DNA from: a virus
Taxonomy: Duplodnaviria > Caudoviricetes
Length of the DNA stretch: 64,000 bases
IMG/VR virus record: IMGVR_UViG_2724679183_000002
Location: 1 to 64,000 of that record
Direction: 5' to 3' (one strand)
Part shown: in pieces, positions 1 through 64,000 of the stretch
How positions within the stretch are numbered: position 1 is the stretch's first letter
Layout of the letters: each line of letters starts with the position of its first letter
Position numbers and translations under genes: made by a program
Notes under the pieces: generated by a model
Database searches by the model: none
Seen by the model: only the letters and a program-made list of their open reading frames with translations
Told to the model about the DNA's origin: nothing

Positions 1-276
1 TTGTTTGAAAGTGAGTCTGAGCTCAGACGTATCAGAATTACGCTTGTTTGGATTGCGGTATTTTTACTGTTTGGGGCATGCAGCAATCACGAGACAGTTG
101 TGACGACCGATGACAGCGGTTCATCAGATGCCGGGCCGCAGACAGAAGGCGCGGTGCCGCTTGAAAATAATCACTTCGGCGTGGTTCAGGACGGCTATTT
201 GAAAATCTACCGGTACGAGGAAAAAAACAATAAAATTGAGCTGAAAAAAGAATCGTCACTGGATGAGCTTGAATAA
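1..276 (+). CDS. ymzC: YmzC-like small lipoprotein
   Basis: Resembles B. subtilis YmzC (MFESE.ELRRIR..LVWIAVFLLFGAC lipobox); correct position upstream of ymzA-nrdI. Confidence 0.8.
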   Translation: MFESESELRRIRITLVWIAVFLLFGACSNHETVVTTDDSGSSDAGPQTEGAVPLENNHFGVVQDGYLKIYRYEEKNNKIELKKESSLDELE

Positions 277-358
277 ATTTCACAAGCATTCGAATTTACA
301 AAGCGGGCCTCACCAGCTAAACTAGGTACTGACATTGATCATGCAGAGGGTGAGAGTA

Positions 359-571
359 TTGAAACACAAGGTGATAATCAACCATTGGGAAGAAACCTGT
401 GAAGATGATTCCTGCTATGAATATGGAACCAGCATTATCGTAGACGGCAAAGAATTAATCAGAGAAGCTTCGATTACGAGCGCTCTTAAAGCCGTACTGA
501 AAGAAATCGGTGCTGACGTGGAGATAGAAGAAACCGTTGAAAGCGAAAAATGCGATTCTTACAAAAAATAA
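359..571 (+). CDS. ymzA: YmzA-like hypothetical protein
   Basis: KHKVIINHWEE.CEDDSCYEYGTSII matches YmzA; TTG start at 359 after GAGGGTG. Confidence 0.75.
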   Translation: MKHKVIINHWEETCEDDSCYEYGTSIIVDGKELIREASITSALKAVLKEIGADVEIEETVESEKCDSYKK

Positions 572-746
572 GAAAAAAAGTCTAGACTACTAAGCAGTTT
601 TTTTTCATGTTATGATAGACATCGGCTTAAAAAATGACACCCCGAGTAGGATGAGAGATGATTCTCGTTCTGCTCTCTTTTTTGGGCGCTAAACGGGCCC
701 GAGCCGCAGTCCGTTCTTTCAAAAATATGAACTTTTTATAAATGTA

Positions 747-795
747 TCTCAATATGTTGTGTTTTTCTGATAGGTTAGTATACTATATATAGTGT
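747..795 (+). promoter_or_regulatory. Tandem NrdR boxes
   Basis: TCTCAATATGTTGTGT (747-762) and ATACTATATATAGTGT (780-795) fit acaCwAtATaTwGtgt, 33 bp apart, upstream of nrdI. Confidence 0.8.
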
Positions 796-819
796 TAAGA
801 GATTCATTATTTTTGATAG

Positions 820-3286
<2,467 letters not shown>

Positions 3287-3303
3287 TTAAAGGAGAGTTT
3301 ACA

Positions 3304-4293
3304 GTGACAAAAATTTATGACGCAGCAAACTGGTCAAAGCATGAAGATGATTTCACCCAAATGTTTTACAACCAAAATGTGAAGCAGTTCTGGCTTCCGG
3401 AAGAGATCGCATTAAACGGCGATCTCCTCACTTGGAAATACTTAGGGAAAAATGAGCAGGATACGTACATGAAGGTGCTTGCCGGCCTGACGCTGCTTGA
3501 TACAGAGCAGGGAAACACGGGCATGCCGATTGTGGCCGAACATGTAGAAGGCCACCAGCGCAAAGCCGTGCTTAATTTTATGGCGATGATGGAAAACGCG
3601 GTGCATGCAAAGTCATACTCGAATATCTTTATGACGCTGGCGCCGACTGAAACGATAAACGAAGTATTCGAATGGGTAAAGCAAAACAAATTTTTGCAGA
3701 AAAAAGCCCAAACCGTTGTCGGGCTTTACCGCGCCATTCAAAAAGATGACGAGATTTCTTTGTTTAAAGCCATGGTTGCTTCCGTTTATTTAGAAAGTTT
3801 CCTTTTCTACAGCGGTTTTTATTATCCGTTATATTTCTACGGCCAAGGAAAACTGATGCAAAGCGGTGAAATTATCAACCTTATCTTGCGTGATGAAGCG
3901 ATTCACGGCGTATACGTCGGACTGCTTGCCCAAGAAATATACAACAAACAAACAGAAGCGAAAAAAGCGGAGCTTCGCGAATTTTCGATTGAGCTTTTAG
4001 AGGAGCTTTACCACAATGAGCTTGAGTATACCGAGGATCTGTACGACCAAGTCGGGCTGTCTCATGACGTAAAGAAATTTATCCGCTATAACGCCAATAA
4101 AGCGCTGATGAACTTAGGGTTTGAACCTCACTTTGAAGAGGAAGACATTAATCCGATCGTATTAAACGGATTAAATACAAAAACAAAATCGCACGACTTC
4201 TTCTCCATGAAGGGGAACGGCTACAAAAAAGCTACGGTAGAACCGATTAAAGACGACGATTTTTATTTTGATCAAGACGAAGAGCAGATATAA
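3304..4293 (+). CDS. nrdF: Ribonucleotide reductase class Ib beta subunit
   Basis: [37 protein letters not shown] start after AAGGAG. Confidence 0.98.
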
Positions 4294-4339
4294 TATCTGC
4301 TCTTTTCGGCTTGACGGAGACTGAAAAGGAGGAACAGAC

Positions 4340-4960
4340 ATGGGAAAAATGGATGAAATCATCTTGGTTGCCCCGAGGGAAGACATATTTCAAAAAGAAA
4401 CGTTGACATTCCAGGGAGTGAACAGTGAAGACGAACGTATTGTCAACATCATGTCTCATATTGAGGCGCATTATCATGAAATGAGAAGAGGCGACGCGGA
4501 AGAGGACCCGCGTTTCAAGCAGCCGATTCCGTATGTCGTCATCCGCCGCGATGATGAAGTATTCGTGTATGAACGGCTGGCGGGAGGAGGGGAAGCGCGC
4601 CTCCACAATAAATTATCCCTCGGCTTCGGCGGCCACATGAATCAAATTGCAGGCGCCGCTTCATTTTCCGAAGTGCTGAAGCTCAACACGGACCGCGAGC
4701 TTGCAGAAGAGCTGCACATTAATGAGGACGATAAACAAAACATCATCACACTCGGTTTAATCAATGATGACGAAAACAGTGTGGGAAAGGTGCATATCGG
4801 TATCCTTTCGGCGCTTCAATTAGCATCAGGAGCGCACGTAGAGGTGAAAGAAAAAGACCAAATTGCAGGCCGCTGGATGAACATTTCTGATTTAAAAGAG
4901 GAAGACGTGTATCAGCGTCTTGAAACATGGTCTCAGTTTGTCGCTGATATTCTGAAATAG
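4340..4960 (+). CDS. ymaB: YmaB Nudix-like hydrolase
   Basis: KQPIPY, LSLGFGGH, RELAEEL Nudix-type motif; last gene of nrdIEF operon. Confidence 0.88.
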   Translation: MGKMDEIILVAPREDIFQKETLTFQGVNSEDERIVNIMSHIEAHYHEMRRGDAEEDPRFKQPIPYVVIRRDDEVFVYERLAGGGEARLHNKLSLGFGGHMNQIAGAASFSEVLKLNTDRELAEELHINEDDKQNIITLGLINDDENSVGKVHIGILSALQLASGAHVEVKEKDQIAGRWMNISDLKEEDVYQRLETWSQFVADILK

Positions 4961-4963
4961 CTG

Positions 4964-5002
4964 AAAAACCCTATTCGCCCTAAGGGGGAGAACAGGGTTT
5001 TT
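4964..5002. terminator. Bidirectional intrinsic terminator between ymaB and cwlC
   Basis: AAAAACCCT...AGGGTTTTTT hairpin flanked by A/T runs between convergent genes. Confidence 0.8.
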
Positions 5003-5005
5003 TGA

Positions 5006-5764
5006 TTAATCTTGAATGATAACCGCGTCAAATCCGGCTTTTTTGGCCCTTGCGACAAGCGCGTCTGCATTGCCTTTAGAAGAAAATGCGCCAATTTGAA
5101 CTTTAAATAGGCCGTCTTTTTCCAGAACGATTGCATCAAATCCCTTTGACTTGGCATTGGCAGAAAGCGCATCAGCATTCGCCTTCACTTTGAAAGCGCC
5201 GATTTGGACTTTATATAAGCTAGCCTTTTTTTTTAGGTCGAAAGCCTGCTCCAAGCCATTAGCATGTCCTCTCGCCAAGATTTCAATAAAGCTTGACGTC
5301 TTCAGCTTGTTCGCGTCTGCCGCCGTGTCGACAAAACCATTTTCCGTAAGCAGCGCAGGCATATTCGATTCTCTTAACACATGAAAGTTGGCTGCCTTCT
5401 TGCCGCGGTCAGTAAAGCCTGACGCTTTAATAATTTGTGAATGAAGAGCTGACTGGTAAGTGGAGGTCGGTGCTCCGACACCCGGGTAAATATAGCTCTC
5501 AAACCCGGTTCCGCCCCCTGAATTAATATGAATGGATAAAAAATAATCTGCGCCCCAGCTATTGGCGGCATCAGTTCTTTCAGTTAAACTGACCGTCTTA
5601 TCGCTTGTCCTGCTCATCGAAACAGAAACCCCTTCATACTCATTTGTCAAAATCGTGCGTAATGCCAGCGCGATCTCCAAAGTGATTGCTTTTTCCTGAA
5701 GGCCATTCCCGGCTGCACCTGGATCAGAGCCGCCATGTCCGGGGTCTATAAAAATTTTAACCAT
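5006..5764 (-). CDS. cwlC: Sporulation N-acetylmuramoyl-L-alanine amidase CwlC (Amidase_3 + 2 SPOR repeats)
   Basis: IFIDPGHGG, LSIHIN, LTENGF; two KVQIGAF repeats; divergent from spoVK. Confidence 0.95.
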   Translation of the reverse strand: MVKIFIDPGHGGSDPGAAGNGLQEKAITLEIALALRTILTNEYEGVSVSMSRTSDKTVSLTERTDAANSWGADYFLSIHINSGGGTGFESYIYPGVGAPTSTYQSALHSQIIKASGFTDRGKKAANFHVLRESNMPALLTENGFVDTAADANKLKTSSFIEILARGHANGLEQAFDLKKKASLYKVQIGAFKVKANADALSANAKSKGFDAIVLEKDGLFKVQIGAFSSKGNADALVARAKKAGFDAVIIQD

Positions 5765-6068
5765 TCTTCATCACCTCATTACAGCATATGATGGAATACT
5801 AAAGGTGCTTGTACGGCTGTCATTGCTGAAAAAAATAAGAAAAACGCCCTCCATTTCCCGGAAAATAAAATTAAATGGTTTGTCCTCCCGTTTATGCTGA
5901 ATACAATAAGAAATGAAAAATATTTCTCGGGAAAGCGCAGAATTCAACATTATTCCCGAAGAGAACGGAAAATGTGACAGGCGCAAATGAAAAAAAGGCC
6001 TTCATGATAGGCGGATGTCACAAACGCCTTTATCATGAATAAGATAAAGAGAGAACAGAGAGGTGAGC

Positions 6069-6728
6069 ATGTTGGAGCGCGCTGTAACCTATAAAAATAA
6101 CGGACAAATTAACATTATTCTAAACGGTCAAAAGCAAGTGCTGACAAATGCTGAAGCGGAGGCGGAATATCAGGCTGCTCTGCAAAAAAACGAAGCCAAA
6201 CACAGCATTTTAAAAGAAATTGAAAAGGAAATGAACACATTAGTCGGAATGGAAGAAATGAAACGCAACATTAAAGAAATCTACGCGTGGATTTTCGTCA
6301 ATCAAAAACGGGCCGAACAAGGTTTGAAAGTCGGAAAACAAGCCCTCCATATGATGTTCAAAGGAAACCCGGGCACCGGCAAAACAACCGTCGCCAGACT
6401 GATCGGCAAGCTTTTTTTTGAAATGAACGTTCTCTCCAAAGGTCATTTAATTGAAGCCGAACGGGCCGATCTCGTCGGGGAATACATCGGGCATACGGCG
6501 CAAAAAACGAGAGATTTAATTAAAAAGTCGCTCGGCGGCATCTTGTTTATTGACGAAGCCTACTCGCTTGCAAGAGGCGGGGAAAAGGATTTTGGAAAAG
6601 AAGCGATTGACACCCTTGTTAAGAACAAGGTTTTAATTTTTATGTTACTTCTAAAATCGATATCCCCATGCCTGAAAGTTCATATAGGTACAGTTGGGAG
6701 AAATACTCAGATAAACTTGAGACAATAA
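6069..6728 (+). pseudogene. spoVK: 5' part of spoVK (AAA+ ATPase) interrupted by prophage; reads on 34 codons into phage DNA
   Basis: Matches SpoVK up to KEAIDTLVK (GNPGTGKT Walker A, LFIDEAY Walker B), then diverges (NKVLIF instead of HMED) as GC content drops. Confidence 0.93.
6614..6630. other. Prophage left attachment junction (att site in spoVK)
   Basis: CCTTGTT-AAG-AACAAGG inverted repeat centred on the last spoVK-matching codon. Confidence 0.75.
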
Positions 6729-7024
6729 AAAAGCTTCATTTTGATGACCTTAAAACGGTTGGGGAAATTTCAAAAGAACTCGATATCCCTGATTGGACTA
6801 TTTTAGATTTACTTAAAGCAAATAAAGTGGACAAGCTTCCTTATCCTGAATTGTCAAAGAGGAGACGAGCAAGGGACTTTGATCTTTTGTATGATTTACA
6901 CTTTAATAAAAAAATGAGTTTAAAAGAAATTGGTCGGAAATATGGATACTCTCCACCTTATATTCGTCAGGTTTTTAAGGATCAAGGAATTCAACATCTG
7001 GCATTCAAAAACCAGAATAAATAA
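6668..7024 (+). CDS. Small double helix-turn-helix protein at the att junction; candidate recombination directionality factor
   Basis: Two similar HTH units (LHFDDLKTVGEISKELDI / LHFNKKMSLKEIGRKYGYS); terminator downstream; weak RBS. Confidence 0.6.
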   Translation: MPESSYRYSWEKYSDKLETIKKLHFDDLKTVGEISKELDIPDWTILDLLKANKVDKLPYPELSKRRRARDFDLLYDLHFNKKMSLKEIGRKYGYSPPYIRQVFKDQGIQHLAFKNQNK

Positions 7025-7142
7025 ACTTATGAAGTCTAAATAAAATCCTCATTTTAACGAAACATTTTTAGTCCAACTTGCTTGTTGTTCAAATTTAAAG
7101 TATCCTGATTGATGTATCATAGGGGTTTAACAGCCACTATAG

Positions 7143-7176
7143 ACCACAGAGTCCCTCACATGCTCTGTGGTTTTTT
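7143..7176 (+). terminator. Intrinsic terminator
   Basis: ACCACAGAG/CTCTGTGGT stem followed by T run. Confidence 0.7.
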
Positions 7177-7231
7177 GTTTAGATTTGAATATACCCAAAT
7201 AAAAAAGAAGCCTCAGAGGGCTTCCTAATGA

Positions 7232-8185
7232 TTAATTCTTCTCACATGCAAAGTTGTCATGGTCACGATCCATTCTAGATGAATATGCAGGGTGAGTACT
7301 TGGCACACCGTGTGGATATTTCTTTCTCAACTCTGTGCAGTTTGCAAAGTATTCTGTTCCTCCAGTAGAAGGGGAGGCTTGTGTTGAATTAGAAGAACTG
7401 CTTCCTGTTGAACTGTTTGAGCTTGATTTGTGCGTCTCTGATTGGTGTGTTGTAACTGATTTTTGAGCTGGTTTAGATACACTTACTGATTTCTTCGGTT
7501 TAGTTACGCAACCATTAAAACCTTTGTCAGTCGCATAGCCATTCTTCTTCCAAATTTTCAAGTCCTTATCTTTAGCAACTTGCTCATCTTTCTTATACGT
7601 GTCTAAATACTTCGTGTTTGGCTCATATGCATAAGCTACTCGTGCTAATCCTTCTTTAAGTAGTGTTTCTTGAACAGATTTGCCATCAACATAAACGTAA
7701 GCCAACATTCTTCCGTACTTATCTGTACGATCACCTTTATCAAATTCCAACTGAAGCTTACCACTGTTTACTAACTGTTTGTTTCGTGCTGAAGCATCTT
7801 CTCCATATGGTTGGACACAAGAATTTGGTTTTTTAGTTTCAGGAGTATCAACGAGCAAATAGCGGACAGTTTTAACTTCGCCTTTATAATTAACTTTAAT
7901 CGTGTCCCCATCAACCGTTCTGTTTAGTGTTACATCGACCAACTTTTTCTTATTGTCAGATGCCTTTTTATCCGACGAATCCTTCTTTGAAGCATTTTCG
8001 GCTTTTTCATCCTTGTCATTAACACTTTTTGATTGACTCTCTGTCTCTTTTGCATCCTTTTCTTCTTGCTGAGTTGTTTTGTTACTGTCTGAGTCTGTTT
8101 TATCTGTAGAAGCAGAATCAGACCCACACGCAGCTAAGGAAAAGCTTAAAGATAATGCGCCAATACCTAACAACCATTTCTTCAA
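7232..8185 (-). CDS. yokF: YokF/YncB-like thermonuclease (SNase) lipoprotein with Excalibur Ca-binding domain
   Basis: Lipobox LAAC; VDGDTI, VRYLLVDTPE, DKYGRMLAYVY; C-terminal DRDHDNFACE. Confidence 0.88.
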   Translation of the reverse strand: MKKWLLGIGALSLSFSLAACGSDSASTDKTDSDSNKTTQQEEKDAKETESQSKSVNDKDEKAENASKKDSSDKKASDNKKKLVDVTLNRTVDGDTIKVNYKGEVKTVRYLLVDTPETKKPNSCVQPYGEDASARNKQLVNSGKLQLEFDKGDRTDKYGRMLAYVYVDGKSVQETLLKEGLARVAYAYEPNTKYLDTYKKDEQVAKDKDLKIWKKNGYATDKGFNGCVTKPKKSVSVSKPAQKSVTTHQSETHKSSSNSSTGSSSSNSTQASPSTGGTEYFANCTELRKKYPHGVPSTHPAYSSRMDRDHDNFACEKN

Positions 8186-8358
8186 TGTAATTCCCCCAAA
8201 TTTATTTGTTCTGTCTCTATATCGGACAAACCTTCCTTATTATAAATATAAAGCCAAAGATTGTAAATTCAATTTTAGATAAACACCTGATTTTGAAGCT
8301 CAAAGAACCTATAACTATGGTAAAATTTAGACGAGAATAGGTGGAAAGGAGACGTTAA

Positions 8359-10164
8359 ATGAAGGTTTTTGAAGCACAGTCATTAATTTCAGCCGCAGAA
8401 AAGCGGGCAAAAGAATACGGTCAGTTAAGGGAACAATTTATCAACCTCAGGAAGGCATTTCAAGGAATGGCTGATTTAGATGACAGTGAGTTTTCAGGTA
8501 AAGGCGCTGACAACATAAAAGCCTTTTTCCAAGATCACGCAGGCGTTACAGACAGTTGGCTTGATATGATAGATATGAAGATTGCTTTTCTTAACAGCAT
8601 TTCAGGAAAAGTATCTGACGCTGGGCTGGCTGATTCATTTGTAGAAGAGTCATTCTTAGAGCACGAACTGATTCATTCACATCATAAGTCGAAGGCAATC
8701 ATGCAGGAACAGCAAAATGAAATCAGGAACATACTAAATGAAATTAGACATATTGTTCCGCTTGATGTTTTCTCAACAGATAGTGTCGATCAGCAGCTTG
8801 ATTCAGCTGACAAAAAGCGGAATGACACCATACATAAACTCGGCAAGCTCGATCATGATTTGGCCAGAGAATACGCAGAAACCGAGGCAAACGAACATTT
8901 CATTCAAGCCGACTTCCAGCAGCTCCAAAACGCCACAGGTAAAGGGAAAAACGCAACGCCACTTCGCTACAATGTCGAGGCGTACCGGGAAAGCGACATT
9001 CATAAGAAAAAAGGCGAAATTACAAGACACTCAGACGCTTATTTGACGATTAAGAAGGAAGAAGCAAAAGAACGTGAAATCAAAGATCTGAAGAAAAAGC
9101 TCGCTGACGGAGTAACTGATCCTGATGAATACTTGGAGATTGCGAAGGAGATTGGATATGAAAACCTTGAACCTTCCCAGCAGCAATATGTTCTCCAGCT
9201 TGAACAAGCAAAACAGATGCAGGAAGCTGGAGAAGTGACTTGGGATATATTAAAGGGGGCAGGCGTCGGTCTTTATGATGTCGGGAAAGACACGGTAACC
9301 AGTTTATGGGACTTCATAACCGATCCGGGAGAAACGCTGTCATCACTGGGGAATGCAGTGATTCACCCAGTTAACACGTATAATGCCATTTCAACAGCTA
9401 TTGAGGAATCGTACCAAAAAGACATGGTAAATGGAGATGCTTACTCTAGATCAAGATGGGTAACCTATGCAATTGGTTCAGTAGCTGTGGCTGTTGTCGG
9501 AACCAAAGGTGCAGGAGCCGTTAATAAAGCAGATGCAACAGGGAAGGTAATTAACAAGGTGGGGCAAGCAGGTAAGAAAATTAAGGATGTTAAAATGCCA
9601 GATTTACTGCCATACAACTCTAAGTATAAGCTTGCTCTAGCTGATAACGTACCTCATAATGTATTTGATAGCCAAAACCTTAAAAATGAACTTTTAACTA
9701 ATGCGAAAAAATTAGATGAAAGCAGAAAGCCATTTACAGGTCAGGAAATAAACCTCCCTTGGTTAAATAAAGAAAAGTACGGTGCCTTTGAGGTTAAGGG
9801 CAAGGTAAAAGCCTCAGGTAAAACTAAAGATGTGAGTCGAAGAGTATATACGTTGAAAGATATTGATGTAAATAGAATTGACGCTGAGAGTGGGAAAACA
9901 AATTTACAACTTATGAAAAAAGGCGATGCCCCATTCGCTAATGATGGTACAAAGATCAACTTACATCATTTAATTCAAGAAGAGCCAGGAACAATGGTGG
10001 AAATACCAGCTTCCGTACATCAAAATAATAAAAAAGTTCTTCATGGATTAAAAAAAGGTGGAGAAAGTTTTAGAAATGACAGGGAACTACGTAATCAGTA
10101 TAAAAGTTTCCAGCGGAGATATTGGAAATGGAGAGCGAGTCAATTTGAGAAAGGAGAGATGTAA
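8359..10164 (+). CDS. LXG polymorphic toxin (T7SS effector) with C-terminal LHH/HNH-type nuclease (YobL/YokI family)
   Basis: N-terminal LXG domain ([13 protein letters not shown]), pre-toxin region, [15 protein letters not shown]...H...LH and YWKWR motifs. Confidence 0.9.
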
Positions 10165-10166
10165 CT

Positions 10167-10625
10167 ATGACTTATCGCGAAATTGAAGAATTTATAAAGG
10201 AAAACGCTGAAGATGATGATTTTACAGGCGGAATAAACCAAACAAAAATCAAAGAGATACAAGAAAGTTTAAATGTACAACTTCCCGAGAGCTATAAATG
10301 GTTTTTAAATAAATATGGTTCTGGTGGAATTTACGGAGTAAATATACTTGGCCATGGCAAAGTTTCTGCAAGAGTTGTCACGGTTACTGAGGATTATAGA
10401 ACCCATTATGATTTAAGTGAGGGAATTGTGGTTATAGAGCATGTAGATGAATTCTCTTATTGCCTTGATACAAACAAGATGGAAAACGGAGAATGCCCGG
10501 TAATTGTTTGGGCAAATGAAGCCGGTTATGGAGACACGGTTGCAGATAACTTTCTGCAATTTTTCATGGAAGAGCTTGAAGAAGCAAAAGAAAACTGGGA
10601 AGAAGATGAAGACTGGGACGATTAA
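10167..10625 (+). CDS. SMI1/KNR4 (SUKH) immunity protein, YobK-like
   Basis: LPESYKWFLNKYGSG, YCLDTNKM..GECPV, acidic EDEDWDD tail; directly downstream of toxin. Confidence 0.9.
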   Translation: MTYREIEEFIKENAEDDDFTGGINQTKIKEIQESLNVQLPESYKWFLNKYGSGGIYGVNILGHGKVSARVVTVTEDYRTHYDLSEGIVVIEHVDEFSYCLDTNKMENGECPVIVWANEAGYGDTVADNFLQFFMEELEEAKENWEEDEDWDD

Positions 10626-10759
10626 GCAAAAGTATTGCACTTGTGTAATGGATGAATATGAGGTCGCAGAGTTAACATCTATAATATAATGGTTTTATCC
10701 ATCAAACAAAAGTTTTGCAAATTATTTCAATGGTTTCATTTAATGTGTTATAATCAAAC

Positions 10760-10945
10760 TGTAAAATACAGACTGGTTACAGTGTATTTCTTTAATAAGA
10801 AATGCATAAAATAAAAAGACCAGGGTGCTACCAACACCCCGGCTCTGTACAAAAAGCTGCCCATCAAAGGGCTTGCTCGATGTGTTCTCTACGTAGACCT
10901 AACCCTTCAGGTGTCTAAGCTCAAGGGAGGGTCTATTTTTTATTT
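10760..10945 (+). ncRNA. SR5/SR4-like antisense antitoxin RNA (ends approximate)
   Basis: Extended -10 TGTTATAAT 10746-10754; ends in TAGACC..CCCTT/AAGGG..GGTCTA hairpin plus T run; convergent overlap with toxin 3' end. Confidence 0.65.
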
Positions 10946-11016
10946 ATATACGTCAACAGGGCAATTATAAATGACCCGAATGCAAGCATTAACATTAATG
11001 CTTGAAATGTTGACAT
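10933..11016 (-). CDS. bsrE: Type I toxin BsrE-like peptide MSTFQALMLMLAFGSFIIALLTYINKK (27 aa; missing from ORF track)
   Basis: Hand translation; RBS AAAGGGGGTG; single TM helix plus basic tail; minus-strand terminator ~10812-10846. Confidence 0.85.
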   Translation of the reverse strand: MSTFQALMLMLAFGSFIIALLTYINKK

Positions 11017-11525
11017 AAGCATCACCCCCTTTCAATAGGGGATGAGCAAGACTCCCTTGAGTGAGCTAACTTAATGTACAGGAAACATTATACACTAGTT
11101 CCATTTATATGTCGTTGAAAAATCTAATGAAAATTCTCCAAATGCCACAATTATCTCACTCCCTTCTACAGTACATATTTTTTACCACTTCCAATATACG
11201 CTAGGATCTTGCAAACTCCTATATAAAAACATGAAGAATGACTCTTGAATCCACAGTGGTTTTTTTGCATTATTGGATAAAGATTGCAGGTTGGTGAATT
11301 TGAACCTTTATTGATTACAGCACTAGCCATATCAATTCTTTTGAACATACTTTTATGTATTCAGTTGGGAAAGCAAAGATCAATCCACCATACTATTACT
11401 CAATGAAAAGAGAAGATGGGACTTGTCAATCTTTTTAGTGGCTTTCTTAGCTATAACAATAATTTTGTCTCTCGTAGGGTTATTAGCTGGGGTAAGTGGT
11501 TTATAAAGAGTAGGAGGCGGTAAGT

Positions 11526-11627
11526 ATGTCAAAAGGTTTGAAAATAACATTATGGAGCATCTTAGGTGTCTTTGTCTTATTGAGTCTAATAGGTATCATG
11601 GCTTACAATCAGACTCCAAGCATGTGA
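11526..11627 (+). CDS. 33-aa single-TM peptide MSKGLKITLWSILGVFVLLSLIGIMAYNQTPSM
   Basis: Hand translation; AGGAGG RBS upstream; hairpin AGCAGAC/GTCTGCT downstream. Confidence 0.55.
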   Translation: MSKGLKITLWSILGVFVLLSLIGIMAYNQTPSM

Positions 11628-11722
11628 TACAAAAGCAGACCCCGTCCGGTCTGCTCTTATTATTGCTGTCAGCCCAAGTGGTGTATACATAGCTTGCTTA
11701 CGGAATCCCCCCAATATTTATA

Positions 11723-12340
11723 TTAAGCCAGTTCTTTTTGTTTTTTCTCCACGTATCTCATCAAGAAATCCTCCACAGACTTTGACTGAAACACTCTAAT
11801 TCCATCCGTCTTAATTTTGTATTGATGCTCACCGATAATCCAAACAAAGGGGAAGGGAGAGTTTTCTTTTTGAAACTGTAAGCTTTTCCATTCCCCTGAA
11901 TTAAAGTAGGTCTGATACCTAGACATCTTTTCACTCATTGTCTTCTGCGTATAATGTGAACATTGGACTTCAATAAACCATGCAGTCTTTCTCCAAATTG
12001 TACAAGCATCAGGTCTGACATATTCAGTATAGTTCGGCTCCACGTGAAACATTTTTACGCCACCGGCATTTTTCAACTGGATATAAAAATCGGCTATAGC
12101 TAAGAAGTGGTTAACTTTTTGACCATCTTTTTTTATTCTCATTGGCTTAGGGAAGTAGGTGTAGGGTTGATGATTAATATTTGCATCAATATAGCCGCGG
12201 TCCCGTAAACGTTTCAATGTGAAGTTGGCATTTGTTGAAGGGCTTTTAGTATGACTGAAGAACAATTCAGCGATTTGATCTCGATTTAAAGCTCGAAAAT
12301 GAGTCAACGCATCAATGATGTCTTTATCACGCTGTTTCAC
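11723..12340 (-). CDS. Replication-relaxation (Replic_Relax) family protein
   Basis: N-terminal wHTH (RDKDII..L..FR.L..DQIAELFF..LKRL), HFLAIADFY, RPDA, FIEVQ motifs. Confidence 0.8.
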   Translation of the reverse strand: MKQRDKDIIDALTHFRALNRDQIAELFFSHTKSPSTNANFTLKRLRDRGYIDANINHQPYTYFPKPMRIKKDGQKVNHFLAIADFYIQLKNAGGVKMFHVEPNYTEYVRPDACTIWRKTAWFIEVQCSHYTQKTMSEKMSRYQTYFNSGEWKSLQFQKENSPFPFVWIIGEHQYKIKTDGIRVFQSKSVEDFLMRYVEKKQKELA

Positions 12341-13488
12341 TATTCTAACCTCCCAAAAATTGAATCGTCGTTTTCGGTGAAGTCATTAACTGGTTTTGTA
12401 TTACTGGGCATAATCTTAAACGGCTCAAGCAGTTTCTTTGCCTCCTCCAATGTGAGAAGAGGGGATTGTAACTCAGTCATTTCGCCATTCGTATCCATGT
12501 AGAACCTTCCTTGAACAGTTATTTTTTCAGCTCCAGGAGTACAAAGCACTTTAGACTCAATTGCATCTCTAACTCTGAATCCCATGGCAACGCTTAAATT
12601 TGATCGTGCTGTAGTATCAAGCACAGATGCGACTGGTCTTTGCATAGACAGTATAACGAATATCCCCAAAGCTCTTCCTAACGCAGTTAACTCAAGCAAT
12701 GAATCCATAATCAACTTATTTTTACGTAGCATAACGAACTCATCTATACATAAGACAATGTAAGGCAACCTTCTATCTTTAGGTAAATCATCAATATGTG
12801 CGACAGCAAATACATCAAGTAAATCGGCTCGCTTATCCATCTCCGTTTTTAAATGGACAAGCATTTGCTGAATATGCGTTTCTTGGACAACATTCGCTTT
12901 AACATGTTCAACGTTACGAAAAAGGTGAAATTCAGCTTTTTTGCAATCTCCAAGGTACAACTCTAATTCTTCAGGTCGTTTACTTAATATTAAAGTTGTG
13001 AGTAGCTGTCTGAGCTGCGTTGATTTTCCTGATCCCGTACGACCGCCAATAAGAAGATGCGGGACAGTAACCATATCATAAGAAAATAAATGTCCATGAC
13101 GGTTAATTCCGCATAAAACTGGCAGTGAATGATTACGGATGGCTACTAAAGCATCTGTAACATTGTATTTGTATTGCTTTTTCATCTCAGCGTTGTATAC
13201 ATGCAGAACGTACTTTTTCAAACTCCCTCTAATTTCAATGTTATTTCCGAACACTTGCCTAAAGACAAATTCCTTTTTCTTAACCTCAGAAGGATTCATC
13301 CCATTCAGTAGCGTAAATGTATAACGGGTAAACCCATCTTCAATTTTTATTTCATGGATTTTTGGAAATGATTTTGCCAATTTTCCATTGGACAAGCTTC
13401 TCACTTTGTATAGCTCAGCAGAGTGAAAAGCATACTTAAGCTTCTGTTTCAGATGGTATTCATGGATAATGCGTTTTAATTTATTCAC
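12340..13488 (-). CDS. FtsK/SpoIIIE-family ATPase
   Basis: PHLLIGGRTGSGKS Walker A, IVLCIDEF Walker B, GRALGI..ILSMQRP. Confidence 0.92.
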   Translation of the reverse strand: MNKLKRIIHEYHLKQKLKYAFHSAELYKVRSLSNGKLAKSFPKIHEIKIEDGFTRYTFTLLNGMNPSEVKKKEFVFRQVFGNNIEIRGSLKKYVLHVYNAEMKKQYKYNVTDALVAIRNHSLPVLCGINRHGHLFSYDMVTVPHLLIGGRTGSGKSTQLRQLLTTLILSKRPEELELYLGDCKKAEFHLFRNVEHVKANVVQETHIQQMLVHLKTEMDKRADLLDVFAVAHIDDLPKDRRLPYIVLCIDEFVMLRKNKLIMDSLLELTALGRALGIFVILSMQRPVASVLDTTARSNLSVAMGFRVRDAIESKVLCTPGAEKITVQGRFYMDTNGEMTELQSPLLTLEEAKKLLEPFKIMPSNTKPVNDFTENDDSIFGRLE

Positions 13489-13498
13489 TGGTGTTCAC

Positions 13499-13732
13499 CT
13501 ATAGACTTGTTAGAAAACGGATAAGAAGTCCGAGGTAAGCAACGGGTAGCCCGATATTTAACAACCCCGTCAAAGCACTGGATACGTACGAAAATCGACC
13601 ATCAAACAGCTTGTTTTCCAACCAGCTACTACCGATGCACAGGAGCCCAACTCCCCCGACTAATACATAAGCACCTACCATAGTAGGCTCCATCGTTAAA
13701 ATTCCTGACCAACTAAAGTTGTTGCCAAGCAT
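13499..13732 (-). CDS. Small two-TM membrane protein, first gene of FtsK operon
   Basis: Two hydrophobic segments; RBS AAGGAG before ATG 13732. Confidence 0.75.
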   Translation of the reverse strand: MLGNNFSWSGILTMEPTMVGAYVLVGGVGLLCIGSSWLENKLFDGRFSYVSSALTGLLNIGLPVAYLGLLIRFLTSL

Positions 13733-13746
13733 ATTAACCACTCCTT

Positions 13747-13797
13747 AACTAAAGTTTTAACTAAACTTAGAACTTAAGTAACAGCAACTAAAGTAAC
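13747..13797. repeat. Array of AACT(A/T)AA(G/C)T direct repeats
   Basis: Copies at 13747, 13759, 13771, 13786 (12, 12, 15 bp spacing). Confidence 0.7.
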
Positions 13798-13963
13798 CAA
13801 GCTGAGCAATCCCGACAAATCAACAAACTAAAAATTTGTTTGGAGTGAGGGAGAGGAGCGAAAGCGAGTTGGATGAACGACAAGGTGTTTGCTGTTGATT
13901 AAGTATAGGCGAAAGAACAAATAAAAATGCGTGTACATTCAAATTTTTATCGGAGGGTAATCA

Positions 13964-14167
13964 ATGGAACTTCAACTTAAGTCTCGACTAAAGCAGCTCA
14001 TAAAGGACAGTGGGTACAAGCAGAAATACATATGTGATCAGCTTAAAATAGATGTTTCCACGTTATCAGGATTGGTTACAGGCAAGCATTTGCCTAATTT
14101 TGTGACTGCTTATAAATTGGCTAAGTTTTTTGGTTTGAAAATAGAGGACATCTGGTATGAGGAATAG
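13964..14167 (+). CDS. XRE-family HTH regulator
   Basis: LKQLIKDSG..QKYICDQL.ID.STLS.LV.G...P....AYKLAKFF pattern; RBS GGAGG. Confidence 0.88.
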   Translation: MELQLKSRLKQLIKDSGYKQKYICDQLKIDVSTLSGLVTGKHLPNFVTAYKLAKFFGLKIEDIWYEE

Positions 14168-14187
14168 GCTTTTCCAACATTTACATC

Positions 14188-14229
14188 GAACTATTGTTCT
14201 TATTTTTATTGAATAAGGAACGTTTGTTC
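14188..14229 (+). promoter_or_regulatory. Two LexA (Cheo) boxes over the yolD-uvrX promoter
   Basis: GAAC-TATT-GTTC (14188-14199) and GAAC-GTTT-GTTC (14218-14229); TTGAAT/TAATAT promoter-like hexamers. Confidence 0.85.
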
Positions 14230-14263
14230 TGTTAATATTAGATCGATAAAGGAGTGATTCAAT

Positions 14264-14596
14264 ATGCTTAGGGATCGAGGGGCGATCAAATGGACTTCCA
14301 TGATGCTTCCAGAACATTTAACGCAGCTAAAACAGGACTTGTTAGATGTTTCAAAAATTGAGAAGCCATCTTTAGATGAACAGCAAATTGAGGAGATCGA
14401 TATCCTTGTTTCTGAAGCAATGGCGCTGAATAAAGAATTGAAGTTTAAGCTCTTTAAAGAAGGGGTTGCAGAAGATTTAATCGGTACAGTTCAATATCTC
14501 AATTACGAACAACACAAATTACATGTAAAAGATCATAACGATCAAACCGTATACATCACCATGAATGACATCATAGGAGTTGCTTACAATGATTGA
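14264..14596 (+). CDS. yolD: YolD-like protein (UmuD-analogous accessory)
   Basis: MLRDRGAIKWTSMMLPEH signature. Confidence 0.92.
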   Translation: MLRDRGAIKWTSMMLPEHLTQLKQDLLDVSKIEKPSLDEQQIEEIDILVSEAMALNKELKFKLFKEGVAEDLIGTVQYLNYEQHKLHVKDHNDQTVYITMNDIIGVAYND

Positions 14597-15839
14597 TTAC
14601 TCACAGTTTCCACGTAAAAATATACTTTGTGTAGATATGAAATCCTTTTATGCTTCGGTTTCAGCTGTAACAATGGGCTTAAATCCAATGACATGCTATC
14701 TTGCTGTAGTCGGAAATACGGATAGACAGGGAAGTGTTGTTTTAGCAGCATCTCCTGCACTTAAAAAAGATTATGGAATCAAAACTGGATCCCGGTTATT
14801 TGAGATTCCAGATGACCCAAGAATCCACATAGTAAACCCACAAATGAAACTTTTCATCAGAGTTTCAACTGAAATCACTAAGCTGTTTTACAGGTTCGTT
14901 CCTGAAAAATGTGTGCATACGTACTCAATTGATGAATCTTTTTTAGATGCAGGAAAAGAAAACCCAGAAGTCATGGCAAAAGCAATTCAGGACAGTATGA
15001 AAAGAGAGTTTGGCTTAGTTTGTACAGTAGGTATTGGTGACAATATGCTGCTTAGTAAGCTTGCTCTTGACCTAGAGAGTAAGAAAACAAAGAGTGGTAT
15101 TGCACGTTGGAGATATGAAGATGTGCCAAAAAAGCTATGGAATGTTCATCCGTTATCTGAAATGTGGGGAATCGGAGGAAGGATGGAGAGGAATTTAAAT
15201 CGAATGGGAATTTCAACTGTCGGCCAGTTAGCCAAATATCCCTTAGAGCTACTTGAAAAGAAATTCGGAATCATGGGCAATCAACTTTATTATCATGCTC
15301 ATGGAATTGACCTTTCTGAAATTGGAGCTCCTTTGATGCAAGGACAAATAAGCTATGGTAAGAGTCAAATTTTACTTAGAGATTATACCAAGAAAGAAGA
15401 TATAAAGGCGGTTCTTTTGGAGATATGTGAAGAGGTTGCACGAAGAGCGCGGACGCATAATAAAGTGGGGCGAACCATCAGTTTAGGAATCGGTTACAGT
15501 AAAGATGAATTCGGTGGGGGATTTCACAGAGCAAAAACAATTGATTTACCTACAAATATCACTATGGATATTTATCGATATTGCTTGATACTCTTTGATA
15601 AGTTCTACACAGGCAAAACAGTGAGAAGTATTTCAGTTACTTTATCCAATATCGAAGATGATGTAAATCAACAATTAAGCCTGTTTGAAAAGGAAAACGA
15701 AAAGAAGAGAAAGCTTGGTTTTGTCATGGACGGGATAAGAAATAAATACGGATCAAAAGCGATCTTACGAGCTGTTTCTTATACACCTGGAGGTACAGCT
15801 TTGTATAGAGCTGGTTTGACAGGTGGACATAAATCATAG
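14589..15839 (+). CDS. uvrX: Y-family DNA polymerase UvrX
   Basis: CVDMKSFYASV, YSIDESFLD, MWGIG, C-terminal GGHKS. Confidence 0.95.
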   Translation: MIDYSQFPRKNILCVDMKSFYASVSAVTMGLNPMTCYLAVVGNTDRQGSVVLAASPALKKDYGIKTGSRLFEIPDDPRIHIVNPQMKLFIRVSTEITKLFYRFVPEKCVHTYSIDESFLDAGKENPEVMAKAIQDSMKREFGLVCTVGIGDNMLLSKLALDLESKKTKSGIARWRYEDVPKKLWNVHPLSEMWGIGGRMERNLNRMGISTVGQLAKYPLELLEKKFGIMGNQLYYHAHGIDLSEIGAPLMQGQISYGKSQILLRDYTKKEDIKAVLLEICEEVARRARTHNKVGRTISLGIGYSKDEFGGGFHRAKTIDLPTNITMDIYRYCLILFDKFYTGKTVRSISVTLSNIEDDVNQQLSLFEKENEKKRKLGFVMDGIRNKYGSKAILRAVSYTPGGTALYRAGLTGGHKS

Positions 15840-16225
15840 CTACTTTACTTGAATATATTTTGGGTTTGGTAAAGTTATCCTTCACACTTCAACCTGATAA
15901 AGCGTTTGACGGCTTAAAGATCACATGTTATTATTAAAAATAACTTCATGTATATACCTCCTTTATGTAGTTTTCTCGTATTCTAGGGCAATAGAATACA
16001 GAGAGAATTAGGAGAAGAAAAACCTGCGGCAACAGGTTTTTTATTTTGCGCAAAAATCATATTTTATGTCCGGTGAGTTTTCTAAAAACAATTGCAGTCT
16101 GTAAGGTACGTATGATACAGATTGTATTTGTTTTGTATCAATAATCACTGTATAAAGTCAGAGTTACAAGGGCATAAAAGTTAAAACGAAAAAAATACCC
16201 TCCTCGTTTAGAGAAGGGTATGTAA

Positions 16226-16540
16226 TCAATTAGCCGTTGCTTTCAGAGAGGCAAGCCACTCATCTAATGTTCCAGTGAATCCTTGCTGAACAGCTAACTC
16301 ATAAGCGGATAAACCGTCTTTACCATCTTTTCCTGCAACACCTGTAGCGCCTCTAGCTCCAGTTGCACCAGTATCACCTTTGTCTCCTTTAGCGCCAGTA
16401 GCTCCAGTACTGCCTTTTTCACCTTTTAACGAAGCTAACCATTCCTCCACAGTTCCTGAAAAACCATTATCCACTGCAATATCATAAGCAGACTTCCCAG
16501 TGACAATTGAGACATTAACCATTGGATTGAAGAAACTCAT
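16226..16540 (-). CDS. Collagen-like protein
   Basis: About 13 Gly-X-Y triplets flanked by duplicated SAY..AV..GF.GT..EWLASLK motif. Confidence 0.85.
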   Translation of the reverse strand: MSFFNPMVNVSIVTGKSAYDIAVDNGFSGTVEEWLASLKGEKGSTGATGAKGDKGDTGATGARGATGVAGKDGKDGLSAYELAVQQGFTGTLDEWLASLKATAN

Positions 16541-16824
16541 TTATGCGCACCCAAAAAGTTATATGTTATTCCTGACTCAGAAATCTTGAAGCTTGTTATA
16601 GGTGAATCATGAGCGTCCATTTGAAAGCCTTGTCCAGCTCTTAAATATATAGGATCTCCACCATTAATTGATACGTGACATTCTTGATCATTTGAGAAAC
16701 TGAACTTATAAAAAGAATACTTCATTGTCCATGTTTGAGGTGGTGGGGGGACTACTTCTTGATTTGCTTCTGACTTTTCAAGATTTGGACTTCCGATATA
16801 TCCAGACCCTATTTGTATAGTCAT
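16537..16824 (-). CDS. Small beta-rich hypothetical protein coupled to collagen-like gene
   Basis: RBS AGAAAGGA; 4-nt overlap with next ORF. Confidence 0.7.
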   Translation of the reverse strand: MTIQIGSGYIGSPNLEKSEANQEVVPPPPQTWTMKYSFYKFSFSNDQECHVSINGGDPIYLRAGQGFQMDAHDSPITSFKISESGITYNFLGAHK

Positions 16825-16878
16825 GTGATCATTCCTTTCTTATTAAAATGAAAAAAAGGGGAGATAAACTCCCACGAT

Positions 16879-17130
16879 TTACTTTGGTTCTGTATATTCC
16901 ATTGCTTGATCACTGTCTGAGATGCCTGTAGTGGTTGGATCCACCACAATTCCCATTGCAGTTAAAAATGTAAGCAAGGCATTAAATTTTTCAGTGAGAT
17001 CATCACTAAATACAGAAATGTCGTATCCAAAAGCAGATGCAATGGACTGTGCAAACAAAAGAGTTGCGGAGAAGATTGCAACCAGGAATGTTTTCTTTTT
17101 AAGTCTTACTTTCCAGTTAATTTTAGTCAT
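16879..17130 (-). CDS. Holin (phi LC3 / Phage_holin_1 type)
   Basis: INWKVRLK, two TM helices, GIVVDPTT.GISDS.QA. Confidence 0.92.
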   Translation of the reverse strand: MTKINWKVRLKKKTFLVAIFSATLLFAQSIASAFGYDISVFSDDLTEKFNALLTFLTAMGIVVDPTTTGISDSDQAMEYTEPK

Positions 17131-17142
17131 TAAATCGTCTCC

Positions 17143-17514
17143 TTATAAATTAGCTAATTTGGTGATATCAACGCCGGCGATCTCTGCGCCAAGCAGTAAG
17201 AGAATAATTAGAACTAAAATCTTTAATGTCTTGCCAAATGTTCCTTCTAATAAGTTCTGAAGCCATTTTGTTTGCGACTGATTAACTTGTTGAAATTCAT
17301 TTCTTAATCCGGCTATCTCAGTTGAGAAAAGATCTTTTGTTTCAGCAAGTGTCTTTTCTTGATTTTCAACTACAGTGGTAAGTCTAATTAACGACTCACT
17401 CGTTGTTTTTTGTGTTTCTAACATAATTTTTCTGTCTTCTGCTTGTTCTTTCAGACGTTCTTTTATATGAGCGACTTCAGTCTTTAAAACTTCATAATTT
17501 TCATTTTCAGCCAC
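17143..17514 (-). CDS. Lysis accessory protein (coiled coil plus C-terminal TM)
   Basis: Between endolysin and holin; GTG start after GGAGG. Confidence 0.65.
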   Translation of the reverse strand: MAENENYEVLKTEVAHIKERLKEQAEDRKIMLETQKTTSESLIRLTTVVENQEKTLAETKDLFSTEIAGLRNEFQQVNQSQTKWLQNLLEGTFGKTLKILVLIILLLLGAEIAGVDITKLANL

Positions 17515-17630
17515 AATACAACCATCCTCCATAAAGATTAGGAGGTAATTTCACATCACCTCCTAAAATAAAGTGGATATTCATTGATATACCTTGATCA
17601 ACAAATATCCTCAAAGATATTTAAATATAT

Positions 17631-18677
17631 TTAGAGTTTTGACCCGAACTGTCCTGAGATGTAACCACGTTTATCTTTGTAGATAACTTCCCAGTAGCCT
17701 TTAGCGTTATTTGAACCTTTCACTGAGCCAGAAATACCAATTGTATCACCCAGCTTCACAGTACTGAGGTTCTTTGCTTTGTTTTTATCAGGTCTGTCCA
17801 TAATAATTGCTGCGCTTTTCACACCAACAATCTTAATTTTGCCTACAGATTTGATTCCACTACTATTAGGCTTAGAAGTAGAGCTAGGCTTTGGGGCGGA
17901 TTTACCAAGCTCAGCATCGCTCTTAATGTAGCTTACATTTACATAGCCACTGTACGTAGCGCCTTTTGAGTTTGTATATTTGATGTAGCCCCAACCGTTT
18001 TGGGTTGATCCTTTTTGGTATTGAACAGTAGAGCCTTTAGGAAGGGTAAGGACAATGGAGGAGTTTGCATTTCGTTGAGTTCTCACATTAAGACTGTCAG
18101 CAATAACAGTATTCTTAACATAAGAACCACTTGTATTAACGACATTTGATGGCTTAGTTGAAGAAGAGGAGGTGTTACTACCACCCAGTGATTTCAATTC
18201 TGAATCAATAGCAGCTTTAACAGCATTCCAACGTCCTTCATCAAGGACACGATGAGGACAATACTTTCCGTTCCAGTCTTGATGCTTTTTAACTCGATCA
18301 ACACCCCATCCACGTTCTTTAAGAAGCTGTGCGATGAACTTGATAGCAAGCGCTTCAGCTTTTCTATAGCGCTCTCCACCTGATTTAGAGTAGCAAACTT
18401 CTACACCGATTGATTTGCGGTTTCCAGTTCCATTTTCACCATCACCACAATGAGATGCACTTCGGTTTGTTGGTAGTCCTTGAACCACTTCTTTATCATC
18501 TACGGCAAAGTGATAGGACACTGTTTCATTATTATTTCTCATATAGCTGATCTCATTATTTGCTGATGCGTCGTTTGCTGTATTGTGGAAAGTGATATAC
18601 TCTGCTGTCATAGCATAGCGACCTTTGATTGAGTACTTGTCTGGGGATACTAGCATTTGTCTCACTTGAATAGTCAT
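17631..18677 (-). CDS. blyA: Endolysin, Amidase_2 plus SH3b domains (BlyA-like)
   Basis: ITFHNTANDA, SYHFAVDD, SIGVEVCYS, KHQDWNGKYCPH; SH3-type LNVR repeats. Confidence 0.88.
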   Translation of the reverse strand: MTIQVRQMLVSPDKYSIKGRYAMTAEYITFHNTANDASANNEISYMRNNNETVSYHFAVDDKEVVQGLPTNRSASHCGDGENGTGNRKSIGVEVCYSKSGGERYRKAEALAIKFIAQLLKERGWGVDRVKKHQDWNGKYCPHRVLDEGRWNAVKAAIDSELKSLGGSNTSSSSTKPSNVVNTSGSYVKNTVIADSLNVRTQRNANSSIVLTLPKGSTVQYQKGSTQNGWGYIKYTNSKGATYSGYVNVSYIKSDAELGKSAPKPSSTSKPNSSGIKSVGKIKIVGVKSAAIIMDRPDKNKAKNLSTVKLGDTIGISGSVKGSNNAKGYWEVIYKDKRGYISGQFGSKL

Positions 18678-18851
18678 ATTAAACATCTCTCCTAAGTTTA
18701 AATTAGAGCACAAAAAAGAGAGAAGGGGACAAATCCCGATCTCTCTTTATCTCACGTATGCTCTTGTTATCTCTGTTTTTCAACTATGTAAATTGAATAA
18801 AATTTATATTTTAACTAGAACATAATCACCTCCTTTAAAGAGGGTGCTGAA

Positions 18852-21434
18852 TTAAACTGTCGGTGTTATTAAGCAGACAGCGACACCATATCCTCTTTCT
18901 TTTGTATAAGGTGTTGTTATTTTCATTACCGGATAACCAGATTCATCAGATGATTTTGACCCCTTACCGGCTTTAGGTACAATTCTGTCGCCATTTTGAA
19001 CTGTTTCATCAATACGAACGAAAATCTGTCCAAACATACCGACTATATTCCATTCAGGGCGCTCAGACCTTGGAACATATTCTTCATTAGCGTTGAAGTC
19101 TGGGTTCTCTTTTGGCAACCTTCTAATTTCTGTTCTTTGTATTCCTTCCGAATCCACGAATGTCACATCTATGTCTTCGTAAATAAGCCCACCAAATTCA
19201 TTCTTGAGATATCTTCCTTGCCAATTAAACAAAGACTCTCCAAGTACAATACCAGCGGTCTCAGATATAACTCCTAAGACTTTATCGCCTAAATTTGCTT
19301 TCTTAATCTTGTCACCGTCAAGCGTAACCATATATCCGGTAGGGATTGACCTTCCATCAGAGGATTCGAAGTACTCTGCATAGTCAGCAAAAGTAGAAGC
19401 ACCTTTTACTTGTCCGGTTAAGGTGATGTTTCCACGCATAGCATCATGTTCAATCTTGATATTTGCAGTCGAAGGAGTGTCAGTTGTTCCATAACCCCAT
19501 ACGGTTGTATAGCCTTTTTTGTTCGCCACACTTTGTGATCCAATTACAACCCTTGAAGAGCCTGAGCCTTCAATTGAAGAATTATTTGAAGCTACAACCA
19601 ATGAGCGGCTTCCTTCTGCTGTTGTTTTAGAGCCACCAGATGAAGCAATAACCGCATTACGTGGGCCTTGTGCTTTAGATCCACCTGTTGTAGCAATGAC
19701 AGCAGAAGCATCACCAGTTGCTTGTCCGCCACCTGAAGATGCCATTACGACGCTAGTTTTTGTCTTAGCATAGCCAGAAGTCGTTGCAATCCGTGTACCA
19801 CCTTTGAAATTGTTCGGGATAAACGTGTAGGTTTTTCCGGCAATTTTACTGGGAGTAACGTATTGTTCGCACATCGCACCACTAATATTGACCTGTGAGT
19901 TAGTACAATAAATACCTATTGAACCTGCTTTGTTTGTTCCGGTCATGTTAACGTTATTGATATTGACAGAACCAACTTTACTTCCAACAGCAATACCCAC
20001 TAAAGCAGATTGGTTAATGGTTACATTTGAGATGTTTACATTATCTGATTTTTGAGCTCCACCAATTACATAGATATCGTTACTTGCTGTTGTAAAGCCC
20101 GAAACAGTGATGTTGTTCAGGTTGATGTTTCTGCTCTTATATTGAGTAGAGATTACTGTAGTATTCTTGTAATCATATGTCGGGTCACCAATTGCGTTGA
20201 AGTTTGATACGTTGACATTTCTATAAGCGGAAATAACAAGTGCGCGGGGATTTAAACCTTGATAGAGGTCACTGAAAATAGGATGTTGTGCAGTGCAGTT
20301 AACGACATTAATGTCAAATGCACTTGTGGAGATATTTTCAGAGGCTAGATGGAAGCCAATATGTCTAAAGTCGAAAGCGCGAATATCATTTTCGGAATAG
20401 CAGTTAATTAAGTTTACGTTTCTTGCTGCAGGTGCTCTGTTGTGAGCTTTGACTTCAAAACCTCTACAGTTTTTTCGGCTGTAACAGTTCACAAGCCATA
20501 CGTTTTTAGAACCGTCATCAATTTCAAAACCGTTTGAATTTGAAGCTCCTTTGCTGTGTGCAGAGCCATTGGCATCATAAGCGTAACAGTTTGTGATGAA
20601 TATGTAATCAGAATAGTGAGTTGTGAATCCGTCATCACCATAATTAGTTGCAGTACAGTTTTCGATCCATACATACTTACTTCCATTCGGTTGATAATAG
20701 TCAGCACCGTCTGAAGCCGAGTTCCAAACAGGGGAGCTTACATCAAAACCATGAACACCTGCATTGCGAGCATTAACGTTTCTAATACGAACAAATTTAG
20801 AGTTTACAATGCCCACACAGTTTGCATTTGTTCCATTTGTAATGTTGTTATCTTTTTTGTCTAAGTTCCAATCAAGGTCTAAGTCTTCAATTAGGATATA
20901 TTCGTTTCCATTAGTGTAGTCACTGTTGGTTAACACGCAAGATGTTCCGACAGCAGTTGGGTGAAGTTTGATAATAGACCCTGATCCAACACCATAAAGC
21001 CTGATATAAGAGGGGATGTGCAATCCTTGAACCATGTAAATACCTGCAGGAACAAAAACCTCTCGTTTCCCACTAGCAAAAGTAGCTTTAAAAGCTTCAG
21101 TGTCATCAGTAACCCCGTCACCCTTAGCTCCGAAATCCTGAACATTGACACTTCGTCTGATAAATTCATTTAAAATCTTGTCAACAATGTTGGCACCGGA
21201 TGCTGGGATTTTAGAGATGTCTCCAATAGTGTTTGTGATATCAGTTAAGCCATTATTCACTGTATCAATAACTTTTGTAATGTCTTCAGTAGCTTTATCA
21301 AAAGCCTCTTGGATATCATCTGCAGTAAAACGAGCATTGTTTGATTTTAAACCTACTGCATCAACAGGAATCCATTTTTGAGATTCCTCATCAAAATAAC
21401 CCATCGTATTAACTGGGATTAAATTTTCGTTCAA
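18852..21434 (-). CDS. Tail spike / pre-neck appendage: pectin-lyase beta-helix plus peptidase G2 autoproteolytic chaperone
   Basis: VNVQDFGAKGDGVTDDT, beta-helix repeats, ADYAEYFES cleavage motif as in phi29 gp12. Confidence 0.9.
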   Translation of the reverse strand: MNENLIPVNTMGYFDEESQKWIPVDAVGLKSNNARFTADDIQEAFDKATEDITKVIDTVNNGLTDITNTIGDISKIPASGANIVDKILNEFIRRSVNVQDFGAKGDGVTDDTEAFKATFASGKREVFVPAGIYMVQGLHIPSYIRLYGVGSGSIIKLHPTAVGTSCVLTNSDYTNGNEYILIEDLDLDWNLDKKDNNITNGTNANCVGIVNSKFVRIRNVNARNAGVHGFDVSSPVWNSASDGADYYQPNGSKYVWIENCTATNYGDDGFTTHYSDYIFITNCYAYDANGSAHSKGASNSNGFEIDDGSKNVWLVNCYSRKNCRGFEVKAHNRAPAARNVNLINCYSENDIRAFDFRHIGFHLASENISTSAFDINVVNCTAQHPIFSDLYQGLNPRALVISAYRNVNVSNFNAIGDPTYDYKNTTVISTQYKSRNINLNNITVSGFTTASNDIYVIGGAQKSDNVNISNVTINQSALVGIAVGSKVGSVNINNVNMTGTNKAGSIGIYCTNSQVNISGAMCEQYVTPSKIAGKTYTFIPNNFKGGTRIATTSGYAKTKTSVVMASSGGGQATGDASAVIATTGGSKAQGPRNAVIASSGGSKTTAEGSRSLVVASNNSSIEGSGSSRVVIGSQSVANKKGYTTVWGYGTTDTPSTANIKIEHDAMRGNITLTGQVKGASTFADYAEYFESSDGRSIPTGYMVTLDGDKIKKANLGDKVLGVISETAGIVLGESLFNWQGRYLKNEFGGLIYEDIDVTFVDSEGIQRTEIRRLPKENPDFNANEEYVPRSERPEWNIVGMFGQIFVRIDETVQNGDRIVPKAGKGSKSSDESGYPVMKITTPYTKERGYGVAVCLITPTV

Positions 21435-21447
21435 TATATACTCCTCC

Positions 21448-22263
21448 TTATCCTTTTCTAATCCAAACCATACTTCCGTCAGGAGCATCTGCAGACGGTT
21501 TTATTCTCTTCTTAGTTGGAGCATTATTTGTTCTTAACCATACTGACTTGATGTTGTAAGGCTCTATATAGCTAGAAACAATGTTAAAGCCATCATACTT
21601 ATCTGAGACGCTAATATTTATCCAGTCAAAACCATCCCATCGAAATTCAATCCCTGTTTCTTTTACAGTGACAGTCCAGCCAATTTGAGGAGAGGGGTAT
21701 GTGCTTAATAAATCCTGATAGGTGTACACAAATGGCAAGTAAACTTTTCTTGTATTCTCCACTACATACTCATAATCTGATGTTGCTTGCCTGCACCAGT
21801 TCGTTATTTCAATACATCGCTTGGTTACACGTTCACATTCAGCAATGCGTTCATTGATACGAATAATGGCATCTTCAGCGTCATCAATTAAGCTTTGGAG
21901 TGTTTCGATAACCATATTTCCTTGCCGTTTAATCCATATTCTTGAGGCAGGGAAGAAGGATGCGCCCTCACCTTGGTATGTAAAAGTAAGTGATTTTCCT
22001 TCATTTGAATCATTGAAAAAGACAACCCCCATAAGGTAATCAACCTTAAAGTAGTTGTCTTCTAATTCACCATCTTCAATTTCTCGCCATTCTTTACTGT
22101 CTCCGTTGACTTCGACTCTGTACTCGCGATTGGGTACTTCAGTAAGCAATACTCGACCGTTATAAATGGTTAATGTTTCATTATAGCTTAAATAAGGATC
22201 ATCAATTGAACCTTTCCTTTTTTGTGAAAGGGTGGGGTCGTTATAGAGCTGAGGAAAATCCAA
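21448..22263 (-). CDS. yomF: Tail/baseplate protein
   Basis: Synteny between yomG and spike; name by synteny and recalled similarity. Confidence 0.7.
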   Translation of the reverse strand: MDFPQLYNDPTLSQKRKGSIDDPYLSYNETLTIYNGRVLLTEVPNREYRVEVNGDSKEWREIEDGELEDNYFKVDYLMGVVFFNDSNEGKSLTFTYQGEGASFFPASRIWIKRQGNMVIETLQSLIDDAEDAIIRINERIAECERVTKRCIEITNWCRQATSDYEYVVENTRKVYLPFVYTYQDLLSTYPSPQIGWTVTVKETGIEFRWDGFDWINISVSDKYDGFNIVSSYIEPYNIKSVWLRTNNAPTKKRIKPSADAPDGSMVWIRKG

Positions 22264-22283
22264 ACTAAAATCACCGTCCTTTC

Positions 22284-25200
22284 CTATTGTTGAGTTGATT
22301 TGATTAATTCTTCTAAGTAAGCGATTCTTTCTTCTAAACTCTGTAATCTTCCTTTTGTACCGCCTAATGTTTGACCTCTGATAATGGATTCGGCTTTCTT
22401 TCCGATTACGTTGTATACAGACTTTTCATCTGAGATTGCATAAACAGAATATCCTTGCCACCAATCTTGAGCTTGAAAAACTCTAACCCAAGCTTCAAAC
22501 CAATTTGCCTGAATTAATTCATTGTATTCTCCTAAATCACCAAACGCATTGTGGGGTTGCTCTGGGGAGTTACTGTAAGGCGGTATTCCTAGCTCACCAA
22601 AGAAAATTGGTTTGTTCCATTTATCATAGAACGCTTTGATTTCCTTGAATATGTTCTGTCCTCGGCCATACAGAGGTACGCTATAGATAGCATCAATTAA
22701 CTGATCAACAGATGGATTTCGGTTATCAGTTAATTCAAAATAAGCTGCTATTGCTATAATATCGACTAATCCAAATATAGGATTGTTCAATTTTTTATTG
22801 TACGCAGTAACAGTCTCAGGAGCCCAGTCTGCAGTTACCCAATAATTTGTCCGGTAAAGTATCTTGCCAGAAAATGTACTTCTGAGCCCAGTAATAATTG
22901 ATTTCCACTTATCTGTTGAGTCCTCCATATGGACTAAGTTAGAAGCAATGTATAATCCATCAACTTTATATTGCTCACATTTTTTAGCGAAGTCTTGTAG
23001 GATGTTATTCCATACAGTGAACCATTGGTTTAGATCGGAAGGAATCCAATCGGTTTCTGCTATTGTTCCATTAGCAATGAAAGGGTAGGGCTCTAAGACA
23101 ATGTTGTATCCATCATTCTTAAGCTTAGGAATCATAGCCCATGCCTCATTATACGTATAGTCAACAATAGTTGGATTTGAATCTAAAGCATTCACAGCAT
23201 TAATAAGAATGGGGATCGTAATGGTATTTAGGTTCAGAACAGTGGAATCATTGCTAACATCAGCATAGTGTTTACGACCAAACGCTGAGACATTTCCACC
23301 TTTCCATTTCAGGGGATTAACTATGAGGTTGTTTAACTCAATGTTTTGAACACGATTATCATAGTCGGAGAGCTTGGAGTCAACCTGTGCTACTGTGGTT
23401 TCAACCAGTTCAGCTGTTTTTTGGTCGCTGGAGACCCATTTTTCACCGTCATAAGATGAAACAACGCCTGTAACCGTGTTAGTCCATAAATCGTTTGCTT
23501 CTGGTTCTTCAGGCTCAGTTGAGGAGACAGTGTATTTCGAGCCATTTAGCTTGCCTTTAACCTCTACAGTAGAAGAGGGGAGGTAGGGGTTTTCATTGGG
23601 ATGAAGGGATTTTACGATGTCAGATCCAATGAATTGAGTTATCTCTATATCTGCATCAACTCTTCTATAAGCTTGAATACCGATTGTGTAATACATATTG
23701 GAGGGGAGTCCTGTAAATGTAGTAGCTCGTTTGTCATACTTTACATTCTTCAGGTCTTCACTTGCCATTTTTGAACCGAAAACATATTCTTCATTTTTGT
23801 TGCTTCCATGCAGATAAATTTCAAAACCATCAATATTGTATTGATCCTCGTTTGATTCAACATAGTCCCATTGGAAAGTCACATCAACAGAACCATCATC
23901 ATTGGTCGTATGTGAAATAGCAGTGCCGTCCTTTGCGATAATGGGGGAGGCTGGTTTAACAGCAATCCTGTCATTACGTCGATTGAAGTTTTCAGTAACC
24001 TCATCGTACTTGATTTTCCTTTTGTTTGTCTCAGTGCTAATTTTATTTGTTCGATAAACTGTTTTCAGCATGTTCTCAAAATCCGATGATGTTCGCTTCC
24101 CGTTTGAAACTGCAATGCTTAAATTAGACTGTTCAAAATCAATCGAAATAGCAGTTATTGTTGCTTTTACATCGGTATAGAAGCTTTTCTGTTGTACTCT
24201 TACGATGTCTCCAAGAGAAAACCTATCCCAGTTATGTTTTTCACTAATGCAATTGAAAAAGTTCACTAACCCTAATGTTAAATTTACTGGTGGAGCATTG
24301 CGTTTCTCCAGTTCTTCATTAGCTGCATCATATAATTCATTTTCATCATAAATGCTGTCATTCGACCATTCAGCGAAGCTAACATATTTAAACAATTCTT
24401 TCTGAAGTCCATTATCAAAGTTCTTCTCATACGAAAGTTTTTCTTTTAATTTAGTAATTTGAGTTGAAATTTTTGTAATGGAAGCTTGTATCGCTTTAAT
24501 TTCTTCTTTTTTAATTTCAACTTCTTTCGATTTTGCATCTCTCTGTTTTATTAGATCAGCAGTATCATCACCGGCTTTACTTGCAACTGTAATCCTGTCT
24601 AATATCTTTTGAAAATCAAGCTGAAGCGTATATAGATCATTATTCGATGTTGTTTCTTTTTCCTCGGCTTTCTTTTTCTCATCTAAAAGTTTGTAGAAAG
24701 AGTTGCCCTCATTATTAACCAGGTCGTTGTAATCTAAAATTGCATGACAAAGGGCGTCAGACATGTAGTTGCTTCTTTGTATTACATTTCGCTCCTGGTC
24801 ACGCTGGAAAGGGTAGATGAAGTATGAAAAATCATCTATATATGATAGCCCTGTTGGGTTTACGGAGTTGATGCTCAATCCATCCTTACCTGTAGCGTAA
24901 ATTCTTGTAACGACATCATCCATATCCTCAATATCATCCAGAGAAATCATATATTGGGCAGGAGTTATTTTAAGCCCCTTATATTTAGACACATCAGATT
25001 CTTTGTAAAAATCAACAGTACAGTCAATTGTATTAAAAACAGGAATCGCTTCGAATTTCTCGCAAATTGAATATATAAAATCAAGCTTGTTTGAAGAAGT
25101 GATGTCAAACTGTCTGTATTTTAAATTGAAGAGCGGGTCAATAAAGCCGATAGACCATTCAGTGTTTTTTAGACAGTCGGTAACGACCTCTTTAAGATTT

Positions 25201-25580
25201 TTCGAAGTTTCTTCATACTTAATGACACCTTGTTTGGAAAGTACATATTGAAGTGATTTACATTCAACCTGGATAGTGTCCATATCATTACTGTATGATT
25301 TGGTTTTCTTGACTACTGTAAACCAGATTGTAAGTCCATAAAATTCTGATTTTATTAAGTACCAAGGTCTCAATAGATCAACAACATGATTTCGTTTATT
25401 TACGCCATCGTAAGTAGCAGTTAAAGGAATTGAGAATGTTAATTCGTGAACATTGCTTCCATGATTGAGCGTTACCATAGGGTTGATTACTTCATCAATA
25501 TTTGCGATCTTTATTTTATTTGGTTTGGCTAGGGAAAGACGAATGTCTTTAATTTCCGTGTCTTTACGAATTGTAATCAA
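22284..25580 (-). CDS. yomG: Tail tip (Tal-like) protein with C-terminal glycoside-hydrolase-like TIM barrel
   Basis: N-terminal prophage tail domain ([12 protein letters not shown]), coiled coil, FN3-like unit; C-terminus with GH-A clan-like motifs ([19 protein letters not shown]). Confidence 0.8.
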
Positions 25581-25594
25581 ATGTCTAACCCCTC

Positions 25595-26356
25595 CTACAA
25601 ATACTTGTATCTAAATGAAAATCTTAATTTGCAATTCCCTGTAACCTTTAATCTGTTCCTTCCAAAGCTCAATCTCAAGTATTGATCATTAAAATCATCA
25701 TATCGTTCATTCCCATAAAGATTGGACTCGATGATTTCTTTTTCGCCGTTTATTTTTAAGAGCTCCTTATCTTTCAAGTTACTGAATATGAACGGTTCAC
25801 TGAAATCACTGAGATTTTCGATTTTTATGTCACCATCTCCAATTTTTAATATTTCTAAAGTGGGGAAGATGTTTACATCGCCTTTATTATATAACTCAAC
25901 AATTTCAGAACCAGAAGATATATCAAATGCATGAGTGACTGCATTTCGACTGTAAGCGTAAGGGGAGTTGCATTTCATAGTTAACCGAACGTAGCCATTA
26001 CGAGCAGCATTATGAACTAAATCAGCTGTATCTACAGGCATTGCATAATAAACGATATCGAGGTTTTGGCTGAATGCTAAAGGCTTGTAATCATCTACAC
26101 TTAACCAACGTTTAATAGCTCGTACATTCTTTTCATCAAAGTGATCACCTAAATAAAAATTCAATGGGAATTGTTTAGGTTCCTGTTTTACACCTTCAAT
26201 GTAAGGTTCAGGTCGACCCTTTACATAAGTTTCATTAACTGTTCTTGAGCCTAAAAACGGTTCCTCAACTAAACCTGAATCAGTATTAACGCTTGTTACG
26301 CCATAGTCACTTGATTTTTCATCATTAAATAAAATATAGAGGCTTTCTCTAATCAT
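25595..26356 (-). CDS. yomH: Distal tail protein (Dit)
   Basis: Follows tape measure; [22 protein letters not shown] motifs. Confidence 0.85.
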
Positions 26357-26399
26357 TTTTATCACCTCATCAATAAGAAGAGCCAGCATATGTACTGGC

Positions 26400-29300
26400 T
26401 CATGAGTTGTTGAAATTTATACCCTTGTTTTTAAGACCATTTGCAAATTTATTGAATACAAAATCAGCTGTTTTCTGCGGATTCCCTGATTCGTTAATGG
26501 TGAATTCAACTTTAAAATCATTGTTGTTTATAGTGCCACTTACTGACTTAGCAGCGTCTGGTGGGGAAGAGATGTTTTGAATACTCGGTATCAAACTGTT
26601 AGATAGGCTCGCCTGATTAATATTCGGAATTATTGATGGAATAGAGGTAATTCCTTTGTTAATTAAGGCTGCTAATTTTCCACCTTGACCCCATTTAGGA
26701 GACTCATCTGGAGTGTTGTTCTGACGAACAGCTTTTACTGTATTCAGGATGTTTGCAGTGTCAGTTTTATTAAGGATAAGCTCTTTATCGTGAAGGAAGG
26801 CGAGCTTACCTGCGCCTAGCCCTGTTCCTGTATATCCACCTGAGGCAAAAGACGATACCTTCTTACCAGTGGTATTACCTTTGGTTACAGTATTAAGGGC
26901 ATTAGAAGCTTCTTTAAGCTTATCAATAAGGTTATTAGAGATGCTTTTCCCAATGGACTCCATATTGCTATTAATGAACTTAGAGAACTCATTAAGTTGT
27001 TTAGCAATATCGGTGATCTTTCCATCCATAAGCTTCTTCTCAAGATCCTTAAAAGCTCGCTCATCATTAACGAGATCATCGTATTTATTGTTAATTGAAT
27101 CTTCGTCTTTTTGAAGCTGATCTTGTAACGCTTCTTTTCGTTTGCTGTTTTCACGATCTTTAAGAAACTCATCTAATGCCTCTTGCTGTTCTTGAAGCTG
27201 CTTCTCTAAGTCTTTAACCTGTGATTTTGCTTCATCTGAGTCATCGAGGGATAGTTTGTTAAGCTTATCTTTGGTTTCCTGGATAGCCTGATTCTTTTCT
27301 TTGAGCTCTTTTTGATATTTAGCTTCATCATCAGTTTTATCAATCTCATCAATCAAGTCTTGTGTAGCTTTTTGATGCGCTTTTAATTCAATGTCCCGCA
27401 TCTTTTCGTACATCTCTTTGTAGATGGAAACAACTTCATCAGCAAGAGATTTGTATACGTCTTTGATTGATTTTTTGGTGTTGTAAAGCTCTAGGTTGTA
27501 ATCCTTCTGCTTATCTTTCCAGTTTTCAATTTCCTCAGTGATTTGCTTCTGAATATCAGGGAAGCCTTTAGCAGCTTTCTTTTGTGCTTCCAGCTGTTTA
27601 ATGTACTTTTTCGCTTCAGTTTGTTGCTGCTGAATTAGCTTAATTTGTTGGCTGTAATATTTGACCTTATCCTTGTCGTTTTCGGTCATGGATATCTTAT
27701 TGTCAACATCTTTAAGTTTAGATTCAGTTTTCTTAGTTGATTTCTCAATCCCGTTAAGTGTTTCATCAACTTTAGATTGAATGAGCTGTCCTTGAAGTTC
27801 TCTTACTTCTTCTTGGAAATTGATGAGATCAATTTTAGCTTGTTTTAATTCCTCAGCAAGCTGTGCTCTTTGAGCAGAATTCAGAGTTTTGTTTGTCTTG
27901 ATTTCTTTTTCAATGAATGAAACCTTTTGACTCTGAATCTTTTGTTGCTCGGTTAAAGCTTTTTTCTGATCCTCTGTGTATTTGCGGAACTCTTTGCTGT
28001 CGCTTAAATAGTGGCTAGCTAGCGCTTTATCTTTAGCGATTCTTACATCAAAATCGCCTATACGCTTATCATATTCATCAAGCTTCGATTGAACGATTTC
28101 ATATCTGAGCTCTTGAATCTGATCATTGACTGAATCAATATCACCTTGAAGAGAGAGGAGGTCAGATTTAGCTTGAGCAATTGCTTGCTGTCGTTCTGCT
28201 TCAGCTTGTGATGCATCTGAAATAGAAGTTCCGACGCCTTTTAAATATTTCTCAGGATCAATTGTTTTCCCGTTTTGCTCAATCTGTAGATGAAGGTGGT
28301 TACCAGTTGAATTACCCGTGCTACCAACTTTACCGATAGTCTGTCCAGCTTTAACAGTTTGCCCAGTTTTAACAGAAGGGGTGTTAAGCATGTGCATGTA
28401 TTTAGCAACTGTTCCATCGTCCTGTTGAATAACAACCCAGTTACCAGCTGTTTTACTATAACCAGCGACTTGAACCTTACCACTTTGCAATGATTTAATT
28501 GCAGTGCCAGCTTTGGCAGCGAAGTCTGTTCCTTTATGTGGAGTAGATCGGTAAGCCCCGTCTTGTGCTCCATACTTAGAACTTATTCTAAATGCACTGT
28601 TCTTTGTGTAGTAGCTTGCAATGGAAGAATTAGCAGAAGTCATTGACTTAGTGTAATTCGACATGATCTTCTGAACATAATTCTGCGTTTCCTTGAAAGG
28701 AGGGATGCCACCGTATTTGATTACATTCCCAGGCCCAGCGTTATAAGCAGCTAGAGCTTTTTCGACACTGCCGCCGAATTTGCTTAGTTGTTGAGCTAAA
28801 TATTTCGTACCACCCATAATGTTCTGATACGGATCATAAACGTTATTTACGCCTAAGCTCTTAGCGGTGGATGGCATTAACTGCATCAACCCAGCAGCGC
28901 CAGCTCCAGAGCGGGCTCTTGCATTGAAACCCGATTCCTGTTGGATTACAGCGGCTATTAAAGCTGGATCAACACCGTATTTACTTGCGGCAGAATTAAT
29001 ATAGCTGGAGTATTTACCTGAATATGATCCACCACCAGAAGTATAAGAACCACCGGAAGATGAACCGGAAGAGGAGGTGACAATACCGTATTGAGCAATG
29101 TTACCTGATTTAATTTGATCTTTGAGAAGCTTGGCTTGCTCCTGCATCAGCTTTTTCTTCTGTTGAAGAGCCTTGATTTCTTTCTGTAGGGCATTTCGAT
29201 AACTTTGAGAATACTTTGGATAGTCATTTACTTGCTTATTGTACTTTTCAATTTCAGCATTGACTTTTTCCAAAGCTTCTTTGTATTTATCAGCCACATA

Positions 29301-32300
29301 CATTGACGTTTTTGTTTCTTCAGAAGCTTTTTCACTTGAGGAAGATAAGTCGTCGAGGGACGTACCTGTTTCAGATAAAGATGTTGAAGCCAAATCCGCC
29401 AATTTATCAAGCTCTTTAAGCTGATCGGTGATATCAGTGACCTGATTTAAATCATCCTGCGTTTTCGGTAGGAACTGTAGCGCACCACTGTTTCCTTTTT
29501 TTAGTTCGTCATATATTTTTTTCTTATTCTCTTCCAGCTCAGATTTCATGTTATAAGCGTCTTGAACAGTCTTAATTGCCTTAACTTCAGACTTATACAT
29601 GTTAATCTTTTTATTTAATGTATTAGCTTGATTAATTAGATCTTGTCTTACAGATTGTTGCATATCATTGTAAGCTTTGAGTTTTGTGTCTCGAAGCTTG
29701 ACAACTGCATTTCTGTTGATTTTTACAACGCCATTTTCAACTGAAATTGCATCAGCAAGATCATGTTCTTTCTGAATTAGCTTCATGGCTTCTGTTGCAG
29801 ATATGCTTTTACCTTCAGACATTTTTTCAAGAAGATTATTTAAAGGGGAGATGCTGTCAGACATTGTGTCATAAGCTTCATTCTGGATAGCCGATATCGC
29901 CGCATCGTTTTGCTTCGAATCAACTAAATCATCAATGATTCCTTTAATTGCTTCAAAATCACCTTTTGCTTCTTTGAGCTTGTCAGATAAATTCCCGACT
30001 TGCTCTCCTAATGCATCTACACCTTCACCATTTTCATCCCAAGTAACTTTTGCAGTTTTAGCTGAGTCGTTTGTAGAGTCAATGGCGGTTTTAAGGTCAT
30101 CATAAGATAAAGCCAAACCATTAGCTTTGTCTTTACCACTCATGTATTGGTTGATAAGTTGTTCTAAGCTTTTGGAGGCAGAATCAAATTTATCTTGGTT
30201 GCCTGATTGAAGTGCTTTCTGAATTTTTTCCATGTACTTTGAAACATTAATGGAAAAAGACTCAAGCTCGTCTGCGCTCATTTTACTGAAGTCAATTTTA
30301 TCAAACGCATCAGATATTTCTTTTGAGAGGTTAGGGTTGATTTTTATTGAATTAAAGGCATCAATAGTCTGTTGTACTTGTTCTCTAATTTTAGCTTGTG
30401 AGCTAGACAGTTCTTGTTCGGTGCGCAATGCGTCTTGTTCAGCTTTAATCCCTTGATTCTTTTTGTCATTTTCAGACGAGAAGATATCCCAGCTCTTACC
30501 GTTTTTATAATAGTCGGCAATTTGCTTATATTGCTTTATTTTATCATTTAGCTTATCAATGTCTTTTAAGCTTTCCTTGAAGTTGCTGTTTGCTCCTGTT
30601 TGTATGTCTTTCTTATTTAGATTAGAAAGATCTTCAGTGTATTTTATAGCATCCTTTAGTGCTTGATTTTTCTTGAGAATTGCTTGACCTTGAGAATCAT
30701 AACCAGCAATTAAGTTCGGGAAAGTTTGTGCCAATTGTTGTGTTACTTGTAGGTATTCTTGTTCTTTTTCAGATGAAAGTGTGCCCGCATCTTTAGCTTT
30801 TTGGAGTTCTTTATATTGACTTATTAGCTTATCGGTTTCGCCTTTATTTGTAGTGATTGCTTCAATACTAGTTGTTTTAGCTTGTTCAAAATCTTCCCTG
30901 GCTTGTTTCAATTCAGAATAAGAAGAAATCAATTTTTCAATTACGATACCAAGGCCGACCATTGCTGCCATAGGGAGAAAGCTTCCTGCTAAGAATGCAC
31001 TTGTTGAAATTGCTATTTTCTTAAGACTGCCCATTGCAATACTTGAAGCATTAACAACTCTTGTCCATATTGCAGTTTTAGCTGACGCAGCTGTAGCTCC
31101 AACCCCTACAGCATTAAAATTCAAGACAAGATTTTTAAGCGTGGAAATTGCAGTCATTCCTGTTGACAAAGTAGCCGTACGAAGGGAAGTGTTAAAGAGA
31201 AGGATGGAGGCAGTTGCTGCTCCGAATACTTGTGGGAGAAGACCGACTGACTTTGTAATCTGTGCACTCATTTGCATTAATCCTTTAAGTGCATCTGCAA
31301 ATACAACAATACTATCGGATATGAAAGCTTCACTGGATGCAACGGACATTTCAGTGAATGCATTAGATAATCTATTTAGTCTAGCTTGTAAACTGTCTGC
31401 ATATTTCTGTTGCTCACTCCATGCACTGCCTGCAGAATTGGCAGCAGTTGTAGCGGCATTTTGAGAAATTGAAAAGTTGTTCATTAATGCGTTAAATCTA
31501 GACAGTTGGTAAATTCCTGCTACACCTATTGAGGTGTTTTGCTTTTGAGCATCACTTAATGTGTTCCATTTCTCTGCTAATTCATTAATTAAATCACTTG
31601 CTGATTTAGCTTCTCCACTTGCTGTTTTTACGGAAATTCCAATCTGCTCTAATGCTTTTATAGAACTGTCATTATTGCCGATTCGGGCAAAAATCGTCTT
31701 TAATGAGTTACCGACTATATTTCCCGATTCACGAGTAGTACTAGCAATAGCTGTGGTATAACCAATTAGGTCATTTAATTCAACACCGAACGTTGAAGCA
31801 GTTGAACCGGCCTTGCGAATTGAATTAGCCAGATCAAGAGTAGTAACGGCATAGTTGTTGTCGACTTCGTTCAATTTATCTGCAATTGAAATTGAATCAT
31901 TAGCGGCAATATTAAAGTTTAGCATAGCAGCCGTCAAAGTATTGACAGTATCATCAGGAGTTAAATCGGAGACGTTTTGGAGAACCTGCGCAGTCTTTGT
32001 CAACGTGGAGAGTTCACTTTCATCAAATCCCATACGTCCAAAATCACCAGTCATTTGGAGAATATCAGTGAATTTGTTGGAGAGGGAATCGCCTAAGTTG
32101 ATTGACTCTTGGAGCAACTCGTTATATTTGTAATCAGGCTCATTCATGACTCGGCGAATATTTGTCATGAGTGTATCAATTTCAACGGCCTGAGATACCA
32201 TTTCTTTGAGTCCTGAAATGGCACCATAGAATAAGGAACCAGAGATTAAATATGTTGACATACTTTTGAATGTTTGGGTTAATTCTGCTCCAAAAGAAGA

Positions 32301-33275
32301 GGCTTGACTAGCGGCTGCTTGTGCGTTTGAAGCTAGTTCCCTAAATTGCATATTCAAGCCTTGCATTTGTGACCTGATATTGCTACTGCCAGCACTTACG
32401 TTAAGACTATTTACTGCGTTCAGATATTCTTGGACAGCTTGTCTATTGCCTGCGCCCATCGTATCGCCATAACGTGTATTAAGGTTTTGCACGTTTACTT
32501 GTGCTTGGCGTTGATACAACTCAATTGTTTTTCTAAGTTCATTGTTTTTCGCTACTGCTGCAGACTTATCATCAAGCATTTTGATTCTGTTTTGTAATGC
32601 TTCAATTTGTTGAGCAGTTTGAGCAGTGTTTAATTTCCTCCCAAGTGAAGAGAGGGTAGTATCAGTTACAATTCCTTGCTGTCTAAGTTTTTCTAAATCC
32701 AGCTTTAATTGTTCAATTGCTTTTCGTTGCTGATCATAGTTCGTTGTAACTTTTGAAGCTGTAGAGTTTGTCTTTGGATCAGTTGTATAAGTGATATCAT
32801 CAAAGCCATTGCGATTCTTTTGAGTGACTCTGGTTGTTTGTCCTTGAGCATTCTTTTGTTCGGTTTTCTTCTGAATCTGTCCAAGTTTTTCAGTAGCTTG
32901 AGCAAGTCTGTTAACTTCTTGAGTTTGCTCACGCAATGATTGATTACGATTGTCTATCGTCTTTGTTTCACGCTGAATGATTTCGCCATTTTTCTTGTAT
33001 TGTTGTGTCAGCTTTTCAACAGTACCATCGGCATTTCTTGTAATTGTTGTGGTTTCTTTAACGGTTTGATTGAAGGATTTGAGGTGTTTTTGATAAGTGT
33101 CAACTGCAGATGAAAAATCGCTGAGAGTCTTTAAAGCAGAGGCATCAATATTGGTCTTTAAATTAAGGGAATTAAGCTTTTTCTCTAAAGATTTAATCTG
33201 CTGATTCAACTGTTCGACAGTTTTGGAAGAAGTATCAGCTTTTGGGGTCAATATTATTTTTAAATCTTGACTCAA
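26400..33275 (-). CDS. cwlP: Tape measure protein with lytic transglycosylase and M23 peptidase domains (CwlP/YomI)
   Basis: TMP domain; [20 protein letters not shown] and AAYNAG (SLT); HKGTD, YMHM, HLHL (M23). Confidence 0.95.
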
Positions 33276-33338
33276 AAATCGGTCACATCCTTTCAAGTAG
33301 GGGAGAGTGTTTTTAGGACATATAAAAAAAGCCACTCA

Positions 33339-33965
33339 TTATTGAGCGACTTTGTTTGCTTTCCGTATTGCTATCTCCATAATCCCTTGCCATATTTCAG
33401 CATTTGATAAAGCATCTTTAACTTTTGGATCATCCTGTTTAAACCCTTTAACATTTTCTAAGCCAAATTCATCTTTACTTGGTAGGAAATCAAATCTGTA
33501 AATAGGGGAGGAGAAATCATCGAGCTTTAATTTCAAATCAATTTTTTTGAAGTATTTTGTTTCTGTCTTATTAGAAGATAGCCCGCCAACTAATGCTCCA
33601 ATACTTCCTGCTGCTAACCCACCAACAACAGCGCCTGTTATTTGGCTTCCTTTGGACACTTTTGTAACTGTGTTATCATCAATTGTAACTTCAGCTTGAA
33701 TTATTTTGCTGAAGGGGACAACTCTCTCTCCTAATGTTCCATCCTGATTGAAGCTGTGGATTACAAATTTATCTTCTGGATCAATTAAAGTAAGCTTTGC
33801 ATTTTTATCTGGATTTATGATGGACTTGTAATTAGAAGGGAAATTTCCGACTGTTTCAATCTCGTTGGCCCTTTTTTTGTCCATTTCTTTTTGCTTATCT
33901 GATGCGCTAACCCCAATAATAATGAAAGCGCCAACCACTAAAATTAGAATGATAGCCCAGATCAT
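33339..33965 (-). CDS. Membrane-anchored accessory protein (yomJ position; possible immunity/exclusion)
   Basis: N-terminal TM, Gly-zipper GAVVGGLAAGSIGALVGG; TATGAT/GATAAT-like promoter elements upstream. Confidence 0.65.
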   Translation of the reverse strand: MIWAIILILVVGAFIIIGVSASDKQKEMDKKRANEIETVGNFPSNYKSIINPDKNAKLTLIDPEDKFVIHSFNQDGTLGERVVPFSKIIQAEVTIDDNTVTKVSKGSQITGAVVGGLAAGSIGALVGGLSSNKTETKYFKKIDLKLKLDDFSSPIYRFDFLPSKDEFGLENVKGFKQDDPKVKDALSNAEIWQGIMEIAIRKANKVAQ

Positions 33966-34042
33966 CTAACCACCGCCAGTATTATTTTCCTACATTATAT
34001 CATGATTTCCAAAGGGTTAGAACTGGATTATTAGGTAAGAGA

Positions 34043-34522
34043 TTACTTGTTATTTTCTGATTTGACTTCCTCAAGCAAACTTCTGTATCTCGCTGCATTT
34101 GAACGATGATCTTTTCCTTTTCGCAAGCCAAAAGTGATAAGTAGGAATATTATCATGCTTAATAACACTCCAAAGCTCAGTGAAAGAAGTAGCTCAGGGG
34201 AATTATCTCGCACGTCAAACTTTAAATAAGCTATTATTTGGGTGGCGAAAAAGGTACTACTGGCAAGGACGCCAGGAACAATTTTAGAATTATCTGAAGC
34301 CTCTTCAATTTGTTTCATTCTCGCTATCGCAAGTACAATAACATCCTTATTTAAACGTCGTATGCGTTTTAATTCAGTCCTTGAACTACGTGTTTTAACA
34401 TAACTAAAACTGTCAATTATATAATCAATCAAATCTTCGTCTGACCAATCAAGCAATACTTCTTTTAGTATGTCTGGATTGTTTTTGATTTTTTTCTTTT
34501 TAAACCACATTTTAATATCCAC
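34043..34522 (-). CDS. Hypothetical two-TM membrane protein
   Basis: Two hydrophobic segments in the C-terminal half. Confidence 0.65.
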   Translation of the reverse strand: MDIKMWFKKKKIKNNPDILKEVLLDWSDEDLIDYIIDSFSYVKTRSSRTELKRIRRLNKDVIVLAIARMKQIEEASDNSKIVPGVLASSTFFATQIIAYLKFDVRDNSPELLLSLSFGVLLSMIIFLLITFGLRKGKDHRSNAARYRSLLEEVKSENNK

Positions 34523-34654
34523 CTCTCGGTAAATATCGGTAATGCAGTGGCAATATTTAATATTGACATTTTAATATACAACATGTAAAATTGATATTTT
34601 TTACTTTTGACTTAATTAATGGTACAATATCTTCAAAGAGGAGGGTTGTTAAAT

Positions 34655-34903
34655 ATGAATAAGATTAATCGTTACATATTAGCTTTAAAAACAACGGAAG
34701 GCCGAGTTTTGATAACAATGCTATTAATGTTCGAAGCTTTATCTGGGTCATTGTTTAGCCAGTTTAAAGCTGTGAATTTTACTGGTGCATCAATATTCGG
34801 AGTGATAGCTGCAATGAGCGTAGTTTTTCCCACTCTGCTTGTTAGCATTGTCATCTCAAAGGTTTGTAAAAATCTCATTGAAAAACCAGCCCCTACATAC
34901 TAA
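34655..34903 (+). CDS. Counter-oriented small membrane protein (moron)
   Basis: TTTACT-17-TACAAT promoter with TG extension (34600-34628), GAGGAGG RBS, CAGCCCCTACA/TGTAGGGGCTG terminator. Confidence 0.7.
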   Translation: MNKINRYILALKTTEGRVLITMLLMFEALSGSLFSQFKAVNFTGASIFGVIAAMSVVFPTLLVSIVISKVCKNLIEKPAPTY

Positions 34904-34986
34904 TGTGTAGGGGCTGTTGTTTTTACACATAAGCAAAATCCCTCTGCCTAGAGGAATCTTGATTCTGCATAAAAGAGGGATTTCAT

Positions 34987-35964
34987 TTACACTTCAAATT
35001 TTGCTTTCTTATCTTGAATAGCGTCTTTGTTTACCTCTAGATAGTGATTTTTTGTTACGTCAGTGCCTTTATGGTTCAATAATTGAGAAACGTCCTCTAG
35101 ACTCATGCCACTGTGATACAAAAGGTTACTACCACTGTGCCTTAAATCATGACAATGTAATTCAGGAATATCAATTATTTCTCCAATTCTCTTTATCCAA
35201 TACCCTTGTAAAGTTCCGGTTTCAGCTTTCTTCCATGTGCCTCCGTACTTTGTTATAAAAAGGTATTCGCATTCAATGCCGTTTTCTGATCTGTACTCCA
35301 GCCATTCCTTAACAAGATCAATAGCTCTTTGAGAAGGGAAGAGGGTGACTTTATATCCTTCTTTTTCAATGACATCTTCCACCCGAAGTCTTTCAAAGTC
35401 AATTTGTTCAATTTTAACGTTGCTTATAGCATTAGCTCTGGCCATCGTGGAGAGACCAAACTCAAAGAAAAGCTCTAGCTGAATATTTTCCTTCTTTTTA
35501 AGTCCTTTTCTTATTTCTTCGACTTGATCTTTCGTTAAGAAGGTTTGTTTAATTTGAAGTTTTTCACCTGTTCCTGCCTTAGGTCTATCTAAGAAATCAA
35601 CTGGATTTTCTTTAATTTTGCGCTTTTTTCTTAAAAATAAAAAGAACGAGCTAATGCTGCTCATTCGTCGCTGAATTCTTCGTTCATTGTTTCCTAAAAC
35701 ACTAGTACAAAAGGCAACAAAGTCTTCAATCAAATCCACCATGTCATCTGGATCTTCTTTAATGATGTCCACAATGTACCGGTTATTGTAATTCTCTAAA
35801 ATGTATACCAGCCATTGATTGAAATCTGATTGATATCCAACTTTACTGGATTCCGAAAGGTTCATGTTTTTAAAGACAAAATACTTTCGAATTAATTCCG
35901 CATTTTTGGGGTTAATTTTGCTGACCTTTTCTTTTGTTGCATATGATATCTTTTTTCTGGCCAT
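34987..35964 (-). CDS. yomM: Tyrosine recombinase
   Basis: STMARANA (Arg), EKEG (Lys), HDLRHS, LNH..T..T..HY catalytic residues. Confidence 0.9.
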   Translation of the reverse strand: MARKKISYATKEKVSKINPKNAELIRKYFVFKNMNLSESSKVGYQSDFNQWLVYILENYNNRYIVDIIKEDPDDMVDLIEDFVAFCTSVLGNNERRIQRRMSSISSFFLFLRKKRKIKENPVDFLDRPKAGTGEKLQIKQTFLTKDQVEEIRKGLKKKENIQLELFFEFGLSTMARANAISNVKIEQIDFERLRVEDVIEKEGYKVTLFPSQRAIDLVKEWLEYRSENGIECEYLFITKYGGTWKKAETGTLQGYWIKRIGEIIDIPELHCHDLRHSGSNLLYHSGMSLEDVSQLLNHKGTDVTKNHYLEVNKDAIQDKKAKFEV

Positions 35965-35977
35965 TAATACACCACCG

Positions 35978-36394
35978 TTATTCTGTTTTAATGCCACTTG
36001 CATTTAAATCTTTTCTGATAGCGGCAACTAATCGTCCATCTTTTAAGGATTCTGCAGTATTCTTCATAAATGGGCGAGGTTTTCCATAACCATAACCGTA
36101 TTTATCAGGATATGTGTATCCTTGACCGGTCTCAATAACAGTAGCAACATCCTTCCCGTTATCCTCACGGGTATTATCTAAGGAGATTCCGTTAGATTCG
36201 TTTTCAGTTACAAAGGAGTCCTTTAAAAGAGATGTACGCTCATATACAAGCGGGTCATAGACGTCATACACATCAGATTGCACATGGGCTTGACCTGTTT
36301 TAATCATAGTGTTTTTTGTGTTTGATTGTTTTTGGAGGGCTTGCATTGCGGCAAATTCAATTAGCGCTGCTACTTCCTTAATGTTCTTGGCCAT
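35978..36394 (-). CDS. yomN: Tail morphogenesis protein (HK97 gp10-like)
   Basis: C-terminal KPRPFM motif; synteny. Confidence 0.7.
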   Translation of the reverse strand: MAKNIKEVAALIEFAAMQALQKQSNTKNTMIKTGQAHVQSDVYDVYDPLVYERTSLLKDSFVTENESNGISLDNTREDNGKDVATVIETGQGYTYPDKYGYGYGKPRPFMKNTAESLKDGRLVAAIRKDLNASGIKTE

Positions 36395-36879
36395 TATTCA
36401 GCCTCTTTTTCACTGTCAATATCTTCAACCTTTTTAAGAATGATATTCTTTATCTCTTCTGGAGATACGTTTGAAAGTTTGTCTAAGTTCTCCTGCATCA
36501 TCTTTGTTGCTTCTCCAAATTTCTTCATGCTTTCTTCAGGGAAGCTATTAAGAATCAATGGGAAAAATTCAGAGTCCACAAGTTTAACGTACCACTTAAC
36601 TTTGTTTTTGATATCACTTGGAATGCCTAAGTCAGTAAATTCCTTAATGAGTGAGAAGAATGCCCATTGAACAGGGTTTATACTTTTAAAGTCAATGTTT
36701 TTTTCTTCGGCATTTTGTGAATCTGAAATTAATTCAGTAAGCATTTTGGTTAAGCGGGTAGGGGAGAAGTAAGGGTAAATATAGACATGAACGTCATCAG
36801 TGAGTTGTACTCTTTCTTTCTTGTCGTATTTGCTTACACTTTCTTCAATCAATCCAAGATTTAATTTTTTCGATGCCAT
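36394..36879 (-). CDS. yomO: Hypothetical tail-module protein
   Basis: Synteny; RBS AAGGAGG. Confidence 0.65.
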   Translation of the reverse strand: MASKKLNLGLIEESVSKYDKKERVQLTDDVHVYIYPYFSPTRLTKMLTELISDSQNAEEKNIDFKSINPVQWAFFSLIKEFTDLGIPSDIKNKVKWYVKLVDSEFFPLILNSFPEESMKKFGEATKMMQENLDKLSNVSPEEIKNIILKKVEDIDSEKEAE

Positions 36880-36961
36880 CTCATTTCCTCCTTATATATC
36901 CTCTGAATACATTAAAAAAGACACCTCAATAGGGGAGAGGTGTCTAGATAAAACTTGTATT

Positions 36962-37810
36962 TTATTTATAATCTTCTTTTAGAATTTTTTCTGTAAAGGC
37001 TGGGTTGTTTGTAAATAGTCCATCAACTTTCAACTGCAGCATTTTGGATGTGAATGCTTTTTCATTATCAGCATCAAAAAACACATGCACTTTCATATTG
37101 TTTTTGTGGACTTTCTCAACAAAATCTTTATCAACCAATTTGGCATTAGGGCCAACAACGTTAGAATACTTTTTAATTTCGTTTAGCTTTGAATTGCTCA
37201 TATTCTTAACGTCTTCATCTTTTAAAAGTTGAACAAGAGGAACATCGCTGTTAAGCTTATGTAATTTCTTTAGACTTTTGTCACTGAATGATTCTAGAAC
37301 AACTTTGTTATTAGGGATTAGTTTATTTTTAGAGAGTATGTCAATTAACTTTTTCTCCATTATTAATTTGCCTTTGTTGTTTGTTCTAGTCTCGATATAA
37401 TACTTTGTCGTTTGTCCAAACTTTTTAATGATTTCTTCAATGGTTAAGATTTTTTGTCCTTTTCCAGTACGTAGCTTTTTAATCTGGTCTAATGTAAGAT
37501 CCTCAACTTCTCCTTTGCCGTCCGTGGTACGATCAACAGTCTTGTCATGGATTGCGACTAGATGACCGTCTTTGGTTTGTCGTAAATCAATTTCAATGTA
37601 GTCTGCTTTGTCTTTTATTGCTCGTTCATAGGAGAGTAGGGTATGTTCTGGCTCAATTTCCGATGCACCTCTGTGTGCAATCATTAACGGCTCGTATTTT
37701 TTACTGCTTCCTTTTCCATATCCCAAGGTAGATGCATCAACTTCGTTAAATGAACATCCTCCTAGTAAGACTAAAGCAATGATTAATGTTATAAGATTTA
37801 TTATTTTCAT
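36962..37810 (-). CDS. Glycerophosphodiester phosphodiesterase lipoprotein
   Basis: Lipobox LLGGC; IAHRGAS, PEHT, YIEIDL..TKDG, HD.TVDRTT, DGLFTN. Confidence 0.9.
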   Translation of the reverse strand: MKIINLITLIIALVLLGGCSFNEVDASTLGYGKGSSKKYEPLMIAHRGASEIEPEHTLLSYERAIKDKADYIEIDLRQTKDGHLVAIHDKTVDRTTDGKGEVEDLTLDQIKKLRTGKGQKILTIEEIIKKFGQTTKYYIETRTNNKGKLIMEKKLIDILSKNKLIPNNKVVLESFSDKSLKKLHKLNSDVPLVQLLKDEDVKNMSNSKLNEIKKYSNVVGPNAKLVDKDFVEKVHKNNMKVHVFFDADNEKAFTSKMLQLKVDGLFTNNPAFTEKILKEDYK

Positions 37811-37828
37811 AACCTAAAATTATCATAA

Positions 37829-37981
37829 TTAGGTAGTTGGTTCAATATATTTCTTTCCAACAATTTCTTCGTACTGTTCTGGTGTAATTTTGCCTTTGAC
37901 TACAGCTTGGGCTACCTTGTATTCATCCCAAACACCGTTCCCATCATTGTAATAATCTTTTATGAGATTATACCAATCCAT
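37829..37981 (-). CDS. XkdX-like small tail protein (50 aa; missing from ORF track)
   Basis: Hand translation MDWYNLIKDYY...V..GKITPEQYEEIVG. Confidence 0.85.
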   Translation of the reverse strand: MDWYNLIKDYYNDGNGVWDEYKVAQAVVKGKITPEQYEEIVGKKYIEPTT

Positions 37982-38259
37982 TAGAGAACACCCTCCATCA
38001 TTAATTGATAAATTACGTCGCTTACGACTTTTTTAAGTTTTTCAGTTTCCGAAGGCTCGGGGTCAAGAGGTTTCAAACTGTCAATGTATTCTTCTGATGC
38101 AGACTCGACCCATTTCTTTGTTTTAGTATTGAATTTCGGGATATAAAGACCATCGGAAGGAGGTATTGTTGTGCAGTGATCAGGAAGCGGACTATCGTCT
38201 TCAAGGACAACAGGGAATTCGTAAATATAATTTTCGTCATATTTGTATACTTGCATCAT
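37981..38259 (-). CDS. Tail fibre assembly-associated protein (YomQ-like)
   Basis: QVYKYDENYIY, CTTIPP.DGLY.PKF motif; between fibre gene and xkdX-like gene. Confidence 0.7.
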   Translation of the reverse strand: MMQVYKYDENYIYEFPVVLEDDSPLPDHCTTIPPSDGLYIPKFNTKTKKWVESASEEYIDSLKPLDPEPSETEKLKKVVSDVIYQLMMEGVL

Positions 38260-38269
38260 AATATTCTCC

Positions 38270-39772
38270 CTACACGGCTTTAAAGCTAAAGCCTAAACTA
38301 ATGTAATCGTTTGGTTTGGAAGTATTAGAGCAACTTTCTATAATAACTTTTCCGTCAATATCAACAAGCACTCTATGAGTTTGAGGCACTCCTGACATTC
38401 CTGATTGAGAAGCTACACCTGCCCACTGAAATGCTCTCCCAGGTCTGTAGCCTTCAGGTAAGGTAAACGCTGCTACTCCAAAACCAATTGTTCCTTTTGC
38501 TATAGCACCCTCTACAAAGACAGTTCCTGTTGCATCCTTTGTATATCGAGTTTTAAACACTGTTTGATCTGTAGAGTTCACATCAGTGTAATTAACCCAT
38601 CCATTCTGTAATGTAGGAGTGTACCATGTTATAGAAGATAGTTTAGTGTCAGTGTATGATTTAGCAGAGGTAAGAGCAGAATTGGCTCTTGTTTGCGCCC
38701 CATCTGTAGTTTCATGTGTTTGCCACGAAGTCCAAGTTAAATCGCTTTTTCTAAATCGGAAATATGTATGTGTTCCGTAATATGCTTCTAAAGCAAATTG
38801 CGCTACTGTATCACCGTAATTCATGACAACCAAATAGACATTGGATAAGTTAGCAGGGGAGTGAAGCCCCTGGTTGGCGATTAAATAAAACCCTGTGGTA
38901 ATCAAATCGTTGTATTCCGTTTTTTCGGAGCTGCCTTTGTAGAATACTTTTCCATCATCGGAAGTGAGTTTGAAAAGTTGAGCAGCGTCCCATCTGTCTT
39001 TATCACTTTTTATAACATGGATATCTTTATCACTAGCGTGAGCGGCTATTTTTTCCTGTGCTCCGCTAATTGTCTCCAAGCCAATCCAAGGAGTCCACGT
39101 AGTCGCATCGTTTTTACGAATTCGGTAGAAGGATTTCAAACCATTACCAGCGTCGTATGCGCTCTGAATGAGAGTATTTCCGTAACTCATAACGAAAAGA
39201 AAACACTGAGCCAATCCTGGGCTATTCAATCCACTATTGTAGATTAAATACATGCCAGTAGTAGTTAATTCATTATAGTCCGTAGTCTCACTGCTACTTT
39301 TATAAAAGACCTTGCCGTTATCTTGCGTCAATTTATAGAGCTGTCCTGCATCCCATTTTTCCTGTTTAGATTTACTGACATGAATATTAGTATCATTCAC
39401 GTGATTATCGAAATCATTTTTTGAGGCTTGTTGGACGTTATCAACGTTACCCAATCCAACTTGGCTTTTTGTAACTGCATGAGGATTTTTCTTATCGTCA
39501 AGATGACTATCAAAAGCCACTTTTGTGGCCTGTTCTTCATTGATTAGATTTGATAATCCGACTTGCTCTTTAGTGACACGGTGCGGGTTATCTGTATTCT
39601 GAGTATGCGATTTCAATTCTGAATTCTGCTTCTCCATGAAATCATCAACTTTTTCAGATAAAAGTATTTCATGATCAGACATATGTGCTTCAGTTTTGAA
39701 AAATTGATCTTTAAGGTTATTAATTTGGACGTTATTTTGTTTAAGCTGGCCTACAAATTTACTGCTACTCAT
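38270..39772 (-). CDS. yomR: Tail fibre with NPH.VTK.QVGL repeats and duplicated knob domains
   Basis: Two NPH repeats; two copies of WDA.QL.KLT.D.GKVFYK..TG.YLI unit; C-terminal FTLPEGYRP. Confidence 0.85.
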   Translation of the reverse strand: MSSSKFVGQLKQNNVQINNLKDQFFKTEAHMSDHEILLSEKVDDFMEKQNSELKSHTQNTDNPHRVTKEQVGLSNLINEEQATKVAFDSHLDDKKNPHAVTKSQVGLGNVDNVQQASKNDFDNHVNDTNIHVSKSKQEKWDAGQLYKLTQDNGKVFYKSSSETTDYNELTTTGMYLIYNSGLNSPGLAQCFLFVMSYGNTLIQSAYDAGNGLKSFYRIRKNDATTWTPWIGLETISGAQEKIAAHASDKDIHVIKSDKDRWDAAQLFKLTSDDGKVFYKGSSEKTEYNDLITTGFYLIANQGLHSPANLSNVYLVVMNYGDTVAQFALEAYYGTHTYFRFRKSDLTWTSWQTHETTDGAQTRANSALTSAKSYTDTKLSSITWYTPTLQNGWVNYTDVNSTDQTVFKTRYTKDATGTVFVEGAIAKGTIGFGVAAFTLPEGYRPGRAFQWAGVASQSGMSGVPQTHRVLVDIDGKVIIESCSNTSKPNDYISLGFSFKAV

Positions 39773-40137
39773 TAACTCACCGCAATTCCTTTAACCGTAA
39801 CATCACCATTAACTGAAATGACCTCAACCATGAACTTAAAAAGCCCCGCAATATCGAAATCCCAGTTTTCATTTGTATTCAATGTGCCCGTACCCAATTG
39901 GAAATCAGTTTTGTTTGTTCCAGCAAGTTCTGTTTTTTCACCATTTTCATCTACGGCAAAGAACTTTATTTCTCTTGAGGTTGAGGAACCAGAGATCTTA
40001 ACAGTAATATCCCGATAATGTGATACTACAAATTCTTCACCTTCAGATGGGGCAGTTGTTGCTTCGTGAAATGTAAAGGTTGCTTTATCTGGAATGGTTT
40101 TTAAAATATTTTCATCGGTTTCTGTCAACAACTCCAC
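39772..40137 (-). CDS. yomS: XepA/YomS-like virion protein
   Basis: ISGSSTSREIKFF, WDFDIAGL; synteny. Confidence 0.75.
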   Translation of the reverse strand: MELLTETDENILKTIPDKATFTFHEATTAPSEGEEFVVSHYRDITVKISGSSTSREIKFFAVDENGEKTELAGTNKTDFQLGTGTLNTNENWDFDIAGLFKFMVEVISVNGDVTVKGIAVS

Positions 40138-40201
40138 CTCCTAAATCTGTATAAAAACTGACTTTTATTTAAAAAGGAGAGGGGAAGGATCCCCTCAAAA
40201 A

Positions 40202-40669
40202 TCATTTAGCTTCAAATACTCTTACATCTCTGTCAGTACCGTCATTAATTACATAGACAAAAAGTGTTTTGCCAACAGCAACGGGAACTGAAAAAGGTTT
40301 GTCACCGGCTGCTAAAGGAATGCCTGTATCAGCGGTTACATTAGAGTTTCCAATGTAAATTGTTCCTTCTGCAGGAGGATAAACAGTAAGTGCTGTCCTG
40401 TCAGTAATGCCTGCGGTAACTTTTTGGGCTGTTGAAGTAACAGTGAATTTATCCGTTTTAAAAGAGGAGAAACCTGGATCTCTTTCATTAACTGTTACTG
40501 AAGGGGATTGTACTTGGATCCCTTTGATGGCATCCAAGCCAGTTTGAGGGAAGTCGACTTGTAGAGGTTTTTCTTGTGATTTTAGGTGAATGTCGGTTAC
40601 TAAACCACCGTTCCCATCATCTCTAGCAGAAGATTTTACACCATCGAAATCATTAAGTTTTGCTGCCAT
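40202..40669 (-). CDS. Beta-sandwich virion accessory protein (XepA-like N-terminus)
   Basis: SARDDGNGGLVTDI N-terminus; IYIG..NVT..TG.PL jelly-roll-type motif. Confidence 0.6.
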   Translation of the reverse strand: MAAKLNDFDGVKSSARDDGNGGLVTDIHLKSQEKPLQVDFPQTGLDAIKGIQVQSPSVTVNERDPGFSSFKTDKFTVTSTAQKVTAGITDRTALTVYPPAEGTIYIGNSNVTADTGIPLAAGDKPFSVPVAVGKTLFVYVINDGTDRDVRVFEAK

Positions 40670-40689
40670 TAAAAATCACTCCTTAAAAA

Positions 40690-41484
40690 TTAATTGCCAA
40701 CGTCTACGGATTTAGTTTGAGATTCTGTGTCAGAGCCAGGATCTGGATCAGCGACAAAGTTATCATCTCTGCTTGCTTCAATAACAACAGCCATCTCATC
40801 TGTGTCAGTATCGGCCAGCGCTTCAAATTTAATTTCTGGAGATAATGCATTACCGTTCTCAAGTGACATTTCAAATTCGCCTGAAGGGGATACGTTAGGA
40901 AATTGAATGTAGATATCGCTATAGACCTCTTCGGTATCAGGATTATAAGCAATTGTACGGTATTCAACTTCATATCGCTCAGAGAATTTGCTTGCCTTGA
41001 TAGCGAGTCGTCTGCCGATTTTGTTAATCTGGTACACTGCTGTTAACTTCTCTTTTGTTCCAGCAAATCCAGTTGGGATTAAGTAAGTACCATCAGTCGA
41101 TACAGGTGTCTTGTATGTAACACCTCTTTTATTATAGAAGGTCACATCACTTACCGGTTTACCTTTTAGAGTAACCGTATTTTTGTCATCAACAATCAGA
41201 CCATGTTCGCGGTCAAATACCTGAACTTTAGCTTCTTCTTCAATTGTTTCACCTTGTGTCATTGCCAACCATTCAAGGTCGAAAAATGCATTCTTGACAG
41301 TAAGATTAATTTCTTTTTCAGACTTCAAAATATAAAGTGGTTTATTCCCAATACCACCACGAAGCTTATCTTCAGAGATGGTTTGGGAGAATGAAGCTGT
41401 TTGTGCTTCTGCTGTGAATACAAGCTGACCATCAGATTTTCTTCTGAAATAAACATCAGCTGTATCTTGAATAACTGTTTTCAT
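40690..41484 (-). CDS. yomU: Major tail tube protein
   Basis: MKTVIQDTADVYF..KSDG, LRGGIGNKPL, KNAFFDLEWL; very close to the recalled 264-aa SPR/SPbeta tail tube sequence. Confidence 0.92.
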   Translation of the reverse strand: MKTVIQDTADVYFRRKSDGQLVFTAEAQTASFSQTISEDKLRGGIGNKPLYILKSEKEINLTVKNAFFDLEWLAMTQGETIEEEAKVQVFDREHGLIVDDKNTVTLKGKPVSDVTFYNKRGVTYKTPVSTDGTYLIPTGFAGTKEKLTAVYQINKIGRRLAIKASKFSERYEVEYRTIAYNPDTEEVYSDIYIQFPNVSPSGEFEMSLENGNALSPEIKFEALADTDTDEMAVVIEASRDDNFVADPDPGSDTESQTKSVDVGN

Positions 41485-41521
41485 CTATAGATTTCCTCCT
41501 TAAAATAAAAAAGAACAGCTA

Positions 41522-42247
41522 TTAGCTGCCCTTAGAAAAACCTTCAGTCTTATTCATAAATTTCTCTCGGCTTATGTAATGTTTCTCTTCCTCAAATAAG
41601 TCAATGTGTTTATCCCAATTCACAATGTTTTTACCTGCTTCTGGGGATACTGTGGCAAATAGGGTGGAAGTGTCATATTGCTTGAATTGAGCGATCCTAT
41701 GATAAGTCATATACAATTGAAATAGCGTCATGTCATTAATGTCTTTATAAAGATACCCTGTATAAGTGGACACTGTGCTAATGATATCTGCCATATTGAC
41801 TGGATCAATGTCTTGACTTTTCACTCTTTTGCTTCGCTCATTAGCTTTTTGAATCTCAGGATTTGAGCTTATTTTTTCTTCCTTCAAACAACACATTTTC
41901 AATACAAGCTCTCTAATGGAATCGAAGTTGTCTGGAGTAAGCTTACCCAGTATTTCTTCTCCGTTGAACATTTTAGAAAACACAACACTGTAGGCTTCTT
42001 GAAAATTCGGCAGGGTTTCAGAAATTTCATAAAGGGTCATTTTTTTTAATTCAGCAATCAGCTCATCAAGTTCCCCAAAACGATTAACATCTTCTTTGCT
42101 ATAAACATAGATGATCTCTTTTTTGGACATTTTGATTAGCCTTAAGTAATTGGCTAACTGACCGTACTCTTTAACTTTAATGAATCTACATTCACCAAGT
42201 TCTGTAGAAATTGGTTCTCCAGTAATGAAAAACTCAATATCAATCAT
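41522..42247 (-). CDS. yomV: Tail morphogenesis protein
   Basis: Synteny upstream of tail tube. Confidence 0.7.
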   Translation of the reverse strand: MIDIEFFITGEPISTELGECRFIKVKEYGQLANYLRLIKMSKKEIIYVYSKEDVNRFGELDELIAELKKMTLYEISETLPNFQEAYSVVFSKMFNGEEILGKLTPDNFDSIRELVLKMCCLKEEKISSNPEIQKANERSKRVKSQDIDPVNMADIISTVSTYTGYLYKDINDMTLFQLYMTYHRIAQFKQYDTSTLFATVSPEAGKNIVNWDKHIDLFEEEKHYISREKFMNKTEGFSKGS

Positions 42248-42750
42248 TTCATAGCTCCGAAAGTGAATATCAATTTGTATCCCAAATACCCATCAGGCGC
42301 ATTAGATATGAGAAGCCTTGTATATTTTACACTTTTACCGATACCAGCAAAATTTTGATTGAATAGCATTTCACAAATACGAACAGTAATTTTCAAATTC
42401 CTGAATTCAGTTTCTTCATACGTGTTGATGTGCGTATAAACATCAATCATTAAATCCTGATCGAGCAGCATCTCACTTTGGGTTGAGGGTTTAGGGATTC
42501 CATTTCCAAGATAAACACAAAGTCTGCAAATTGGTTGATCGGTTAAATCATCAGTTTTGGGAGCACGTTTAATTATTGAGTTTAATATTGCTGGGGAATC
42601 GTCAACAGGGTCATAATAATTATCCAACGTCTGAACATCAGGGAGAGAAGAGGAGAGAGGGTCATCTTTATAATATAAAAGACGATTTAACTCTGTATCA
42701 TTCATAATGGTTCTGAATACAGTTGTCATATGTTCGACCATCATACTCAT
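42244..42750 (-). CDS. yomW: Tail completion/terminator-like protein
   Basis: Synteny; IDVYTH motif and C-terminal GYKL.F strand. Confidence 0.7.
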   Translation of the reverse strand: MSMMVEHMTTVFRTIMNDTELNRLLYYKDDPLSSSLPDVQTLDNYYDPVDDSPAILNSIIKRAPKTDDLTDQPICRLCVYLGNGIPKPSTQSEMLLDQDLMIDVYTHINTYEETEFRNLKITVRICEMLFNQNFAGIGKSVKYTRLLISNAPDGYLGYKLIFTFGAMK

Positions 42751-43409
42751 TCACTATCACCTCCAACCTTCTTCTTTGCTATAAGTTTAATTGTTCCGTA
42801 GTCTCCATAGACTTTGGAATAGTCTATATCATTGACCTGGTAGTTTTCACCAAAGAAAGTAAGAGTAAGGCCGATTTTTAATTTTTCATGTACAAAATAA
42901 GGGATTATTATATTTGCTTGTCCATCTGGGAGATTGACTGCCAATTCAGTTCCATTTATTGAAGCAGACCTTTCAAAGATGCAGGGAACTTCAGTCTTTT
43001 CACCTGGAATCTTTTTGTAAATCGGCTTACCGGTAATTTCGTTAACCTTGCCTGAATCAACAGACTTGTCATCTGAGGTTAGAGTAAACACAGCACTGCA
43101 TATTTTGATTTCGGCTTTCTTATATATCTTATTGCTATGAGGAAGCGAAGTGATGAGCCATGTTTCGCCGTTATGTTTAACTACGCCACCGTAATAAATG
43201 TCAGATATTTCACCTAGTATATATTTGGAAGTCCCATCACTACTAGAGTACTTTGATGTAATCATTACTGTTTTTTCAATTCCATCAATCGTAACTATCT
43301 CTGATTCAAAACCTTTTAGACCTTGCTGGAAAATGATCTTTCCATCATGCAGAAGCTTTCCATTAATATTAACTTTGTGATAATTACTGTAATCCTTCAA
43401 TTGAATCAC
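42747..43409 (-). CDS. yomX: Head closure/neck-like protein
   Basis: Synteny. Confidence 0.65.
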   Translation of the reverse strand: MIQLKDYSNYHKVNINGKLLHDGKIIFQQGLKGFESEIVTIDGIEKTVMITSKYSSSDGTSKYILGEISDIYYGGVVKHNGETWLITSLPHSNKIYKKAEIKICSAVFTLTSDDKSVDSGKVNEITGKPIYKKIPGEKTEVPCIFERSASINGTELAVNLPDGQANIIIPYFVHEKLKIGLTLTFFGENYQVNDIDYSKVYGDYGTIKLIAKKKVGGDSE

Positions 43410-43638
43410 CGTCTGTCAATATGCAATCATTAAGCCTATTTAACTCACCACTTACTGTTAAAATAGTGTCTCTGATTTCTGTAAGTTCAGGGTCACTCAG
43501 TAGCTTTTTGTTAAGGCATTCCTCCAATTTGAAGAGTACTGAATTGTTTTTCTTGCTAAGTTTATTGCAATAAACGTCTAATTCTTCAATCTTAATTTGT
43601 CCATTGTTTGATACCGATTTAACTTTAATTATACTCAT
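43384..43638 (-). CDS. yomY: Hypothetical protein
   Basis: Synteny; overlapping start/stop coupling. Confidence 0.6.
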   Translation of the reverse strand: MSIIKVKSVSNNGQIKIEELDVYCNKLSKKNNSVLFKLEECLNKKLLSDPELTEIRDTILTVSGELNRLNDCILTDGDSIEGLQ

Positions 43639-44030
43639 AGATAATCCACCGCAGCATTCAATATCAAACGCTCAATTTCGTTTTTTTGATCTGCTACACT
43701 TTGTTTAAGGGAAGTGATTTGTGGGCCAAAGTTCTTAATACCCACGTCATTAGTGAATGGCTGCCACGTATTCTCAAACAATGTCTTTTTATTTAACAAA
43801 AAGAGGTATCTCAAGAAGTGTGCAAGAATAAGAAGATCATCCTCAGATAATTCTCTATTTACAGTTTCTGTTGAATCATCAGCCTTCAAATTGTCTCTGA
43901 GCCTGTTATTGAAATGTAGTATTGCATTTCGAATTGATTGATAAATTTGTTCTTCTGTTTGAGGAACATCAAAATCAGATGTCTCACAGTTGTTTAAAAA
44001 GGTTTCCCATATTTGATCATAAGACGTCAT
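43635..44030 (-). CDS. yomZ: Head-tail adaptor-like protein
   Basis: MTSYDQIWETFL N-terminus; synteny. Confidence 0.65.
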   Translation of the reverse strand: MTSYDQIWETFLNNCETSDFDVPQTEEQIYQSIRNAILHFNNRLRDNLKADDSTETVNRELSEDDLLILAHFLRYLFLLNKKTLFENTWQPFTNDVGIKNFGPQITSLKQSVADQKNEIERLILNAAVDYL

Positions 44031-44044
44031 AAAAATCCCTCCTC

Positions 44045-44521
44045 TTAGTCAAAGAGAAGGGAAGGGTCAGCGACTCCCATCCAATCAGCCAAAACTTTTA
44101 ATTTGCCTGCAGCAATGTCATCGCTAAATTCTGAAGCAACATCAATAATAAATTGCTTCTCAGAATCGACTGTGATTTTATCGAGCTTATTTTTAAGTTG
44201 AGCAATATTACCCGATTTAATCATCTTTTCTATTTCTTCTTTAGTGTGAATGTTATTTTCATATGCATCCGATTCAACAATAGAGTCTTTAATCTCTTTG
44301 GTTGTTTCATTGTCTTCTACGATAACTAATTCACCTTTATCGAAACAAACACTATTCATTGTGAGCCACTCAACAACTTCTTTTGGAACTTCTTTAGTAT
44401 CAATCTTCCCATTTTTGCTGCCAGCCCAAGTGTATTGTTTATGACCTCCATCACCAGTGTAACCTACAAAATAAGACGTGCTTCTGTGACGTGCTAATTT
44501 AATTTTTTCAGTCAAATCCAT
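44045..44521 (-). CDS. yonA: Head module hypothetical protein
   Basis: Synteny downstream of capsid gene. Confidence 0.65.
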
Positions 44522-44549
44522 ATCCTCCTAAAAAATCCTCATATTTGAT

Positions 44550-45566
44550 TTAGATAGATACTGCAGCTTGTTCTTCAATAATTCCGATCGCTTCACCAAA
44601 AAGAAGGTTAACAGAAGCATCTTGAACAATTTTCATTTTGATTCTTTCATCTTCAATGTCTTGCTCTGTTAATTGACGCAGTCCGCCATACTCAACAACG
44701 GAAAATGGTTTTTGAGAAACGCCGCCGGCAAACATATACCCTTTGTTAACAGGAAGTTCGACTTTACTATTTGTATCGTCAGTAAATGGGTTAGTCAGGT
44801 TAACAGCAGTTGTTCTGCCGATTGTAGCAGGGTTCAGGGCAGTAAGGAGTTCTCCTTTAATTTCTTCTGTTAAGAAGTTCTTAAACGTGGAGTCTGTTCC
44901 TTGTTGGAATGCGAAGTAGTCGATGAGAAGGGTGTCAGCTACGAAGATAGGCTTTCCACCATAACGTTGAAGCACAGAAGCTACTTTGTTGTATTGTTGA
45001 AGAGTAAGGTTTGAGCCTGTTTGAACATTCTTTGCAGGGATTTTACCTGCTGTAATTGCGCTTGCAGTTAATTGATGAATTTTATCGAGGTACAAACGGA
45101 CTTTAGCATCTGCAATATCATTCACCAATTTATTAAAGTAAGCAATTGAATCAGTTACGAGATCTAGAGGCTCATAATAGAAACCTGTTGACATAGTTTT
45201 TGGAACAGCTGGAACAGTTTCTTGACCTTCAACACGAACTAAGTCAACACCAGAACCTGTAGCAGACCAAATGACTTTTGCCTTATTCTTTTTCGGAATT
45301 TTAATTTCTTTAATATTGCCTCGTTTTTCTTGTTGGACATTGGCCAAAAGGGAAAGTAGCTGAGTTACTTTTGGTTTTGCAATTTCATCAGCTTGTTCAA
45401 CGACAAGGTTATTAAATTGATGGAGCATGGAAGGATCGGGTGTAGTTCCACCATCACCAAACACTTTCTTAATGTAAGTTTGGATATCAGCTTGATCTGT
45501 ACCGTCCATTTTGTTGTTTAATACACGGCTAAACAAACCTTTAATTTTCACAGTATCTAATTTCAT
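44550..45566 (-). CDS. yonB: Major capsid protein
   Basis: 338 aa, position after protease/scaffold and decoration genes, strong RBS. Confidence 0.8.
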   Translation of the reverse strand: MKLDTVKIKGLFSRVLNNKMDGTDQADIQTYIKKVFGDGGTTPDPSMLHQFNNLVVEQADEIAKPKVTQLLSLLANVQQEKRGNIKEIKIPKKNKAKVIWSATGSGVDLVRVEGQETVPAVPKTMSTGFYYEPLDLVTDSIAYFNKLVNDIADAKVRLYLDKIHQLTASAITAGKIPAKNVQTGSNLTLQQYNKVASVLQRYGGKPIFVADTLLIDYFAFQQGTDSTFKNFLTEEIKGELLTALNPATIGRTTAVNLTNPFTDDTNSKVELPVNKGYMFAGGVSQKPFSVVEYGGLRQLTEQDIEDERIKMKIVQDASVNLLFGEAIGIIEEQAAVSI

Positions 45567-45604
45567 TTGAAATACTCCTTTTATTGAAATTTATTTGTTA
45601 TGGA

Positions 45605-46141
45605 TTAGGCCTCGATTACTTCAAGGCGAACAAGCTTTTGTCCCATTGTGTAAACAAGGTCATCTTCGTTATTTACAACCAGGAACTTAGCAGAAGAATC
45701 AGCATAATCTTCATGAGGTGAAGCAGGATCACTAAGAATATATTTTTGAGTAGCAATATCAAAGTGTGCCACTTGACCTTGTTTAACCTCGGTCACGCCT
45801 GTATTTAATGAAAATGCAGAAACATCAAAACGAGTATAAGCAGGTTCGAGGATAACAATTCGAGCGTGTTCTCCTACACCGTTATAAAAGTCTCGCATTG
45901 ATTCGCCAAGATACCGTGCTTCAGGAGAAGCAATTAAATATGCTTTTTTTGTTTTATCTGATAGCTTCGAAGCTGTTCTGTTTCCCTCAGCATCAAAACC
46001 CAGTTCAACAAGCATGAAGTTGTCGATATCTGATCCAGTTACTTTTGCACCGTGAGCAACTGTTTTGATTTTTAAAGAATTCAAGTTTCCAGTAGTATGA
46101 TTACCTACTTCAGTAAAGGCTTTTTGTAATCTTGTAGCCAT
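45605..46141 (-). CDS. yonC: Capsid decoration/cement-like protein
   Basis: Position between scaffold and capsid genes. Confidence 0.65.
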   Translation of the reverse strand: MATRLQKAFTEVGNHTTGNLNSLKIKTVAHGAKVTGSDIDNFMLVELGFDAEGNRTASKLSDKTKKAYLIASPEARYLGESMRDFYNGVGEHARIVILEPAYTRFDVSAFSLNTGVTEVKQGQVAHFDIATQKYILSDPASPHEDYADSSAKFLVVNNEDDLVYTMGQKLVRLEVIEA

Positions 46142-46165
46142 ATTTTATTCCTCCAAGTTTAAAAT

Positions 46166-47602
46166 TTATTGTGAAAAGCGGGATTCAAAAGAGTCATCGT
46201 TAGGGATTAAATTTTCCCGTTTACTTGAAAATTCTCTAATGGTTGTATTTGTTTCAGCAGGAGCACTAACTAAATCAACTAACATTGTATTAAGTTGTAA
46301 TACAGCTTTTTCTCCTTCTTCACCTTGTTTAATTGAAGCATGAATAAGGTTTTGTACTTCTTCCGAACTGAATTTATCCTCAGCCTTTAAAGCTTCGAAT
46401 TTCGCTTTATAAAATTCATTTTTCTCATTCAGTTTTTGCTCAAATAAAGCTTTCTCGTGTTTTTCTTTATAAGGCCTCAATTGCTCCACTTCAGAGTTCA
46501 GTTGAACAAGCTTTTCACTAGCAGAGTCGAATTGCTGTTCAATTTCAATCTTGTTTTGCTTGGCTTCATTAACTTGCCTAGTTAAATCATTAATCGTTTC
46601 TTCTTTCTGGTTAAGTTGAGTTTGAATGGATTCAGGAACAACTTCCTCCCAGTTCCGCGTCATGAACACTTCGGTTTTGCTTTCAAAATCAATTGAAACA
46701 ACATCACCTGTTCTTGTGTAATTAAACTTATAGTATTTGTCATAACTATTTTCATCTGCCCAACTATACACGTTTGCGATGAAATATGAATCGTAAACGT
46801 CTGCTATATATGAATCTGACTCTTTGTTGAGAGTTGGGTCTAGTTGACCATAAAGCAATGTTCTAATGTCTGAATGAGATAGTTCAAACACTTTCTTAAA
46901 TTTATCCACGGTTTCACCTTCCTTTTGATTTTCTTTACTCGCTGCTTGAAACACTAATTTTTCAAATCGCTGTAGTTCATTAAAGCTTAGAAGTTTAGAA
47001 GATTCGTAAGCAGGGAGGACAACATCATGTTCGCCTCGCTTTTCGGAATTTAAAATTGCATGGCCAGCCAAATAAACAGGGGATTGAATAAACTCAGTAC
47101 CATCCTGTACTGTATAGTTTGAATATAAGATTTCGCAGCTTGTGTTGATGTTGATCCCTCTGCTATACCATTCTTGTAGTAACTCACAGGCATCATTAAA
47201 ACGAGAACTCCACAATACAGCATCTGCTGCAAGAACTTCTTTCTTCCCTTCTGGTGTATCAATTTCCATTATGTATCCTTCAGAAGTGAAAACTCCGATT
47301 GGAGTTGTGCCCATCTTTACTTCAAGTTCGCCGTGCTTATCTGTTCCCAAGTAGGCTTCATGAGAACCAAGTGCATCTGTTGAAGTATTGATGTCTTCAA
47401 CTTCATAATATTTGGCAACAATGGGCTTATTGATAATAGTAGGGGAGGCTTCCAAAGCTACTTCTTTGGGGATTATTGCGTTGTTATGCGATACTTCAAA
47501 ATCAAATATGATGAAAGTACAAGGTAACTTTGTTGGATCATCTGATTGTTTAATTTCATTAAGCTGCAACTGGCATGATCGTTTCTTCTGCTTCTTTGTC
47601 AA
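46166..47602 (-). CDS. yonD: Prohead protease plus scaffold
   Basis: SHNN, KPIVA, LGSHE, TSCEI, GHAIL..PAYE N-domain; coiled-coil C-terminus. Confidence 0.75.
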   Translation of the reverse strand: MTKKQKKRSCQLQLNEIKQSDDPTKLPCTFIIFDFEVSHNNAIIPKEVALEASPTIINKPIVAKYYEVEDINTSTDALGSHEAYLGTDKHGELEVKMGTTPIGVFTSEGYIMEIDTPEGKKEVLAADAVLWSSRFNDACELLQEWYSRGININTSCEILYSNYTVQDGTEFIQSPVYLAGHAILNSEKRGEHDVVLPAYESSKLLSFNELQRFEKLVFQAASKENQKEGETVDKFKKVFELSHSDIRTLLYGQLDPTLNKESDSYIADVYDSYFIANVYSWADENSYDKYYKFNYTRTGDVVSIDFESKTEVFMTRNWEEVVPESIQTQLNQKEETINDLTRQVNEAKQNKIEIEQQFDSASEKLVQLNSEVEQLRPYKEKHEKALFEQKLNEKNEFYKAKFEALKAEDKFSSEEVQNLIHASIKQGEEGEKAVLQLNTMLVDLVSAPAETNTTIREFSSKRENLIPNDDSFESRFSQ

Positions 47603-47632
47603 ATGAAATTCACCCCCTTTCAAAAGAGAAAA

Positions 47633-49168
47633 CTATTCAGGCGTATTATTTCCATCTGAAGTTCTTGATTTTATTGTATTTTCATTTGTAGGAGTTTCTG
47701 TTGAAGATTGGCCAGCTTCTCCATTATTTGAAGAGCCGTCACCCATTGTATAGGATGTTTGGTATGGTTTAATTTTATCTTGGAGTTTAAGTTCTTCTGT
47801 TTCATAAAGGGTCTGTTCCAGATAGCTTTCCCAAGATACCCCAGCTAAATTGTCAATAACATGCTTAATAGACCAGCCTTTATCGTTTAATTTAATCAGG
47901 ATATCCATTTTCTCTTTCAGAGTGAGTGGCTTGTCTTTATCATAATTCATATAATAGTTGTCTTTTTGACTGTCCGGTAAAACAAGATTGAATAACTTTT
48001 GATAAACCTCTTGTTCAATATCCTCCATTAAAACGCCAATACGCTTATAAAATGTATCCAAGTTTAATGAAGAAGTTGCGTAGTTCCCTCCATCACCATT
48101 TAAAAGGGATCCGGATAAACCGTAAGCAGATTGAATATCGCTGTTGATATGATCAAATTTTGCTCCATCTAGTCCATCTGCTTTAACATCTGGAAAGTTG
48201 ATGTCAGCAAAGTCAGGAATTGATACTACGGTTACTCCATCTTTTTGGTTCTTTTCTAAAGCTGATTTAACCCCGCCATGAATTTTTTGTTTAACTGCTT
48301 TAGGCAGCTTCATGTTGGTATATTCTCCATTACCTTTGTCCGTACCAATTGTTAATACTGCAACAGCGTTAATAATCTTATTTGCAATAGACCTCTCAAC
48401 ATCTTTAAGTTTCTTTTTGTGAAGCACATCATATAGACCTGGGGTAACCCAAGATGTTCCCAATCCTTGATTTCTCTTTAGCGTTCCTGTGCGTAGTGGA
48501 AAAGTTCTTTCTTGTGGCAATTCCTTATATCGATATTTCTCTCGATCTTTCATGAAGTTTTCATAATCGCTTTGTTTAATATAAGGGGAAAGGCTTTTTA
48601 ACAATTCATTTCTGCGATCATCTTTATACTTAGTGAACATCTCCATGTCAACTACACATACCCAGTCTCCATTTCTCCTAAAAGAGGGGAATACATATTC
48701 AATCTCATCAAAGATAAACGGATAGGGGCTCTTATCATCCCCAAGCCATATACCAACAAGAGTGCCGGCTGTAGCTACCTGTTTTAACAAATCTCTAGTA
48801 AGTCTTTTATGTTTGACCTTATGTAAGGATTTATTCAAAAGGGAAATATGCTTATCTGAAGACTTAGCTTTATTAAAGGAGTCAATTTTATAGTTGAGGG
48901 TAGGGAGGGCTTCAATCAATTCAAACAATTGGTGAATCTCTGCAGTTGAAATGTAAAAATACTCTGCAAGATCTTCGATTTCTTTCTGAAATTGATCTGG
49001 GTTAGAAAAATAGTTCTTTAATTGTTCGGCCTCAATTTCCGTAACAATGCCATTGGAAAACATATTTGAGATAAAGCCAGAAGCAAATGTAGAAGTATAA
49101 GTTGAATAGTCATTCAGCATTTGCTTATACTCTTCTGATTCAATGTCAACTTTGTTTAAGGTTACCAT
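47633..49168 (-). CDS. yonE: Portal protein
   Basis: 511 aa directly after terminase large subunit. Confidence 0.8.
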   Translation of the reverse strand: MVTLNKVDIESEEYKQMLNDYSTYTSTFASGFISNMFSNGIVTEIEAEQLKNYFSNPDQFQKEIEDLAEYFYISTAEIHQLFELIEALPTLNYKIDSFNKAKSSDKHISLLNKSLHKVKHKRLTRDLLKQVATAGTLVGIWLGDDKSPYPFIFDEIEYVFPSFRRNGDWVCVVDMEMFTKYKDDRRNELLKSLSPYIKQSDYENFMKDREKYRYKELPQERTFPLRTGTLKRNQGLGTSWVTPGLYDVLHKKKLKDVERSIANKIINAVAVLTIGTDKGNGEYTNMKLPKAVKQKIHGGVKSALEKNQKDGVTVVSIPDFADINFPDVKADGLDGAKFDHINSDIQSAYGLSGSLLNGDGGNYATSSLNLDTFYKRIGVLMEDIEQEVYQKLFNLVLPDSQKDNYYMNYDKDKPLTLKEKMDILIKLNDKGWSIKHVIDNLAGVSWESYLEQTLYETEELKLQDKIKPYQTSYTMGDGSSNNGEAGQSSTETPTNENTIKSRTSDGNNTPE

Positions 49169-49185
49169 GTTTCACCTCATTCCTT

Positions 49186-50955
49186 TTAAAAATAGACTAG
49201 TTCATCTTCAACGTCATATTCAGTTTGTTTGTTTAACTGCCTTTCTAATACAGTGGCAATATAGTTGCCATAAGCCACCGAGCTATATCTGTCTTTTCGT
49301 TTACTCTTTGGCTCTTTAAGCTTAACTTGTCCGTTATCGCTATATTCAGCTTCTAAGTTGATCATTTCATTTATTAGAAGTGTAATCTGAGCATAGCTTG
49401 AAAGGAATTTCCCTTTAACTTCAGGGGATAACCCTTCATAGCCTTTAAATCTTTTCAGGTATTCTTTTCCTTCATTTTCATTGATAGGAATTTTGATTTT
49501 CCCTCGTTTGAATCCATCTTTGAGCAATACCGCAATTTCGCTGTTCAATTGTGCATTACCTTTAATGCTATAAATTACTTTTTTAGCATTTTGATAAGTA
49601 CAACGTTCAGCCATTCTTTCATCGTTAATACATGAAAATGGCTCGTATTCTTTTGCACGTTCTTTATCATATAAAGGCTGGCATAATGCATCATACACAC
49701 CAAGTCCGATGCTTTGAGTGTCCAATACAATATAATCGCAATCATAATCTTCGTATATTTGTCGAATTCTTGTTGCTTGAGTTCCTGTATGACCACCTAC
49801 GATGCTCTCCATGTAAACGATATGACGATCATATCCATTAGAGTTTGGAATCAGTCTGAAAACAGTGTAAACACTGGCATCATTATCCTTACCGGCCATT
49901 CCAGCGATATCATTGCTCACCAGTCTAATTTCACCAGGTTTCTTGCCTTCATATTTGAAGTTGGAATCTTTGATTAGGCTGTAATAGTCAGGTGGAAAGA
50001 GGGGAGAAGCAAGTTTGCGGTTCTTTTCTATGTCTTCAAATTTAAAATAAGCTTTTTCAGATTCACCAAACCAGAGGGCTTCCATTTCCATTGACCAACC
50101 AATAGGATCGAAGTCTTCTTCAGCCATTTCATCTCGAACCTGATCTTTATCCAAAAGTCCTTCTTTAATTGCGATCTGGTAAGGGAGGCCACAAACAAAG
50201 TATTTGGATCCTTTCATCATTGCATTATAGTATGTAATGAATCTGTTAAACGACCAATGAACTTTATACCAGCAGGATGACAGGTAAATTTCTTTGTTTC
50301 GCTCTTTGAGATGAGCATATTCCTCTTTTTCGAGATATTTAGGAGAACGGGGAGCAGTTAGGAATTTTCGGAGTACTTTACTGATGATTTCAAAATCAAC
50401 CATTCTGAATTCATCTACAATGAGGAGGTTTGCACGTTTGGAGCGTGCTCCATCATTTGAGGCAACGATTTTAATCCAGCTACCATTATGAAACTCAACT
50501 TTAGCGTCATTTGTTGAGGTTTTTAAGTCTTCTATTTCTCGCCTTAAATTAGGTGATTCTTTACGTAAGTCATCAATTTTTTCTATGACTTCACGTGCTT
50601 GTCCTTTTGTTCCTGATGCAATAACTATTTTAGTACCTGGGAAGAGGATGGCTTGTACACAGCAGTATACAGAGGTTAACCAAGTTTTACCCTGACCACG
50701 ACTGGCCAGGTACATAAAATAATGGTTATATACCATCATGTAAATTAAAATACATTGGAATAATTTAAGTGTAATACCCAAGTATTCTTTTACAAAACGA
50801 TGTGGATTTGCTCTATAGAATGAAGTCCATGCGCCAATACCATCCATCAATCGTTCGGATTTTGATTTCTTTTTAAAGTTGTTTCCCTTTTTAAAGATAT
50901 TAATTCCTCGACTGTGCTTATTGCGATCTGTTGTGAAATTTTTATGCGAGGTCAT
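49186..50955 (-). CDS. yonF: Terminase large subunit
   Basis: ASRGQGKT Walker A, LIVDEF Walker B, LSS motif III; nuclease [19 protein letters not shown]. Confidence 0.93.
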
Positions 50956-51862
50956 TTTCTCGATCCTCTTCTTCTGCAACAGGTTCTTCAACCGTGTGCT
51001 TATTCATTTCATCCCAATATTCCTCTGAATATTGATTTTTCAAACCAAGCATTCGGGACAGATGACCAAGGAAAAATACCTTAATGTATTTTCCGATTTT
51101 ATCAGGATCTTTCCACCTAGGCTCTGGTTCAGGAATGGGTCGTTCATTCTCATATTTTTTTATCAGAGTGCCAAAAGACTCTTGTTCAACTCCACTTGCT
51201 CCAGTTTCTTGAACCGGTTTTAAATTACTTGAGCCGAGTAGGTCTTGAAGAGTTTTTTGCTGCTGATCAACTTTTTCACCATTTTCACGCCGTTTGCGGA
51301 TATCTAGTCGAGTCAAACATATTTCATTTATAAGAAGTTCCATTCCTTTAGAGTCACATTCATACCTATTTGTGAAATCAATGTATTCATTCTGAAGCCA
51401 AATGTAATCTTCAACATCAAGACCCCGACCCCAGAATTGCATTAATTCCTCAATGTCTTCCTTAGAGATATCTTCTGTACTTTTAGCTAGTAATAGTTGT
51501 GTTGTGTATTCTTGTTCTTCTTCAAAGTCAAATTCACTATCTGCCCAAGTTTTTGACTTGTAATCTTTCATTCCGATATTTTTCATATACGTACCTAACA
51601 CATTACCATCTGATTTTTTCTTAGAGCCCGATTCGTTAACAGCGGAAACCCACAAGTCGTAAACAAAGGGGCGATCAATCATCCTCAAGATGTTTTGCAC
51701 ATTCTTCAAGTTATCTTTGTCTTTTTGGAATTCATTTTGAAGACAACTCTTACATACTGCCAGTTTGCCAGTTGCAGCATTAAAAGGGGATTCAGAGATA
51801 TAAAATTGGTTTGAATTTTGTTCTTTCCCACAGCATGAGCATTTGATTTTTTCTGTAGCCAT
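50942..51862 (-). CDS. yonG: Zn-finger protein, probable terminase small subunit
   Basis: CSCC..CKSC N-terminus; overlaps terL start. Confidence 0.65.
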
Positions 51863-51968
51863 TTTTCACCTCCAATTTATTGGTTCAAAAACACGTTTTA
51901 TAAAACGCCCAGCAATAGAGAGGGAGTAGAGATTTCTCAATCATCACTGGACGTTCTAAAAAAGTATT

Positions 51969-52469
51969 TTATTTATAAGTCAAGTTACCATTATTGGACA
52001 AAACAACCTTGGTTCCTTTTAAGATATCAGCAAGCGCATCAAACAAACCTTTTCCAATACCGTTTGCATCAATTATTAATTTACTCGGTCTTTTGTCTAT
52101 AATCATAGCTTTTATTTGAGTAGCCTGATGTTTAAACGTCCCATACTCCAATTTCTTAGAGATGTCTTCAATACGTGAATTATTTAAGTCAATAATTAAA
52201 AAGGTTGTACTTTCTCTTCCAGGATCAATTACAGCAATCCTTTCAGGAATATGACCCGCGCTTAATGTATAGTTCGTTCCGTTTAAGGGCTTAGTAGAAA
52301 TTTTGACATCTTGGTTCAAATGGTCATTTTTATTACTTTTCTCAAACCCAATACTTTTATGTAGACTTGTCAGAGCATCTTTTAATTCTCTGTTACAAAG
52401 GTAACCACTATCATTAATTTCTTTCAGTAGTTTTACATATTCCCAAAGCACTTTAGTTTCTTCTTTCAA
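51969..52469 (-). CDS. yonH: Stand-alone terminase-nuclease-like protein
   Basis: IAVIDPG and LIIDANGIGKGLFDAL resemble Ter[17 protein letters not shown]; name by synteny. Confidence 0.65.
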   Translation of the reverse strand: MKEETKVLWEYVKLLKEINDSGYLCNRELKDALTSLHKSIGFEKSNKNDHLNQDVKISTKPLNGTNYTLSAGHIPERIAVIDPGRESTTFLIIDLNNSRIEDISKKLEYGTFKHQATQIKAMIIDKRPSKLIIDANGIGKGLFDALADILKGTKVVLSNNGNLTYK

Positions 52470-52501
52470 TCTTCATCATTCCTCATCGTAATGTTTATAT
52501 T

Positions 52502-52699
52502 TTAGTAGTTTGTCCAGACAGTCTCTTTAACTTCATCTTTAGTTAAATGACTAAATTTGTCCCAATCTTTTTCGTGAACATTAAAGTTGAATTTGCTGAG
52601 CAAAAGCTTTACATCCTCAACTGTTTTAACTTTGTCAAAGTCAATTTCTCTGTATTTGATTTTTTCCGAACGTGCAACTGCGGACATAATCATACTCAT
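52502..52699 (-). CDS. Small hypothetical protein
   Basis: 65 aa, GGGGGG RBS, IDFDKVKTVEDVK motif. Confidence 0.65.
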   Translation of the reverse strand: MSMIMSAVARSEKIKYREIDFDKVKTVEDVKLLLSKFNFNVHEKDWDKFSHLTKDEVKETVWTNY

Positions 52700-52738
52700 A
52701 AAAATCCCCCCATTGATTTGGATAAAATTAAAGTTTTA

Positions 52739-53194
52739 TTAATAGTGAATTTTAAAGAATTCGTTATCTAATGGGTTTACTTTAAAAATCAAATCTAAAC
52801 CTGATACTTCTCCATTAACACCTTTAAGTTCTGCTCTAGAAATAATTTCGACATTGTTAAATTCTAAAGTAACCTTATGTGACTTTGATGTCTCAAGATG
52901 ACGGCCAATTGTTTCAGCTAATAATTTGAATTCAGAGCGAGGAGTTTCTTTTAAAACTGAAATATATTGTTTCTTCCCTAACTTTGATTCAAAGGAGGTA
53001 GGGGATTTATAATCACCTAAAAATTTAAGCACATCAAAATTGAGCAGAGCGTTTTTTGCAAAAATTAAATACGTTTCATGTTCATCGCTATAAAAAATTT
53101 CAACATCTTGAAGAGTCGTTAAATCAATTAAAGATTCTTCAGTTTTTCCATCATACAAATGAAGGTTATACACTTCGTGCATTGCTAAATCCAA
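52739..53194 (-). CDS. Truncated tail-tube-like protein
   Basis: Collinear motif similarity to the 40690-41484 product (see findings); RBS AAGGAGAG. Confidence 0.6.
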   Translation of the reverse strand: MDLAMHEVYNLHLYDGKTEESLIDLTTLQDVEIFYSDEHETYLIFAKNALLNFDVLKFLGDYKSPTSFESKLGKKQYISVLKETPRSEFKLLAETIGRHLETSKSHKVTLEFNNVEIISRAELKGVNGEVSGLDLIFKVNPLDNEFFKIHY

Positions 53195-53303
53195 ATTTAT
53201 TCTCTCCTTTAAGATATAGACTCAGAAATTACCTTCTTAAATTCTTCCGAAAATTGACCCCAATAAATAGATAGTTCGTTTATAAATGAAGCAATGCTCA
53301 ATA

Positions 53304-53678
53304 TTAATCCTCCTTTATGTAATGCGATACACGTTCAGATAATTTCTTATGCATCAATCGAAGTGAAGTTCTAAGAAAACCTAAAGTTCTACTTAATTCT
53401 CCGAAAACACAACTTAAACTATGATAAGCTTTAAAATCACTTTTATTAAATGAAGTAGCAATAAAGGTTTTGAGATTTTCGATTTCAGATGAAATTAACT
53501 TATTCATATTTGCCAAGTATTTAATTTCACTCATGTCTTGAGTATTTATCAATTTCATGTACTCACATAATGATTTGGCGACAGTTTTATATGCAGGATG
53601 ATTACCTTCTTTACGTAGTTCAGACAGCTTACTTAAGCAATTACCGATATTTTCTTCGATGAAATCTTTATTTTCCAT
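53304..53678 (-). CDS. Helical hypothetical protein with internal duplication
   Basis: Two ~45-aa helical units each with a central AY; RBS AAGGAG. Confidence 0.65.
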   Translation of the reverse strand: MENKDFIEENIGNCLSKLSELRKEGNHPAYKTVAKSLCEYMKLINTQDMSEIKYLANMNKLISSEIENLKTFIATSFNKSDFKAYHSLSCVFGELSRTLGFLRTSLRLMHKKLSERVSHYIKED

Positions 53679-53718
53679 AATCGTTCTCCTTGAAAGCGAT
53701 TGGTCGCAACCCTATATT

Positions 53719-54918
53719 TTATTTTTCATTCTTAAATCTAATTATGTATGTAGCTTCAATTCCTTCATCGTTAAACACCATAAACTTTTGAGACGGTTTT
53801 GTGCCAAAGCGTCCCTGCATGGCATAATCATCCGCACCGACAAGCGCGCCGTTTACTACAACTGTTGTGCTGCCGTACTCTTTTTCATAATTGTGATGAA
53901 TATGACCACCGAATATGTAAGAAGGGATATAGCCAAGCAATTGGGGTAATCGTGTTACACACTGATCAACACGATCGTAGTGGCCGTGCACAAACACGAC
54001 TTCCTGATTGTTGATTTTAGCGGGGATGAAGCCGTCTTGCTCAGGTTCAATGGAGATGTTCTTTATATCTTTCAATCTGGCTTCAAGATACCAATTAATA
54101 AGATATTCAAAGTTTTCTTTAATCCCCACATCATTTTTAGAAGGGGAGAGGCGACCGTGATTACCAGCCACATTGTAGAATTTAACCTCTTGAAACTCGC
54201 TTGCCATCATAGCCAACACCTCAGCAAGTGATTCTGAGACATATTTTATTTGTTCTACAGCATCTTCATTGGCCTGAACTCTTGTAGACACATGAATAAG
54301 ACCTCCGATTAAATCACCGAGGTTTGCCACGTGTAGTGTGGAAATATGATTCTGTTTACCGTACTCAATAACTTTGTTGGTCAGGTGCTCTACACGCTCA
54401 TTAAAGATTTCTTTATTGAATTTATTGATGCGGTTGTCAATTTCCATTCCGAAGTGCCAATCACTGAAAAGAGCAAGTCCATGTTTTTCAGTAATAGCAG
54501 GTGATGGGAAGGTGAAGCGAAGAGGTCTTTTTGACTCTAGAGATGCAATGGCTTGTACAACATCATCTTTAATTTTTTCAAACCGTGCTTGATTGGCGAT
54601 GAATTTTCGGTATTCTCTTTTTTGATCTCGGGCTTTGATTGTTTGTTTTTCGGATTCAATGCGGATTTCTTCGTGTTTTTGTTGAACTTCTTTGTTCATA
54701 TTCTTTGAGATAAAATAATCGTGCCAGCGCTCATATTGTTTAAAGTCTTTACGCCACTTGCTTTCATCATAGTTGGTTCCTTGATCCTTATTTAAAAGGG
54801 AAGCAATTGTTTTTGTGTCAATGTGATAAGTATCTTTGTTTTTGAAAAGCCTAATATGATAATCAGTGAATGATTCGTCTTTTTCTCGTTGCAACACAGG
54901 ATCTAAAATAGCTGTCAT
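53719..54918 (-). CDS. yonJ: Calcineurin-like metallophosphoesterase
   Basis: FSDWHFG, LGDLI, GNHGR, VHGH, GHIHH motifs. Confidence 0.88.
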   Translation of the reverse strand: MTAILDPVLQREKDESFTDYHIRLFKNKDTYHIDTKTIASLLNKDQGTNYDESKWRKDFKQYERWHDYFISKNMNKEVQQKHEEIRIESEKQTIKARDQKREYRKFIANQARFEKIKDDVVQAIASLESKRPLRFTFPSPAITEKHGLALFSDWHFGMEIDNRINKFNKEIFNERVEHLTNKVIEYGKQNHISTLHVANLGDLIGGLIHVSTRVQANEDAVEQIKYVSESLAEVLAMMASEFQEVKFYNVAGNHGRLSPSKNDVGIKENFEYLINWYLEARLKDIKNISIEPEQDGFIPAKINNQEVVFVHGHYDRVDQCVTRLPQLLGYIPSYIFGGHIHHNYEKEYGSTTVVVNGALVGADDYAMQGRFGTKPSQKFMVFNDEGIEATYIIRFKNEK

Positions 54919-54929
54919 TCAGTCACCAC

Positions 54930-55139
54930 CTACTCAGAGAGTCCTTCAGTTTCTAGGGGTACAACTTCACTATCGCTTTTTAGAGTAAAATCAATTGGTT
55001 CTGTTTTGCTTTCAATCTCTCTTAGATATTTAGACAGTGAGTGAATATGAATGCCATCATTTTTATACTCAATGATTTGATCTTCATCTACATTTACAGT
55101 GCATTTTTCAAAAGAGTATTCTTTCTTACCTTTAGCCAA
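54930..55139 (-). CDS. yonK: YonK-like small protein
   Basis: TTG start after GGAGG; AKGKKEYSFEK N-terminus; first gene of late cluster. Confidence 0.7.
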   Translation of the reverse strand: MAKGKKEYSFEKCTVNVDEDQIIEYKNDGIHIHSLSKYLREIESKTEPIDFTLKSDSEVVPLETEGLSE

Positions 55140-55168
55140 ATTTGATTCCTCCAATTATTTGTTTTATT

Positions 55169-55308
55169 TACGTACAATAAGCTCCTTCGGAAGCCCGATG
55201 ATCCGAAGCATCGGTAACGTCCGAGAAGGGGATATAAAGGAGATGAAAGATAATAAGTCGGATAGGCGTTGGGGAAACGCCCGAAGGAGATTATTGATAA
55301 CTTGCGTA
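55169..55308 (-). ncRNA. Predicted four-way-junction RNA with C/U-rich loops
   Basis: Closing stem CTCCTTCGG/CCGAAGGAG and three inner arms, one capped by cUUCGg on the minus strand. Confidence 0.6.
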
Positions 55309-55416
55309 CATATGTATTACAGACCTATTCCAGTTATCAAGAGGTGCTCTGTATGGTAAAATAATACACAATAGGTATAATGAAGTGTAGATGAAATTTG
55401 TAAAAGAGGTGTTTTT

Positions 55417-55596
55417 TTGAGAGACAAAGTTTTGAATGCCTTTATTATAATAGGTGTTTTGTTGATAGTTGGAGCGGTTACTGTTTTTAAAGATTTTGAA
55501 TATCACCAATATCTTCGTTTTGGTGGGGCAATATTGATTGCTTTTGGCTATATGTTTGGTTATGACAAAGTAAAAGCTAAAAAAAAGAGTAAATGA
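55417..55596 (+). CDS. 59-aa two-TM membrane protein (missing from ORF track)
   Basis: Hand translation MRDKVLNAFIIIGVLLIVGAVTVF...FGGAILIAFGYMFGYDKVKAKKKSK; RBS GAGGTG. Confidence 0.7.
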   Translation: MRDKVLNAFIIIGVLLIVGAVTVFKDFEYHQYLRFGGAILIAFGYMFGYDKVKAKKKSK

Positions 55597-55699
55597 CTTT
55601 TAAATTCTATTGTTCTAGTTATTTTCTTACCCCTCTCACCTACACCAGTAACTCACGTAGGAACGTAAGCCTTCGGATCGTCAAGCAAATCTGAAAATA

Positions 55700-64000: not shown

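Follow-up and report, generated by a model that had tools for sequence, protein, structure and literature searches.

Small relatives of a tail tube protein and of a large terminase in a hypervariable gene slot heading an SPbeta-type late operon

Sensors of late phage proteins form a major arm of bacterial immunity, in which DSR2 responds to the tail tube and Avs proteins respond to the terminase and the portal. To our knowledge, few phage counter-measures to such sensors have been described. The 64,000-nucleotide window analyzed here, part of a 141-kb record of an SPbeta-like provirus, raises the question of whether phages can meet these sensors with copies of the very proteins they sense, because a first-pass annotation had proposed that small genes ahead of the late genes encode decoys of this kind. 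The slot in question is very probably a hypervariable accessory site that heads the SPbeta-type late operon of packaging and morphogenesis genes, with five small co-oriented genes in this provirus, two of them encoding domain-level paralogs of immunity-sensed late proteins. The decoy interpretation as a whole is partly supported.

The slot is bordered upstream by yonJ (positions 53719–54918 of the window), a metallophosphoesterase/exonuclease gene annotated under that name in SPBc2 (phrog_284 exonuclease, E 5.2e-75; Metallophos_2, E 1e-5), and downstream by yonG (50942–51862), whose product belongs to phrog_3314 and has an N-terminal Cys-rich segment. yonG overlaps the start of yonF (49186–50991), which encodes the large terminase, TerL (Terminase_6N and TerL_ATPase), so that the slot indeed lies between yonJ and the terminase genes. 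In the direction of transcription it holds A (53304–53678; 124 residues), a conserved micro-ORF (53209–53301; 30 residues), B (52739–53194; 151 residues), C (52502–52699; 65 residues), and D (51969–52469; 166 residues), all on the minus strand, as are yonJ, yonG, and yonF. The four larger genes are found in the ORF listing as the first-pass annotation had described them; it overlooked the micro-ORF, which brings the total to five and whose TTG start is preceded at 7 nt by AAGGAGG. Shine-Dalgarno-like sequences stand before all five genes, among them an AAGGAGA site for A and a G-rich site for C, and the spacers measure 2–40 nt.

Three of the four larger genes had been said to end at TAAAA-N6-TTTTA-like sites, a regularity that the motif scan did not reproduce. 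Only one exact site lies in the slot, in the spacer between B and C (52723–52738). The window as a whole contains seven exact sites, where 0.72 are expected; allowing one mismatch raises the count to 23, compared with an expectation of 16.8, and at least 23 were obtained in 7 of 100 shuffles. One such single-mismatch site (51885–51900) follows the D stop codon at a distance of about 70 nt, in the 106-nt spacer that separates D from yonG; the sequence of this spacer also contains a perfect 14-nt A/T-rich palindrome (51894–51907).

The slot genes would be transcribed together with the late operon, and no terminator-like site was found on the minus strand over positions 51700–55700. According to a preprint, yonH served as a marker of late genes induced by DNA damage (bioRxiv 10.1101/2021.09.20.460909). 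On contigs from RNA libraries, yonJ was joined to B in three of four runs (two studies); the runs matched only 5–7% of the sampled words, and the contigs represent relatives without A and the micro-ORF. Because RNA libraries can contain DNA, these contigs give a weak hint of co-transcription, and stretches that they leave uncovered carry no information.

The description of the slot genes as cassette-like agrees with their distribution among relatives. The slot is a hypervariable mosaic with at least nine arrangements in 12 annotated phages. Of 25 Bacillus SPbeta-like phage records, 5 have B and 20 lack it, and no gene of the YonH type, to which D belongs, was found in the slot of the plaque-forming phages SPbetaL4 and SPbetaL6 or at one further locus (L034). 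Because several plaque-forming phages do without them, B and the YonH-type genes are accessory, rather than the essential virion or packaging components that would speak against a decoy. D is 31% identical to SPbeta YonH, against about 90% identity for the adjoining yonG DNA, and YonH types mix freely with TerL types, a 174-residue type occurring with three of them and the SPbeta type with two. Other occupants of the slot, namely a cassette of 109–123 residues, yonI, and a 241-residue plus-strand gene of SPbetaL4 and SPbetaL6, show no relation to structural proteins. SPbeta-like phages are reported to recombine readily during co-infection, in a second preprint (bioRxiv 10.1101/2021.12.14.472415).

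The first of the two paralogs is B, for which a resemblance to the tail-tube core had been noticed. The predicted fold upholds this resemblance (Foldseek E 4.8e-5), the B model (pLDDT 69.5, middling) adopting a tail-tube beta-sandwich, and by sequence it is weak. B matches phrog_2729 with an E value of 2.9e-4 over residues 86–142 only, and 11 of 13 B family members match at E ≤ 0.1; PF27173 was found on 2 of 14 B homologues, and hhalign of B against the tail tube protein (TTP) family gave E 0.0039 at a probability of 8.5%. A B profile yielded no second match in the phage's own genome. In the structural comparison, 137 B residues align over TTP residues 5–236 at an identity of about 10–13%, and a VIA alignment places B over 99–101 of the 108–112 ordered residues in DSR2-bound TTP chains. 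Based on the model, B corresponds to the SPR-type tail tube protein reduced to a stand-alone domain 1: the domain 2 insertion is missing, as are the final ~28 residues.

The phage's own tube protein is encoded on the minus strand at 40690–41484 and is of the SPR type, the allele that activates DSR2. It matches TTP chains in the PDB (8k98 and others; phmmer E 6.5e-146) and is 86.7% identical to the SPR gene, compared with 41% to SPbeta yomU. Activation of DSR2 by the SPR tail tube, a premise of the decoy proposal, is already on record in two reports (PMC11087589, PMC10973363). According to structural reports, DSR2 grips monomeric TTP domain 1 (residues 1–77 and 171–264), and domain 2, or residues 80–167, is flexible or unseen in the complexes (PMC11290490, PMC11263360). 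A small phage protein is reported to fill the tail-tube pocket of DSR2 without activating it (PMC11087589, PMC10973363), and DSAD1 is stated to be a protein that "mimics TTP to trap DSR2" (PMC10973363).

A simple model would have B fill the tail-tube pocket of a DSR2-type sensor and leave the sensor switched off, in the manner of DSAD1, and thereby shield a phage whose own tube allele is activating. The model is plausible because B matches the part of TTP that DSR2 binds, because the tube allele of this phage is of the activating type, and because DSAD1 sets a precedent. By analogy, a decoy of a DSR2-type sensor is the first-ranked reading of B, though one to be held tentatively, with rather more room for doubt than for confidence.

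The distribution of B counts against this reading. Among the B-carrying IMG/VR or genome records that were tested (15 of 19 loci), 9 of 15 have the SPR-type tube allele, as does one of the five B-carrying phage records, and kinship among the records precludes a fair test of the association. Copies sharing 95% identity with this B adjoin tube proteins only 40% identical to that of this phage; SPR has the activating allele without B, and BUCT082 has both. An exclusive tie of B to the activating allele was considered and is not supported, since B accompanies either tube allele and shows no co-variation with them. Furthermore, B homologues are 61–95% identical with 66 invariant columns, and conservation spans the whole core domain, which has the look of purifying selection rather than of an arms race.

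The second paralog is D, whose likeness to the TerL nuclease domain was confirmed at moderate strength. D is a divergent member of the YonH family (phrog_31869, E 5.4e-24 over residues 3–165) encoded directly upstream of yonG, and it shares the length, position, and architecture of the SPbeta YonH from which it differs so widely in sequence. Compared with the phage's own TerL by BLASTP, D gave an E value of 4e-5 over 36 residues; hhalign gave 1.7e-5 for the TerL resemblance (probability 78.7%). When the YonH family profile was run against the 141-kb record, TerL was the sole second match (E 2.2e-4), through a stretch at bases 49675–49809 (residues ~395–440). There was no terminase among the 12 database matches of D.

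The D model (pLDDT 74.2, middling) predicts a helical hairpin (residues 3–39), a disordered linker (43–73), and the first half of an RNase H-like domain (77–165), the nuclease-like part holding only b1-b2-b3-a1-b4-a2 and two short strands, short of a complete RNase H-like fold. Relative to the RNase H-like nuclease domain of TerL (PF17289, Terminase_6C; for example, the E217 TerL nuclease, PDB 8dkr), D covers only about positions 1–87 of 155, a mapping taken from SPbeta YonH at E 0.015, below Pfam's cutoff. It differs from TerL in having no ATPase domain (no ATPase family match) and no third acidic site, and in its additional N-terminal hairpin. Acidic residues are kept at D82 in 9 and at D134 in 11 of 12 aligned rows, and the chain stops short of the third site; with two of three acidic positions and nothing at the third, D is probably no nuclease on its own.

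The architecture of YonH proteins is modular. In some other relatives at the YonH position, the C-terminal domain is a small P-loop domain instead; the N-terminal 38 residues are 71–76% identical between the RNase H type and the 174-residue P-loop type, and the C-terminal domains are unrelated. The PHROG matches of the 174-residue variant are families without functional annotation. A role for this variant as a mimic of the TerL ATPase is kept as an idea only, as nothing beyond a Walker-A-like motif aligns (BLASTP E 0.36). Viral-contig scans with three remote homologues of the D domain led to loci L008 and L009 with one of them (P0021) and to nothing with the other two (P0028 and P0025).

The remaining genes do not extend the pattern. 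It had been suggested that the other two ORFs mimic further triggers, yet A and C are similar neither to the phage's structural proteins nor to any phage record or solved structure. A had no match in phage records, PDB, Pfam, PHROG, or PADLOC, and its best Atlas score, 0.79, is a lead only; C had no match in phages, PDB, Pfam, PHROGs, or Atlas. On sequence comparison, a decoy reading was rejected for both, as they are similar to no ORF of the window and to no phage record and returned nothing usable from Atlas, and no coherent "decoy array" emerges. Copies of A (85–87% identical) are present in three of the 19 related loci, each time in the order A, micro-ORF, B, and a copy of C (91% identical) in one of the 19 (L017). 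The micro-ORF has homologues in annotated 31-residue genes of SPbetaL5 and SPbetaL7 (50–58% identity over 26 residues), with further matches in SPR and in 5 of the 19 loci.

Known anti-defence genes were also sought in the slot. A, B, C, and D gave no match beyond chance to PDB sequences, and the structural matches listed for B include no DSAD1 chain. A location of DSAD1 in this slot was rejected because A, B, C, D, the 123-residue cassette, YonI, and the 174-residue variant match no solved chain; a preprint puts DSAD1 (120 residues) in a different five-gene segment. The Gad1/Gad2 locus likewise lies elsewhere, at ~109.5 kb in SPbetaL7. For the five slot proteins, PADLOC found no known defence or anti-defence family, and NCBIfam and Pfam returned sub-threshold noise only. 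The literature searched, outside subscription journals and supplements (such as candidate anti-defence lists for the SPbeta group), holds no account of B, of an anti-defence protein with a tube fold, or of YonH function.

The strongest alternative is that both proteins help the phage's own assembly: YonH would be a dispensable accessory or regulatory terminase subunit, its hairpin docking a conserved partner and its half nuclease modulating TerL cutting, and B would be a tail-assembly factor or minor tube-like component that, for example, caps or chaperones tube monomers. Of the 19 B-carrying loci, 18 have a YonH-type gene directly ahead of yonG, TerL, and portal, and the same placement occurs in loci L007–L009 and in 10 of 12 annotated phages; it is constant across three terminase types. 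That YonH still heads packaging modules that share only 24–27% identity favours a packaging role at least as much as a decoy, and the conservation of its N terminus beside unrelated C-terminal domains fits a common docking element. B retains the core tube fold, and tube-fold proteins fill several virion roles. The domain that B retains is called "tube-forming" in a PDB title (8z18), so B might co-assemble with the tube and need not be assembly-incompetent, as the first-pass annotation had supposed. In a Tn-seq study, yonH insertions are enriched in survivors of replication arrest (PMC9836290), which is consistent with a gene of the lytic late operon. Against these points, SPbetaL4 and SPbetaL6 form plaques without a YonH-type gene in the slot, most phage records lack B, both genes lie outside the tail module, and the reassortment of YonH with TerL, together with the failure of B to co-vary with the tube allele, argues against a tight physical partnership with TerL or the tube. 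As an account of both genes together, the helper explanation appears possible though on balance unlikely.

Taken gene by gene, the best overall explanation ranks the decoy first for B and, for D, a packaging accessory over a decoy; it is put forward tentatively, as falling somewhat short of probable. For D alone, a dispensable accessory or regulatory part of the packaging module is the preferred reading, with a similar measure of reserve, and a decoy of TerL sensors is rather unlikely. The broader proposal, that the yonJ–yonG slot is a dedicated "trigger-mimic" locus in which swappable YonH C-terminal domains (half a TerL nuclease or a Walker-A-like P-loop) act as decoys of large-terminase sensors, is correspondingly doubtful.

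Two further explanations fare less well. The slot may be a dump of unrelated accessory cassettes without a common theme, the paralogy of B and D reflecting old history and their present functions being unconnected with the tube or the terminase. A, C, the micro-ORF, the 109–123-residue cassette, yonI, and the 241-residue gene of SPbetaL4 and SPbetaL6 are all unrelated to structural proteins, and the low identity of B to the tube and the lack of a terminase among the database matches of D point the same way. However, two of five slot genes are paralogs of exactly two sensed late-protein classes, which chance alone is unlikely to produce, and B is conserved across its entire core domain; this explanation is improbable. 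More improbable still is a role in competition between phages, in which the truncated paralogs would act as dominant-negative subunits and spoil the tail or packaging assembly of SPbeta-like phages that co-infect or superinfect the host. In its favour, oligomerising proteins are represented here by truncated copies in a recombination hotspot common to co-circulating relatives that recombine readily, and there are known cases of prophage and satellite proteins blocking the assembly of a rival. However, the genes are carried by the late strand, where no separate promoter or terminator stands out for them, so that the phage's own tube and terminase would be met first, and the occurrence of B beside both tube alleles leaves no visible self/non-self logic.

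Should B prove to block a DSR2-type sensor, it would represent a counter-defence made by truncating the trigger itself, and truncated structural-protein paralogs in accessory slots would serve as a search rule that could lead to both anti-defence genes and sensed proteins. If the trigger-mimic proposal holds more generally, phages would counter pattern-recognition immunity through truncated paralogs of sensed proteins, a principle by which any phage genome could be screened. Whether or not the decoy reading holds, the analysis provides a first structural reading of the YonH family, shows its modular domain swap, and marks a recombination hotspot heading the late operon.

Among known systems, the assembly-interference proteins of prophages and satellites, such as tail assembly blockers and SaPI packaging-interference proteins, are likewise small accessory binders of virion-assembly proteins; we know of no report that they are truncated paralogs of their own targets. 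The tail tube protein of the SPbeta group (SPR TTP; SPbeta YomU; phrog_2729, PF27173) has 264 residues and two domains, in contrast to the 151 residues of B, which lacks domain 2 (~residues 80–170) and the C-terminal tail and is encoded by a minority of relatives in the yonJ–yonG slot, 11.3 kb from the tube gene. The closest functional parallel is DSAD1 (DSR anti-defence 1) of SPbeta and phi3T, which is reported to block DSR2 through the tube pocket of its C-terminal domain (PMC11087589, PMC10973363, PMC11263360). The same mechanism is proposed for B, with the difference that the fold of DSAD1 is unrelated to the tail tube, whereas that predicted for B would derive from the trigger.

The interval between yonJ (53719-54918) and yonG (50942-51862) on the minus strand is securely described as an accessory hotspot that carries truncated paralogs of the tail tube protein (TTP) and of the nuclease of the large terminase (TerL). 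The window covers the first 64 kb of a provirus record of 140,932 bases that belongs to the SPbeta group. The minus-strand order is yonO (RNA polymerase, 57567-60077), yonN (HU-like, 57040-57315), a long non-coding stretch, yonK (54930-55154), yonJ, the slot, yonG, yonF (TerL, 49186-50991), and the portal gene (47633-49168). Between yonN and yonK, positions 55170-57030 include approximately 1.7 kb without credible ORFs, and minus-strand terminator-like hairpins lie inside this gap at 55725-55703 and 56131-56115. A megablast query with positions 50900-55200 matched 25 Bacillus phage records, all SPbeta-like, with query coverage below 80% in every one owing to variability in the central part of the query.

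The four slot ORFs reported in the first-pass annotation are present: A (53304-53678, 124 aa), B (52739-53194, 151 aa), C (52502-52699, 65 aa), and D (51969-52469, 166 aa). A fifth ORF of 30 aa (53209-53301, minus strand) begins 2 nt past A behind a strong AAGGAGG site, shares 50-58% identity with annotated 31-aa genes of SPbetaL5 and SPbetaL7, and has a match in SPR too. All five genes have ribosome sites and are tightly spaced (2-40 nt). The fifth ORF is a conserved micro-ORF (30-31 aa) that directly follows yonJ in many SPbeta-like phages. A, C, and the micro-ORF show no likeness to any ORF in the window or to any solved chain; for A and C, no match was found among 50,697 phage records, and the Atlas returned nothing usable. 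These comparisons speak neither for nor against the first-pass suggestion that A and C may mimic other triggers.

The tail tube gene of the phage (40690-41484, minus strand) encodes a product matching the SPR TTP chains in the PDB with an E value of 6.5e-146, and the gene is 86.7% identical to that of SPR compared to 41% for SPbeta yomU. The SPR-type allele is described as activating the bacterial sensor DSR2 (bioRxiv 10.1101/2021.12.14.472415); the phage therefore carries a DSR2-activating allele and, because its tube protein is of this type, is predicted to trigger DSR2 unless it encodes an inhibitor.

B was expected to resemble the tail tube, and structure prediction bears this out. The AlphaFold2 model, built on a 13-row alignment, is mostly beta and of middling confidence (pLDDT 69.5, pTM 0.67). 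B is firmly predicted to adopt the tube fold because the Foldseek matches in the PDB at E≤0.001, seven in number, are all SPR TTP chains; DSR2–TTP complexes rank next. B had no match in Pfam, NCBIfam, or PADLOC, and its single match in PHROGs was weak (phrog_2729, E 2.9e-4, residues 86-142). The same family is matched by the phage's own TTP at E 3e-63 and by 11 of 13 B-family members at E≤0.1, with no second family recurring. The precomputed Pfam label PF27173 is carried by 2 of 14 B homologues versus all 34 TTP homologues. That the phage's own TTP is the closest relative of B is only moderately supported. Links at the sequence level are marginal (BLASTP E 0.57; hhalign E 0.0039, probability 8.5%), and the B profile found no second match anywhere in the phage's own genome. 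In the published complexes, as described in PMC11290490 and PMC11263360, DSR2 binds domain 1 (residues 1-77 and 171-264) of monomeric TTP, domain 2 is flexible, and in one complex residues 80-167 are not visible. From these limits, B corresponds to domain 1 only and lacks both domain 2 and the final ~28 residues.

D is a member of the YonH family (phrog_31869, E 5.4e-24) and occupies the SPbeta yonH position, yet is just 31% identical to SPbeta YonH. YonH is an already known gene of unknown function. The proposed resemblance of D to the TerL nuclease domain is confirmed at moderate strength by sequence and profile comparisons and tempered by Foldseek and an exhaustive protein search. D matches residues 405-440 of the phage's own TerL (BLASTP E 4e-5), hhalign aligns the YonH family with TerL over 60 columns (E 1.7e-5, probability 78.7%), and the family profile, run over the whole 141-kb record, has just two matches, D and the TerL stretch 49675-49809 (E 2.2e-4). 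In addition, a terminase PHROG is reached at E≤0.1 by 7 of the 13 members of the family; a C-terminal-domain HMM, searched against eight TerL-sized proteins of related loci, picks up this motif in six; and SPbeta YonH reaches positions 1-87 of 155 of the terminase RNase H-like domain PF17289 with a match (E 0.015) that falls short of the cutoff. The D model (pLDDT 74.2, middling confidence) has two helices (3-20 and 26-39), then a disordered linker (43-73), then a b-b-b-a-b-a-b-b arrangement; Foldseek gave it no PDB match at E≤0.001, and ribosomal uL18, Pelota, and RuvC-like domains ranked above a terminase. An exhaustive search of 1.84 billion proteins with D gave 12 matches and no full-length terminase; most were proteins of 90-223 aa with the same C-terminal domain, and one, a 1074-aa repeat protein, looks spurious. 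Of the acidic catalytic positions, the first two are retained in most of the 12 aligned rows (D82 in nine, D134 in 11), and the chain stops before the third, so D is probably not an autonomous nuclease.

Across SPbeta-like genomes the slot varies, with at least nine arrangements in 12 annotated phages, none matching that of the window. SPbeta has YonH and the opposite-strand yonI; SPR, the micro-ORF and YonH; BUCT082, B and YonH; Goe11 and SPbetaL8, B and a 174-aa gene; BUCT083, B, a 123-aa gene, and the 174-aa gene; SPbetaL1, a 109-aa gene and YonH; SPbetaL5 and Goe12, the micro-ORF, a 109-121-aa gene, and the 174-aa gene; and SPbetaL7, the micro-ORF and the 174-aa gene. SPbetaL4 and SPbetaL6 carry a 241-aa opposite-strand gene (2647-3372, plus strand, in both loci L003 and L010), and no YonH-type gene was found in their loci, as confirmed by tblastn. 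The 241-aa product, whose only match is phrog_19381 (unknown function), combines a Cys-rich, zinc-ribbon-like N-terminal segment with an R-x4-H motif, the latter a possible sign of a HEPN-like domain; the gene may be a moron or a defence gene. The 174-aa variant at the YonH position (minus strand; L005:2566-3090, L002:3566-4090, L006:2578-3102) is 71-76% identical to YonH over the first 38 residues. The domain that follows is unrelated and bears a Walker-A-like motif, and its resemblance to the TerL ATPase lacks significance (E 0.36). The YonH family as a whole shows modular domain swapping.

Nineteen further B-carrying loci were surveyed, 18 of them on IMG/VR contigs and one on a genome contig. 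B stands first after yonJ in 14, after the micro-ORF in two, and after A and the micro-ORF in three. At the YonH position, 11 loci have the 174-aa type, six the SPbeta type, one the window's type, and one no gene. Nearly all combinations of these types with three terminase types occur; in locus L007, a copy of D with 89% identity precedes a terminase only 24% identical to that of the window. The SPR-type tube allele was present in 9 of the 15 B-carrying records tested (four of the 19 loci being left out) and in one of five phage records. From these combinations, B and YonH are accessory, freely reassorting cassettes, and YonH retains its place heading very different packaging modules. One SPbeta-like viral contig (L008:7508-10573, plus strand) encodes a 1021-aa terminase-like ORF, ~440 aa beyond its relatives, which suggests an insertion, perhaps an intein or extra domain. 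A 133-kb contig labelled Streptomyces sp. (NZ_JBHVTC010000023.1) includes an SPbeta-like phage whose yonJ, A, micro-ORF, and B are 85-97% identical to those of the window's Bacillus phage; the assembly is likely contaminated or mislabelled.

The suggestion that three slot genes end at TAAAA-N6-TTTTA-like sites holds up poorly, with only one exact site in the slot. The window contains seven (7041, 9681, 18798, 25339, 36949, 40152, and 52723) versus 0.72 expected; allowing one mismatch gives 23 sites where 16.8 are expected, a count attained in 7 of 100 shuffles. The excess may simply reflect stop codons and A/T-rich spacers. By the ORF list, five of the seven exact sites lie in short intergenic spacers, four of these in the minus-strand late operon. 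The 106-nt spacer between D and yonG contains a perfect palindrome of 14 nt (51894-51907, CGTTTTA/TAAAACG), after which comes a T-rich run on the minus strand; the palindrome may function as a weak terminator or as a binding site.

Within 51700-55700, no terminator-like sites were found on the minus strand, and promoter-like sites were not in excess (16 versus 18.3 in shuffled sequence). The slot is likely co-transcribed with yonK–yonJ and the terminase genes. SPbeta yonH is described as a DNA-damage-induced late-gene marker (bioRxiv 10.1101/2021.09.20.460909), and yonH insertions as enriched in survivors of replication arrest (PMC9836290). In RNA-library contigs from two studies, B comes immediately after yonJ in three of four runs, with ~94% identity over B and without A and the micro-ORF; these are only a hint of transcription because RNA libraries may contain DNA.

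The first-pass annotation viewed the slot as an array of decoys occupying immune sensors. Such competitive mimicry ranks first overall, if tentatively, and for B the most attractive reading is that it would sit in a DSR2-type sensor pocket. B equals the sensor-bound TTP domain, the phage's own tube allele is an activating one, and the small phage protein DSAD1 offers a precedent; against this stand the occurrence of both tube alleles among carriers, strong conservation, and retention of the "tube-forming" domain. A role of the slot genes as assembly and packaging helpers is somewhat less probable overall. D fits better as a dispensable packaging accessory than as a decoy because its synteny and N-terminal hairpin are conserved and its C-terminal domains are swappable. 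That the slot genes share no common theme is improbable, and interference between phages slightly more so.

The literature searches found no account of B, of tube-fold counter-defence, or of the YonH architecture. DSAD1, as described in PMC10973363 and PMC11087589, works by occupying the DSR2 pocket without activating the sensor, and the mechanism proposed for B would resemble it in this pocket occupation. If the decoy reading is true, the slot would provide a DSAD1-like counter-defence, but one made by truncating the trigger itself.

Follow-up and report, generated by a model that had tools for sequence, protein, structure and literature searches.

A core-only paralog of the tail tube protein in SPbeta-like Bacillus prophages and its possible role as a tube-subunit mimic

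Conserved virion proteins set off several bacterial immune sensors, including DSR2, and the known responses of phages consist of unrelated small inhibitors (DSAD1, for example) or a swap of the tube allele. An editorial also lists the tail tube protein among the phage proteins bound by Avs proteins (PMC13728456). The NADase DSR2 is activated only by the monomeric tube protein (PMC10981675). Contacts between the two are made by two sheet edges of the tube domain BS1, the pocket between the sheets and the loop at residues 202-213, and tube residues A9, A27, A30, F32 and Y175 contact Tyr574/Phe576 of DSR2 (PMC10973363). The hairpin and BS2 of the tube protein were unresolved in the DSR2 complex (PMC10973363), and D2 was likewise unseen in the complex described in PMC10981675. 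An engineered SPR tube protein in which loop 1 (Q34-K57) was replaced by a GS linker formed a stable complex with DSR2 and produced neither activation nor killing (PMC10981675). DSAD1 inhibits DSR2 by occupying the tube's pocket and is said to "mimic TTP" (PMC10973363). Three interfaces have been described for assembly of the tube itself: two strands (aa 159-163 and 203-209) that make the intra-ring contact (interface 1), BS2, which packs onto the adjacent subunit (interface 2), and a hairpin (aa 36-56) that interlocks the hexameric rings (interface 3) (PMC10973363).

The DNA analysed here, referred to as the window, is a stretch of 64,000 nucleotides (positions 1 to 64,000 of IMG/VR record IMGVR_UViG_2724679183_000002) and forms part of a provirus of 140,932 bases that was complete by CheckV. 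The provirus is an SPbeta-group Bacillus phage, all of its megablast and tblastn matches being to Spbetavirus-like Bacillus phages. Read along the minus strand, the region of interest holds a YonK-like gene, a YonJ-like gene, a 124-aa ORF, the small gene studied here (the mini tube paralog), a 65-aa ORF, a YonH-like gene, a YonG-like gene and the large terminase (Table 1). No solved relative of the 124-aa ORF was found. For the YonH-like ORF, the closest non-self match within the provirus was the large terminase (E 0.05) and PHROG phrog_5713 was matched at E 0.015; its AF2 model, built on 9 sequences, was poor (pLDDT 63.3), and a fold search with it returned helical-hairpin matches with Z of at most 6.5.

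Table 1. Positions of the tail tube gene, the mini tube paralog and neighbouring features in the window
Feature	Position	Strand	Remarks
Tail tube, SPR/DSR2-trigger type	40690..41484	minus	264 aa; PDB 8k98/9jgh, E 6.5e-146
Large terminase	49186-50991	minus	comes after the YonG-like gene
YonG-like protein	50942..51862	minus	306 aa; phrog_3314; together with the terminase, the point where packaging and virion genes begin
YonH-like ORF	51969-52469	minus	166 aa; phrog_31869
Variable slot downstream of the paralog	51969..52699	minus	65-aa ORF (52502-52699) and YonH-like 166-aa ORF
Mini tube paralog	52739..53194	minus	ORF, 151 aa; BS1/D1 beta-sandwich only plus short hairpin, without BS2/D2
Shine-Dalgarno of the mini tube paralog	53203..53210	minus	AAAGGAGA; 8 nt before the TTG start at 53194-53192; read from the sequence
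Optional ORF between YonJ and the paralog	53304..53678	minus	124 aa; no family match
YonJ-like metallophosphoesterase	53719..54918	minus	phrog_284 'exonuclease'; constant upstream neighbour of the paralog

The true tail tube gene of the provirus matched phrog_2729 at E 3e-63, and over residues 1-240 its product differs little from the SPR tube protein of known structure, with an almost identical BS1 core. The label PF27173 (YomU_Tube) was found precomputed on 34 of 34 tube homologs. A tube alignment (A2) was made from 33 sequences, comprising the tube protein of the window and 32 of its 34 relatives, with the short fragments P0019 and P0020 omitted; residues G44-I45-G46-N47 (GIGN) were invariant throughout.

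The paralog had been predicted from the letters of the window as an ORF at 52739-53194, and this reading was borne out, with 151 aa encoded on the minus strand behind a Shine-Dalgarno sequence graded strong. All 20 copies that were compared, taken from the window, 18 IMG/VR loci and phage BUCT083, retained an intact frame, and dN/dS, calculated over 105 pairs from 16 distinct alleles, had a median of 0.13 (range 0-0.21). The paralog is a genuine accessory gene among SPbeta-like prophages of Bacillus and is under purifying selection. Between it and its neighbours there was no terminator-like site and no promoter better than background, the promoter scan returning 22 sites vs 21.3 expected. An allele of the paralog with about 94% identity was found in RNA-library contigs of two studies, which ran from YonJ into the paralog with no 124-aa ORF in between; these contigs, which show neither strand, level nor transcription, give at most a weak hint of expression.

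When the paralog and the tube protein were compared as single sequences, there was no significant match (BLASTP E 0.57; phmmer E 6.8), and hhalign with a shallow alignment of 13 paralog sequences gave a probability of 5.7%. These values speak for a chance similarity, or for a decaying gene fragment without function. A local copy of Pfam-A, which does not contain PF27173, yielded nothing for the paralog or for three of its homologs, and the sole match of the paralog profile among PDB sequences was MccB (E 0.11), which was judged to be chance. Since the relationship was invisible in pairwise and shallow comparison, a wider alignment was needed. The close relatives of the paralog numbered 14, were 61-95% identical to it and came from Bacillus and Priestia. 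When 1.84 billion representatives were searched exhaustively with HMMER, 22 paralog clusters at 50% identity were obtained, of which 20 are 146-167 aa in length, one is a 104-aa piece and one is 201 aa. The paralog alignment (A3) held 28 sequences, namely the protein of the window and 27 of 35 distinct proteins, with identity down to 23%; P0003, P0007, P0009, P0010, P0012, the short P0013, P0014 and P0052 were omitted.

Comparison of A3 with A2 by hhalign (-mact 0.05) aligned paralog residues 1-145 with tube residues 1-228 at a score of 39.6, E 1.7e-5 and a probability of 78.5%, and a separate hhalign run of the paralog family against the tube family gave E 8.3e-5. The confident block of the alignment covers paralog residues 74/78-141 and tube residues 156/160-224. 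As controls, the reversed tube alignment scored 14.7 (E 0.21), 20 column shuffles reached at most 18.4 (E 0.056) and an unrelated alignment (A5) gave E 0.32; the score of the real pair exceeds those of the reversed, shuffled and unrelated controls and the similarity therefore lies above chance. The tube family phrog_2729 was the sole PHROG matched by the paralog family, with 21 of the 28 members matching it (best E 7.2e-9); the paralog of the window did so at E 2.9e-4 over residues 86-142 only, which correspond to positions 178-234 of the 252 in the profile. A search of the provirus with the A3 profile recovered the tube gene (E 0.006), and the PF27173 label was precomputed on 2 of the 14 close homologs and, in the ESM Atlas, on 21% of the members of a 158-aa cluster. 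Six pairs of matching motifs that had been proposed from the sequence between paralog and tube were all in register with the profile-profile alignment. The profile, reciprocal-profile, shuffle-control and structural evidence is concordant and weighs against chance or decay, as do the intact frames, the low dN/dS and the strong Shine-Dalgarno sequence; such an origin is extremely improbable and, within the reach of sequence analysis, excluded.

The AF2 model of the paralog, built on A3, had a mean pLDDT of 85.1 and a pTM of 0.78. When the model was searched against the PDB with Foldseek, SPR tube chains (9jgh, 9jgi, 8xkn and 8ygm) made up all of the top 10 matches (E 2.1e-6 to 2.6e-4, TMq 0.66-0.73). 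Among the best 50 matches in BFVD, those with names were major tail, tail tube, tail or structural proteins, with the exception of one cell-adhesion-domain protein, and about 16 carried no informative name. These Foldseek and BFVD matches indicate that the fold of the paralog is the tube fold and that its nearest solved relative is the tube of its own phage group, in agreement with the original prediction. The two-sheet beta-sandwich of BS1/D1 and the helix that follows the hairpin are present. Relative to the tube, the paralog has gaps at positions 27-30 (4 residues), 35-47 (13 residues) and 81-143 (63 residues). The first two remove about 17 residues of the hairpin, including the G44-I45-G46-N47 tip, and the third removes the outer BS2/D2 domain, in place of which the AF2 model has only a short strand and a helix. 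A short hairpin is kept in the model (strands 21-36 and 41-50), and since the family alignment shows only small length changes in this region, the short hairpin is a trait of the family. The claim that the hairpin region and most of the central domain were missing thus held for the GIGN tip and for BS2/D2, and had to be amended for the hairpin, which is shortened and not wholly absent. The reading of the gene as a truncated tube paralog was upheld by phrog_2729, by hhalign, by the AF2 model and by the matches to SPR tube structures, and the paralog very probably arose long ago by duplication of the phage's own tail tube gene (YomU/SPR type) and has since diverged, with only the ring-forming BS1/D1 core retained.

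Of the three assembly interfaces of the tube, only the intra-ring interface has counterparts in the paralog, from which we infer that the protein is unable to build a tube. Such a protein might nevertheless serve as an optional helper of tail assembly or as a minor part of the virion with no immune role, acting as a non-stacking ring of the terminator, adaptor or initiator kind or as an anti-polymerisation chaperone. This is unlikely in view of the distribution and position of the gene. SPbeta, SPR and phi3T lack the paralog and yet make working tails. About 11 kb separate the gene from the tube gene, upstream of which it sits outside the tail module and between YonJ and YonH/YonG, in a slot of variable gene content, and it combines freely with two tube alleles, the SPR-type and the YomU-type, which share only about 41% identity.

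The immediate surroundings of the paralog are constant on one side and variable on the other. The paralog follows directly on YonJ in 18 of 18 IMG/VR loci, in BUCT083 and in the genome contig L006, and it keeps this place even where the YonJ allele is only about 25% identical. The 124-aa ORF that separates the two genes in the window and in L006 occurs in just two (L012 and L013) of the 18 IMG/VR loci. The 3' neighbours vary, being one of several YonH alleles, the 65-aa ORF or an ORF of about 110 aa, and the paralog is an optional gene in a variable slot at the head of the late operon. The constant adjacency to YonJ would suit a reuse of the tube fold for an unrelated job with the neighbouring genes, either as a ring or clamp for the YonJ Mre11/SbcD-like phosphoesterase or at the start of packaging (YonH, YonG and terminase). 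The acidic character of the protein (pI 5.2), together with conserved motifs that belong to the paralog family and are not common to tubes, points the same way. Against such a reuse, SPbeta and SPR carry YonJ, YonH, YonG and the terminase without the paralog, in a mosaic phage location by itself is poor evidence, and we know of no tube-fold partner of YonJ-type (Mre11/SbcD-like) nucleases; this explanation, too, is considered improbable, on a level with that of an assembly helper. At the syntenic place, SPbeta has yonI on the other strand and SPR has a 31-aa ORF.

Of the 25 Bacillus records with a tube homolog among cultured phages, 5 carry the paralog (BUCT082, BUCT083, Goe11, Goe14 and SPbetaL8); the carriers make up 1 of 4 records with an SPR-type tube and 4 of 21 with a YomU-type tube. 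BUCT082 combines an SPR-type tube and the paralog with the absence of DSAD1. SPbetaL8 is the sole carrier among the eleven phages treated in 10.1101/2023.05.01.538930; in the available part of that source, Gabija is the only system to which it is reported sensitive, and DSR2 is not among the defence systems named as tested (10.1101/2023.05.01.538930). Of 25 IMG/VR records with an SPR-type tube, 11 carry the paralog and 14 lack it, which becomes 12 of 26 when the window is counted; for the YomU-type tube the figure is 5 of 26. Many of the records behind these counts are fragments, and many are related to each other. Record L055 was dropped from the counts (36-residue tube fragment at a contig end), and L054, whose tube is 38% identical, was searched and left uncounted. 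The association with the SPR type (12/26 vs 5/26) is weak and not significant (Fisher p 0.075), and among records at least 90% complete the figures were 6 of 11 and 5 of 14 (p 0.43). This distribution over both tube types implies that the paralog is neither needed by phages with a triggering tube nor restricted to them. The distant members of the family are mostly from read assemblies, and one is from Priestia megaterium; scans of IMG/VR with the distant members P0049, P0056 and P0054 found no relative, and tblastn of P0056 and P0066 against cultured phages returned only the same 5 Bacillus phages.

The reading that we tentatively place first, at somewhat less than even probability, is that the paralog acts in counter-defence as a mimic of the tube subunit, either as a decoy for a sensor or as a shield of free monomers, the target in question not having to be the DSR2 of strain 29R. 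By this mechanism the paralog would be incapable of stacking into the tube and would not be a building block of the tail; it would be a look-alike of the tube subunit produced together with the late proteins. It might then (a) fill the pocket of DSR2-like sensors of free monomers without delivering the activating loop, or (b) pair with the free beta-edges of newly made tube monomers and so hide them until they are incorporated into the tail. The sensor-decoy form of this reading is plausible because the loop-deleted tube protein still binds DSR2 without activating it, and a core-only tube fold with a shortened loop 1 is the architecture that would be expected of a non-activating binder. In favour of a decoy, the provirus has a tube of the type that triggers DSR2, it has no DSAD1, and the paralog is an accessory gene whose product lacks both the ring-interlocking tip of the hairpin and the BS2 domain that packs onto adjacent subunits. 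A narrower version, in which a duplicated tube gene was stripped of its firing loop and its polymerising parts and is expressed before the real tube, so that its product would saturate DSR2-like sensors or cap monomers, appears doubtful.

Several findings count against a decoy that is specific to DSR2. The paralog has Y9, a gap, a gap, L28 and A93 at the five positions that contact DSR2, so that none of the five (0/5) is identical to the tube; of these pairs, only Y175/A93 falls within the block aligned with confidence. The gene is found alongside either tube allele, and the 14 of 25 SPR-type records noted above do without it. The family is also old (identity down to 23%) and evolves slowly, unlike many arms-race genes. 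Because the tube is made in very large amounts, simple competition would require a high affinity for the sensor. Main texts in openly available journals were also searched, and no paper on the paralog gene or on tube-derived decoys was found there.

The relation of the paralog to DSAD1 was examined at the level of sequence and of occurrence. DSAD1 was identified as YotI through PDB 8k9a (E 5.6e-78), and alignment of A3 with YotI/DSAD1 by hhalign gave E 0.6 and a probability of 0.09%, which agrees with the original remark that the paralog does not resemble DSAD1. DSAD1 was absent from 19 of 19 paralog-bearing IMG/VR records, this provirus included, in a search whose controls gave a hit in SPBc2 and none in SPR or BUCT083. 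DSAD1 occurs in 9 phage records, all of them SPbeta, phi3T or hybrids of these, and the paralog is missing from each; conversely, DSAD1 is missing from all 24 examined records that carry the paralog. This lack of overlap is uninformative, being expected by chance since DSAD1 is rare and derives from two independent phages only.

The same architecture could also make the paralog a weapon against related phages, in which a non-stacking subunit would poison or cap the tails of co-infecting or co-resident SPbeta-like phages. The core that slots into the ring is kept while the stacking hairpin and BS2 are missing, and the gene is accessory and patchy in its occurrence, as such a role would have it. 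On the other hand, the paralog sits inside the phage's own late operon with no promoter of its own, and so its production would be confined to the lytic growth of that phage, whose own tube it would encounter first; its co-occurrence with both tube alleles gives no sign of discrimination between self and non-self. A use as a weapon is thus quite unlikely, and we rank counter-defence first, followed by an assembly or virion role and reuse of the fold, and then by action against related phages.

If the counter-defence reading is true, a stand-alone core of the trigger, kept by selection and devoid of the activating loop, would be a third route of counter-defence, and the decoy form is directly testable with the existing DSR2/SPR system of B. 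subtilis. Should the decoy idea fail, the analysis still defines a small family of 22 clusters, nearly all of about 150 aa, from Bacillus, Priestia and uncultured sequence, whose proteins are mostly annotated as "hypothetical" in databases. This family shows that tube genes give rise to optional, non-polymerising paralogs.

Among known systems, the nearest is the SPR/SPbeta tube (PF27173; phrog_2729; PDB 8xkn, 8ygm, 9jgh, 9jgi and 8k98), which has the same BS1/D1 sandwich and is collinear with the paralog up to tube residue 228. The two have in common a helix behind the hairpin, the length of the loop-2 region and the phage group in which they occur, together with residues of the C-terminal strands (T95/I96, F112, N114/V115, N127/G128 and F137 of the paralog being T177/I178, F195, N197/V198, N210/G211 and F220 of the tube). 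Their identity is only about 11-13%, and whereas the tube has 264 aa, lies in the tail module and is universal, the paralog has 151 aa, lies outside the module and is optional. Other ring proteins of tube fold among the known systems are Hcp, the tail terminators or caps, and the tube-like proteins of neck and baseplate. DSAD1 (YotI), like the paralog, is a small accessory protein (120 aa) of the same phage group. The engineered tube protein without loop 1 resembles the paralog in being a tube core without the protruding hairpin (PMC10981675); it is otherwise identical to the trigger and retains D2, whereas the natural paralog is highly diverged and keeps about 7 of those 24 residues. The behaviour of that engineered protein is what a natural decoy would need.

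The truncated tail-tube paralog of this SPbeta-group Bacillus provirus lies in a slot of variable content between YonJ and YonG, and the compared loci carry the same slot. Apart from the tube paralog, the slot can contain an ORF of ~110 aa, a 65-aa ORF or a 124-aa ORF that is itself optional. SPbeta has yonI there, encoded on the opposite strand; the SPR slot contains a 31-aa ORF only. The YonJ-YonG slot might serve as a site for genes with accessory or anti-defence roles.

Variable features of the provirus and of the compared loci (L-numbers)
Feature	Position	Strand	Remark
Variable-content slot, YonJ to YonG	window 52470-53718		equivalent slot in L008-L025 and L001-L003
YonH-like gene	window 51969-52469	(-)	downstream of tube paralog
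YonH-like alleles elsewhere	L008:10714-11253; L013:10837-11379; L016:10541-11083
YonJ phosphoesterase	window 53719-54918	(-)	also at L016, L018, L025, L002 and L003
Flexible C-terminal tail of tube	window 40690-40761		residues ~241-264

The YonJ phosphoesterase occurred as two alleles with a mutual identity of only ~24-25%, exchanged independently of the adjoining tube paralog. A related prophage allele was present in RNA-library contigs from two studies (coded runs X1, X2, X4 and X5) and was compared with window positions 50900-55200; this allele was ~94% identical across the tube paralog, which directly followed YonJ, with 21 other letters replacing 532 bases that include the 124-aa ORF. A copy of the paralog with 94% identity was also located on L006, a 133-kb contig labelled Streptomyces sp. 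(assembly ~9.1 Mb), where its neighbours were YonK, YonJ and the 124-aa ORF as in a Bacillus SPbeta-like prophage. Contamination or a labelling error probably accounts for L006.

Several alleles of the YonH-like gene were found, having an N-terminal helical part in common and a divergent C-terminal half. Three contained a Walker-A-like GKGKTT motif, and the allele in the window reads PGRESTT at the same position. Within the provirus, the top non-self match of the window YonH-like protein was the large terminase, a weak match (E 0.05), and its fold was poorly modelled (pLDDT 63.3).

Measured against the 264-aa tube of the window, tail tube proteins from IMG/VR formed groups with 95-97% and with 87-88% identity. 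Compared to the tube of phage SPR, the window tube differed in its flexible C-terminal tail and was nearly identical over the remainder.
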